A stretch of DNA of 16,297 bases. It comes from a virus. Taxonomy: Duplodnaviria > Heunggongvirae > Uroviricota > Caudoviricetes. The notes below the pieces were generated by a model, which searched no databases, had not been told where the DNA came from, and saw only the letters and a list, made by a program, of their open reading frames with translations. Below are positions 1 to 16,297 of this stretch, piece by piece. The translations under genes were made by a program, and so were the position numbers. Numbering within the stretch: the stretch's first letter is position 1; each line of letters begins with the position of its first letter. The stretch is from IMG/VR virus record IMGVR_UViG_3300029033_000070, positions 1-16,297 of that record; one strand, 5' to 3'.

Positions 1-55
1 TTATGAATTCTGGTTAAAATCCATTCGATTATAAAAATGTATATCTCATGCTGTT

Positions 56-81
56 GCCCGAACCCACTCGGGCTTTTTTTT
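56..81 (+). terminator. Intrinsic terminator for a plus-strand transcript entering from the left
   Basis: Hairpin gcccga-acccac-tcgggc (56-73) followed by an 8-T run (74-81) on the + strand. It is convergent with the minus-strand terminator at 86-111. Confidence 0.5.
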
Positions 82-85
82 GCCC

Positions 86-262
86 ACAAGAAAGCCCCTC
101 CGGAGAGGGGCTAAAGCCGCGTATCTGTATCATCATGCACATGGTGCCGGGTGCCTCCCGGTGAGTTCAGCCCGGTGCCACTAAACCCGCGTCATTCTCG
201 TTTTGATAATCAGAGATTATACCGTCACCAGTCGCCCCTCCGCTCAGGGGGATTCACCATGC
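86..262 (-). ncRNA. Structured RNA-like element, copy 1 (candidate ~170-nt sRNA with its own intrinsic terminator)
   Basis: On the minus strand: 5' gcatggtg ... hairpin cccct-gagcgg-agggg ... hairpin ccggg-aggca-cccgg ... caccatg, then terminator gcccctc-tccg-gaggggc + TTTCTT (+ coords 88-111). Blocks are conserved with copy 2 while linkers differ. An extended -10-like TGtTAAAAA lies just upstream (+ 269-277). Short ORFs in the two copies are not conserved. Exact ends not determined. Confidence 0.4.
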
Positions 263-355
263 GAAATTTTTTTAACAAATGCCCAGTCTGACAGGCAACT
301 GTCAACTTACTGAATTGTGAGCAACATAGCATTTAACGGGGAACCTGTTTTCTGC

Positions 356-385
356 AGTAAAAAGGCCCACCGGAGCGGATGGGCC
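356..385 (-). terminator. Intrinsic terminator (minus strand) in the spacer between the two RNA-like elements
   Basis: ggccca-10 nt loop-tgggcc hairpin (364-385) followed on the minus strand by TTTTTAC (A-run 357-363 on +). Confidence 0.5.
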
Positions 386-573
386 TGGAAGGATAGCGGT
401 CATGTGATGCCGGTTTCCCGGTAACTCAGCACCGGTATCTGAGTCAACGTTTTCTCTACTGGGTCATTTCCGATACGCCCTGCCTGCTGACAGGCTTTCA
501 TCACATCTGAAAATATAGCACCCTGACTGATACTGTAGTACCCAAGGTTCCAGAAACTGTGATGTATCCGGCA

Positions 574-745
574 CAGAAAAGCCCCTCCGGAGAGGGGCTG
601 GAGAGTGGCGCTATGTGCCATTGCATGGTGCCGGGTGCCTCCCGGTGAGTTCAGTATCAGCACCTGAACCCGCACAGAAAGGATAAGGGTCGGTGACAAA
701 ACACCAGTTGCTGATTGCCCCTCCGCACAGGGGGATTCACCATGC
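574..745 (-). ncRNA. Structured RNA-like element, copy 2 (diverged paralogue of 86-262)
   Basis: Same block architecture as copy 1: closing helix catggtg/caccatg (+ 738-745 and near 620), hairpin cccct-gtgcgg-agggg, hairpin ccggg-aggca-cccgg, terminator gcccctc-tccg-gaggggc + TTTTCT (+ 575-598). Upstream TGtTAAAAG and TTGACT motifs at the same spacing as in copy 1. Confidence 0.4.
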
Positions 746-913
746 CAGTTTCTTTTAACAAACTCCCCGCAAACCAGACAACAGTCAACCGCCTGAATTG
801 TGAGGTATTTAAAAATTTCAACGGGTAACTGATACCCTGCTAATCGCCTGATGCTTTCTTTTTCAGCAACGGGAAAGCAACAACCACCACACCCACCAGC
901 CGCCCATTTACCA

Positions 914-942
914 CAAATAAAAAAGCCTTCACTGCGGAAGGC
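914..942 (-). terminator. Intrinsic terminator (minus strand) at the 3' end of the 65-aa ORF
   Basis: gccttc-actgcg-gaaggc hairpin (925-942); on the minus strand it is followed by TTTTTTATTTG (A-run 914-924 on +). The ORF stop codon lies inside the hairpin. Confidence 0.55.
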
Positions 943-1126
943 GTCTGTAACAACCGAACTGATAGTCTGCCAGACCCGCCATAACCAGCTGGGTCAGTAT
1001 TAACTGGCAGCGTTCGCGTGAAAGGTAAGTATTCTGCGCAATCTCCCCGACTGTCGCCGGGTAGGTGACGCTTAATTCATTAAACACCACTCTGGCGGTT
1101 TCTGTCATATCCTGCTGTTTTAGCAT
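929..1126 (-). CDS. Hypothetical small protein (65 aa from internal ATG), possible winged-helix/HTH fold
   Basis: ORF track 929..1216 starts at a GTG; the internal ATG at 1126 has an AAGGGA ~9 nt upstream. Translation MLKQQDMTETARVVFNELSVTYPATVGEIAQNTYLSRERCQLILTQLVMAGL... looks like an HTH but is not assigned to a family. Sits between two intrinsic terminators downstream of Q. Confidence 0.3.
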   Translation of the reverse strand: MLKQQDMTETARVVFNELSVTYPATVGEIAQNTYLSRERCQLILTQLVMAGLADYQFGCYRRLPQ

Positions 1127-1243
1127 GTCTTTTTCCCTTTTCCGGTTAACGTGACATACCAATAACTCTTGTCTAAAAAGCCAGCAAGCTGAAAGACAGG
1201 TATTCACCACCAGCACGTTTACTGTACTGATGCGATTTCAGTC

Positions 1244-1270
1244 ATAAAAAACCCGCCAGGCGGCGGGTTT
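1244..1270 (-). terminator. Intrinsic terminator immediately downstream of Q (possible tR'-like site)
   Basis: cccgcc-aggc-ggcggg hairpin (1252-1267) with a 6-T run after it on the minus strand (A-run 1246-1251 on +); only TTT follows on the + strand, so it is mainly a minus-strand terminator. Lies ~60-80 nt after the Q stop. Confidence 0.6.
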
Positions 1271-1327
1271 AAGTTGTGTGGCGTAGTAACCACTCTTAAC
1301 ATACTGACATACTTTTTGCGGACCGCG

Positions 1328-1720
1328 CTAATCATTTTTTACTTTTTTGGGCAGCCAGTCGTCCATCTCCAGCCTTACACCCAGCATCGACAGACATCCG
1401 TCAATAAATCCTTCAGCAATCTGCATCTCAATTCGTATTGCCTTTTCGCTCTTCTTTCTTGTTCTGGCAATCTGCCTTTTTGATATGCGCAGCAGATAAT
1501 GAGCTACCAGCAGCGAATACTCGTCCGGTTTTTTCTTCTTCAGGCGCGTAAGGCAGTTTTCGATGATAAGGCCGTCATCATCGCTGCAGGCCGGGCGAGG
1601 TTTAGCGGTGGATGGTAAAAGGCCTTTAAATCCAGCAGCTATCGGAGAATAGTCCACCCCGGCGTTACCACTTGCCGCCCATGCCCCCCAGCGTTCGAGA
1701 ACCATCTGAATATCACGCAT
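1328..1720 (-). CDS. Late-gene antitermination protein Q (phage 82/21/QuuD-like family)
   Basis: Translation MRDIQMVLERWGAWAA...LLVAHYLLRISKRQIARTRKKSEKAIRIEMQIAEGFIDGCL matches my memory of Q82-type antiterminators. The ORF-track start at 1735 is a TTG; the ATG at 1720 has GGAG 8 nt upstream, so 1720 is preferred (130 aa). Confidence 0.8.
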   Translation of the reverse strand: MRDIQMVLERWGAWAASGNAGVDYSPIAAGFKGLLPSTAKPRPACSDDDGLIIENCLTRLKKKKPDEYSLLVAHYLLRISKRQIARTRKKSEKAIRIEMQIAEGFIDGCLSMLGVRLEMDDWLPKKVKND

Positions 1721-1737
1721 CAACTTTCTCCACAAAA

Positions 1738-2727
1738 TCAGGACAGCACACCAATCGCCAGCGCGCGATCGATAAAACGAAATATCAGCTCCAGCTGGGA
1801 GCCATACTTCTCTTCAAATGCCACGGTATCCGCATGCAGCTCGTCGTGATGCTTTCTGCACAAAGGCAACACAAAGAGGTCATGCGCTTTTGTACCCATT
1901 CCGCCCTGACCGTGACCTATCAGGTGGTGGGGATCATCAGCAGGTTTTCCACAACATGCGCACGGCTGCGTCTTAACCCAGCGCGTGTACTTTTCATTAA
2001 CCCAGCGGCGACGTTTTGGGCGTAACATAAAAGACTCCGGCGACTCCGGATCCACTTTCAGCGCCAGCACCTTTTTCGCTTTATCCCGGATAATACTGGT
2101 GGCGGGAACCGAAGGCACAAGGTCACTTTCCCGGGTGACAGACGGCACAACCGTCTTCGGTAATCTCAGTACCTTACGGGCTGCACTTTCCGGTAAGGCA
2201 TCCGCCAGGTCATTACGAACCAGCCACCAGCACAGTTCCGGCATTGTCACAACGTGACTGTCATCAAAACCAAGATCACGGCGCACAACAGACAACACCC
2301 AGCGGGCACAGTTATCCGTTGCCATTGATTCCAGCCGTTCCGTGAACTGGTCACGGAGGAGATTGTCACAGTGCCAGCACAGACGGATTGCGCCTGGCGC
2401 GTGCCGCATTGTGGTCATGTTCTCGCTGTGCCAGTCGGAATGAGGCCACTGACAGCCCTTTTCACGAAGTAACCAGCTCTCAAGGCATTCCACGCCACCA
2501 GCACGACGGATCACCGCCTCATTGCGGAACACGGCCCGAACGGCAGGATCATCCGCCAGCGGTTGTGATGCCGCCGGAACGGCACCACTGGCGAAAGATG
2601 AATAACGCTCCGGCTCAGGCTCCAGCAGGACACGCCCCTGCATAAACAGGGGCATCAGCTCTGAACCTGGCCTGAACAATACGATCCCCATACGCGGGGC
2701 AATTTCAGGGGTCAGTAGTGCTCTCAA
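1738..2727 (-). CDS. DUF968-family prophage protein (YdfU-like) with C-terminal Cys/His HNH-like motif
   Basis: 329-aa ORF; C-terminal segment PCACCGKPADDPHHLIGHGQGGMGTKAHDLFVLPLCRKHHDELH resembles the zinc-binding/HNH-like region of DUF968 proteins. Start is a TTG at 2727 with GAGG 6 nt upstream (an ATG lies 13 codons in). Family call from memory. Confidence 0.55.
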   Translation of the reverse strand: MRALLTPEIAPRMGIVLFRPGSELMPLFMQGRVLLEPEPERYSSFASGAVPAASQPLADDPAVRAVFRNEAVIRRAGGVECLESWLLREKGCQWPHSDWHSENMTTMRHAPGAIRLCWHCDNLLRDQFTERLESMATDNCARWVLSVVRRDLGFDDSHVVTMPELCWWLVRNDLADALPESAARKVLRLPKTVVPSVTRESDLVPSVPATSIIRDKAKKVLALKVDPESPESFMLRPKRRRWVNEKYTRWVKTQPCACCGKPADDPHHLIGHGQGGMGTKAHDLFVLPLCRKHHDELHADTVAFEEKYGSQLELIFRFIDRALAIGVLS

Positions 2728-2736
2728 CGTAGAACC

Positions 2737-3252
2737 TCACAGCACAATCTGTTTCAGTTTCTGTACCGCTTTCCCCATATCCGCCATAGCATCAACAAAC
2801 TCATCAAATTTACGACTTGCCATTCCATACGCCTGGAGGATTTCCAGTTTCAGAGGATCCAGTTGCTTTTTAATTTCCGCACGATCATTAAATTTCTTCT
2901 CTGCTTCTTCCGCAGCCCTGATCAGCTCCTCAGCATGCCTGCGTAATTCATCCGGAGTAACGGTCTTTTTAATCACAACGGGTTCCTCTGTTTTTACTGG
3001 TATTTCACTATTTACTGCCTGATGTCCAAATTTAGGATGATGTAACGTTGTAGTTCTTCCATCATTCGCAACGACCAGAAGTCCACTGTCGCGGATAATG
3101 CCAATGAGTATCTCCTTATCCCTTTTATTCAGTAGACTGTACGCCTGCACTTTCTGTGATATCTGGGTCAGTGTTGCGCCTTCCGGCATTCGTTCAACAA
3201 AACGTTTAACCCTGGATAAAACTGGCTGCAGATGGGGTGGTGTAATTCTCAT
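2737..3252 (-). CDS. Hypothetical prophage protein (171 aa)
   Basis: ATG at 3252 with GGGAGG 8 nt upstream; charged, helix-rich C-terminal half; no family recognised. Confidence 0.5.
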   Translation of the reverse strand: MRITPPHLQPVLSRVKRFVERMPEGATLTQISQKVQAYSLLNKRDKEILIGIIRDSGLLVVANDGRTTTLHHPKFGHQAVNSEIPVKTEEPVVIKKTVTPDELRRHAEELIRAAEEAEKKFNDRAEIKKQLDPLKLEILQAYGMASRKFDEFVDAMADMGKAVQKLKQIVL

Positions 3253-3267
3253 GCTCCACGCCTCCCA

Positions 3268-4083
3268 TCAGTGAACGGTATCGAGCAGCTTTAACAGCTC
3301 AGGGAATCGGGATTCGAAGAAATGCGGCTGCGTCTCGCGCGGATTTGCAGGACTGGTGATGTTCTTGCCGAACATGCAGCCTTTCGCTGTCAGCGACCAG
3401 AATTTTTTGATGTTGTTAATCGCGGTACGGCTGTATCGTTCGCGTTGTTCAACGATCCCCAGCTTCGCCATCTGGTGATATGCCTGATTAGCCGTCAGGC
3501 GGATACCATACTGCTTCAGCAGTGCACTCAGCGACAGCGTAGGGCGGCTTGAACCATCTGGCGCATCAGCAGGTGCATCAATGGCATAGATCGGCATAAG
3601 TTCAGGAAGACCAGCTACCTTTGATAATTTCTGGTATGCACCAAGTTTCGAGGAGTTTGACAGATTTAGAGTCTTTGCTGCTGATTCAAGCAGAATGACC
3701 CCGGATTTAATTTTGTCGGATGTGGTTTCTTCTGGTGATGAATTATGAAGCGCATCAAAAGTACGTATCACTTTTAAGCTGAATGCCGGGCTGATCCACA
3801 TTGCATATGCATAGACCAGCTCTTTACAGACATACGTCCCACCATTGCGCCCCTGAATGGTGATGACAGGAATACTACGGGAATCTCCCGTAGTTTCTTC
3901 TTCCAATAATTCCACAAGAGCCTTCGTTTCAGGACGACGCATAAACTCGTGAACTTCCAGCGAACGGGAGGAGCGATTCTCACCAGCGGCAAGAAGAGCA
4001 GCTTTCTGAAGGTCGTTAAGACAGTAGTTAGATTCGAAGTACTGGCGCACAGAAACGCCATCAATTACAAGCAACTGATTCAT
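3268..4083 (-). CDS. KilA-N domain protein (antirepressor-like)
   Basis: Motif QGRNGGTYVCKELVYAYAMWISPAF is typical of KilA-N domains. The ORF-track start at 4095 is a GTG; the ATG at 4083 is preceded by GGAG 7 nt upstream, so 4083 is preferred (271 aa). Confidence 0.7.
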   Translation of the reverse strand: MNQLLVIDGVSVRQYFESNYCLNDLQKAALLAAGENRSSRSLEVHEFMRRPETKALVELLEEETTGDSRSIPVITIQGRNGGTYVCKELVYAYAMWISPAFSLKVIRTFDALHNSSPEETTSDKIKSGVILLESAAKTLNLSNSSKLGAYQKLSKVAGLPELMPIYAIDAPADAPDGSSRPTLSLSALLKQYGIRLTANQAYHQMAKLGIVEQRERYSRTAINNIKKFWSLTAKGCMFGKNITSPANPRETQPHFFESRFPELLKLLDTVH

Positions 4084-4139
4084 TGGTTTCTCCACAAATT
4101 TTTATCCACGAGCGGGACTGCACTCCCTTTTCGTTGATG

Positions 4140-4245
4140 CAGGATGAACTTACTGCGATTTTTAATAGTTATCAAGGATACACTGTTCATAAATACAGTA
4201 TCTTTAACGAGGTAATACCCAAATTTAGGGTGTTGCTCAATTCCG
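4140..4245 (-). promoter_or_regulatory. Promoter region with a consensus LexA (SOS) box upstream of the KilA-N gene
   Basis: + 4181-4200 cactgttcataaatacagta = CTGT-N8-ACAG with AT-rich spacer (tactgtatttatgaacagtg on the minus strand). Flanked on the minus strand by two sigma70-like promoters: TTGATA-17-TAAGTT (-35 at 4170-4175, -10 at 4147-4152) and TTGAGC-17-TATTAC (-35 at 4235-4240, -10 at 4212-4217). Confidence 0.5.
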
Positions 4246-4641
4246 TTACCGAGTTGCTAATTTGCAACTCGCTTTTTCGTACTTACTGATAGTGATCTCG
4301 ACCTTCCCTTCCGGGATAACCGGTCCCCACTCCACCAGCATTCTTTTCACCTGGCTGTCGTCTTCCCACACACCCGCGTGGGTCAGGGCGTCAAACAGCG
4401 CCTTGTTATAGTTGTCCAGATCGCGGATCCGGTTATCCGGAGGAAACAACACGATCTCCACTGAAGCAGGTGCCGACGTTGGTTTCGGCAGACGACGTAA
4501 CTGCTCAACTATTGCTGCACACGCCGCGCTCTGGAATTTTCGCCCCGCCGCGCTTATCAGGCTCTTACCAGCAAACGCCCCTTTGTTAGGGTGTCGCCAG
4601 TACGTGTTCACGCTGGGCGGAAAAGGCAGTATTAGCTTCAT
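4246..4641 (-). CDS. rusA: Holliday junction resolvase RusA
   Basis: 131-aa translation carries the RusA-family DLDN/DD signature (DNRIRDLDNYNKALFDALTHAGVWEDDSQV). ATGA overlap with the upstream gene. Confidence 0.85.
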   Translation of the reverse strand: MKLILPFPPSVNTYWRHPNKGAFAGKSLISAAGRKFQSAACAAIVEQLRRLPKPTSAPASVEIVLFPPDNRIRDLDNYNKALFDALTHAGVWEDDSQVKRMLVEWGPVIPEGKVEITISKYEKASCKLATR

Positions 4642-4964
4642 ACTTTCAGGCCCCTCTCATGTAACCAGTGGGTTGCACGCAGCCTTGCGTTTTCCTCACC
4701 GGCAAGCAGTGCGCGGATAATCCCGACCGCCTCGCTGTCGTCGTCCTTCATCGCAGTATGAAGCGTTATCCCCCGGGCCACGCCACGCTTTATCGTGATG
4801 ACGCCTTTTTTCTCCAGTGCGCGAAGATGCTCCACCGCTGCATTCACCGAACGGTATCCCAGCATGGTTGCCACCTCCTGATTGGTTGGCGGGAAGCCAC
4901 GTTCTTTCTGATAAGAAATCAGCATATCCAGCACCTGCTGCTGGCATTGAGTTAATGTCGTCAT
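4638..4964 (-). CDS. LexA DNA-binding-domain-only protein (no S24 peptidase domain)
   Basis: MTTLTQCQQQVLDMLISYQKERGFPPTNQEVATMLGYRSVNAAVEHLRALEKKGVITIKRGVARGITL aligns along its length with the LexA N-terminal winged helix (LTxRQQEVxDxIxxxxxxxGxPPTxxEIAxxLGFRSPNAAEEHLKALxRKGVIEI...RGIRL). Only ~35 residues follow and they lack the Ser/Lys protease motifs. ATGA overlaps at both ends. Confidence 0.8.
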   Translation of the reverse strand: MTTLTQCQQQVLDMLISYQKERGFPPTNQEVATMLGYRSVNAAVEHLRALEKKGVITIKRGVARGITLHTAMKDDDSEAVGIIRALLAGEENARLRATHWLHERGLKV

Positions 4965-5614
4965 GCCGCCATCTCCCTGACCAGTTTTTCCGCCTGCTGG
5001 CGAGCCTGCGCCAGAAATGCCTCACCACATGCCTCAAGTTCATCGCGCCCGATGTAGCTGATTGCCGCTCCCTTCCAGGTCTTGTCGAAAACAGCAATAG
5101 CACCAGCGAAGAAAGCACCTGTTGGCACCTGCTTTTCGTCTTTCGGGATAAACCAGGCTGGCAGTTCAAAACCAATACGCCCGCGAATAAAAGCAATATG
5201 ATCTGCATCTTCCGGCCACCACACTTCGCTGGTGGCCGCTTTGATCAGGAAAACATAGCGCCCGCCTTTATCACGCATGGCACTGGCATGCTTCATGATG
5301 TAACGCATGCCGGTGATGTATTGTCCCTCATGCTGACTGGCGCGGCTGTACGGGGGATTACCAAAGGCAGCACCTTTAAGCTCCGCAAGACGTTCTGACC
5401 AGTCATGTGCCAGCGCGTTGTCTTCCGCCGTGTAATACGCGGCACATTTGGCGTTATCACCGTCAGTAAACAGATCCAGAACAAACGGGCCAAACAGGGT
5501 GTTAATTCCCCAGAAAATGTTGTCCGGCGTGCGCCACTGATCGCCCACTTCCTTCAGTTCATGGGCTGGTTTGTTCCGTAGTTCCACCAGCGCCTGGCAA
5601 TATTTATTACTCAT
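4961..5614 (-). CDS. Phage DNA N6-adenine methyltransferase (Dam-type, orphan)
   Basis: Motifs WRTPDNIFWGINTLFGPFVLDLF and FGNPPYS (NPPY catalytic motif). ORF track starts at a GTG (5647); the ATG at 5614 overlaps the upstream stop (TAATG) and has a G-rich SD, so 5614 is preferred. Confidence 0.75.
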   Translation of the reverse strand: MSNKYCQALVELRNKPAHELKEVGDQWRTPDNIFWGINTLFGPFVLDLFTDGDNAKCAAYYTAEDNALAHDWSERLAELKGAAFGNPPYSRASQHEGQYITGMRYIMKHASAMRDKGGRYVFLIKAATSEVWWPEDADHIAFIRGRIGFELPAWFIPKDEKQVPTGAFFAGAIAVFDKTWKGAAISYIGRDELEACGEAFLAQARQQAEKLVREMAA

Positions 5615-6108
5615 TAAGCCCCCACGTAATTCCCTGACAGATACCACTCATCACCCGCTACAGCGCGCTTTCTGCTTTTCCGTAAGCACCGCTCACGACG
5701 CGCCAGAAAATTGTTTCGTTCTGGCTGGGAGTGGCTTTCACGGAATGCCGCCATCCACACGGTTGCAGCACGACGGTATAAGCCCCTGGACTCCAGTTCT
5801 TCCGCCTGGCGGGTCAGGCACAAAATCACCCGGGGATCGTTAGTGCCGACATAGAAATTGCGCACAGGTATGGTTTCAAGAACAGGTTGCAGTTTCTCCT
5901 CCTGCGATATCTCAGCCTGGTGTGGGAAATGTCTGCGTGTTTTCCCTTCACAACAGTGAGCCACACGGCCACTCTGACGTAACTTGCTTGCTGACTGCAG
6001 AACGCACTGTCGTGAGTAACCAGCAAAAGCATCCGCAATGTCACCTGAAGTACACCCCGGATGGGCTTCAATGAATTTCTGTACATCGTTCATCAGACTC
6101 ATGATCAC
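5614..6108 (-). CDS. PerC-like putative transcriptional regulator (YfdN-like)
   Basis: Segment LESRGLYRRAATVWMAAF resembles the PerC-family core motif; the 164-aa length matches my recollection of YfdN. Start is GTG 6108 or ATG 6102, both abutting the O-like gene stop. Confidence 0.45.
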   Translation of the reverse strand: MIMSLMNDVQKFIEAHPGCTSGDIADAFAGYSRQCVLQSASKLRQSGRVAHCCEGKTRRHFPHQAEISQEEKLQPVLETIPVRNFYVGTNDPRVILCLTRQAEELESRGLYRRAATVWMAAFRESHSQPERNNFLARRERCLRKSRKRAVAGDEWYLSGNYVGA

Positions 6109-7088
6109 CCCCTGAATCCTGTCGGGATCTGGCTGTAGTCCACGTTGTCGTAACTGGCTTTGAAGTACGGGTCCTCGCGTCTGGCTGCAGATACCGCAGG
6201 AACTTCCCAGGATTCTTCGAAATGACGATCCGGACCAAAGAACGTGACAGCCTGTTTCACAAATTGTGTGCCGCTATTGCCCATCGCAGATACCCAGCCC
6301 GCGTAGCGTTTCACACCTTCCAGCATGGTTTCGGGGTTTACCCCCTCGTTCAAACGGGCTTTCCAGGCTTTGAAGGCTGCTGATTTTGAATTGCCACCAG
6401 CACGTTTGGGATATTCCTGCCAGGCCTGTTCAAATTCCGGTGAATATTCCTGTCGGGCAGAACGCGCTGGCGCAGACGCGTCAGCGGATGCATCAATAGT
6501 GTTTTTAGTCTCCGTTGTAATCTCTGTAGTAATCTCTGTATTTGTATCAACATTCGGCGTATCCCCTGTTCCGTTATGACGTCGGGGGGTGTTCCGTTTT
6601 AACGTAATAGCTGTATCGCTGATTGCATTATTGCTGTTACTTTCTGGCGAAACAGAAGAAGGTGTGGTGATGGCCGCAATTGCCTGTGGGTTGATCCCGA
6701 CAAACAAAATATTGCTGCATTTCACCCCATCGAGCATTTCCACCGTGCGTAAATCCAGAGTAATAAACCCTGCATCGCGCAGACGCTTCAGCGCATCTGC
6801 GGTTTCCCTTTTCCCGAAACCAAACTGCTCAGCAAACGCCTGGTAGCTTCTTTGCAGTTTGTCGCCCTGAAAACGCTTGCGATATCCCAGCAACGCTCCG
6901 GTGTGCTCATCCCTGACCTCTGTCGGGCGGTACCAGTAAACGATCTCTGAAAGCAGAGCGATAGCCGTCGCATCCGGACGCCCACTGGGTAGTCGAATAT
7001 ATTTCCACCAGGTCGCAGGTGTAACATTGCCGGAAATATTAATTTGACCAATAGCCATAACTTCCGGTGTGGGGGCGTAACGGCTCAT
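6105..7088 (-). CDS. Replication initiator, lambda O-like / replisome organizer
   Basis: N-terminal domain consistent with phage replisome-organizer N-terminus; C-terminal EFEQAWQEYPKRAGGNSKSAAFKAWKARL resembles O/DnaT-type C-termini. Carries an internal 12-bp tandem repeat. ATGA overlap with the upstream ORF. Confidence 0.6.
   Translation of the reverse strand: MSRYAPTPEVMAIGQINISGNVTPATWWKYIRLPSGRPDATAIALLSEIVYWYRPTEVRDEHTGALLGYRKRFQGDKLQRSYQAFAEQFGFGKRETADALKRLRDAGFITLDLRTVEMLDGVKCSNILFVGINPQAIAAITTPSSVSPESNSNNAISDTAITLKRNTPRRHNGTGDTPNVDTNTEITTEITTETKNTIDASADASAPARSARQEYSPEFEQAWQEYPKRAGGNSKSAAFKAWKARLNEGVNPETMLEGVKRYAGWVSAMGNSGTQFVKQAVTFFGPDRHFEESWEVPAVSAARREDPYFKASYDNVDYSQIPTGFRG
6517..6546. 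repeat. Tandem 12-bp direct repeat inside the O-like gene (candidate iterons / ori)
   Basis: gtaatctctgta at 6517-6528 and 6529-6540, then partial tttgta; encodes TEITTEIT in the inter-domain linker. By analogy, lambda ori iterons lie inside O. Confidence 0.3.
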
Positions 7089-7384
7089 ACAACCTCCTTC
7101 CGCAGCATGAGAATTGTGTAGCCACGCGCAGGTTGTAGTCTGGCTTTTGCATCAATAGTAAGCGTTGCAATTTTTCGGATATGAAGATAACCAGCTCTTT
7201 CCAGTGCCAGGGTTTCCCTGAATATCGCTTGCTTAGAACAACAGCAGAAATCAGCAAGCACCTGATGATCAATAACTCTCTCGCCTTCACCGTCTGAAGA
7301 ACCCGACATCAAAACACGCAACATAATCAGGCGCTGAATCGGGTTATCGAAAGCACATCCGCACACAAACTGAAAACAGTTCAC
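7085..7384 (-). CDS. Hypothetical small protein (99 aa; possible HTH)
   Basis: Stop overlaps the O-like ATG (ATGA), which supports translation. Start is GTG 7384 or an internal ATG. No family recognised. Confidence 0.4.
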   Translation of the reverse strand: MNCFQFVCGCAFDNPIQRLIMLRVLMSGSSDGEGERVIDHQVLADFCCCSKQAIFRETLALERAGYLHIRKIATLTIDAKARLQPARGYTILMLRKEVV

Positions 7385-7605
7385 GCCACACCTCCCAGAC
7401 GCTTAAACATTTTTCCGGAGCAAAAGGCTATAAGCGGCATACTGACGCGGTAATTACGGCCCAGCGGTTCACAAATCACCTTCTGACATTCACGGTCAAC
7501 CAGGCTAACACGTAGAACATGCCCTGCAGGCGTGGTGTACCACTGACCAGGACGAGGACAACGGAAAGTCTGATTGGTAAACCGTTTGAAAATATTCCGG
7601 ATCAT
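7381..7605 (-). CDS. Hypothetical small protein (74 aa)
   Basis: ATG at 7605 overlaps the stop of the Rha-domain ORF (ATGA). No family recognised. Confidence 0.4.
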   Translation of the reverse strand: MIRNIFKRFTNQTFRCPRPGQWYTTPAGHVLRVSLVDRECQKVICEPLGRNYRVSMPLIAFCSGKMFKRLGGVA

Positions 7606-8753
7606 TTGCGCCCCCTTACCTCTGAAGGGTTCAGCGACAAATTTATGAGACTGGCCAGTAGCGCCGCGTCGTTGATGCGGTCATACAGACTTACAGCCAG
7701 CGGGGATTCGGCTTTTGCCAACATGGGATAAAGCTGCTGCAGCCAGACCTTGTGGATTACCGACAGGTGGGAGTAAAGCACGCTGGCGTTATCTGCGGCA
7801 TCGCTCAGCGTGGATGGCTTTGAAAGCAGTTTTTCCATCTGGTTAAAGGCATTGATGTATGCCTCTTTGAACCGGGCAGCACGTTTACCCGTGAAACCCA
7901 TAGCAAGAAACGCAAAACCGTCGCGGGTGATTTGGTAACAAGGGAGTTTGCGGCCTGATGCGTCGGTGTATTCACTTAACACAAAATTGTGTTCAGTAAA
8001 TTCAGCGGAACATTCGAGGTTTCTAATTCTATCTAAAACCCGCTCATGCCGTTTAGTAAAGTAATTAGCTACTGCAAGAGATGTGGTGACAACGCGACCA
8101 TTGATAATCGTGATTTCAGGGTGAGATTGGGTTGGGAGAGTAGTCATGGTGACAGCCCCTATGTTGAATTCAATGAACTCACCACCAAGGCTTTCCACGA
8201 CCATATAGGTGGTGAGACGTACAGGGGTGGAAATACCGGTCAACATAGAACCCGGCCCAACCGAAGTTGGCCCTGCACGCCCCACCATAATTTGGGCGTA
8301 ACGATGCTCATGACACGAAAAAACCGCATGAGCGCGGTTGTGCTCTATATTGAATTTCGGGTTTCCACGCCCGGCACCCGCTTTATAAGGTGCCGGAACA
8401 GTGTAACGTCCCGGAATTGCAGAATCAATATGCTGGTGGTCCTTCACACTCAACAAAATCACGCCTGAATTTCCACAAAGGACTAAAGCACTCATGCGGG
8501 TAGTCTTTGCGAAGATAGATAACGCGCTGTGTTTCTGGCTCCCAACGAATAACATGGACATAAAGCCCTCTTCCGTCACGAAACCAGCGGTTAAGTTCCT
8601 GCACAACTCGCCCCCCACAGTCAGGTAAAGTTCTCTGTGGTTACTTACAGCCAGGTGATTTGGTAATCTGCATTCATGCCGTAACAACAGGTGTTCAGCG
8701 ACGCTGACCACCAGCTGTTGCGACAAACGGTTATTTGCCGTTAAACTATTCAT
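7602..8753 (-). CDS. Rha-family phage regulatory protein with ~200-aa N-terminal extension of unknown function
   Basis: Rha signature ITIINGRVVTTSLAVANYFTKRHERVLDRIRNL...YQITRDGFAFLAMGFTGKRAARFKEAYINAFNQME at aa ~210-300. ATG 8753 overlaps the upstream stop (ATGA), supporting the long form; an internal ATG at 8147 with AGGGG upstream would give a conventional ~181-aa Rha protein. Confidence 0.55.
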   Translation of the reverse strand: MNSLTANNRLSQQLVVSVAEHLLLRHECRLPNHLAVSNHRELYLTVGGELCRNLTAGFVTEEGFMSMLFVGSQKHSALSIFAKTTRMSALVLCGNSGVILLSVKDHQHIDSAIPGRYTVPAPYKAGAGRGNPKFNIEHNRAHAVFSCHEHRYAQIMVGRAGPTSVGPGSMLTGISTPVRLTTYMVVESLGGEFIEFNIGAVTMTTLPTQSHPEITIINGRVVTTSLAVANYFTKRHERVLDRIRNLECSAEFTEHNFVLSEYTDASGRKLPCYQITRDGFAFLAMGFTGKRAARFKEAYINAFNQMEKLLSKPSTLSDAADNASVLYSHLSVIHKVWLQQLYPMLAKAESPLAVSLYDRINDAALLASLINLSLNPSEVRGRK

Positions 8754-9307
8754 GCGTTAGTTTCTCCACAACCAGAAGCAATCGACGCCACGACGCCCGG
8801 AGCTGCACACTCGCGGGCGTTACTATTTTCTGGAGCGCAGAAGATTTTGTAGACCAGTGCTGCATGCTCCTGGAGCTTCGAAATTGAAAGATACAGTTCG
8901 TCGTTAATTGCTGTCTTCTCATGCGGTTCCACTACACCGTCTTCGATTGCTGAACGAATCTGTCTGGAATAACCGCCGATCTGTTCAATGACTTCCAGCA
9001 GGCGCTGGTTTATATCGGCGTTCTCTACTGCCTCAATTTCAGGAAGCGATACGAACACCCCACCAGCAGACTGTGCGACAGCATCCGCAATGTAGTGAGT
9101 GCCAGCCGCACGCTGTAAAACCATTGCCCATCCCAGCGGGAAAATCTGATCGCCATCTGCACGAAGGCGGTTGAATAAAGCGTTCTCTGTTACATCCAGC
9201 CAGTCAGCAGCTTCAGCGTAACCCCCAGGCAATGCCGCGATAGTTTTTCTGACAGCTTTCACGTACCACTCAGGTTGTTTTTCCACTTTCCAGTGATGCT
9301 TACCCAC
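8750..9307 (-). CDS. Hypothetical early-operon protein (185 aa), second gene after cro
   Basis: GTG start at 9307 with AGGAGG 6 nt upstream; overlaps the cro 3' end by 8 nt. Positionally analogous to cII/YdaT-type genes, but sequence not assigned. Confidence 0.55.
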   Translation of the reverse strand: MGKHHWKVEKQPEWYVKAVRKTIAALPGGYAEAADWLDVTENALFNRLRADGDQIFPLGWAMVLQRAAGTHYIADAVAQSAGGVFVSLPEIEAVENADINQRLLEVIEQIGGYSRQIRSAIEDGVVEPHEKTAINDELYLSISKLQEHAALVYKIFCAPENSNARECAAPGVVASIASGCGETNA

Positions 9308-9560
9308 GGCTTACCTCCTGTTCCTGTGGTTTAAACCCATTCTGGTTTTGGCTAGATTGAAAACGTGCCGGATAAAGAATCTGCATTTCGCTGATTTCAC
9401 CCTTAAAAAAATTGGCCAGACGTTCTGCAAGATCGATAGATGGAATTTGTTCCAGTCTTTCAATACGACTCAGCGTCGCTGGATTGACCTGAACGCCCGC
9501 AGCAACATGCTGCAAAGTAAATCCGTGCGCCTTACGCACATTCCGTAATGGTGATTGCAT
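9300..9560 (-). CDS. cro: Cro-like HTH (XRE-family) regulator
   Basis: 86 aa; HTH KAHGFTLQHVAAGVQVNPATLSRIERLEQIPSIDLAERLANFF. Divergent from the CI-type repressor; GGAGG SD before the ATG. Confidence 0.8.
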   Translation of the reverse strand: MQSPLRNVRKAHGFTLQHVAAGVQVNPATLSRIERLEQIPSIDLAERLANFFKGEISEMQILYPARFQSSQNQNGFKPQEQEVSRG

Positions 9561-9657
9561 ATAACCTCCACATATTGCGTGATGAGCATATTATTTCACG
9601 CAAATATTTTGCGCAAGTTGATTTGCTTAACGCGCAATAAAGAAATGTAATAAACGC
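9561..9657. promoter_or_regulatory. Immunity-region operator/promoter block (OR-like, PR and PRM)
   Basis: Repeated CGCAA/TTGCGC half-sites: ttgcgtga...tcacgcaa inverted repeat (9574-9604), cgcaaatattttgcg near-palindrome, acgcgcaa. Minus-strand TTGCGC-17-TAATAT (PR-like). Plus-strand TTGCTT-17-TGTAAT ends 6 nt before the cI ATG with no SD, implying a leaderless cI mRNA. Confidence 0.6.
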
Positions 9658-10350
9658 ATGAACATAGGAAATCGAGTCAGACAACTTCGCCAGGCGAAGA
9701 ACATGAAAATCGCCGATCTCGCTGAAGCAATAGGAGTGGATGCGGCGAATATCTCGCGCCTCGAAACAGGTAAGCAGAAACAATTCACTGAACAAGCCCT
9801 GAGTAATATTGCCAGGAGCTTAGGTGTTGATATTGCTGATCTCTTTACCTCAGACCTCAAAAGTAATACTGTATGTAAAAACAGTATTAGTGAGGATGTT
9901 GCGCAGGTGAAGGATGTATTCCGTATTGAAATGCTGGATGTCAGTGCCAGTGCGGGAAATGGCCTTATCCAGGGCGGTGATGTCATTGATGTGATTCATG
10001 CCATTGAATACAGAACTGATAATGCTGTATCGATGTTTGGTGGACGACCAGCAAATCACATTAAAGTTATCAACGTTCGTGGGGACAGTATGTGTCCAAC
10101 CATTGAGCCAGGAGATCTCATCTTCGTTGATATCAGTATCAATCAGTTTGATGGGGATGGTATCTATGTGTTTGGTTTTGATGATAAAATTTATGTCAAA
10201 CGACTGCAAATGATACCTGACAAACTACTGGTAATTTCTGATAACCAGATTTACCGTGAATGGGGAATTACCAGCGAAAATGAACACCGGTTTATGGTCT
10301 TTGGAAAGGTCTTAATCAGCCAGTCACAAACCCTTAAGCGACACAATTAA
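9658..10350 (+). CDS. cI: CI-type prophage repressor, HTH + S24 (LexA-like) self-cleaving peptidase domain
   Basis: N-terminal HTH (IGNRVRQLRQAKNMKIADLAEAIGVDAANISRLETGK); C-terminal GDSMCPTIEPGDLIFVD (catalytic Ser) and VKRL (Lys); an Ala-Gly pair in the linker (SASAGNG). Confidence 0.9.
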   Translation: MNIGNRVRQLRQAKNMKIADLAEAIGVDAANISRLETGKQKQFTEQALSNIARSLGVDIADLFTSDLKSNTVCKNSISEDVAQVKDVFRIEMLDVSASAGNGLIQGGDVIDVIHAIEYRTDNAVSMFGGRPANHIKVINVRGDSMCPTIEPGDLIFVDISINQFDGDGIYVFGFDDKIYVKRLQMIPDKLLVISDNQIYREWGITSENEHRFMVFGKVLISQSQTLKRHN

Positions 10351-10370
10351 CCCTTACCTCCTCATCAATT

Positions 10371-10395
10371 AGCCACCCGAAGGTGGCTTTTCATT
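10371..10395 (+). terminator. Intrinsic terminator after cI
   Basis: agccacc-cgaa-ggtggct hairpin followed by TTTTCATT. Confidence 0.6.
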
Positions 10396-10399
10396 ACTC

Positions 10400-10460
10400 A
10401 TCAAATTGCATATCTCGCAACAAAAATACTTGCATAATGCGCAACTTCATTTTATCTTTC
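10400..10460 (+). promoter_or_regulatory. Candidate PL/OL-like region
   Basis: TTGCAT (10430-10435)-17-TATCTT and an operator-like ttgcataatgcgcaa element sharing the GCGCAA half-site with the OR block. Promoter hexamers are weak; assignment tentative. Confidence 0.3.
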
Positions 10461-10890
10461 TTTCCAGACCAACAAACAAGGTACTAACAAAATTTGGTTG
10501 TAACACGGCGTATGGCACATGCGTCGTTAGCGGTCTGGGGACGTTAAAGGAGACAATCCACTCCTTGCTCGGGCAAACAAACCAGGTAGCCGGAATGTGC
10601 AAGTCAATGATGATGCTGATAAGACGCCTAACCAGCGTGGCGATTCGGTTTGACGCCTGGGAAGAGACCAGGGTGCAACGATGAGGGCATTTATGGAACC
10701 GCGACAAAGTGTGGTGCCGTAACTGGCTAAGTGCTCTCAGTGTTGTGGTGAAGGCGCAGGCTGATGCGCGAAAGACATTGCAGCTATTGCGGAAAAGAGC
10801 TGTTCGGCGGGGCAATTAAACGCCCGTGAGAGTCTGAAATAACCGCAAGCCGGAGATCAGCACCGGTCACCACAACAGCCACTGCTTTGG

Positions 10891-10939
10891 CGGTACCAGT
10901 TTGTACACTTGCTTCCGGCTGGTACCGCTCTTTTTACAA
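10891..10939 (+). terminator. Terminator-like hairpin overlapping a boxA-like motif in the PL leader
   Basis: cggtaccag-19 nt loop-ctggtaccg (10891-10927) followed by ctcTTTTT; the sequence gctctttttacaa (10927-10939) resembles boxA (rrn GCTCTTTAACAA, lambda CGCTCTTA). Confidence 0.4.
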
Positions 10940-11024
10940 AACAGAGAAGAGCATCACCGGACGACGGGCTCATAACCCAATCCATCCGGGCGGCTGCCAC
11001 CGCAGGTGTTCTTCTCTGTTTTGT
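10936..11024 (+). promoter_or_regulatory. Long perfect inverted repeat (15-bp arms, 59-nt loop) in the leader upstream of the first PL-operon gene
   Basis: acaaaacagagaaga (10936-10950) and tcttctctgttttgt (11010-11024) are exact reverse complements, extendable via cacc/ggtg; ends ~50 nt before the YfdP-like ATG. Confidence 0.4.
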
Positions 11025-11072
11025 GGGGAAACCAACCGACCTTGCAGGGTCGATATGATGAGGAGCAGCAAA

Positions 11073-11435
11073 ATGGCTAGCGAACGTAGTACTGATGTGC
11101 AGGCATTTATCGGGGAGCTGGACGGCGGCGTATTTGAAACCAAAATCGGAGCTGTTCTCAGTGAAGTCGCTTCCGGTGTGATGAACACGAAAACCAAAGG
11201 TAAGGTCTCGCTCAACCTGGAAATCGAACCGTTTGATGAGAACCGTGTGAAAATCAAACACAAACTCTCATATGTTCGCCCGACTAACCGCGGGAAAATT
11301 TCCGAAGAAGACACCACCGAAACGCCGATGTATGTCAATCGCGGTGGTCGCCTGACTATTCTGCAGGAAGACCAGGGACAATTACTGACTCTTGCCGGTG
11401 AACCTGACGGAAAACTCCGCGCAGCAGGTCATTAA
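11073..11435 (+). CDS. YfdP-like hypothetical protein (120 aa)
   Basis: ATG 11073 with GAGGAG 8 nt upstream; the track ORF 10887.. is an in-frame upstream extension without SD. The 120-aa size and position before the YfdQ/YfdR-like genes match my recollection of CPS-53 yfdP. Confidence 0.55.
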   Translation: MASERSTDVQAFIGELDGGVFETKIGAVLSEVASGVMNTKTKGKVSLNLEIEPFDENRVKIKHKLSYVRPTNRGKISEEDTTETPMYVNRGGRLTILQEDQGQLLTLAGEPDGKLRAAGH

Positions 11436-11500
11436 TATCGTTCTTAATTAACCGATTATTTATCTCATCACTGAATATCTTTATATAGTGAGGACTTATT

Positions 11501-12325
11501 ATGTCTCAGAACTTAGACGCAACCGCAATTAATCAAATCCATTCCCTTATTTCTGCTCAGGGTGTTAATGAAATTATCAGTAAGATTGGTGCCGATGCTG
11601 TGGCATTGCCTGAGAATTTCCGCATTCATGATCTGGAAAAATTTAATTTAAATCGCTTCCGTTTCCGTGGTGCGCTTTCCACTGCCAGCATCGATGACTT
11701 TACCCGTTATTCTAAAGATCTTGCAGATGAAGGCACCCGCTGCTTTATCGATGCCGATAATATGCGAGCAGTCAGTGTGCTTAACCTGGGTACTATTGAT
11801 GAACCAGGTCACGCAGATAACACCGCCACTCTCAAACTGAAAAAGACAGCACCGTTCTCTGCCCTGTTGTCTGTTAACGGCGAGCGTAACTCCCAGAAGT
11901 CACTGGCAGAATGGATTGAAGACTGGTCCGACTACCTTGTGGGCTTTGATGCTAATGGTGACGCTATTCAGGCAACAAAAGCGGCTGCGGCGGTCCGTAA
12001 AATCACGATTGAAGCAAACCAGACCGCTGATTTTGAAGATAATGACTTCAGCGGCAAACGCTCCCTGATGGAGTCTGTCGAAGCGAAGACCAAAGATATT
12101 ATGCCAGTGGCATTTGAATTTAAATGCGTTCCGTTTGAAGGTCTGAAAGAACGTCCATTTAAATTACGCCTCAGCATTATCACTGGCGATCGTCCTGTAC
12201 TGGTTCTGCGCATTATTCAGCTGGAAGCAGTGCAGGAAGAAATGGCTAACGAATTTCGTGATCTGCTTGTTGAGAAATTCAAAGACAGCAAAGTAGAAAC
12301 CTTTATTGGTACTTTCACCGCCTGA
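11501..12325 (+). CDS. yfdQ: YfdQ-like protein (DUF2303 family), 274 aa
   Basis: ATG with AGGA SD; 274-aa size and gene order (before the HD-domain YfdR-like gene) match CPS-53 yfdQ as I recall it. Function unknown. Confidence 0.6.
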
Positions 12326-12453
12326 TTTCATTACTGCAAATGCTCCTGCGGGGGCATTTATGGAAACGTAATTAACTCAATAATCGCCGGATGGTGCGGG
12401 ATTCCTTTTACCCGAATTCAGCGCGGTGCAGCGCATATAAAGTGGAGAACGAA

Positions 12454-12990
12454 ATGTCATTTATTAAAACTTTTTCCGGGAAGCATTTTTATTATGACAA
12501 GATAAATAAAGACGACATCGTGATTAACGATATCGCGGTTTCCCTTTCAAATATCTGTCGCTTTGCAGGACATCTTTCACACTTCTACAGTGTCGCCCAG
12601 CATGCGGTGCTTTGCAGCCAGCTGGTGCCGCAGGAATTTGCTTTTGAAGCGTTAATGCATGATGCAACAGAAGCGTATTGCCAGGACATCCCCGCACCAC
12701 TGAAACGACTTCTTCCTGACTATAAACGGATGGAAGAAAAAATAGACGCCGTAATCCGTGAGAAATACGGGTTACCTCCTGTTATGAGCACGCCAGTGAA
12801 ATATGCCGATCTCATCATGCTGGCAACCGAACGCCGCGATCTCGGGCTTGATGATGGCTCTTTCTGGCCAGTACTGGAAGGTATCCCGGCAACAGAAATG
12901 TTCAAAGTTATTCCACTGGCTCCGAGCCATGCCTACGGGATGTTTATGGAGCGCTTTAACGAGTTATCGGAGTTACGCACATGCGCATGA
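12454..12990 (+). CDS. yfdR: HD-domain phosphohydrolase, YfdR/YfbR-like 5'-deoxynucleotidase family
   Basis: H...HD metal-binding motifs (HLSHFYSVAQHAVL; ALMHDATEAY); start ATG 12454 with GGAGAA SD gives 178 aa. The track ORF start at 12391 is an unsupported extension. Confidence 0.7.
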   Translation: MSFIKTFSGKHFYYDKINKDDIVINDIAVSLSNICRFAGHLSHFYSVAQHAVLCSQLVPQEFAFEALMHDATEAYCQDIPAPLKRLLPDYKRMEEKIDAVIREKYGLPPVMSTPVKYADLIMLATERRDLGLDDGSFWPVLEGIPATEMFKVIPLAPSHAYGMFMERFNELSELRTCA

Positions 12991-13592
12991 ATGTTTTCGA
13001 AATGGAAGGGTTTCTTCGCGGGAAATGTGTACCACGAGATCTGAAAGTGAATGAAACAAATGCTGAATATCTGGTGCGTAAATTTGCTGAAGCGGAGGCC
13101 AAGATTTTGGCTCTGTCCGAAGACCAACAGAAAGCGATTGAGTCAATTAAGCAGGCTGATGCAGCTGTTAAGTTGGCACACGAGAAGTTTTCGGCGCTGG
13201 CGGCGGAGAATGCGGGGCTGAAACACGCAATGGCCGTAACTCTTGAGCATGTGTCGGTCACGGATGCAGGGCAGGCTGGTGTTGCTGCAATGATTATCAA
13301 CGATGCCCTGCACCACAGCGAAACTCCAGCCACCGATGCTTTCCTGGCTGAAATTCGTGCGGAAGCACGCAACGAGGGGATTAACTATACCGCAAGCCGT
13401 CTTGCTGCTGCTTTCAATCACGGATTTATCAATAAGTCTTTACGTGAAGTTTTCGACGTTACACGCATGATTCTGTCAGCGAAAGAAGAGTTGGCTAATG
13501 AACCACACCCGATTGATGGCCTGTCCGGTGAATATGCGGAGAAATCCCTAGAAGAATGGGCGGAACAGATTCGCAAAGGAGGCAACCAGTGA
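12981..13592 (+). CDS. Hypothetical Ala/Glu-rich (probably coiled-coil) protein, ~201-203 aa
   Basis: Start overlaps the YfdR-like stop (ATG 12981 with GGAG upstream, or ATG 12987 in an ATGA overlap). No family recognised. Confidence 0.5.
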   Translation: MRMNVFEMEGFLRGKCVPRDLKVNETNAEYLVRKFAEAEAKILALSEDQQKAIESIKQADAAVKLAHEKFSALAAENAGLKHAMAVTLEHVSVTDAGQAGVAAMIINDALHHSETPATDAFLAEIRAEARNEGINYTASRLAAAFNHGFINKSLREVFDVTRMILSAKEELANEPHPIDGLSGEYAEKSLEEWAEQIRKGGNQ

Positions 13593-13813
13593 GCGGAAAA
13601 AGAATGACTAACAGAGAGCTTGTTGATGCCGCGATTAAGCTTGCTGGTGATTTTTATTCAATGATGGGGTACGCGCATCGCCCTGGATTCAAATATTGGG
13701 AATCACCGCATCCGCAAGAGCAACTGGTATTTCAAATGGCCTGCCGTGCTTTTGAGGTTATTCGCGGTTCTGATGTGATGGACGCCGTTGCCGACTTGGA
13801 GGATGAAGAGTGA
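13589..13813 (+). CDS. Hypothetical small protein (74 aa)
   Basis: GTG start in a GTGA overlap with the upstream stop, AAGGAGG 6 nt upstream. The track ORF start at 13556 lacks an SD. Confidence 0.45.
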   Translation: MSGKRMTNRELVDAAIKLAGDFYSMMGYAHRPGFKYWESPHPQEQLVFQMACRAFEVIRGSDVMDAVADLEDEE

Positions 13814-14160
13814 CCCAAATTAACTATCAGGCACTGCGTGAGGCAGCAGTAGCAATTGAAACAGTGGCAACGCCTCAAAAATTGCAGGCGTTTCGGATGA
13901 AGGTCACACCGTCGGTGGTACTGGCGCTGCTGGATGAAATTAAGCGCCTGGAGGACACAAATATTGATGCTATGTGCCGAATTGCAGAACTGGAAGCGAG
14001 GGAAGTTCAATTACCGACTCGCTACGACCTTCGATATGGACACCCGATAAATGCAGATGAGCGACAAGTCATGATACCTAAAGAAAATGGCAGTTGGCTT
14101 TACCTGATTGACCTAGAACACGCATTACGCGTCGCTGACATTCGCATCAAAGGAGAGTGA
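13810..14160 (+). CDS. Hypothetical protein (116 aa), possibly ead/Ea22-like
   Basis: GTGA overlap start with GGAGG upstream; predicted coiled coil (VLALLDEIKRLEDTNIDAMCRIAELEAREV). The Ea22-like assignment is weak and from memory. Confidence 0.45.
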   Translation: MTQINYQALREAAVAIETVATPQKLQAFRMKVTPSVVLALLDEIKRLEDTNIDAMCRIAELEAREVQLPTRYDLRYGHPINADERQVMIPKENGSWLYLIDLEHALRVADIRIKGE

Positions 14161-14161
14161 T

Positions 14162-14677
14162 ATGGCGTTAACACACCACGAACTCTGTCAGATTGCGTAC
14201 AAGTTCCTTAAGCGCAACGGGTTCAAGGTTTGCTTTCATGACCGCTTTGTTGCTGTAACCAGTACCGGAGAACAGCCAGATGCTATGGGATTCAGAAATT
14301 CAGCATCATGCCTGATAGAGGCGAAGTGTTCTCGTGCTGACTTGTTGGCAGATAGAAAAAAGCGTTTCCGTAAAAATCCCTCACTTGGCATGGGCGACTG
14401 GCGATTCTTTATTAGTGAGCCGGAAATTATTTCAGTTGAGGATTTACCTCCCGGCTGGGGATTACTTCACGTTGTTAACGGAAGAGTACGGAAAGTACAT
14501 GGATGGCCCAGGGGTAATTGCTGTTGGGGTAATCCTGACGATAAGCCATTTACTGGGAATAAGCAGGTTGAATGCGATTACATGTTATCTGCATTAAGGC
14601 GCATGGAGTTGAGAGGGCACCTTAATGAAATATATGACGGTGTGATTGTTAATAAGAAAGAAGGAAACGCGGCATGA
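14162..14677 (+). CDS. PD-(D/E)xK nuclease-superfamily protein (Hjc/VRR-NUC-like motif spacing)
   Basis: E7 ... QPD(41) ... IEAK(53-55): EQPDAMGFRNSASCLIEAKCS has the canonical PD-x(n)-ExK layout. AAGGAG SD; start 1 nt after the upstream stop. Confidence 0.5.
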   Translation: MALTHHELCQIAYKFLKRNGFKVCFHDRFVAVTSTGEQPDAMGFRNSASCLIEAKCSRADLLADRKKRFRKNPSLGMGDWRFFISEPEIISVEDLPPGWGLLHVVNGRVRKVHGWPRGNCCWGNPDDKPFTGNKQVECDYMLSALRRMELRGHLNEIYDGVIVNKKEGNAA

Positions 14678-15591
14678 TCACTATTACCAAAGGGCGACTG
14701 CTGACAATCAAGCAGTGGCGCGAAACATACGGACCGGGTAGCAACGTTGTACTGCCAGCAGAAGAAGCGGAAGAACTGGCACGAATTGCTCTGGTATCGC
14801 TGGAAGCAGAGCCGGTGGCAAAGATTATAGCTCATTACCCATTAGGAGTTGACGTAGGCAAACAAAAGTTCGTACAGGCCATTGGAGAGCTTCCTGACTT
14901 TGGCGGATATCTATTTGCCGCCCCGCCAGCGCCGGTAGTGCCGGAAGAAGCAACTCCGGAAAACGTAGAAATGCTCTCTGGCTATGTTTCCACGTACAAA
15001 TTAACCGATAGCGAGCGCGATATTGCTGCCGAAATATGGAACGCCTGCCGCACCGCCATGCTTCAGTCCGGAAACTTTCGGGAAAGCAAGAATTCGTCAA
15101 CCAATAATTTTCGGGAAATCCCGGAAGCGTCAACCAGCTCTCCGGTAACTCCGGCTCTTCTGCCTGGTGGTTTCACCATTGAGGAGGCGAAGGAATTACA
15201 TGAAGACCTGGTACGCAGCCACATAAGCAAGGCCTTAAGTGGCGAAAAGATGAAAAAGAAAGATCGCGATGCTGATTTGCGCTGGATTCATGGCGTTATA
15301 GTTCAGGCAGCGTGGTTTGTAAAAGCATCACTGGAGCAGAATGCACTATCGGGCAACTCTCCGGTAACTCCGGATGGTTGGATAAGCTGTAGTGAGCGAA
15401 TTCCGGACGATAAACAGTATGTTTGGTGTTGGGGTAAGTCTTACGGCTGGACTGAGTGCGATACCTTCGAAGGGTATTACGATTGGTCGAGAAACAAATG
15501 GTGGGCAGTTACTGACGATGGGGAAGAACCGGCATCGAAAGTAACCCACTGGATGCCGCTACCAGAACCGCCGCAGGAGGTGCGCCAATGA
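14674..15591 (+). CDS. Prophage protein with C-terminal DUF551 domain
   Basis: C-terminal WGKSYGWTECDTFEGYYDWSRNKWW...VTHWMPLPEPP is the typical DUF551 ending; ATGA overlap start. Confidence 0.6.
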   Translation: MITITKGRLLTIKQWRETYGPGSNVVLPAEEAEELARIALVSLEAEPVAKIIAHYPLGVDVGKQKFVQAIGELPDFGGYLFAAPPAPVVPEEATPENVEMLSGYVSTYKLTDSERDIAAEIWNACRTAMLQSGNFRESKNSSTNNFREIPEASTSSPVTPALLPGGFTIEEAKELHEDLVRSHISKALSGEKMKKKDRDADLRWIHGVIVQAAWFVKASLEQNALSGNSPVTPDGWISCSERIPDDKQYVWCWGKSYGWTECDTFEGYYDWSRNKWWAVTDDGEEPASKVTHWMPLPEPPQEVRQ

Positions 15592-15671
15592 TCTGGCCTG
15601 AAGCATTTGCAATTACAGGCGTTGCTATGGCTATCGCTTTTTTAGTATATGTTATTTGTCGGTGTGGGTAA
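15588..15671 (+). CDS. Small hydrophobic peptide (27 aa, single predicted TM helix)
   Basis: ATG in an ATGA overlap with the DUF551 stop; AGGAGG 7 nt upstream; MIWPEAFAITGVAMAIAFLVYVICRCG. Confidence 0.35.
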   Translation: MIWPEAFAITGVAMAIAFLVYVICRCG

Positions 15672-15706
15672 AAGCGTTCGCCGGGATTAACACCAAAGGA
15701 GGGAAT

Positions 15707-15811
15707 GTGTCGGATGATATCTCACTGGCAATGGAAGGTGCGCTGGCTGTTATTGCTGTTGTGGGTGTTTACTGCCTGGTTGTGTTTTTGATGGATCGAC
15801 TAGGGAACTGA
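15707..15811 (+). CDS. Small hydrophobic peptide (~34 aa); frame uncertain
   Basis: AAGGAGGG at 15696-15703; GTG 15707 frame gives VSDDISLAMEGALAVIAVVGVYCLVVFLMDRLGN. An alternative frame from ATG 15714 gives a 25-aa Trp/Leu-rich peptide. Confidence 0.25.
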   Translation: MSDDISLAMEGALAVIAVVGVYCLVVFLMDRLGN

Positions 15812-15819
15812 ATTCATTA

Positions 15820-15841
15820 CGATATGGGAATTCCCATATCG
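15820..15841. repeat. Perfect 22-bp palindrome centred on GAATTC
   Basis: cgatatgggaa/ttcccatatcg; no U-tract on either side, so not a typical terminator. Confidence 0.6.
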
Positions 15842-16056
15842 GGTAAAAACGGTTTGCGGTAAAGCGAGAGTTAAGTAGAATTGCTGCGGGTGCTTGAGGC
15901 TGTCTGCCTCGGGCATGCCACCGTAAGGCAGACAGAGAAAAGCCCCAGTTAACATTATGCGTCTTGCAGGACGCTTAACATTAATCTGAGGCCAATTTCA
16001 TGCTAGTCACATGTAGGTTAGCCTCTTACACGCCGAAAGGCAAGGAGAAGCAGGCT

Positions 16057-16212
16057 ATGAAGCAGCAAAAGGCGATGTTAGTCGCCCTGATCGTCATCTG
16101 TATTACCGTCATTGTGACGGCACTGGTAACGAGGAAAGACCTCTGCGAGGTACGAATCCGAACCGGCCAGACGGAGGTCACTGTCTTCACAGCTTACGAA
16201 CCTGAGGAGTAA
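16057..16212 (+). CDS. hokD: Hok-family type I toxin (HokD/RelF-like)
   Basis: MKQQKAMLVALIVICITVIVTALVTRKDLCEVRIRTGQTEVTVFTAYEPEE is near-identical to HokD/RelF as I recall it. AAGGAG 9 nt upstream of ATG 16057; the track ORF from 16000 is an in-frame upstream extension. A 3' hairpin (cccgc-ttcg-gcggg) is cut by the window end. Confidence 0.8.
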   Translation: MKQQKAMLVALIVICITVIVTALVTRKDLCEVRIRTGQTEVTVFTAYEPEE

Positions 16213-16297
16213 GAGACCAGGCGGGGGAGAAATCCCTCGCCACCTCTGATGAGTCAGGCATCCTCAACGCACCCGCACTTAACCCGCTTCGGCGGGG

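Follow-up and report, generated by a model that had tools for sequence, protein, structure and literature searches.

The 1.2 kb that follows the Q antiterminator gene very probably serves an E. coli lambdoid prophage as its cargo slot (moron site), occupied here by small RNA (sRNA) genes. The window (i.e. the whole analysed stretch of 16,297 nt) derives from such a prophage, with late genes on the minus strand. The locus after Q is an ordinary one, and most of its terminators are the ends of known prophage sRNA genes. The families, their folds, the synteny and the unbroken late operon were observed directly, and the locus is made up as follows (Table 1): (i) the Q module comes first on the late strand, with a Q21-family Q gene, the predicted PR′, hairpin 1, a 65-aa open reading frame (ORF) and hairpin 2; (ii) an sRNA array comes after it, with three tandem paralogous STnc100/PasD-type genes that each have a promoter-like element and end in hairpins 3, 4 and 5; and (iii) an AsxR/AgvB-family anti-sRNA gene, with its own predicted promoter and hairpin 6, faces the array on the plus strand.

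Table 1. Features of the locus downstream of Q, ordered along the late (minus) strand; positions are those of the window.
Feature	Position	Strand	Details
Q antiterminator gene, Q21 family	1328..1723	minus	131 aa by RefSeq start; mechanical ORF 1328–1735
Tandem 8-bp direct repeat, AGTATGTC followed by AGTATGTT	1298..1313	minus	Candidate Q-binding element, read from sequence
Predicted PR′ start, A1294 of AGTGGTTAC	1283..1294	minus	By homology to Min27/Sp5
Candidate sigma-dependent pause element TACTAC	1288–1283	minus	Within 1283..1294
Hairpin 1, promoter-proximal terminator hairpin	1245..1270	minus	Stem 1270–1262/1257–1249, AAACCCGCC-GCCU-GGCGGGUUU; U run to 1245; about +25..+50 of PR′ leader; fold dG −15.9 kcal/mol, z −4.4
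Small ORF, 65 aa	929..1126	minus	RefSeq CDS WP_016232130; possibly winged-helix protein
Hairpin 2	914..942	minus	Stem 942–937/930–925; U6 at 924–919; weakest stem, z −1.0
STnc100 copy B	569..781	minus	RF02076 match 774–569, 141.4 bits; fold z −2.6
Copy B predicted promoter	781–752	minus	−35 TTGTCT 781–776; 18-nt spacer; TGtTAAAAG; −10 757–752; start about G745
Hairpin 3	599–580	minus	Tail UUUUCUGUG; ends STnc100 copy B
Middle divergent STnc100-like copy	357..520	minus	RF02076 match 530–357, 30.1 bits, E 2.6e-4
Middle copy predicted extended −10, TGCTATATT	520–512	minus	Start about A506
Hairpin 4	386–363	minus	Tail U5; ends middle STnc100-like copy
STnc100 copy A	82..298	minus	RF02076 match 291–82, 165.5 bits
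Copy A predicted promoter	298–269	minus	−35 TTGCCT 298–293; 18-nt spacer; TGtTAAAAA; −10 274–269; start about G262
Hairpin 5	112–93	minus	Tail UUUCUUGUG; ends STnc100 copy A
Hairpin 6	56–73	plus	U8 at 74–81; ends AsxR/AgvB-family anti-sRNA
AsxR/AgvB-family anti-sRNA gene	15..81	plus	Predicted −10 TAAAAT 15–20; predicted start C26; terminator 56–73 + U8

The initial annotation had listed six hairpins followed by a U run, and all of them were found, displaced by at most 1–2 nt. A terminator-like scan of positions 1–1400 gave nine matches, well above the 1.6 ± 1.2 obtained in dinucleotide shuffles; the nine comprise five distinct sites at the annotated positions, nested repeats of three of these and one extra site at 297–280. 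Hairpin 1 was missed by the simple scan because A-U pairs absorb part of its U run. Hairpins 3 and 5 have short U tracts with interruptions, so that termination and Hfq binding at the STnc100 terminators may be weak. In a 91–94% identical Stx2a phage (Stx2_14040), hairpins 1 and 2 keep their stems and differ in their loops, with four loop changes in hairpin 2. These two hairpins belong to the Q module and the other four to sRNA genes. Of the earlier idea of a tR′-like terminator series, it holds that hairpin 1 lies in the predicted PR′ leader; the idea fails for three of the five minus-strand sites and for the plus-strand site, which end sRNA genes.

A Q gene does lie directly upstream of the terminators, as had been noted. 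Comparison with Q82-type phages had been suggested; the Q product is not of that type and belongs to the Q21 family, i.e. PF06530 (PMC9388147), with a Pfam match of 176 bits and a distant similarity to Q21 in the PDB (6JNX/6P18; E 1.4e-7 over 80 residues). The protein also falls into PHROG 79, is annotated as 'antiterminator Q family protein' and shares 47.7% identity with the 933W/Min27 Q. The target of Q21 is a pair of directly repeated 8-bp subsites that lies within −40 to −1 of PR′21 (10.1101/651190). Just upstream of the homology-based start, the window has a tandem 8-mer (1313–1298; 7/8 match), whose chance of occurring in 60 bp we estimate at ∼0.02. This repeat is identical in Stx2_14040 and overlaps the predicted PR′ −10 region (CAGTAT at 1306–1301 or TATGTT at 1303–1298); judged from its sequence, it may be the Q-binding element. 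The window and the Q21 cassette (Yin, Kaelber, Ebright 2019; 6P18, 6JNX) share PF06530 and detectable Q21 sequence similarity, a direct repeat of two 8-bp units in the (for the window, predicted) promoter region and a terminator downstream, but the similarity of the window Q is distant (E 1e-7, 80 residues) and the candidate pause element is a poor −10 match. TACTAC is without the final T (relatives have TACTTT and TACATT).

A consensus sigma-70 promoter scan of the minus strand of 1–1400 had no match, and the promoters therefore had to be placed by homology. The PR′ region is 77% identical to that of Min27/Sp5 over 57 nt (blastn, E 3e-6). In Min27, the A of AGTGGTTAC (position 1960 of sequence L003) agrees with three published facts on the PR′ start, namely the −10 TATCAT, the distance of 258 nt to the tR′ end and the GU/AUU RNase E site at +173; the Sp5 start was fixed via the 258-nt length and the +173 site. 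A shared PR′ layout was sought in mEp460, PhiR29_1, Lambda_ev058, Klebsiella P7641 and APSE-1 and no general pattern emerged; among the distant PF06530 phages checked, a GAGTGG box is common to APSE-1 and the 933W type only.

The initial annotation had also invoked StxS as a case in which a terminated PR′-tR′ transcript acts as an sRNA, and this precedent is real (PMC7547250). Like the StxS/PR′-tR′ leader (Sy et al. 2020, PMC7547250; cf. lambda 6S RNA), the window has PR′ directly after a related Q and a homologous first ∼56 nt that include the GC-rich hairpin and its U run (+26 to +49 in Min27/Sp5). Unlike it, the window leader enters the 65-aa ORF before a second terminator. A blastn search with Min27 PR′-tR′ found no significant match in the window to the 74-nt StxS_S, which is the functional, regulatory 3′ part of StxS, or to its tR′; only leader nt 1–56 match. 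The 65-aa ORF is conserved beside Q in Stx2a phages and is a member of PHROG 331 (function unknown; E 2.8e-37). The PHROG alignment spans a 95-aa GTG-start form of the ORF, which may reflect DNA-level conservation rather than translation. Searches of the ORF against Pfam and NCBIfam gave only sub-threshold winged-helix matches (TrmB, E 0.012; HTH_Crp_2; DprA_WH). Hairpin 2 closes the ORF, whose TGA stop lies in its loop. Similarity to Stx2a phages ends at about 889, and hairpin 2 is where the mobile Q module stops.

Hairpin 1 could be the true, efficient tR′ of the Q module, giving a ∼50-nt leader RNA, with the ORF and hairpin 2 as an independent moron that has its own promoter; we give this reading somewhat less than an even chance. 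It is favoured by the 9-bp stem plus U6 and by the similarity to 933W-type phages, which covers −9 to +50 and stops right after hairpin 1, indicating that the hairpin travels with Q and PR′. For an independent moron, the Stx2_14040 homologue has TTGACA upstream of the ORF, but this reads TTAGACA in the window and is without a matching −10. Furthermore, the homologous hairpin in Sp5/933W sits inside the 258-nt StxS precursor and is thus not the mapped tR′ there; in Sp5 this 258-nt PR′ transcript was detected, and its 3′ end maps to the second terminator (PMC7547250).

Membership of the STnc100 family was judged by the RF02076 covariance-model gathering score (47 bits), which copies A and B exceed and the middle copy (30.1 bits) does not reach. 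All three copies share a fold in which an 8-bp closing helix that encloses hairpins is followed by a linker and the terminator (z −2.2 to −2.8). The middle copy has the same architecture by independent fold (z −2.8), with four double-sided compensatory pairs in the closing helix; it is conserved from its −10 to its terminator in loci L009 and L010, where the upstream sequence diverges, and both elements are retained at about 81% flank identity. Scaffold segments are 80–96% identical and the insert and linker 19–41% identical. A conserved scaffold with a variable insert and linker suggests diversification rather than decay, and the middle copy appears to work like an STnc100 family member while being a divergent relative. 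It is highly unlikely that only one STnc100 copy is functional and that the others are decaying duplicates from inter-prophage recombination, with relic hairpins. The low score of the middle copy would fit such decay, as would the spread in copy number from 1 to 4 among genomes, a sign that unequal recombination is frequent; however, the full fold kept in every copy, the compensatory changes that preserve the closing helix of the middle copy, its retained −10 and terminator, and the contrast between scaffold and insert/linker identities all argue against it. A tRNA gene as the source of the cloverleaf-like STnc100 core is excluded by a tRNA/tmRNA scan of the window, which found none.

Homologues of these genes have been studied experimentally. 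Copy A is placed with respect to the anti-sRNA just as EcOnc27/STnc100 is in Sakai Sp5; EcOnc27, which overlaps STnc100, is an Hfq-binding RNA (PMC12711010), and Hfq CRAC data cover EcOnc27/sRNA103 (PMC4104026; PMC12711010). PasD is a Northern-validated STnc100 relative recovered in Hfq RIL-seq (PMC8550237; 10.64898/2026.05.13.724894). By analogy with these homologues, the STnc100-type copies may be discrete Hfq-associated transcripts. They share with PasD1/PasD2 of EPEC E2348/69 (Pearl Mizrahi 2021, PMC8550237; Zhu, Shabalina, Storz 2026 preprint) the closing helix GCAUGGUG...CCAUGC, the architecture and a similar promoter, and PasD2 scores 41 bits on RF02076, below threshold like the middle copy. 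By contrast, the seed UGUGAG and the long U-rich linker of PasD1/PasD2 are missing from all three window copies, and BLAST similarity is confined to about 47 nt. The PasD seed is absent from every minus-strand sRNA body in 1–900, and PasD identity was rejected for the middle copy, which has neither the seed nor a BLAST match.

The promoter and 5′ end of copy B were placed from the PasD2 5′ chimera coordinate 741157. The −35 elements of the predicted sRNA promoters are weak. The STnc100 model of Rfam begins 29 nt before the predicted start, which makes the true 5′ ends uncertain. This early model start is one of several observations that would also be expected if the STnc100-type RNAs were not independent genes but 3′-UTR-like products cut from a long late or stx-type transcript, with hairpins that serve mainly as stabilizing 3′ structures and as boundaries for processing; the others are the absence of a canonical promoter from the consensus scan, the co-orientation of the copies with the late operon, and the known maturation of PasA and StxS by cleavage. 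We nevertheless consider processing unlikely: in L009, conservation sets in precisely with the extended −10 of the middle copy and the sequence upstream diverges, the 5′-most PasD2 RIL-seq chimera coordinate is the position predicted from a TTGACT-18-TAAAAA promoter, and homologues are abundant in uninduced cultures (PMC4104026, PMC8550237).

The plus-strand gene scores 63.0 bits on RF02703 (AsxR) at 26–78, exactly at the gathering score of 63, while Sp5 AsxR scores 88 bits. Its predicted −35 (TTGCGC) falls immediately outside the window on the left. Members of the AsxR/AgvB family are RNAs of 51–60 nt in which the 3′ ∼42 nt are conserved and the 5′ 14–18 nt vary, and they converge with another sRNA 3′ of PR′ (Tree et al. 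2014); the gene has this layout, with copy A as its convergent partner. It differs from Sp5 AsxR at two positions in the 3′ 37 nt and at four in the 5′ 16 nt, and the promoter is nearly identical. AgvB, the GcvB antagonist, was rejected as its identity; the RF02702 score (43.4 bits) is below 56, and the CA-rich GcvB-target mimic segment ACAACAC is deleted in the alignment. In AsxR proper, an FnrS antagonist, the 5′ region is complementary to the FnrS terminator loop; the window copy has the change U8A within the UUAUUAAA stretch, which we infer to pair with that loop (UUUGAUGA). RNAduplex gave −7.6 kcal/mol for the 5′ end against FnrS versus −10.4 kcal/mol for AsxR, and neither value beats shuffled controls, published AsxR included.

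The moron site of Sp3, 4, 5, 9, 10, 11, 15 and 17 holds convergent sRNA pairs 3′ of PR′, an arrangement that Tree et al. 2014 (PMC4104026) describe as conserved in the slot after PR′. In Sakai Sp5, STnc100 (208 bits) and AsxR (88 bits) converge 1 nt apart, 75 nt after stx2B. The Sp5 EcOnc27 (STnc100)/EcOnc02 (AsxR) pair resembles that of the window in its two Rfam families, convergent abutting layout (gap 1–3 nt), position between Q/PR′ and the nanS-p esterase, anti-sRNA promoter and extra late-strand hairpin before the esterase. Unlike Sp5, the window is without stx2AB, tRNAs and methylase upstream, has three tandem STnc100-type copies instead of one, differs in the anti-sRNA 5′ region (4/16 nt, including U8A) and has a Q that is just 48% identical. 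An Stx2a phage has this Q module too, with methylase, tRNAs, stx2AB, STnc100 and esterase after it; the same slot holds stx in Shiga-toxin phages. Among 5426 complete E. coli genomes, 352 contain the array (≥80% present), and arrays of three and four copies exist in other genomes. In RefSeq, the sRNAs of this locus are unannotated or covered by pseudo-CDS.

The convergent pair had been taken as a break in the late module and a possible prophage boundary, with a leftward extension as the check. In 100%-identical genomes the left flank carries, on the same strand, nanS-p esterase, DUF1378, DUF826, holin, lysozyme, Rz and terminase; the lysis genes (holin, lysozyme, Rz) do follow, and neither a break nor a boundary can be upheld. 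That a tR′-like series gates a cargo island, with the convergent pair at the end of the late module or of the prophage, is very improbable, even if Q lies directly upstream, hairpin 1 falls within the predicted PR′ leader and the terminator density is real. Against it, four of the six hairpins belong to Rfam-recognized or Rfam-like sRNA genes, esterase, lysis genes and terminase continue leftwards, and the intact Sp5 late region contains the same pair. The term 'cargo island' is close to the truth, but gating by Q is unlikely: the sRNA genes have their own promoter-like elements and homologues are expressed in lysogens. By analogy, the four sRNA genes are probably expressed in lysogens and not Q-gated.

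Where transcription starts, how efficiently it terminates, which RNAs bind Hfq and what they target are predictions throughout the locus. In a lysogen, the four sRNA genes would be transcribed independently, the sRNAs would probably act via Hfq on mRNAs and sRNAs of both host and islands, and PR′ transcripts would end at hairpin 1 or hairpin 2. Upon induction, Q would load onto RNA polymerase at PR′. Modified polymerase must cross all these terminators to reach the late genes, as the initial annotation had recognized, and would pass every late-strand terminator, among them a sixth that sits immediately beyond the left end of the window; the nanS-p esterase, lysis cassette and structural genes would then be expressed.

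A more far-reaching joint reading is speculative and, taken as a whole, rather unlikely: that the tandem STnc100 genes are a diversifying regulatory cassette with an unrecognized third subfamily, an antisense switch and an overlooked first terminator. If true, (i) hypervariable single-stranded segments on a conserved scaffold would let each copy or prophage address different targets; (ii) the sub-threshold middle paralogue would represent a third subfamily beside STnc100 and PasD; (iii) Q-driven read-through of the array would make RNA antisense to the anti-sRNA, which could switch off host sRNA control at the lysogeny–lysis transition; and (iv) the hairpin conserved at +25 to +50 in PR′ leaders of the Q21/Q933 type would act as a first terminator that had gone unnoticed, with a ∼50-nt RNA as its product.

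In brief, the importance of the locus lies mainly in annotation: a dense run of terminators after Q usually marks prophage sRNA genes in the stx slot and not a regulatory anomaly. It is mildly useful to know that up to four STnc100-type genes stand in tandem in Stx-less relatives of Stx2a phages and that one conserved paralogue scores under the Rfam threshold. Should the copies have different functions, E. coli strains could differ in host and virulence gene expression according to copy number and variant content, a possibility already raised for HUS-linked EcOnc27 variants (PMC12711010).

Terminator-like hairpins are unusually dense downstream of Q: a simple scan gives nine matches in window 1-1400, against 1.6 +/- 1.2 in dinucleotide shuffles. 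All six hairpin-plus-U-run sites claimed by the initial annotation are found at window 56-1270. The simple scan overlooks hairpin 1 solely because three A-U pairs take up part of its U run; folded by itself, this hairpin has -15.9 kcal/mol (z -4.4). The nature of hairpins 3-6 differs from that first proposed, in that they end small-RNA genes. Matches to the STnc100 family, two full-length and one STnc100-like, show that three sRNA genes arranged in tandem terminate at hairpins 3, 4 and 5, and the AsxR match assigns hairpin 6 to the end of a plus-strand anti-sRNA, which also matches AgvB below the Rfam threshold in a relaxed search.

Features between the late gene DUF968 and the left end of the window (L001, flank locus from an identical E. 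coli genome)
Feature	Position	Strand	Details
DUF968 gene	1738-2727	minus	late gene, precedes Q
Q gene	1328-1723	minus	after DUF968
Hairpin 1	stem 1270-1262/1257-1249	minus	U run to 1245
Hairpin 2	stem 942-937/930-925	minus	U6 at 924-919
STnc100 (RF02076), full-length (copy B)	774-569	minus	Rfam, 141 bits
Hairpin 3	stem 599-580	minus	tail UUUUCUGUG
Third STnc100-like match (middle copy)	530-357	minus	Rfam, relaxed threshold, 30 bits, E 2.6e-4
Hairpin 4	stem 386-363	minus	tail U5
STnc100 (RF02076), full-length (copy A)	291-82	minus	Rfam, 165 bits
Hairpin 5	stem 112-93	minus	tail UUUCUUGUG
Hairpin 6	stem 56-73	plus	tail U8
AsxR anti-sRNA (RF02703)	26-78	plus	Rfam, 63.0 bits vs gathering score 63
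Anti-sRNA promoter	-10 at 15-20, start C26	plus	-35 TTGCGC just left of window; -10 TAAAAT
Sixth late-strand terminator-like hairpin	L001 8975-9000	late strand	GGCUGCGCAACUGCGCGGCC + U5; just left of window position 1

The convergent hairpins had been read as a possible prophage boundary or a Q-gated cargo island. Window 1-1800 is 100% identical to chromosomal prophages in E. coli CP55_Sichuan and JNEC-KY203, and the leftward extension proposed earlier, run in the identical genome, leads on the same strand into genes for a SASA/nanS-p sialate esterase, DUF1378, DUF826, class II holin, YdfR and lysozyme, and then Rz, Rha, HNH and terminase subunits. Because esterase, lysis and terminase genes thus continue without interruption, the late module is continuous and the boundary reading is discarded; the locus is a slot separating Q from the lysis genes. 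The cargo part of that reading holds. In an Stx2a phage (Stx2_14040) with a 91-94% identical Q module the same slot carries a methylase, three tRNAs, stx2AB and one STnc100 copy, followed by the same esterase. The sixth late-strand hairpin, similar to the PasD2 terminator, separates the anti-sRNA gene from the 5' UTR of the esterase, has a counterpart in Sakai Sp5 (L006 3008-3035), and contains the anti-sRNA promoter -35 within its stem.

The convergent terminator pair is an already published, conserved feature of lambdoid prophages. In Sp5, the STnc100 and AsxR families converge with a 1-nt gap, 75 nt past stx2B. Tree et al. 2014 described convergent sRNA genes (EcOnc02, i.e. AsxR, and EcOnc27) at the moron site that follows PR', the promoter subject to Q antitermination, an arrangement reported in Sp3, 4, 5, 9, 10, 11, 15 and 17 (PMC4104026); EcOnc27 binds Hfq and overlaps STnc100 (PMC12711010). 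RefSeq annotates none of the four sRNA genes at our locus, and its pseudo-CDS ('internal stop; incomplete') at window 615-755 (+), L001 9615-9755, which covers copy B, is an annotation artefact on non-coding RNA.

Q matches Pfam PF06530 (176 bits) and PDB Q21 (E 1.4e-7); as PF06530 is the Q21 family (PMC9388147), Q is not of the Q82 type that had been suggested. It shares 48% identity with Q of 933W, Min27 and Sp5, so homology to these phages can be used to locate PR'. Published Stx-phage data give a -10 TATCAT, a 258-nt transcript to the tR' U run and an RNase E cut GU|AUU at +173 (PMC7547250), and in Min27 no start other than the A of AGTGGTTAC (L003 1960) is consistent with all three. Positions -9 to +50 of the Min27 leader align with the window at 77% identity over 57 nt (E 3e-6), which puts the PR' start of the window at ~1294. 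Just upstream, at 1313-1298, lies a tandem 8-bp direct repeat (AGTATGTC and AGTATGTT, perfect at 7/8 positions). It is a candidate Q-binding element because Q21 binds two directly repeated 8-bp subsites, inside -40..-1 of its promoter (10.1101/651190).

Hairpin 1 had been considered tR'-like. It does occupy +25..+50 of the predicted PR' leader, but its Sp5 homolog is located within the 258-nt StxS precursor and is therefore not the mapped tR'; we think that hairpin 1 stops a fraction of PR' transcripts. Similarity stops right behind it, so it moves as a unit with Q and PR'. A blastn search with the Min27 PR'-tR' region found no homolog here of the regulatory 74-nt StxS part. Hairpin 2 follows a 65-aa ORF (PHROG 331, weak winged-helix matches) whose stop codon is within the hairpin loop. 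Both hairpins retain their stems in the Stx2a phage with changed loops, and similarity to Stx2a phages stops ~30 bp downstream of hairpin 2. A minus-strand frame at window ~840-914, ending in LVGVVVVAFPLLKKKASGD and a stop, is similar to the C-terminus of DUF3927 proteins. In other prophages, DUF3927 lies ahead of the sRNA array, and the frame here is probably a remnant at the recombination joint of Q module and array.

Folded separately, all three STnc100-type copies have an 8-bp closing helix around 3-4 hairpins, a single-stranded linker and a terminator (z -2.2 to -2.8). The middle copy retains this helix via four double-sided compensatory changes (AUGUGAUG/CAUCACAU vs GCAUGGUG/CACCAUGY). 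In a genome with ~81% identical flanks, its conservation spans the extended -10 (TGCTATATT) to the terminator while the upstream region has diverged; there, the copy shows one more compensatory pair and a rearranged yet intact terminator. From these sequence patterns, we read the middle copy as a functional, divergent paralog rather than a relic. Identity between copies is 80-96% in the scaffold and only 19-41% in the internal insert and pre-terminator linker, a pattern expected if the single-stranded parts hold differing target specificities.

PasD2 of EPEC, a Northern-validated, Hfq RIL-seq sRNA tied to STnc100 by others (PMC8550237; 10.64898/2026.05.13.724894), has the same closing helix and reaches 41 bits on the STnc100 covariance model. 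None of the three window copies carries the PasD seed UGUGAG, ruling out PasD identity for any of them. The 5'-most PasD2 chimera coordinate in RIL-seq (741157) is the G directly before CAUGG, downstream of TTGACT-18-TAAAAA. Homologous elements in the window copies (-35 TTGYCT, 18-nt spacer, TGTTAAAAR) predict starts near 745 and 262, and a start near 506 is expected for the middle copy. A consensus promoter scan found no promoter for these copies, and the Rfam STnc100 model begins 29 nt upstream of the predicted start. Variants linked to HUS have been reported +90 and +103 past stx2B (PMC12711010). In approximate numbering they fall at ~L006 2737-2751 in Sp5 (window ~276-262), on or beside the predicted extended -10 and start of STnc100, and an effect on sRNA expression would fit. 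A conserved CUCACAAUUCAG box ~50 nt upstream of both strong copies (window 310-321 and 793-804, minus strand) includes the PasD target motif CUCACA, probably by coincidence because Sp5 carries GUCACAAUUCAG there.

The array is common: of 5426 complete E. coli genomes, 352 contain at least 80% of window 20-880, and tandem arrays of three or four copies occur in other genomes of the species. Among prophage loci, L011 carries four tandem copies (1368-2347); L010 has the same three-copy array (1520-2197) right behind methylase and tRNAs, without stx; and in L009 the array (1495-2152) follows a different Q family, tRNA and DUF3927, with iraM downstream. The anti-sRNA terminator motif is absent in L010 and L011, so array and anti-sRNA are separable modules.

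Compared with Sp5 AsxR, the anti-sRNA promoter and 3' 37 nt are nearly identical, whereas four differences lie within the 5' 16 nt, fitting the described conserved 3' and variable 5' parts of the family (PMC4104026). Alignment to the AgvB model shows that the GcvB-mimic segment is missing, and duplex energies with FnrS did not separate even published AsxR from shuffled controls. By sequence, the anti-sRNA is a 5' variant of the AsxR/AgvB family.

Elsewhere in the prophage, Rfam matches to a C4 antisense RNA and to isrK, at 82 and 62 bits, lie in tandem at window 8205-8393 (-), inside the 5' part of an annotated 'Rha family' CDS (7602-8504) whose start is probably over-extended; the pair resembles an immunity module of the P1 c4/ant or Gifsy IsrK type. 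A match to the sok antitoxin RNA (15888-16062, plus strand, 118 bits) overlaps ORF 16000-16212, and the two probably form a type I toxin-antitoxin of the hok/sok kind, similar to hokW-sokW in Sp5. The early region is annotated with genes for a LexA-family protein and a PerC-family transcriptional regulator (4638-4964 and 5614-6108, both minus strand). PerC homologs regulate the LEE of EPEC and EHEC.

In brief, all components belong to described families in a described arrangement; modestly new are only (i) the tandem triplication, in which one conserved paralog scores below threshold, (ii) the variant anti-sRNA 5' end and (iii) the candidate Q-binding repeat. In the lysogen, each of the four sRNA genes would be transcribed from its own promoter, by analogy with EcOnc27, PasD and AsxR, which were found with Hfq in uninduced cultures (PMC4104026, PMC8550237), and PR' transcripts would end at hairpin 1 or 2. 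The read-through of terminators by Q-modified polymerase invoked initially applies here. Upon induction, Q would load at PR', and the modified polymerase would pass all five minus-strand terminators of the window as well as the sixth outside it (L001 9000-8975, also in Sp5) and go on to transcribe the genes for esterase, lysis and structural proteins. RNA made by this read-through would be antisense to the anti-sRNA, so host sRNA control may possibly switch at induction.

Follow-up and report, generated by a model that had tools for sequence, protein, structure and literature searches.

Tandem STnc100-family units, probably three small RNA genes, at the moron site of a lambdoid prophage

Introduction

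What is the repeated element that lies close to one end of this prophage DNA, how many copies of it are there, and is it conserved as an RNA? The window, by which we mean the whole stretch of 16,297 nucleotides that was analyzed, had been described in a sequence-only reading as carrying two tandem copies of a structured RNA-like element downstream of Q, separated by unrelated linker sequence and matching no known sRNA. The moron site of lambdoid prophages is bounded by the Q-dependent late promoter and the lysis genes. For this site 3' of PR', Tree et al. 2014 reported Hfq-bound sRNAs arranged in convergent pairs and named eight lambdoid prophages of E. coli Sakai; EcOnc27 and AsxR make up one of the pairs.

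Results

The repeated elements are copies of STnc100

A repeat search of the window showed that the tandem repeat at ~86-345 and ~574-830 is real and far above chance. It consists of a 31-nt exact repeat (140-170 and 624-654), an 88-nt repeat with 80% identity (234-321 and 717-804) and a 28-nt terminator repeat with 93% identity (85-112 and 572-599), and the offset between the copies is 483-484 nt. When the window was scanned with Rfam at gathering thresholds (GA), both copies gave full-length minus-strand matches to STnc100 (RF02076), unit 1 at 291..82 with 165.5 bits and unit 2 at 774..569 with 141.4 bits against a GA of 47. Both cover model positions 1-206 and score at 3-3.5 times the GA, which disproves the earlier statement that no known sRNA matches the element. 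The two elements are copies of STnc100, catalogued as an sRNA family in lambdoid and Shiga-toxin prophages of E. coli; 353 phage records, mostly of Stx-converting phages, contain an STnc100 match.

Members of this family are known as RNAs. In Stx2 phages STnc100 is located ~75 nt downstream of stx2B, and it overlaps the Hfq-binding sRNA EcOnc27 of E. coli O157 Sakai, which is sRNA103 of EDL933 and has been detected by Hfq-CRAC and Northern blot. EDL933 has 11 STnc100 copies with RNA-seq reads, one of which (STnc100_4) was positive in a Northern blot, and SNPs in the stx2-adjacent copy are among the reported HUS-predictive features. The likeness of the window units to STnc100/EcOnc27/sRNA103 extends to the four-helix scaffold, the terminator, the moron site in the late operon and a convergent partner of the AsxR type. 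The core is ~84.5% identical to the 933W copy, while the window units differ from the 933W/Sakai allele in two variable cassettes (B and D, see below), and the EDL933 copies occupy separate genome positions whereas those of the window stand in tandem.

A third, diverged unit between the two copies

The count of two copies had to be revised. What had been taken for an unrelated linker is a third, diverged STnc100-like unit, which Rfam STnc100 in E-value mode matched over its full length at 530..357 with 30.1 bits (E 2.4e-4), a divergence large enough to bring the score below the GA. We also used R1, our own covariance model built from 13 STnc100 scaffolds with the middle unit left out of training, which found the middle unit at 506..402 with 35.4 bits (E 3.6e-5), unit 1 at 262..139 with 116.3 bits and unit 2 at 745..623 with 135.2 bits. 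Since the middle unit has these two matches together with the fold, the terminator and the -10-like motif described below, the array is one of three units and not two. All features below are on the minus strand; pairings are predicted.

82..345, minus strand: STnc100 unit 1 (Rfam, R1, MFE fold, terminator scan)
262..~86, minus strand: predicted RNA of unit 1, 5' end taken from the homologue PasD2
262-255 with 146-139, minus strand: unit 1 closing helix P1
250-246 with 239-235, minus strand: unit 1 helix P2
188-181 with 170-163, minus strand: unit 1 helix P3
161-157 with 151-147, minus strand: unit 1 helix P4
112..93, minus strand: unit 1 terminator (terminator scan)
TG at 277-276 and TAAAAA at 274-269, minus strand: unit 1 extended -10-like motif
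to ~345, minus strand: unit 1 conserved upstream block
357..568, minus strand: diverged middle STnc100-like unit (Rfam, R1, MFE fold, terminator scan)
~507..357, minus strand: predicted RNA of the middle unit
within the middle unit, minus strand: closing helix AUGUGAUG/CAUCACAU
within the middle unit, minus strand: P2 GCCUG-UCAG-CAGGC, P3 GACUCAG/CUGAGU and P4 CCGG-GAAA-CCGG
386..363, minus strand: middle unit terminator (terminator scan)
520-512, minus strand: middle unit extended -10-like motif TGCTATATT
569..830, minus strand: STnc100 unit 2 (Rfam, R1, MFE fold, terminator scan)
745..~573, minus strand: predicted RNA of unit 2
745-738 with 630-623, minus strand: unit 2 closing helix P1
599..580, minus strand: unit 2 terminator (terminator scan)
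TG at 760-759 and TAAAAG at 757-752, minus strand: unit 2 extended -10-like motif
to ~830, minus strand: unit 2 conserved upstream block

A four-helix scaffold followed by a terminator

On the minus strand units 1 and 2 both carry the closing helix GCAUGGUG/CACCAUG(Y) and the hairpins CCCCU-6 nt-AGGGG (P2) and CCGGG-AGGCA-CCCGG (P4) that had been noticed before, and in addition a third internal hairpin that had been overlooked, GGGUUYAG/CUGAACUC (P3). Of the proposed intrinsic terminators, the G+C-rich hairpin AGCCCCUCUCCGGAGGGGCU is present at 112..93 and 599..580 and is followed by a T-rich tail, but the U-runs are interrupted (UUUCUUGU, UUUUCUGU), which is suboptimal for termination and for Hfq binding. 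Nine terminator-like sites were found in positions 1-1400 as compared with 1.6 expected from shuffles, and those at 112..93, 386..363 and 599..580 have the hairpin and U-tail of a Rho-independent terminator, with interrupted tails in units 1 and 2.

When units 1 and 2 were folded separately, the closing helix, the CCGGG hairpin and the terminator were recovered in both minimum free energy (MFE) folds. The CCCCU/AGGGG hairpin appeared in unit 1 and was replaced by an alternative pairing in unit 2, so that P2 is seen in the MFE folds of unit 1 and the middle unit only. The fold of the middle unit shows the same four-helix architecture and its terminator at 386..363. All three units thus fold independently into an 8-9 bp closing helix around P3 and P4 and then a terminator, as in the STnc100 consensus structure of a closing helix around hairpins followed by a terminator. 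The MFE z-scores of the three units are modest (-1.89, -2.42 and -2.77, the last being that of the middle unit).

For counting base pairs across the family a covariance-model alignment was used, since MAFFT, applied to all classes, misaligned the diverged units. The alignment holds 136 matches, equal to 41 distinct sequences, under the four-helix structure. Standard pairs occupy 98.9% of the cells and 18 of the 26 pairs show changes on both sides, although both counts are biased towards this structure by an alignment that was fitted to it. None of 500 shuffles attained the observed pair values, and pairing fell to 35-47% when the 3' partners were moved by 1-3 columns. Compensatory changes are clear in units outside the training of the model, namely the middle unit, the PasD class and the dicB-leader class, as exemplified by the change of P4 from CCGGG/CCCGG to CCUGG/CCAGG and by three positions of the middle unit's closing helix that changed together. 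A four-helix scaffold in a structured non-coding RNA is thus supported by covariation.

These observations also bear on whether the conservation could be that of small protein-coding genes, for example the minus-strand open reading frames 657..821 or 400..699. Such frames do overlap the units, and ribosome footprints have been reported on some of the EDL933 STnc100 copies. However, the overlapping frames have no Pfam match and differ between the copies, the scaffold lengths of homologues range from 99 to 127 nt and differ by non-multiples of 3, and the conservation tracks the helices rather than a reading frame. We consider a coding function barely credible, and the earlier judgment that the conservation is RNA-structural and not coding stands.

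Some further pairings and likenesses were considered and rejected. A loop-loop pairing of P2 (GUGCGG) with P4 (AGGCA) is kept neither in copy 1, where the P2 loop is GAGCGG, nor in the middle unit, and an alternative pairing of P2 with the near-identical terminator stem (both ending in CGGAGGGGC) is unconserved in the 933W, PasD and middle-unit alleles. The closing helix of ~8 bp with three hairpins superficially resembles a tRNA cloverleaf, but there is no T-loop sequence, and neither ARAGORN (tRNA and tmRNA) nor the Rfam tRNA models gave a match in the window.

Promoter-like motifs and 5' ends

The conserved TTGAC(A/T) motif upstream of units 1 and 2 does not have the spacing of a -35 element: 24 nt separate it from TTAAAA, more than a sigma-70 -35/-10 pair allows. 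At 18 nt upstream of the TGn-extended TAAAAA and TAAAAG of units 1 and 2 we find TTGCCT and TTGTCT, respectively. The -10-like hexamers of both units are without the conserved final T, and a strict sigma-70 consensus scan returned no minus-strand promoter, so that a promoter for each unit, predicted as a weak extended -10, is probable but unproven. In the middle unit the extended -10-like motif, TGCTATATT, is of better quality and precedes the closing helix by five to six nt. A sigma-54 GG-N10-GC pattern upstream of the units gave no fit when the sequence was read.

Across 23 upstream classes the T(G/A)TTAAAA block keeps a fixed distance to GCAUGG while the intervening 6-8 nt are variable, which is the pattern to be expected if the block were a -10 element followed by a discriminator. 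An RpoD ChIP-exo signal has been reported at the STnc100 copies of LT2. The 5' ends given for the units were placed by homology, because the start of PasD2 in strain E2348/69 is the G of GCAUGG according to an RNA-seq estimate. With these ends the predicted RNA is ~170-180 nt long for units 1 and 2, in agreement with the unit length of ~170 nt, the own promoter-like motif and the intrinsic terminator of the sequence-only reading.

The array lies behind a separate Q-utilization module

To place the array in its surroundings the following neighboring features are needed.

1328..1735, minus strand: antiterminator Q gene (Pfam PF06530 Phage_antitermQ, E 3.3e-52)
1241..1331, minus strand: late promoter PR', qut, tR' and StxS-like short leader (933W homology)
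925..1126, minus strand: 65-aa open reading frame (WP_016232130) between tR' and the array (annotation, translation)
839..899, minus strand: 3'-end remnant of DUF3927, ending in VVVVAFPLLKKKASGD and the stop (translation against the intact ABU 83972 gene)
26..78, plus strand: AsxR/AgvB-family anti-sRNA, convergent with unit 1 (Rfam)
56-73 and then T8, plus strand: anti-sRNA terminator (terminator scan)

The placement downstream of Q at the lambdoid cargo site was correct, with Q at 1328..1735 and the array at 82-830, and the order is Q, PR'/tR', a small open reading frame and the three-unit array, with a convergent AsxR-type anti-sRNA at the last unit. Q is 48% identical to the 933W Q and is annotated in NZ_CP053731 as "antiterminator Q family protein". 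The 120 nt that follow the Q stop codon show 77% column identity with the 933W region annotated as pR'/qut/terminator and include, as read from the sequence, the hairpin CCCGCC-GCCT-GGCGGG and a T6 run. By this homology, ~1331..1241 immediately after Q is the true Q-utilization module of the prophage.

The module matters for one reading of the array, in which the units themselves would provide the late operon with its Q-utilization leader, a short PR'-to-tR' transcript in the manner of lambda 6S or StxS. The likeness is evident: the units are downstream of Q on the same strand, with a promoter-like motif and then a terminator, and StxS and lambda 6S RNA are likewise short terminated transcripts downstream of Q whose terminators Q overrides. 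Their counterpart in the window is nevertheless the separate element at 1331..1241, directly after Q; the STnc100 units have no qut homologue, and in 933W the STnc100 unit is found ~2 kb further downstream, after stx2B. With the late promoter and tR' at ~1331..1241 the STnc100 units are therefore not the Q-utilization leader, and this identity, which had been our first idea, was ruled out and keeps next to no probability.

The 65-aa open reading frame has its own terminator at 942..925 (terminator scan) and no Pfam match. The remnant of DUF3927 marks a recombination junction at which a block of DUF3927 and the array was joined to the present Q module. On the other side the plus-strand AsxR match at 26-78 scores 63.0 bits, exactly its GA of 63, and AgvB scores 43.4 bits, below GA. 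The element abuts the 3' end of unit 1, and the pair has the "dyad" arrangement of EHEC prophages. AsxR and AgvB (RF02703, RF02702) share the niche with STnc100 and, like it, combine a conserved part with a variable targeting part, but they are unrelated to it in sequence and structure, are only 51-60 nt long and are encoded on the opposite strand.

The late region that had been reported as missing beyond the array only seems so because the window ends there. Among the matches listed, the 801-nt array region is 99.6-100% identical in complete E. coli genomes, which continue with a SASA/nanS-p esterase, DUF1378, DUF826, holin and lysozyme, and at least 80% of the region is present in 352 of 5,426 genomes. 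Carriers of the array include ABU 83972 (NC_017631, positions 1187881-1188680), NZ_CP053731 (positions 4984241-4985041), CP55_Sichuan and STEC2018-607. Orientation was checked for unit-gene pairs within 6 kb at ~130 loci: the units were on the late-gene strand in every pair, esterase, holin and lysozyme were downstream of the unit in every pair, and Q was upstream in 152 of 153 pairs. This strict co-orientation with the late operon could be due to common descent rather than function. The location, with Q upstream and late genes downstream in the late region of a lambdoid prophage of Enterobacteriaceae, is that of STnc100 in lambdoid and Stx prophages.

Variable cassettes and tandem arrays

The anatomy of the family was surveyed in 55 distinct units from IMG/VR and annotated genomes, and each unit was found to consist, in order, of a 5' block, cassette B, block C, tail D and the terminator. 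The 5' block GCAUGGUGAAUCCCCCUGNGCGGAGGGGC is near-invariant and block C, which holds P3, P4 and the 3' strand of the closing helix, is conserved. Variation is concentrated in cassette B inside the multiloop, with at least eight alleles, and in cassette D between the scaffold and the terminator, with at least seven. Units 1 and 2 of the window differ in both cassettes. All four combinations B1D1, B2D2, B1D2 and B2D1 exist, with u16 and u38 as recombinants, and therefore recombination within block C is indicated. Some natural units are chimeric and join an STnc100 core to a PasD-type tail.

Reassortment of B and D across the conserved block C is also what one would see if the conserved blocks were mosaic-boundary or linker sequences, kept for homologous recombination among lambdoid phages, with an RNA that has no function of its own. 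The varied cargo flanked by units (stx2B, DUF3927/TerB and nanS-p) and the DUF3927 remnant at a junction beside the array fit such a role. It would leave unexplained, however, that compensatory changes keep the four helices, for which a DNA-level substrate would not select, and that homologues are transcribed and Hfq-bound, and we find it improbable. A more tentative thought, which we offer as possible and would not press, is that the scaffold common to STnc100 and PasD is a modular RNA chassis, the conserved helices of which double as recombination anchors: the B and D cassettes would be shuffled between prophages, the tandem arrays would provide a single prophage with several target specificities at once, and the scaffold would be an older cis module that also occurs in the dicB leader.

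Tandem arrays recur in the survey with 2-4 units each. At one locus (L128) four units exceed the Rfam GA, and arrays of three that begin with a different unit are found at three others (L006, L017 and L121). In the published accounts of STnc100, EcOnc27 and PasD we found no mention of tandem units. The family is narrow, with four loci in a scan of one genome per species; three of these are on contigs of ~3 kb or less, and the labels of two of the three, Veillonella and Xanthomonas, probably reflect contamination.

Homologues with and without a terminator

PasD1 and PasD2 of EPEC E2348/69 (EcOnc13) are RNAs of 172-173 nt with Hfq-dependent stability and RIL-seq targets. Zhu, Shabalina and Storz (2026) linked STnc100 structurally to PasD, proposed a common ancestor and noted Q as a conserved neighbor. 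PasD has in common with the window units the 5' strand of the closing helix and P2 (GCAUGGUGAAUCCUCC...GGAGGGGC), P3 with compensatory changes, the -10-like TTAAAA block, the length of ~172 nt and the position, which is between Q/DUF3927 and nanS-p. Unlike them it lacks the 3' P4 strand, its tail and terminator are of another kind, and it scores 41.4 bits with STnc100, below GA. The mapped seed of PasD, UGUGAG, is located in its tail, equivalent to cassette D, and is absent from the window units.

[quoted passage not shown] In IMG/VR contigs it is likewise found behind the DicF terminator and ahead of the dicB start codon (45-49 bits). In contrast to the window units, this homologue lacks its own terminator and tail, and it is located within the dicB leader of the early-left operon rather than in the late region. 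Because the scaffold occurs in this spacer without a terminator, the scaffold itself may have a role in cis. In K-12 we also asked for IpeX (DLP12) and dropped this identity, as R1 had no match in the quuD-nmpC-essD region (positions 572000-579000).

The dicB leader also speaks for an explanation in which the units act mainly in cis, as leader or insulator modules whose terminators behind tR' would block PR' read-through into the esterase and lysis genes in the lysogen and whose short RNAs would be by-products; the long Q-dependent transcript would be the place of action of the scaffold, for instance as a stability or processing element. It fits this explanation that every unit has the orientation of the late operon and a place between Q and the lysis genes, and that four to five minus-strand terminators follow in series from Q to the edge of the window. 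On the other hand, discrete Hfq-bound RNAs of homologues build up in cultures that were not induced, and numerous RIL-seq partners are recorded for PasD. An element acting purely in cis would have no need of a -10-like block conserved at constant distance to the scaffold, fast-reassorting B and D cassettes suit target recognition better than an insulator, and RNase III is known to cut the dicBF transcript 5' of DicF and outside the scaffold. A mainly cis-acting array therefore seems unlikely to us, if less so than a recombination linker. The RNase III site had also been considered as a feature common with DicF and was rejected, the mapped cut being 5' of DicF and not in the downstream scaffold.

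Discussion

Taken together, we read the window at 82-830 on the minus strand as three tandem STnc100-family prophage sRNA genes in a lambdoid moron site, to which we assign a probability of about 75%. The interpretation as a structural RNA was right, and the element is an already known sRNA family in its typical genomic niche.

Judging from the sequence and from the homologues, each of these sRNA genes would be a self-contained RNA moron. In the lysogen, transcription of each unit would start from the putative TGn-extended -10-like element, which precedes the closing helix's first base by 5-7 nt, and would run to the intrinsic terminator of that unit to yield an RNA of ~150-180 nt. Its first ~105-125 nt would fold into the conserved scaffold of closing helix and three hairpins for which covariation speaks, and the base-paired 5' end and the scaffold would presumably stabilize the RNA. 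The cassettes B and D, which vary visibly, are candidate base-pairing regions, through which the three units could address different targets, probably with Hfq at the terminator and U-tail as known for the homologues. An Hfq-bound base-pairing action of the window units is thus suggested by analogy with EcOnc27 and PasD. During lytic growth Q-modified RNA polymerase from PR' would, according to established Q biology, override all of the terminators and continue into the esterase and lysis genes.

The main value of the analysis is that a false claim of novelty has been removed; as the family is already catalogued, any Infernal/Rfam-based annotation would label the element. Modestly beyond the published accounts that we found are the third, diverged unit, the tandem arrays with cassette reassortment and the homologue in the dicB leader, none of which changes the classification.

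In prophages of pathogenic E. coli, STnc100 and PasD are abundant RNAs that associate with Hfq and have no validated direct targets; for STnc100, effects on fimZ and espA have been reported on overexpression only, and no direct target is validated for any member. Experimental handles are provided by the arrays with different cassettes, the reassortment between units and the scaffold homologue in the tractable dicF-dicB spacer of K-12. If the tentative picture of a modular chassis were true, the PR' moron site would house a second RNA family with variable cassettes, beside the AsxR/AgvB anti-sRNAs.

Surroundings of the array in the window

The region between the antiterminator gene Q and the STnc100 array, and the flank on the other side of the array, contain the following features.

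1241-1331, minus strand: pR'/qut/tR' homologue directly after Q, matching the annotated region of phage 933W at 77%
929-1126, minus strand: 65-aa ORF (WP_016232130) between tR' and the array, with its own terminator at 942..925
839-899, minus strand: remaining 3' end of a truncated DUF3927 gene (GVVVVAFPLLKKKASGD*), adjoining the array
26-78, plus strand: AsxR/AgvB-family anti-sRNA, Rfam score 63.0 bits, exactly the gathering score

In phage 933W the StxS sRNA arises from the pR'/qut/tR' region. A hairpin CCCGCC-GCCT-GGCGGG followed by T6 can be read in the homologous sequence of the window, and it is absent from the sites listed by the terminator scan. The 65-aa ORF had no match in Pfam; one STEC genome (NZ_CP075697) has this small protein annotated twice, after a Q gene of the PF06530 type and after one of the DUF1133 type. 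We take the truncated DUF3927 3' end as evidence of a recombination that placed the DUF3927-plus-array block behind a different Q module. The 3' part of the anti-sRNA is conserved, while its 5' region (CGAUUAUAAAAAUGUAUAUCUCAUGCUGUU) is unlike both AsxR and AgvB, and its target specificity may be different.

Three further RNA matches were found in the window.

8205-8292, minus strand: C4 antisense RNA, Rfam 82.4 bits
8317-8393, minus strand: isrK, Rfam 61.6 bits
15888-16062, plus strand: sok antitoxin RNA, 117.6 bits

Since the C4 antisense RNA and isrK matches adjoin, they suggest that the early region holds an antirepressor-control module of the P1/Gifsy type. At the window's far end, the sok match indicates a putative hok/sok-type toxin-antitoxin locus.

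STnc100 scaffolds and units at other loci

In K-12 Qin and in IMG/VR contigs, the stretch from the DicF terminator to the dicB start codon contains a homologue of the STnc100 scaffold, at the following positions.

L132 1456-1581 (NC_000913 1649455-1649580): K-12 Qin
L029 11256-11381: among the IMG/VR contigs

R1, the covariance model built here from 13 scaffolds, gives this homologue 45-49 bits, and the Rfam STnc100 model gives it 38.7 bits, which is below the gathering score. As the homologue lacks its own terminator, it is part of the dicB leader.

Two contigs of ~3 kb or less (L007 and L010), one labelled as a Veillonella MAG and the other as Xanthomonas pisi, contain exact STnc100/PasD motif matches, for which contamination of these assemblies with E. 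coli prophage is the most likely explanation.

Tandem STnc100 arrays were also found outside the window. Four units, all above the gathering score, with two tRNAs upstream, are present at L128 1813-2927 (minus strand), and phage vB_EcoS-813R8 carries a three-unit array (L006 3114-3688, plus strand) in which the first unit is different and a variant of the middle unit, 87% identical, is included. Natural chimeras at L049 13105 and L054 13768 (units u10 and u11) combine an STnc100 5' block and core with a PasD-type tail and terminator, and the boundary between the named families STnc100 and PasD is blurred by such units.

Follow-up and report, generated by a model that had tools for sequence, protein, structure and literature searches.

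Organization of the rusA–KilA-N region

The window, meaning the whole 16.3-kb stretch of DNA that was analysed, represents a lambdoid E. coli/Shigella prophage, and its annotation was confirmed for RusA (4246–4641), a KilA-N domain protein, a 171-aa ORF, a DUF968 protein, Q, CI and a 108-aa protein with a LexA_DNA_bind domain only. The nin region has a single non-coding gap of notable length, directly 5′ of the KilA-N gene, and this gap contains a 20-bp palindrome with the layout of a LexA (SOS) box as well as several promoter-like elements:

3268–4083, minus strand: KilA-N domain gene, 271 aa (PF04383, phrog_129), with the ribosome-binding site GGAG at 4093–4090
4108–4134, minus strand: conserved 5′-UTR hairpin ACGA-aaa-GGGA-GUGCAG-UCCC-gc-UCGU
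4147–4175, minus strand: promoter-like element P2, TTGATA-17-TAAGTT (TTGATA 4175–4170, TAAGTT 4152–4147), with a predicted start near 4140, reading into KilA-N
4181–4200, no strand: LexA (SOS) box, which reads TACTGTATTTATGAACAGTG on the minus strand and CACTGTTCATAAATACAGTA on the plus strand
4195–4222, minus strand: weak promoter-like element P1′, TTGGGT-16-TACTGT, with the first half-site of the box as its −10
4212–4240, minus strand: TTGAGC-17-TATTAC (TTGAGC 4240–4235, TATTAC 4217–4212), the upstream promoter element of the initial annotation, inside the 4211–4237 hairpin

The 5′-UTR hairpin is found 5′ of almost all KilA-N homologs, with the loop (G/U)UGCAG and covarying stems (GCGA/UCGC, GGGG/CCCC, GCGG/CCGC and UCAU/AUGA). 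In the protein itself, the N-terminal ~115 residues represent another allele than that of Stx2a_1447, and the C-terminal ~100 residues are near-identical to it (one mismatch). The initial annotation had described this protein as antirepressor-like, a description that found no support, as it matches only PF04383 and phrog_129, the latter labelled "transcriptional regulator", shows no homology to antirepressor families of the Tum/Ant type, and gave nothing useful as to its function in a PDB sequence search, NCBIfam or PADLOC. The KilA-N, 171-aa ORF, DUF968 and Q genes are separated by gaps of 2–15 nt, with only weak terminator-like sites on the minus strand; the tight packing assumed in the initial annotation for an operon from KilA-N to Q is thus present, while read-through to Q is something that the sequence permits.

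Two further candidates in this region were rejected. A 31-codon upstream ORF that would start at TTG 4175 and overlap the KilA-N ATG has no ribosome-binding site and is shifted in frame by a common 11-bp deletion variant, and the C4 RNA (8205–8292) does not qualify as a pairing partner of the GUGCAG loop, since it carries GUGCAG itself and not the complement.

The LexA box upstream of KilA-N

The palindrome between rusA and KilA-N follows the operator pattern TACTGT-N8-ACAGTA, with the invariant CTGT/ACAG and an AT-rich spacer, so that its sequence and location agree with what had been noticed at first (CTGT-N8-ACAG with an AT-rich spacer at 4181–4200). It is palindromic at 19 of 20 positions, and at all 20 in SfIV and AZ187. 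The position-weight-matrix scan that had been suggested as a check was run with a symmetrised matrix built from 22 E. coli LexA boxes, a single one of which, that of umuDC, was verified in MG1655; the site scores 21.8–21.9 bits on this matrix, against 12.9–26.8 bits for the training sites, which places it mid-range among real SOS boxes of E. coli. Its heterology-index-like value is 5.3 (training sites 0.5–9.0), and both measures therefore fall within the range of experimentally bound boxes as far as these are represented by the training set. In 200 simulated windows of 16.3 kb, the top-scoring site had a mean of 9.75 ± 2.85 bits and a maximum of 20.94 bits. CTGT-N8-ACAG is seen three times in the window, where 0.17 occurrences are expected, and none of 200 shuffles reached three. 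The third of these occurrences (8635–8650) was discarded as a LexA box on account of its 7.35 bits, a heterology index of 14.75 and poor flanks.

From the end of the box to the annotated KilA-N ATG (4083–4081) there are 97 nt; the distance of ~85 bp given originally applies only if an in-frame GTG at 4095 is taken as the start. The box lies 5.4 kb from cro/cI, so that KilA-N is a LexA-boxed gene outside the immunity region. A full-text literature search, with most subscription journals outside its coverage, found no prior description of a LexA box at KilA-N and no binding or expression results for it, and novelty is thus unproven.

Of 5426 complete E. coli genomes, 186 contain the box-bearing element, in copies that are 89–100% identical and keep the box. 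In the variant copies that were fetched and aligned the box is intact (4/4), with one change toward consensus; the version in SfIV and AZ187 ends in ...ACAGTA, nearer to the consensus. Since variation among the box-carrying copies is this low, conservation of the KilA-N box cannot prove selection. Diverged KilA-N homologs retain the promoter-like −10 and the 5′-UTR hairpin, while the LexA box is absent from most of them, and in the common Stx2a_1447-type allele rusA and KilA-N are just 20 bp apart and the intergenic region is missing, which indicates that LexA control is not a general property of KilA-N genes. The ~100-bp segment that carries the box resembles an insertion with structure biased to the plus strand, and no homology to the intergenic region was found outside this context in the phage collection (five records, all of the same locus) or in E. 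coli genomes. An equally spaced LexA-like box of 16 bits, at −116 from the start, precedes a distant KilA-N homolog (59% aa identity) whose upstream sequence is unrelated.

It seems very improbable that the site is functionless, whether as a chance palindrome or as a relic of recombination at the rusA/KilA-N mosaic junction. The confinement of the box to one nearly invariant allele would fit such an origin, as would the half-site remnants (…GGATAAATGAACAGTG) at the same place in the related loci L062 and L067 and a single IMG/VR copy with a damaged box (ACAG to AGAG, 15.4 bits). A chance origin is, however, hard to reconcile with a score that was matched in none of the 200 simulated windows, with the shift toward consensus in SfIV and AZ187, and with a second box in the same window that is clearly under selection (see below). 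Moreover, at this score LexA would be expected to bind in vivo, and a regulatory effect beside two promoters would be hard to avoid.

Promoter-like elements and a candidate small RNA

With a simple sigma-70 matrix, P2 scores 10.23, the third best of 162,660 positions in the window, and the known sRNA promoters isrK and sok also stand at the top of the same ranking. Its −10-like TAnnGT is semi-conserved across diverged KilA-N loci and, as these loci keep it together with the covarying 5′-UTR hairpin, KilA-N genes generally appear to have a promoter of their own. Relative to the start predicted for P2 the box would occupy about −41 to −60, with its centre near −50.5, and is thus upstream of the P2 core, not over it. 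The core promoters that the box does overlap are weak candidates (TTGGGT-16-TACTGT on the minus strand and TTATCA-19-TACAGT on the plus strand). The former, P1′, scores 5.46, which is not above chance, although its layout resembles that of umuDC (TTGATC-17-TACTGT, then the box; checked in MG1655): both consist of a −35, 16–17 bp, TACTGT as −10 and the box, while at KilA-N the −35 (TTGGGT) is poor and a start codon is missing from the vicinity. The initial annotation had placed two minus-strand promoters around the box, and both hexamer pairs are indeed present, but only TTGATA-17-TAAGTT is strong; TTGAGC-17-TATTAC was rejected as a promoter, since its score of 5.65 (99.91st percentile, with ~150 equally good sites in the window) is at chance level, the T at the last −10 position is missing and the hairpin around it is more stable on the plus strand. 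A stricter promoter scan of the window reported neither of the two.

On the plus strand, the segment beyond the box is notable for its folding:

4211–4277, plus strand: two hairpins (4211–4237 and 4250–4271) followed by a T-run; candidate small RNA or terminator, based on folding energy

This structure leads to an alternative that we regard as unlikely, in which the box would mainly control a plus-strand promoter for a short, structured, SOS-induced RNA of ~70–110 nt, antisense to the end of rusA and the rusA–KilA-N spacer and ending at the 4250–4271 hairpin plus T-run. In that case LexA would act on KilA-N, if at all, indirectly, via competition between back-to-back promoters or via antisense action. 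The terminator-like hairpin is found 50 nt past the box and has eight pairs, five of them G-C, followed by CTTTTT, whereas the minus strand has no T-run there; it doubles, however, as coding sequence for the RusA C-terminus. The 4211–4237 hairpin includes three G·U pairs, on the plus strand only, and RNA from 4205–4285 folds with −27.7 kcal/mol in plus orientation (z −5.5; 0/200 shuffles as good) versus −20.7 kcal/mol in minus orientation (z −2.7), yet natural variants, few in number, do not speak uniformly for the plus-strand hairpins. The box would be in a classical repressing position at both plus-strand promoter candidates, at +12 to +32 of TTGATG-17-GATTTT (7.65) and over the spacer and −10 of TTATCA-19-TACAGT (5.83), but these candidates are themselves mediocre. 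The absence of the whole box–hairpin–terminator block from diverged homologs is what would be expected of a self-contained inserted unit; on the other hand, no Rfam family, including any of the SOS-controlled or type I toxin-antitoxin RNAs of the istR/symR class, matched within 4084–4300, although hits elsewhere in the window show that the search was effective, and four RefSeq copies have no ncRNA annotated at the box locus. A small plus-strand ORF after the box was dismissed, as there is a GAGG at 4209–4212 but no start codon in reach, and so was an insulating terminator of the Gifsy kind formed by the minus-strand hairpin at the end of rusA, where the T-run is on the other strand.

A second LexA box inside cI

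The initial annotation had assigned a self-cleaving S24 domain to CI, and the protein does combine an HTH with Peptidase_S24, the GDSM Ser144, Lys181 and Ala99–Gly100 all being kept. The stronger LexA box inside the cI gene had been overlooked:

9867–9886, no strand: second LexA box TACTGTATGTAAAAACAGTA, inside cI in the HTH–S24 linker; 25.7 bits, near-consensus
9844–10350, plus strand: candidate nested SOS-inducible gene, comprising TTTACC-17-TACTGT, the box, GAGGA (9892–9896), GTG (9907) and a 147-aa C-terminal fragment of CI

Among 24 cI homologs with 54–96% aa identity, 20, from many Enterobacterales genera, have this box at +209 (+206 in Proteus), and its conservation extends from Escherichia as far as Serratia, Proteus and Pantoea. 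Columns within the box have an identity of 0.91, those of its flanks 0.49–0.57, and this conservation across genera shows selection for sites of host LexA in the lineage. The boxes of the SfII, Citrobacter and Klebsiella homologs equal the umuDC box letter for letter. The box comes after a sense promoter-like element and before a conserved ribosome-binding site with an in-frame start. This arrangement recalls umuDC, since ~20–30 nt beyond the cI box there is a start codon for an S24-domain protein of about UmuD size; the cI copy differs in that it sits inside the reading frame of another gene. Box and flanking elements together suggest that SOS induces a UmuD-like fragment of the CI C-terminus. 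The predicted transcript would start near 9879 on the plus strand and its 147-aa product at Val84, whereas the autocleavage fragment has 131 aa and begins with Gly100. An antisense promoter directed at cro was ruled out for the cI box, because such elements are less consistent, with a score of 6.27 on average versus 7.63 in sense direction, and the −35 is not conserved, and Met93 was ruled out as internal start, because it is not conserved.

A full-text literature search, with most subscription journals outside its coverage, turned up no report of a LexA box within cI, which is not proof of novelty. A related case is Hex of phage 434, also a second product from sequence overlapping a lambdoid repressor gene, which is reported to modulate RecA-dependent induction and to be translated from PRM mRNA, its ORF overlapping the repressor coding region only in part (PMC3564112). 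The candidate described here would instead be an in-frame, N-terminally truncated CI expressed from its own LexA-controlled internal promoter.

A phage protein with only the LexA DNA-binding domain

A second possible ligand of both boxes, left unweighed in the initial annotation, is encoded two genes upstream of KilA-N:

4638–4964, minus strand: 108-aa protein with a LexA DNA-binding domain only, aligning with E. coli LexA residues 2–70

The alignment (E 6e-16) comprises 36 identical residues of 69, and PF01726 covers residues 1–65, whereas TIGR00498 is matched only at model positions 1–91 of 203. Among the DNA-contacting residues of LexA helix III (PMC3091678), Ser39, Asn41, Ala42 and Glu45 are kept (4/5) and Glu44 is replaced by Val, so that the specificity of the protein may differ. 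It has a winged-helix DNA-binding domain with neither S24 protease domain nor cleavage site and can thus be classed as a truncated LexA homologue. In the structural model (mean pLDDT 79), a conserved C-terminal tail forms a helical hairpin next to the wHTH. The gene order Dam–LexA-like–RusA is constant across 63 phage records. No literature description of a LexA-domain protein from an enterobacterial phage was found by a full-text search with most subscription journals outside its coverage.

There is some small likelihood that the key ligand of the KilA-N box is not host LexA but this non-cleavable paralog, expressed by the pR operon following induction or infection. The paralog would then bind the KilA-N box, the cI box and host SOS boxes and bring about shut-off or another form of timing in lytic growth, which is compatible with binding of host LexA in the lysogen. 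The proximity of its gene, the alignment with LexA residues 2–70 with four of five helix III contacts, the missing S24 domain and cleavage site and the invariable gene order in all 63 records would fit this role, and the modelled helical-hairpin tail could stand in for the LexA dimerisation domain. A precedent exists in gp6 of GIL01, a truncated homologue of LexA by which a late promoter is activated from a site at −43.5 (Fornelos et al. 2018, PMC6182141). The paralog is, however, present where the KilA-N gene has no box (Stx2a_1447, SfII), and the cI box is present in phages without the paralog (ST64B, Klebsiella P7641); as each occurs without the other, boxes and paralog are not tied together. 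Furthermore, with its centre near −50.5, the box faces the wrong side of the helix for activation of the CRP type, as is established knowledge.

Both phages combine a LexA winged-helix domain without protease with host-LexA boxes on phage promoters, but gp6 is shorter, its homology model completing the wing with a C-terminal extension of just 14 residues (PMC6182141), whereas the protein described here has a 40-aa helical tail. gp6 also recognises a different palindrome, from which it activates at −43.5, while the present protein keeps the LexA recognition residues, and GIL01 is a tectivirus of Gram-positive bacteria without CI, unlike the lambdoid prophage studied here (PMC6182141). If functional, the paralog would be a candidate for viral shut-off of the host SOS response.

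Proposed LexA-dependent control of KilA-N and prophage induction

We put at about even the chance that the 20-bp palindrome is a functional operator for host LexA in the KilA-N promoter region, controlling KilA-N transcription. In the lysogen, LexA on the box would hold down transcription toward KilA-N; it could occlude the weak umuDC-type promoter with the TACTGT half-site as −10 (start near 4188) and could also block α-CTD/UP contacts and the −35 edge of TTGATA-17-TAAGTT (start near 4140). Upon DNA damage, activated RecA would trigger LexA self-cleavage and KilA-N would be made with no need for CI to leave OR first. As the gaps are 2–15 nt and no strong terminator intervenes, the 171-aa ORF, DUF968 and Q may be co-expressed. 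After the pR operon opens, the non-cleavable phage protein would probably re-occupy the same box. For the direct SOS control of KilA-N put forward in the initial annotation, the quality and location of the box and the adjoining strong P2 speak in favour, and the position of the box at −41 to −60 and the weakness of the overlapped promoter against. Such a location is unusual for a repressor site and counts against LexA control of KilA-N, as does the chance-level score of the overlapped promoter.

Prophage induction through LexA-controlled genes that lie outside the immunity region is established (Gifsy, 186, N15; PMC3121763), and the precedent of SOS-controlled antirepressors cited at the outset (186 Tum, Gifsy) holds (PMC3121763). 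Among the closest known systems is the LexA-controlled dinI-antirepressor locus of Gifsy-1/-2/-3 (Lemire et al. 2011, PMC3121763), where a lambdoid prophage likewise carries a LexA box outside the immunity region, 3′ of the replication genes and 5′ of Q, with palindromes before the box, and the module gives the prophage a LexA-dependent input. The Gifsy box controls induction genes (PMC3121763). The Gifsy repressors are, however, uncleaved and induction proceeds wholly via small antirepressors (PMC3121763), whereas CI here has the complete S24 apparatus (Peptidase_S24, Ser144, Lys181, Ala99–Gly100) and so departs from antirepressor modules in which the repressor is not RecA-cleavable. Furthermore, the gene behind the box here encodes a 271-aa KilA-N protein in place of a small antirepressor, the palindromes have their T-run on the opposite strand, and the KilA-N locus has no sequence homology to the Gifsy locus. 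Tum of coliphage 186 and AntC of N15 share with the present case a host LexA operator, predicted in the latter, on a phage promoter, and they are cited as LexA-repressed antirepressors through which SOS leads to induction without repressor cleavage (PMC3121763, PMC8044961). They belong to a P2-like and a linear plasmid prophage, respectively, and are unrelated to the KilA-N protein; their function is proven, while a comparable role of the KilA-N protein would be hypothetical.

A broader reading, which we advance only tentatively as a rather doubtful possibility, is that the lineage is wired to LexA at three levels beyond CI self-cleavage, namely the nested cI gene, the gated KilA-N–DUF968–Q genes and the non-cleavable paralog. 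The LexA-repressed, umuDC-like internal promoter, ribosome-binding site and GTG 9907 would yield the ~147-aa CI fragment only under SOS, and this fragment could heterodimerise with full-length CI as a built-in dominant-negative antirepressor or, alternatively, act as a RecA* decoy. The LexA-gated region before KilA-N–DUF968–Q would let late-gene activation answer LexA directly, and the paralog would shut all SOS operators anew after lytic growth has begun. The cI box may matter more than the KilA-N box. It points to an in-frame SOS-inducible truncated repressor, a coupling of a repressor gene to SOS not found described in the literature searched.

With a genuine-looking LexA site before KilA-N, which in turn precedes Q, the phage may in part respond to DNA damage without involvement of its own repressor. 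Less damage is needed for the cleavage of LexA than for that of lambdoid CI repressors. Were LexA to gate KilA-N directly and, by read-through, also Q, the expression of late-gene activators could start before damage suffices to inactivate CI. Box-carrying prophages, which are closely related to Stx2 phages, are common in pathogenic E. coli and Shigella, including O104:H4 C227-11 and strains of O157, O111 and O55. Such control would bear on spontaneous induction, on antibiotic-triggered release of toxin and phage, and on cross-talk between co-resident prophages.

The e14 element of K-12, whose ymfK immunity is as in SfIV, has no box of at least 12 bits. Sister prophages of the present one carry a third LexA box at the start of a DNA methyltransferase gene which, together with the two boxes in 16.3 kb described here, indicates that this phage group has repeatedly been wired to LexA.

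Identity, gene order and structured RNAs

The window belongs to a lambdoid E. coli or Shigella prophage, of which it forms the early and regulatory region, its rusA-KilA-N part being nearest to Escherichia phage PhiR49_1 and Shigella phage SfIV and its immunity part to mEp460 and Stx2a-WGPS2-type phages. The minus-strand order is cro, cII, an Ash/Rha gene, replication genes, a PerC-like gene, Dam, a LexA_DNA_bind-only protein, RusA, KilA-N, a 171-aa ORF, DUF968 and Q, and the 162-bp gap between rusA and KilA-N contains a LexA box at 4181-4200.

26-78, plus strand: AsxR (anti-Stx2 sRNA), Rfam
82-291 and 569-774, minus strand: two copies of STnc100 downstream of Q, Rfam
1328-1735, minus strand: Q
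3268-4083, minus strand: KilA-N
4246-4641, minus strand: RusA
4638-4964, minus strand: LexA_DNA_bind-only protein, 108 aa
8205-8292, minus strand: C4 antisense RNA, Rfam
8317-8393, minus strand: isrK, Rfam
9658-10350, plus strand: cI, HTH and Peptidase_S24
15888-16062, plus strand: sok antitoxin RNA (hok/sok module), Rfam

The "383-aa" Ash/Rha ORF (7602-8753) contains the C4 and isrK RNAs in its 5' part, and directly upstream of them is the best sigma-70-like site of the window, TTGATT-17-TACACT (8428-8400). The antirepressor-like gene at this ORF probably begins later than annotated, with an RNA control module like P1 immI or Gifsy isrK.

The LexA box between rusA and KilA-N

On the minus strand, positions 4200-4181 read TACTGTATTTATGAACAGTG, one of three CTGT-N8-ACAG matches in the window against 0.17 expected. 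For scoring, 22 E. coli LexA boxes of the published compilations, among which the umuDC box alone was verified against MG1655, were turned into a symmetrised weight matrix. The box reaches 21.9 bits, mid-range for the training sites (12.9-26.8), and all other sites in the window score at most 9.5 bits except one at 9867-9886 (25.7 bits). In 200 order-1 Markov simulations of the window the best site averaged 9.75 +/- 2.85 (maximum 20.94), and a heterology-index-like measure gives 5.3 for the box (training sites 0.5-9.0). Taken together, matrix score, simulations and heterology-like value argue that this is, as judged from sequence, a real, high-quality LexA box within a promoter region, far beyond chance. 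The LexA-consensus site of the initial annotation has thus withstood a matrix scan, exceeding all 200 simulations, while its distance of ~85 bp to the KilA-N ATG needs correction: the annotated ATG (4083) comes 97 nt after the end of the box, and ~85 bp fits only an in-frame GTG at 4095.

Predicted transcription signals around the box

4175-4147, minus strand: promoter-like element P2, TTGATA-17-TAAGTT, sigma-70 score 10.23, third of 162,660 positions
4222-4195, minus strand: TTGGGT-16-TACTGT, score only 5.46, its -10 being the first half-site of the box
4211-4237, plus strand: 10-pair hairpin directly past the box
4250-4271, plus strand: 8-pair G+C-rich hairpin, then CTTTTT

Promoters were scanned with a simple -35/-10/spacer matrix built on hexamer frequencies; as positive controls, the site directly upstream of the Rfam-identified isrK RNA ranked first and that directly upstream of sok also ranked high. 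Two promoters had been proposed to flank the box, of which third-ranked P2 stands and TTGAGC-17-TATTAC does not, since the latter scores 5.65, is equalled by about 150 sites in the window and has a -10 that does not end in T. In diverged KilA-N loci the P2-equivalent -10-like TAnnGT is kept at the same spacing to a conserved 5'-UTR hairpin, so that KilA-N genes seem to have their own promoter. A P2 start near 4140 puts the box at about -41 to -60, upstream of the -35, which is not the usual position for LexA repression. TTGGGT-16-TACTGT together with the box has the exact layout of umuDC, verified in MG1655 as TTGATC-17-TACTGT, box, 19 nt and ATG. Given the P2 geometry and the low score of TTGGGT-16-TACTGT, the sequence would support at most two promoters in series, a weak one occluded by LexA and then a strong one on which LexA could act only as a hindrance from the upstream side.

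The conserved hairpin (4108-4134, minus strand), with a (G/U)UGCAG loop and covarying stems, precedes almost every KilA-N homolog as part of its 5' leader. It is also found in Stx2a_1447 (L002, about 4835-4850) and, directly upstream of the KilA-N RBS, in comparison loci L060-L091, is sometimes doubled (L068, L081, L082), and could be a protein-binding RNA or DNA element.

The plus strand offers a serious rival, namely that the box controls an SOS-regulated antisense small RNA. Past the box, two hairpins and a T-run form a block at 4211-4277, partly within the last rusA codons, and folding of 4205-4285 gives -27.7 kcal/mol (z -5.5) on the plus strand versus -20.7 (z -2.7) on the minus strand, the lower stability of the latter arising because three G.U pairs become A.C. 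Furthermore, the box lies downstream of the start of one plus-strand promoter candidate (TTGATG-17-GATTTT, 7.65) and over the spacer and -10 of another (TTATCA-19-TACAGT, 5.83). The 4211-4277 structure is therefore a candidate small RNA or plus-strand terminator, but the locus has no Rfam family and no ncRNA annotated in four RefSeq copies. The KilA-N coding region itself contains a second plus-strand terminator-like hairpin (3874-3894), of 9 pairs followed by TTCTTCTTCC, which opposes all genes there.

LexA control of KilA-N from 4181-4200, as initially proposed, is the best single reading, to which we would give an even chance of being correct. The antirepressor label attached to KilA-N is unsupported, and the sequence does no more than permit read-through from KilA-N to Q. 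Unlike in the LexA-controlled antirepressor systems of Gifsy prophages, coliphage 186 and N15, LexA control of KilA-N would here come on top of a CI that is itself cleavable, with a non-cleavable LexA paralog of the phage alongside.

Distribution and mosaicism of the KilA-N box

Of 5426 complete E. coli genomes, 186 have the 177-bp rusA/KilA-N intergenic region, without exception between these two genes and mostly at 99-100% identity (39 copies at 90-95%, one at 88.7%); in the phage collection searched, only five records have it. All four variant copies fetched and aligned have the box intact; in SfIV and strain AZ187 its last base is the consensus A, giving a perfect TACTGT...ACAGTA. Among 80 IMG/VR loci retrieved by the KilA-N N-terminal domain, a box of at least 15 bits lies at -117 or -106 in 51, one being a damaged copy (15.4 bits). 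All listed loci with 98-100% identity in this domain have the box; most homologs at 51-87% lack it, two (L062, L067) having a half-site remnant at its position. In L066, at 59% identity, a box of 16 bits lies at -116 within upstream sequence that is unrelated.

In the Stx2a_1447-type allele rusA and KilA-N are 20 bp apart, and KilA-N starts with a different domain but is near-identical, with 1 mismatch, over its C-terminal ~100 residues. The mosaic junctions (window about 3740-4280 versus L002 4017-4900) enclose the last ~7 rusA codons, the intergenic region and the first ~115 KilA-N codons as another allele, the remaining KilA-N being near-identical. By this comparison of alleles, the box moves with a mosaic module reaching from the last rusA codons to the first third of KilA-N.

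Downstream of Q, sister prophages O104:H4 C227-11 (L011 4708-4727) and Stx2a_1447 (L002 456-475) have a DNA methyltransferase gene whose codons 3-9 are covered by a 24-bit LexA box, TACTGTAAAAATATCCAGTT. It is the third box in this phage group, in which LexA boxes are thus recurrent.

The phage LexA-like protein

Over residues 2-70 of E. coli LexA the 108-aa protein can be aligned at E 6e-16. Of the DNA-contacting residues of LexA helix III, Ser39, Asn41, Ala42, Glu44 and Glu45 (PMC3091678), it keeps four, Glu44 being replaced by Val, and it has neither cleavage site nor Ser/Lys dyad. It is very likely able to bind the KilA-N and cI boxes. In the structure model (mean pLDDT 79) a flexible linker leads to the conserved tail (residues 74-103), which forms a helical hairpin and is plausibly a substitute dimerisation module. 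The order Dam-LexA-like-RusA is invariable across 63 phage records and some 170 protein clusters, which come almost entirely from Escherichia/Shigella, Citrobacter, Salmonella and Hafnia; none of these carries a functional name, and no functional study was found in the literature. Its closest known parallel is gp6 of GIL01, a LexA homologue that is likewise truncated and activates a late promoter beside host-LexA boxes (PMC6182141). Since the protein also occurs in phages without the KilA-N box, and the cI box in phages without the protein (ST64B, Klebsiella P7641), it is not the reason that the boxes exist.

A LexA box and candidate nested gene inside cI

The most novel element of the window is nested in cI, where the near-consensus LexA box TACTGTATGTAAAAACAGTA (9867-9886) occupies the variable linker between the HTH and S24 domains. 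With one genome taken per species, 24 cI homologs were found, 20 of which share a box of 19-29 bits located at +209 relative to the ATG (at +206 in Proteus). Box-carrying homologs, spread across Enterobacterales and as distant as 54% aa identity, come from Shigella, Citrobacter, Kluyvera, Pseudescherichia, Klebsiella, Buttiauxella, Trabulsiella, Pantoea, Mixta, Rosenbergiella, Proteus and Serratia; one more contig with a box bears the label Actinomadura, which is put down to contamination. Column identity reaches 0.91 within the box (half-sites 0.97-0.98) versus 0.49-0.57 in the adjoining linker, and in several homologs the box matches that of umuDC in every letter. A sense -35-like hexamer 17 bp before TACTGT makes up a umuDC-like promoter candidate that scores 7.34 in the window (pR 8.04 and a pL candidate 7.75 on the same scale); where this hexamer has decayed, the spacer of the box has turned into TATAAT and is paired with a new -35 (10.8), and sense candidates are more consistent than antisense ones.

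9844-10350, plus strand: candidate nested cI gene, GAGGA 9892-9896, start GTG 9907, 147-aa product

In most homologs GAGG, GGAG or AGGAGG precedes an in-frame GTG 20-32 nt past the box, replaced by ATG in two from Pantoea. Among 231 columns of a codon alignment, this one is best for a start-like codon (71%) with an upstream Shine-Dalgarno (67%), and 78% of its Val codons are GTG, a share of 0-42% being seen at twelve further columns of conserved Val. In the two Dryocola homologs that lack a good box, Gly stands at this position. The predicted product comprises a short arm, an Ala99-Gly100 cleavage site and the S24 core, an architecture shared with UmuD (36% identity over 83 residues). We infer that the element would yield an SOS-inducible, N-terminally truncated CI, of which no earlier description was found in the literature; the nearest case is phage 434 Hex, a second product overlapping a repressor gene (PMC3564112). 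Most economically, the truncated CI would poison CI dimers; alternatively, it may act as a RecA* decoy. The most distant box-linked homolog (L112, Phaseolibacter flectens; 40% identity) has no internal box and carries an 18-bit box 235 nt upstream of the gene.

Follow-up and report, generated by a model that had tools for sequence, protein, structure and literature searches.

The locus contains eight plus strand genes

The window, meaning the whole 16,297-nucleotide stretch of phage DNA that was analysed, carries eight genes on the plus strand between positions 11073 and 15591 (yfdP, yfdQ, yfdR and g4 to g8, or g1 to g8 in order), which together account for 96% of this span (Table 1). All eight match PHROG families, with E values from 4e-35 to 1e-120, and these matches, together with the invariant motif residues among g7 homologues, indicate that they are real genes. 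An earlier note had described the array as tightly coupled throughout. The eight ORFs and all of the overlaps that it listed are present; however, the first two junctions are gaps, of 65 nt between yfdP and yfdQ and 128 nt between yfdQ and yfdR, and overlap or direct contact is confined to the distal five genes and a 27-codon ORF that follows g8. The yfdR and g4 genes overlap by 10 nt (ATGCGCATGA, 12981-12990), the g4/g5 and g5/g6 junctions are GTGA (13589-13592 and 13810-13813), the g6/g7 junction is TGAtATG (14158-14164), and both the g7/g8 junction (14674-14677) and that between g8 and the 27-codon ORF (15588-15591) are ATGA. Stop/start overlaps of this kind are usual in phage operons and are not unusual in themselves. 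A Shine-Dalgarno-like purine run lies 5' of most starts and is weak before g4 and g8. A terminator scan of the plus strand from 10389 to 16297 returned only two hairpins, both of them weak and located within yfdQ and yfdR. The first seven genes (g1-g7) are encoded identically in Escherichia coli CP55_Sichuan.

Table 1. Features of the operon and its flanks in the window
Feature	Position	Strand	Evidence
CI-like repressor (HTH and S24 peptidase)	9658..10350	+	Pfam Peptidase_S24 5.9e-19 and HTH families
Intrinsic-terminator-like hairpin	10371..10388	+	7-bp stem, 5 GC pairs, then T run
Two operator-like sites	10406..10444	+	direct reading and pattern scan
Leader, ~600 nt, without convincing ORF	10465..11072	+	RNA fold z-score -4.5
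yfdP, 120 aa	11073..11435	+	99.2% identity to K-12 YfdP; phrog_204 1e-49
yfdQ, 274 aa, DUF2303	11501..12325	+	Pfam DUF2303 307.5 bits; 98.5% identity to K-12 YfdQ
yfdR, 178 aa, HD-domain 5'-deoxynucleotidase	12454..12990	+	97.8% identity to K-12 YfdR; phrog_318 1.7e-109
g4, 203 aa	12981..13592	+	phrog_614 and phrog_14548 ~1e-91; phrog_368
g5, small protein, acidic tail	13589..13813	+	phrog_4132 3.8e-40
g6, 116 aa, Ead/Ea22-like	13810..14160	+	Pfam Ead_Ea22 33.1 bits (cutoff 27); phrog_250 4e-35
g7, 171 aa, PD-(D/E)xK nuclease-fold, distant MmcB-like/SPO1766 relative	14162..14677	+	
g8, 305 aa, variable N-terminal/middle part and C-terminal DUF551	14674..15591	+	Pfam DUF551 60.2 bits, residues 235-301
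27-codon hydrophobic ORF, putative	15588..15671	+	GGAGG upstream; weak PHROG match 0.0035
hok/sok type I toxin-antitoxin	15888..16212	+	Rfam sok 117.6 bits

Repressor, operator-like sites and leader

The CI-like repressor gene upstream of the array is read in the direction of the operon, and its equivalent is annotated in RefSeq as an XRE family regulator. The hairpin that follows it is terminator-like and would end the repressor transcript. Beyond the hairpin lie two operator-like sites, TTGCATATCTCGCAA and TTGCATAATGCGCAA, which we read as a putative OL. The pattern TTGC-N7-GCAA has three matches in the whole window (9623, 10406 and 10430) where 0.68 are expected, and 10 of 200 shuffles also gave three matches. 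A weak candidate for PL is TTGCAT-17-TATCTT (10430-10458), where a consensus scan called no promoter. The leader contains an inverted repeat with 25-nt arms (10936-10960 and 11000-11024), has no Rfam match, and has conserved counterparts in Stx phages and phage mEp460. A gene for an N-like antiterminator was not found in the leader, and because a promoter call at PL is also lacking, read-through of the whole array is an assumption. The repressor, the terminator and the two operator-like sites upstream of the genes point to a PL-type operon; together with xis and int, which lie downstream in a 99.9%-identical prophage of CP55_Sichuan, they bear out the PL-side location given in the earlier note.

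The yfdP-yfdQ-yfdR trio and related operons

Copies identical to yfdP are labelled PF27127:YfdP elsewhere. YfdQ is related to PDB entry 9o7m, "YfdQ Protein" (E 3e-45), and this is its only fold match; the entry comprises 36 chains of a YfdQ homologue, which hints at a large YfdQ assembly and may alter the picture for the yfdP-yfdQ-yfdR cassette. YfdR matches the HD protein of PDB 2gz4 (5.6e-14). K-12 YfdR, a dNMP phosphatase with an HD domain, binds domain I of DnaA at Phe46 (Noguchi and Katayama 2016, PMC4776307), and yfdQ and yfdR together with either yfdS or yfdT inhibit initiation at oriC when carried on a multicopy plasmid (PMC4776307). The effect is documented only for the K-12 orthologues on multicopy plasmids or under overexpression, conditions in which, according to its authors, it could be an artefact (PMC4776307). 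The earlier note had described this work accurately. With protein identities of 97.8-99.2%, the trio of the window would be expected to share the oriC/DnaA effect.

In the CPS-53 (KpLE1) prophage of K-12, yfdP-yfdQ-yfdR-yfdS-yfdT (b2359-b2363) begins with the same three genes in the same order. Its DNA is 96.9% identical to the window over 11054-13084 and is unrelated after ~13084; in both, yfdR overlaps its successor by 10 nt, and the first ~35 residues of that successor are the same. YfdS (120 aa, with a DUF551 tail), YfdT (101 aa) and torI follow yfdR in K-12, whereas the genes that follow it in the window, g4-g8, encode 203, 69-74, 116, 171 and 305 aa. As the earlier note had supposed, these are not YfdS or YfdT orthologues (BLASTP against K-12), but its "three small ORFs" are the first three of them and g4 is not small. 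By sequence, neither g4 nor g8 can be equated with the yfdS or yfdT gene that K-12 requires, the only links being a weak match to DUF551 and the first ~35 residues of g4. CPS-53 lacks the repressor, operators and leader of the window.

These elements and the plan of the array recur in the viable phage mEp460 (gp35-gp25), which encodes cI, a leader 98.5% identical to that of the window, YfdP, a DUF2303 protein, a dNMP phosphatase, small genes, Ea22-like and DUF551 proteins, xis and int. In mEp460 the places of g4, g5 and g7 are taken by a gene of YfdS size (120 aa), a 63-aa gene and two further small genes, and an exonuclease gene before xis is a further difference from the window. Homologues in Shigella phage SfV (orf29-31) are named in PMC4776307, by whose account the operon plan is the same, and a 2025 paper describes the yfdR/yfdQ/yfdP cluster as common in lambdoid early-left operons. 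To speak of undescribed members, as had been done, is therefore too strong: PHROG families cover all of the genes, and CP55_Sichuan, mEp460, SfV and the 2025 paper all provide precedents.

Mosaic genes downstream of yfdR

Residues 1-61 of g4 align to YfdS at 66% identity (BLASTP); the YfdS match proper is its first ~35 residues, and the remainder is a different Ea22-type coiled-coil body with a C-terminal domain. Both g4 and g6 match phrog_368; they are coiled-coil proteins of the Ea22 type whose ends can be exchanged. For g5 there are two possible starts, GTG at 13589 (74 aa), which has AAGGAGG 7 nt 5' of it, and ATG at 13604 (69 aa); RefSeq takes the latter, and at locus L012 the identical gene was called with 74 aa. 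In g8 there is a mosaic joint near 14816, where identity to CP55_Sichuan stops, and 14674-16296 is 100% identical to a nin region in E. coli S19-651.

Proteins of the Ea22 family combine a coiled coil with an N-terminus that varies and a C-terminal domain that can be exchanged and is sometimes DUF551, and the window proteins share this build, g6 scoring above the Pfam Ead_Ea22 threshold. In their place towards the end of the PL transcript, ahead of xis, g4-g8 correspond to the lambda/Stx exo-xis region. Unlike lambda, the window has no exo, bet or gam upstream, and equivalents of orf60a, orf61, orf63, orf73 and ea8.5 of the exo-xis region were not seen in it.

g7 encodes a PD-(D/E)xK nuclease-fold protein

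The g7 protein has a PD-(D/E)xK nuclease fold, so that the nuclease-like member of the earlier note stands, and is a real but unannotated MmcB-like nuclease. Homologues with 58-88% identity occur across Enterobacterales with the motif residues invariant. It is a distant relative of the MmcB-like/DUF1052 proteins (Pfam PF06319), among them Caulobacter MmcB and SPO1766, whose structure, 3dnx, we take to belong to that family. It gives no match to PF06319 itself, and the scores of distant members of the g7 family, 14-21 bits, fall short of the cutoff of 22. In comparison with MmcB-like proteins, g7 has the additional conserved blocks GMGDWRF, GWGLL and KPF-x-NKQ-x-E, and it is found on phages and plasmids, whereas MmcB is encoded on the chromosome as part of the SOS response. 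It exceeds archaeal Hjc (PF01870) in length and differs from it in its C-terminal helical part; its matches to Hjc resolvases are all below threshold.

Homologues with 65-67% identity are encoded between NinB and NinG or just 5' of RusA. Because of these neighbours and the weak Hjc matches, g7, a small stand-alone PD-(D/E)xK enzyme, may be a structure- or damage-specific DNA endonuclease acting on replication or recombination intermediates, a proposal to which we give slightly less than an even chance. Since the neighbours of g7 are much more regularly Ea22-like and DUF551 genes than recombination genes, a role tied to those neighbours is equally likely.

Distribution of the genes and alternative readings

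According to the earlier note, the eight genes would be one co-adapted, co-translated module for host takeover or anti-defence, a yfdQRST variant whose new members include a nuclease working with YfdQ and YfdR. The shared strand, dense coding and five overlapping or abutting junctions agree with this, as do the need for a gene 3' of yfdR (yfdS or yfdT) in the K-12 phenotype, the YfdS N-terminus retained in g4 and the DUF551 domain retained in g8; moreover, the gene order through g7 recurs exactly in CP55_Sichuan and at locus L012. The trio and g7 are, however, distributed very differently: among 5426 complete E. coli genomes, the trio is present in 3012 (10 of 3978 places on plasmids) and g7 in 928 (248 of 1297 places on plasmids). 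Among 57 viral loci with a near-identical g7 and at least 3.3 kb of upstream sequence, yfdR is present in 19 and the whole trio in 13. In nin regions and on plasmids, g7, g5 and g8 are also present where yfdPQR is absent, identical g7 being found after replication genes in the former and on mobilisable or P1-like examples of the latter, and mEp460 has the trio with another small gene at the g7 position. Overlaps are the norm in phage operons, recombination joints lie inside genes, and PADLOC found no match for any gene here, which leaves the proposed anti-defence role without support. The eight genes are not one unit; g7 moves with its own flanking junctions, and a single co-adapted module is quite improbable.

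A smaller unit could consist of the Ea22-like gene, g7 and the DUF551-type gene, acting as an exclusion or defence nuclease or in counter-defence, with the coiled-coil and DUF551 proteins targeting or restraining the nuclease. An Ead/Ea22 gene ends 1 nt before the g7 ATG in seven of eight sampled genome contexts, and a gene overlapping the g7 stop follows in all eight; the stop-n-ATG junction 5' of g7 and the ATGA 3' of it are kept in 80/80 viral loci, the following gene has a g8-type N-terminus in 60/74, and DUF551 lies within 2.5 kb 3' of g7 in 35/74. The block is found in prophages and on plasmids alike, and the fold neighbours of g7 include restriction enzymes and the CRISPR-associated nucleases Can2 and Card1. 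Nevertheless, the best structural relative of g7 is a repair-type protein family and not a restriction enzyme, none of the three genes has a PADLOC match, and for Ea22 proteins a separate role in the lysis-lysogeny decision is documented. The homologues at 65-67% identity adjoin NinB/NinG, RusA or Lar with no Ea22 or DUF551 gene, and thus the linkage may amount to no more than the recent common ancestry of a single E. coli DNA segment. We regard such a unit as unlikely. It is far harder to credit that g4, g7 and g8 are decayed pseudogenes of a dying prophage, as the RefSeq annotation of identical DNA would have it: PGAP labels them "partial" or "frameshifted" in CP55_Sichuan, FORC_069, S19-651, DETEC-S792 and a 97-kb plasmid, but both the window and CP55_Sichuan have all three ORFs intact and without interruption. 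The assembly collection contains the exact g7 sequence of 171 aa in 9926 blocks; clustering of the g7 family at 50% identity gives 3247 representatives, the catalytic residues are invariant and the fold is assigned with confidence, and g4 matches its PHROGs from end to end (1e-91). The labels therefore seem to be artefacts that arise when mosaic genes are compared with dissimilar reference proteins.

Organization of the proposed operon

We consider it highly probable that 11073-15591 is the body of a repressor-controlled early-left (PL-type) operon of a common lambdoid E. coli prophage of the SfV/mEp460/CPS-53 type, composed of independently moving cassettes. The joining of the studied trio to shuffled Ea22-like, DUF551 and small genes is ordinary phage mosaicism. 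Once the CI-like repressor is off the operators, transcription would pass through the structured leader into yfdP, yfdQ and yfdR, then through g4-g8, which are coupled in translation, and onward in the direction of hok/sok. In the first cassette, yfdP-yfdQ-yfdR, YfdR and YfdQ with a YfdS/YfdT-type partner may lower initiation at oriC; the partner could conceivably be the DUF551 protein g8 or the YfdS-headed g4. The second, g4 to g8, would be the counterpart of the lambda exo-xis or "ea" region. Lambda and Stx Ea22 favour lysogeny, an effect established for those proteins, and by analogy g4 and g6 might have a pro-lysogenic role. Downstream, it is uncertain that the 27-codon ORF is coding; the Hok ORF (16057-16212) matches phrog_251 (5e-32), and identical DNA is annotated as hokD in RefSeq.

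The prophage and its mosaic joint

The window represents one lambdoid E. coli prophage, from the late-promoter region through the early-left operon, and its features are collected in the table below. A record from E. coli strain CP55_Sichuan, which has an IS421 insertion, spans 93% of the whole window at 99.9% identity, and window positions 6333-14816 align without gaps to the prophage of this strain, also at 99.9% identity. In the CP55_Sichuan prophage, which is yecE-integrated and adjoins that gene, the operon continues into DUF4222, xis, and int. Identity to CP55_Sichuan stops at a mosaic joint at approximately 14816, within g8, the last of the five ORFs (g4 to g8) that follow yfdR. Positions 14674-16296 are 100% identical to early-right operon DNA of E. 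coli S19-651, namely the nin region of a Qin-like prophage that this strain carries, and the shared g7/g8 block could be a recombination substrate between prophages.

On the minus strand at 8205-8393, inside or adjoining the Rha/Ash regulatory gene, two RNAs, C4 antisense RNA at 82 bits and isrK at 62 bits, constitute a P1/P7-style antisense immunity element inside a lambdoid early-right operon.

Features of the prophage, from the late-promoter region to the end of the gene array
Feature	Position	Strand	Detail
STnc100 sRNA, two copies	left end, within 26-774	-	165 and 141 bits
AsxR	within 26-774, beside STnc100	+	63 bits; Rfam family 'Anti stx2 sRNA'
DUF968/HNH, KilA-N, RusA		-	
LexA-like protein, Dam, PerC		-	
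Replication protein		-	
Rha/Ash		-	with C4 and isrK RNAs
YmfL and Cro-like HTH protein		-	
Operator-like TTGC-N7-GCAA, third copy	9623-9637		between the divergent cI-like and cro-like genes
CI-like HTH/S24 repressor	9658-10350	+	
Terminator-like hairpin	10371-10388	+	
Operator-like 15-mers TTGC-N7-GCAA	10406-10420, 10430-10444	+	just past the cI terminator
Leader	10465-11072		about 600 nt, candidate PL to yfdP
Inverted repeat/hairpin	10936-10960 / 11000-11024		25-nt arms, just ahead of yfdP
yfdP	11073-11435	+	120 aa
yfdQ	11501-12325	+	274 aa
yfdR	12454-12990	+	178 aa
g4	12981-13592	+	203 aa
g5	13589 or 13604 to 13813	+	74 or 69 aa
g6	13810-14160	+	116 aa
g7	14162-14677	+	171 aa
g8	14674-15591	+	305 aa

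Organization and control of the gene array

The eight ORFs of the array all lie on the plus strand within 11073-15591, of which 96% is coding. When the junctions were read from the sequence, every overlap listed in the earlier note was present (ATGCGCATGA, GTGA, GTGA, TGAtATG, ATGA, and ATGA), and Shine-Dalgarno-like purine runs precede most starts, being weak ahead of g4 and g8. Tight coupling of all eight genes had been proposed; the distal genes do overlap or abut, but 65 nt separate yfdP from yfdQ and 128 nt separate yfdQ from yfdR, which restricts any translational coupling to the distal genes. The description of three small ORFs after yfdR does not hold for g4, which at 203 aa is not small.

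A minus-strand ORF at 10857-11261 (134 aa) matches phrog_3651 (5e-86), but it runs antisense to the yfdP start, the leader, and the leader hairpin; we rejected it as a gene, and the match is probably a repeated phage mis-annotation. Another minus-strand ORF of 138 aa, at 12956-13372, gave no match.

Placement of the array on the PL side, PL being the lambdoid early-left promoter, proved right: a same-strand repressor gene, a terminator, and operator-like sites lie upstream, and xis and int lie downstream in the CP55_Sichuan prophage. The window itself stops at 16297 within hok/sok, and from about 14816 onward it instead tracks a segment that lies in a nin region elsewhere; xis and int follow in both the CP55_Sichuan prophage and phage mEp460. 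The TTGC-N7-GCAA motif occurs three times in the window, where 0.68 would be expected (three were reached in 10 of 200 shuffles), and the three sites are probably the right (OR) and early-left (OL) repressor operators. The leader has an RNA fold z of -4.5 and is conserved at 98.5% in mEp460. Between 10350 and 11100 we found no credible ORF for an N-like antiterminator and no Rfam match to a put-type or other known RNA; the leader might act in antitermination or in RNase III processing. Beyond 10388, the only terminator-like sites on the plus strand are two weak intragenic hairpins. We infer the exact promoter and read-through across the whole array.

The yfdP-yfdQ-yfdR trio

The first three genes are full-length orthologs, in the same order, of those in CPS-53, the cryptic prophage of E. 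coli K-12, with 99.2% (YfdP), 98.5% (YfdQ), and 97.8% (YfdR) identity. At the DNA level, identity to K-12 is 96.9% across 11054-13084 and ends there, and orthologs of YfdS and YfdT, which follow the trio in CPS-53, are absent downstream in the window.

The study of DnaA and oriC to which the earlier note refers is that of Noguchi and Katayama 2016 (PMC4776307), and its content is as the note gives it. K-12 YfdR binds DnaA via Phe46, in moderate competition with DiaA and DnaB, and the cluster in excess supply inhibits initiation at oriC, an effect that requires yfdS or yfdT and for which yfdP is dispensable; under normal growth, deletion of the cluster is without effect, and the authors themselves considered that the overexpression effect is possibly an artefact (PMC4776307). 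With 97.8% identity to its K-12 ortholog, the YfdR of the window would be expected to bind DnaA, and its cluster to inhibit initiation at oriC when in excess. The trio here adjoins very different downstream genes and so offers a natural comparison with K-12 for the question of the oriC partner.

YfdR is an HD-domain protein, matching phrog_318 ('dNMP phosphatase', 1.7e-109) and the HD protein of PDB 2gz4 (5.6e-14), while its YfbR-like scores fall below the cutoffs of Pfam (24.3 bits, cutoff 25.9) and NCBIfam (19.9, cutoff 122). YfdQ is a DUF2303 protein (307 bits), whose model (pLDDT 79) matched no known fold in the fold libraries, from which 9o7m is absent. The PDB sequence file contains 9o7m, 'YfdQ Protein', whose 36 chains are a YfdQ homolog of 274 aa (E 3e-45); this entry, for which we found no published paper, implies a large YfdQ assembly. 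YfdP has no solved structural relative.

The yfdR/yfdQ/yfdP cluster is fairly common among lambdoid early-left operons, the functions of yfdQ and yfdP are not known, and the cluster is considered unlikely to be a recombination module (PMC12315714, Genome Research 2025). We considered YfdP and YfdQ as a hidden recombination module and dropped the idea because some phages have the cluster beside complete Rec modules (PMC12315714).

g7 is a predicted PD-(D/E)xK nuclease

Alone, the g7 protein has no match in Pfam, NCBIfam, or PADLOC, and a single-sequence search of the PDB returned only noise. Its family is large, with 308 clusters at 90% identity and 3247 cluster representatives at 50% identity (E up to 0.001). 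All of 37 homologs down to 58% identity, and 20 more distant members, keep residues E37, D40, E53, and K55 unchanged; the 37 homologs also keep the S57-R-x-D60 ... D64 ... K67 block, in which only R58 varies, rarely. An AlphaFold model built from the homolog alignment (pLDDT 86.1, pTM 0.81) has an alpha-beta-beta-beta-alpha-beta core, canonical for the PD-(D/E)xK superfamily, in which D40 stands ahead of strand 2 (41-45) and E53-A-K55 closes strand 3 (48-54).

With a profile of close homologs, 3dnx (SPO1766) ranked first at an E of only 0.61. The link becomes significant only via the profile of distant family members, which matches 3dnx at E 2.1e-5 and aligns with the g7 profile in hhalign at 100% probability. 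We take 3dnx to be a structure of PF06319 (MmcB-like). This Pfam family is found below threshold in 4 of 10 distant representatives (14-21 bits, cutoff 22) and has no match in g7 or its close homologs; weak Hjc matches occur in 17 of the 37 close homologs. The MmcB of Caulobacter is described as a PD-(D/E)xK endonuclease under SOS control, with a protective role against mitomycin C. For fold and motif, the model, the invariant residues, and the profile matches confirm the nuclease call made for g7 in the earlier note: at that level g7 is a predicted PD-(D/E)xK nuclease and a distant MmcB-like relative. It belongs to a large MmcB-like family, carried by enterobacterial prophages and plasmids, for which Pfam, NCBIfam, and PADLOC have no model.

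In RefSeq/PGAP the ORFs of g4, g7, and g8 carry pseudogene labels ('partial' or 'frameshifted'), including where the DNA is 100% identical, and the g7 annotation covers only its first 179 nt. We rejected pseudogene status for these genes, since identical DNA contains them as intact ORFs; the labels look like an artefact, produced when mosaic genes are compared with unlike reference proteins, and in effect they leave g7, g4, and g8 out of the RefSeq annotation. The identification of g7 is the main useful by-product of this analysis, and the routine frameshift-pseudogene label merits correction.

The genes around g7

The genes after yfdR had been said to differ in size from yfdS and yfdT; alignments of g4 and g8 to these are only partial or weak. 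YfdS aligns with g4 over residues 1-61 only (66% identity), approximately the first 35 residues being common before the two diverge, whereas g8 aligns with only 10 residues of YfdT and weakly with the YfdS tail (E 0.017). End to end, g4 matches phrog_614 and phrog_14548. The g6 protein matches the Ead/Ea22-like family PF13935 (33.1 bits, Pfam cutoff 27); since g4 has no Pfam match and has phrog_368 in common with g6, its own membership of the Ead/Ea22 family is only suggested. Residues 235-301 of g8 form a C-terminal DUF551 domain (PF04448; 60.2 bits, cutoff 22). Ea22-family proteins have been described as mosaics in which the head varies, a coiled coil follows, and the C-terminal domain, DUF551 among others, can be exchanged (PMC10834534). 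The predicted architecture of g4, g6, and g8 fits this description. The small g5 protein has an acidic tail and matches phrog_4132, where it is aligned to the C-terminal end of longer members.

Distribution of the trio and of g7

The eight genes had been read as a single module. This reading is not supported, as the trio and g7 are distributed differently and g7 occurs in varied settings. Among 5426 complete E. coli genomes, the trio is present in 3012 and g7 DNA in 928; plasmids account for 10 of 3978 places of the trio and for 248 of 1297 places of g7. The exact g7 protein lies behind yfdPQR in some loci and behind very different early-left genes in others. Further settings are a mobilisable plasmid, a phage that encodes RecT, and nin regions past O/P-type replication genes, where DUF551, hok, DUF968, RusA, and Q follow. 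A 97-kb plasmid that looks P1-like carries g7 with phd and a Pol III theta gene, and homologs with 65-67% identity occupy the NinB-NinG interval in Lonsdalea and the Lar-RusA interval in Providencia. Among 80 IMG/VR loci with 97-100% identical g7, 57 had at least 3.3 kb upstream of it, and of these 19 contained yfdR and 13 the full trio. All 80 loci retain both g7 junctions, stop-n-ATG on the upstream side and ATGA on the downstream side, and the following gene begins with a g8-type N terminus in 60 of 74.

The isolated and viable phage mEp460 has the same leader, trio, and Ea22-like and DUF551 genes as the window, but other small genes at the positions held here by g4, g5, and g7. Rather than containing undescribed members, as had been supposed, the operon is a mosaic example of a kind already known from CPS-53, SfV, and mEp460, of which the first three genes have been studied, and to that extent it adds little. 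In a PADLOC search at E up to 0.01, none of the eight proteins matched a defence model.

Proposed working of the operon

On induction or infection, the repressor would leave OL and the array would be transcribed as a delayed-early message. YfdR and YfdQ may then damp host initiation via DnaA domain I, if they behave as their K-12 orthologs do under overexpression. The Ea22-type g4 and g6 could bias the lysis-lysogeny decision, as has been demonstrated for lambda and Stx Ea22. For g7, the affinities to MmcB and Hjc, together with the nin-region genes beside it elsewhere, suggest a DNA-cutting enzyme whose substrates would most likely be branched or damaged intermediates. The leading alternative, which we consider unlikely, is that an Ea22-like gene, g7, and a g8/DUF551-type gene form an undescribed portable three-gene targeted nuclease unit, acting for instance in exclusion of rival phages or plasmids, in counter-defence, or in lysis-lysogeny control through DNA cleavage. 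In its favour, the Ea22-like and DUF551 neighbours of g7 are constant, and the block keeps its gene junctions as it shifts among nin regions, P1-like plasmids, and early-left operons. If such a unit were real, it would have been overlooked partly because of the RefSeq pseudogene labels on g7 and often on its neighbours. For g7 we nevertheless prefer a role on branched or damaged DNA.

Small ORFs and hok/sok downstream of g8

Two tiny hydrophobic ORFs lie beyond g8. One, at 15588-15671 (27 aa), has an ATGA overlap with the g8 stop and a GGAGG upstream; within the other, at 15656-15811, RefSeq places a 34-aa protein in identical DNA. Just past g8 on the plus strand is a hok/sok type I toxin-antitoxin locus at 15888-16212 (Rfam sok, 117.6 bits), whose Hok ORF (16057-16212) matches phrog_251 and is annotated as hokD by RefSeq in identical DNA.
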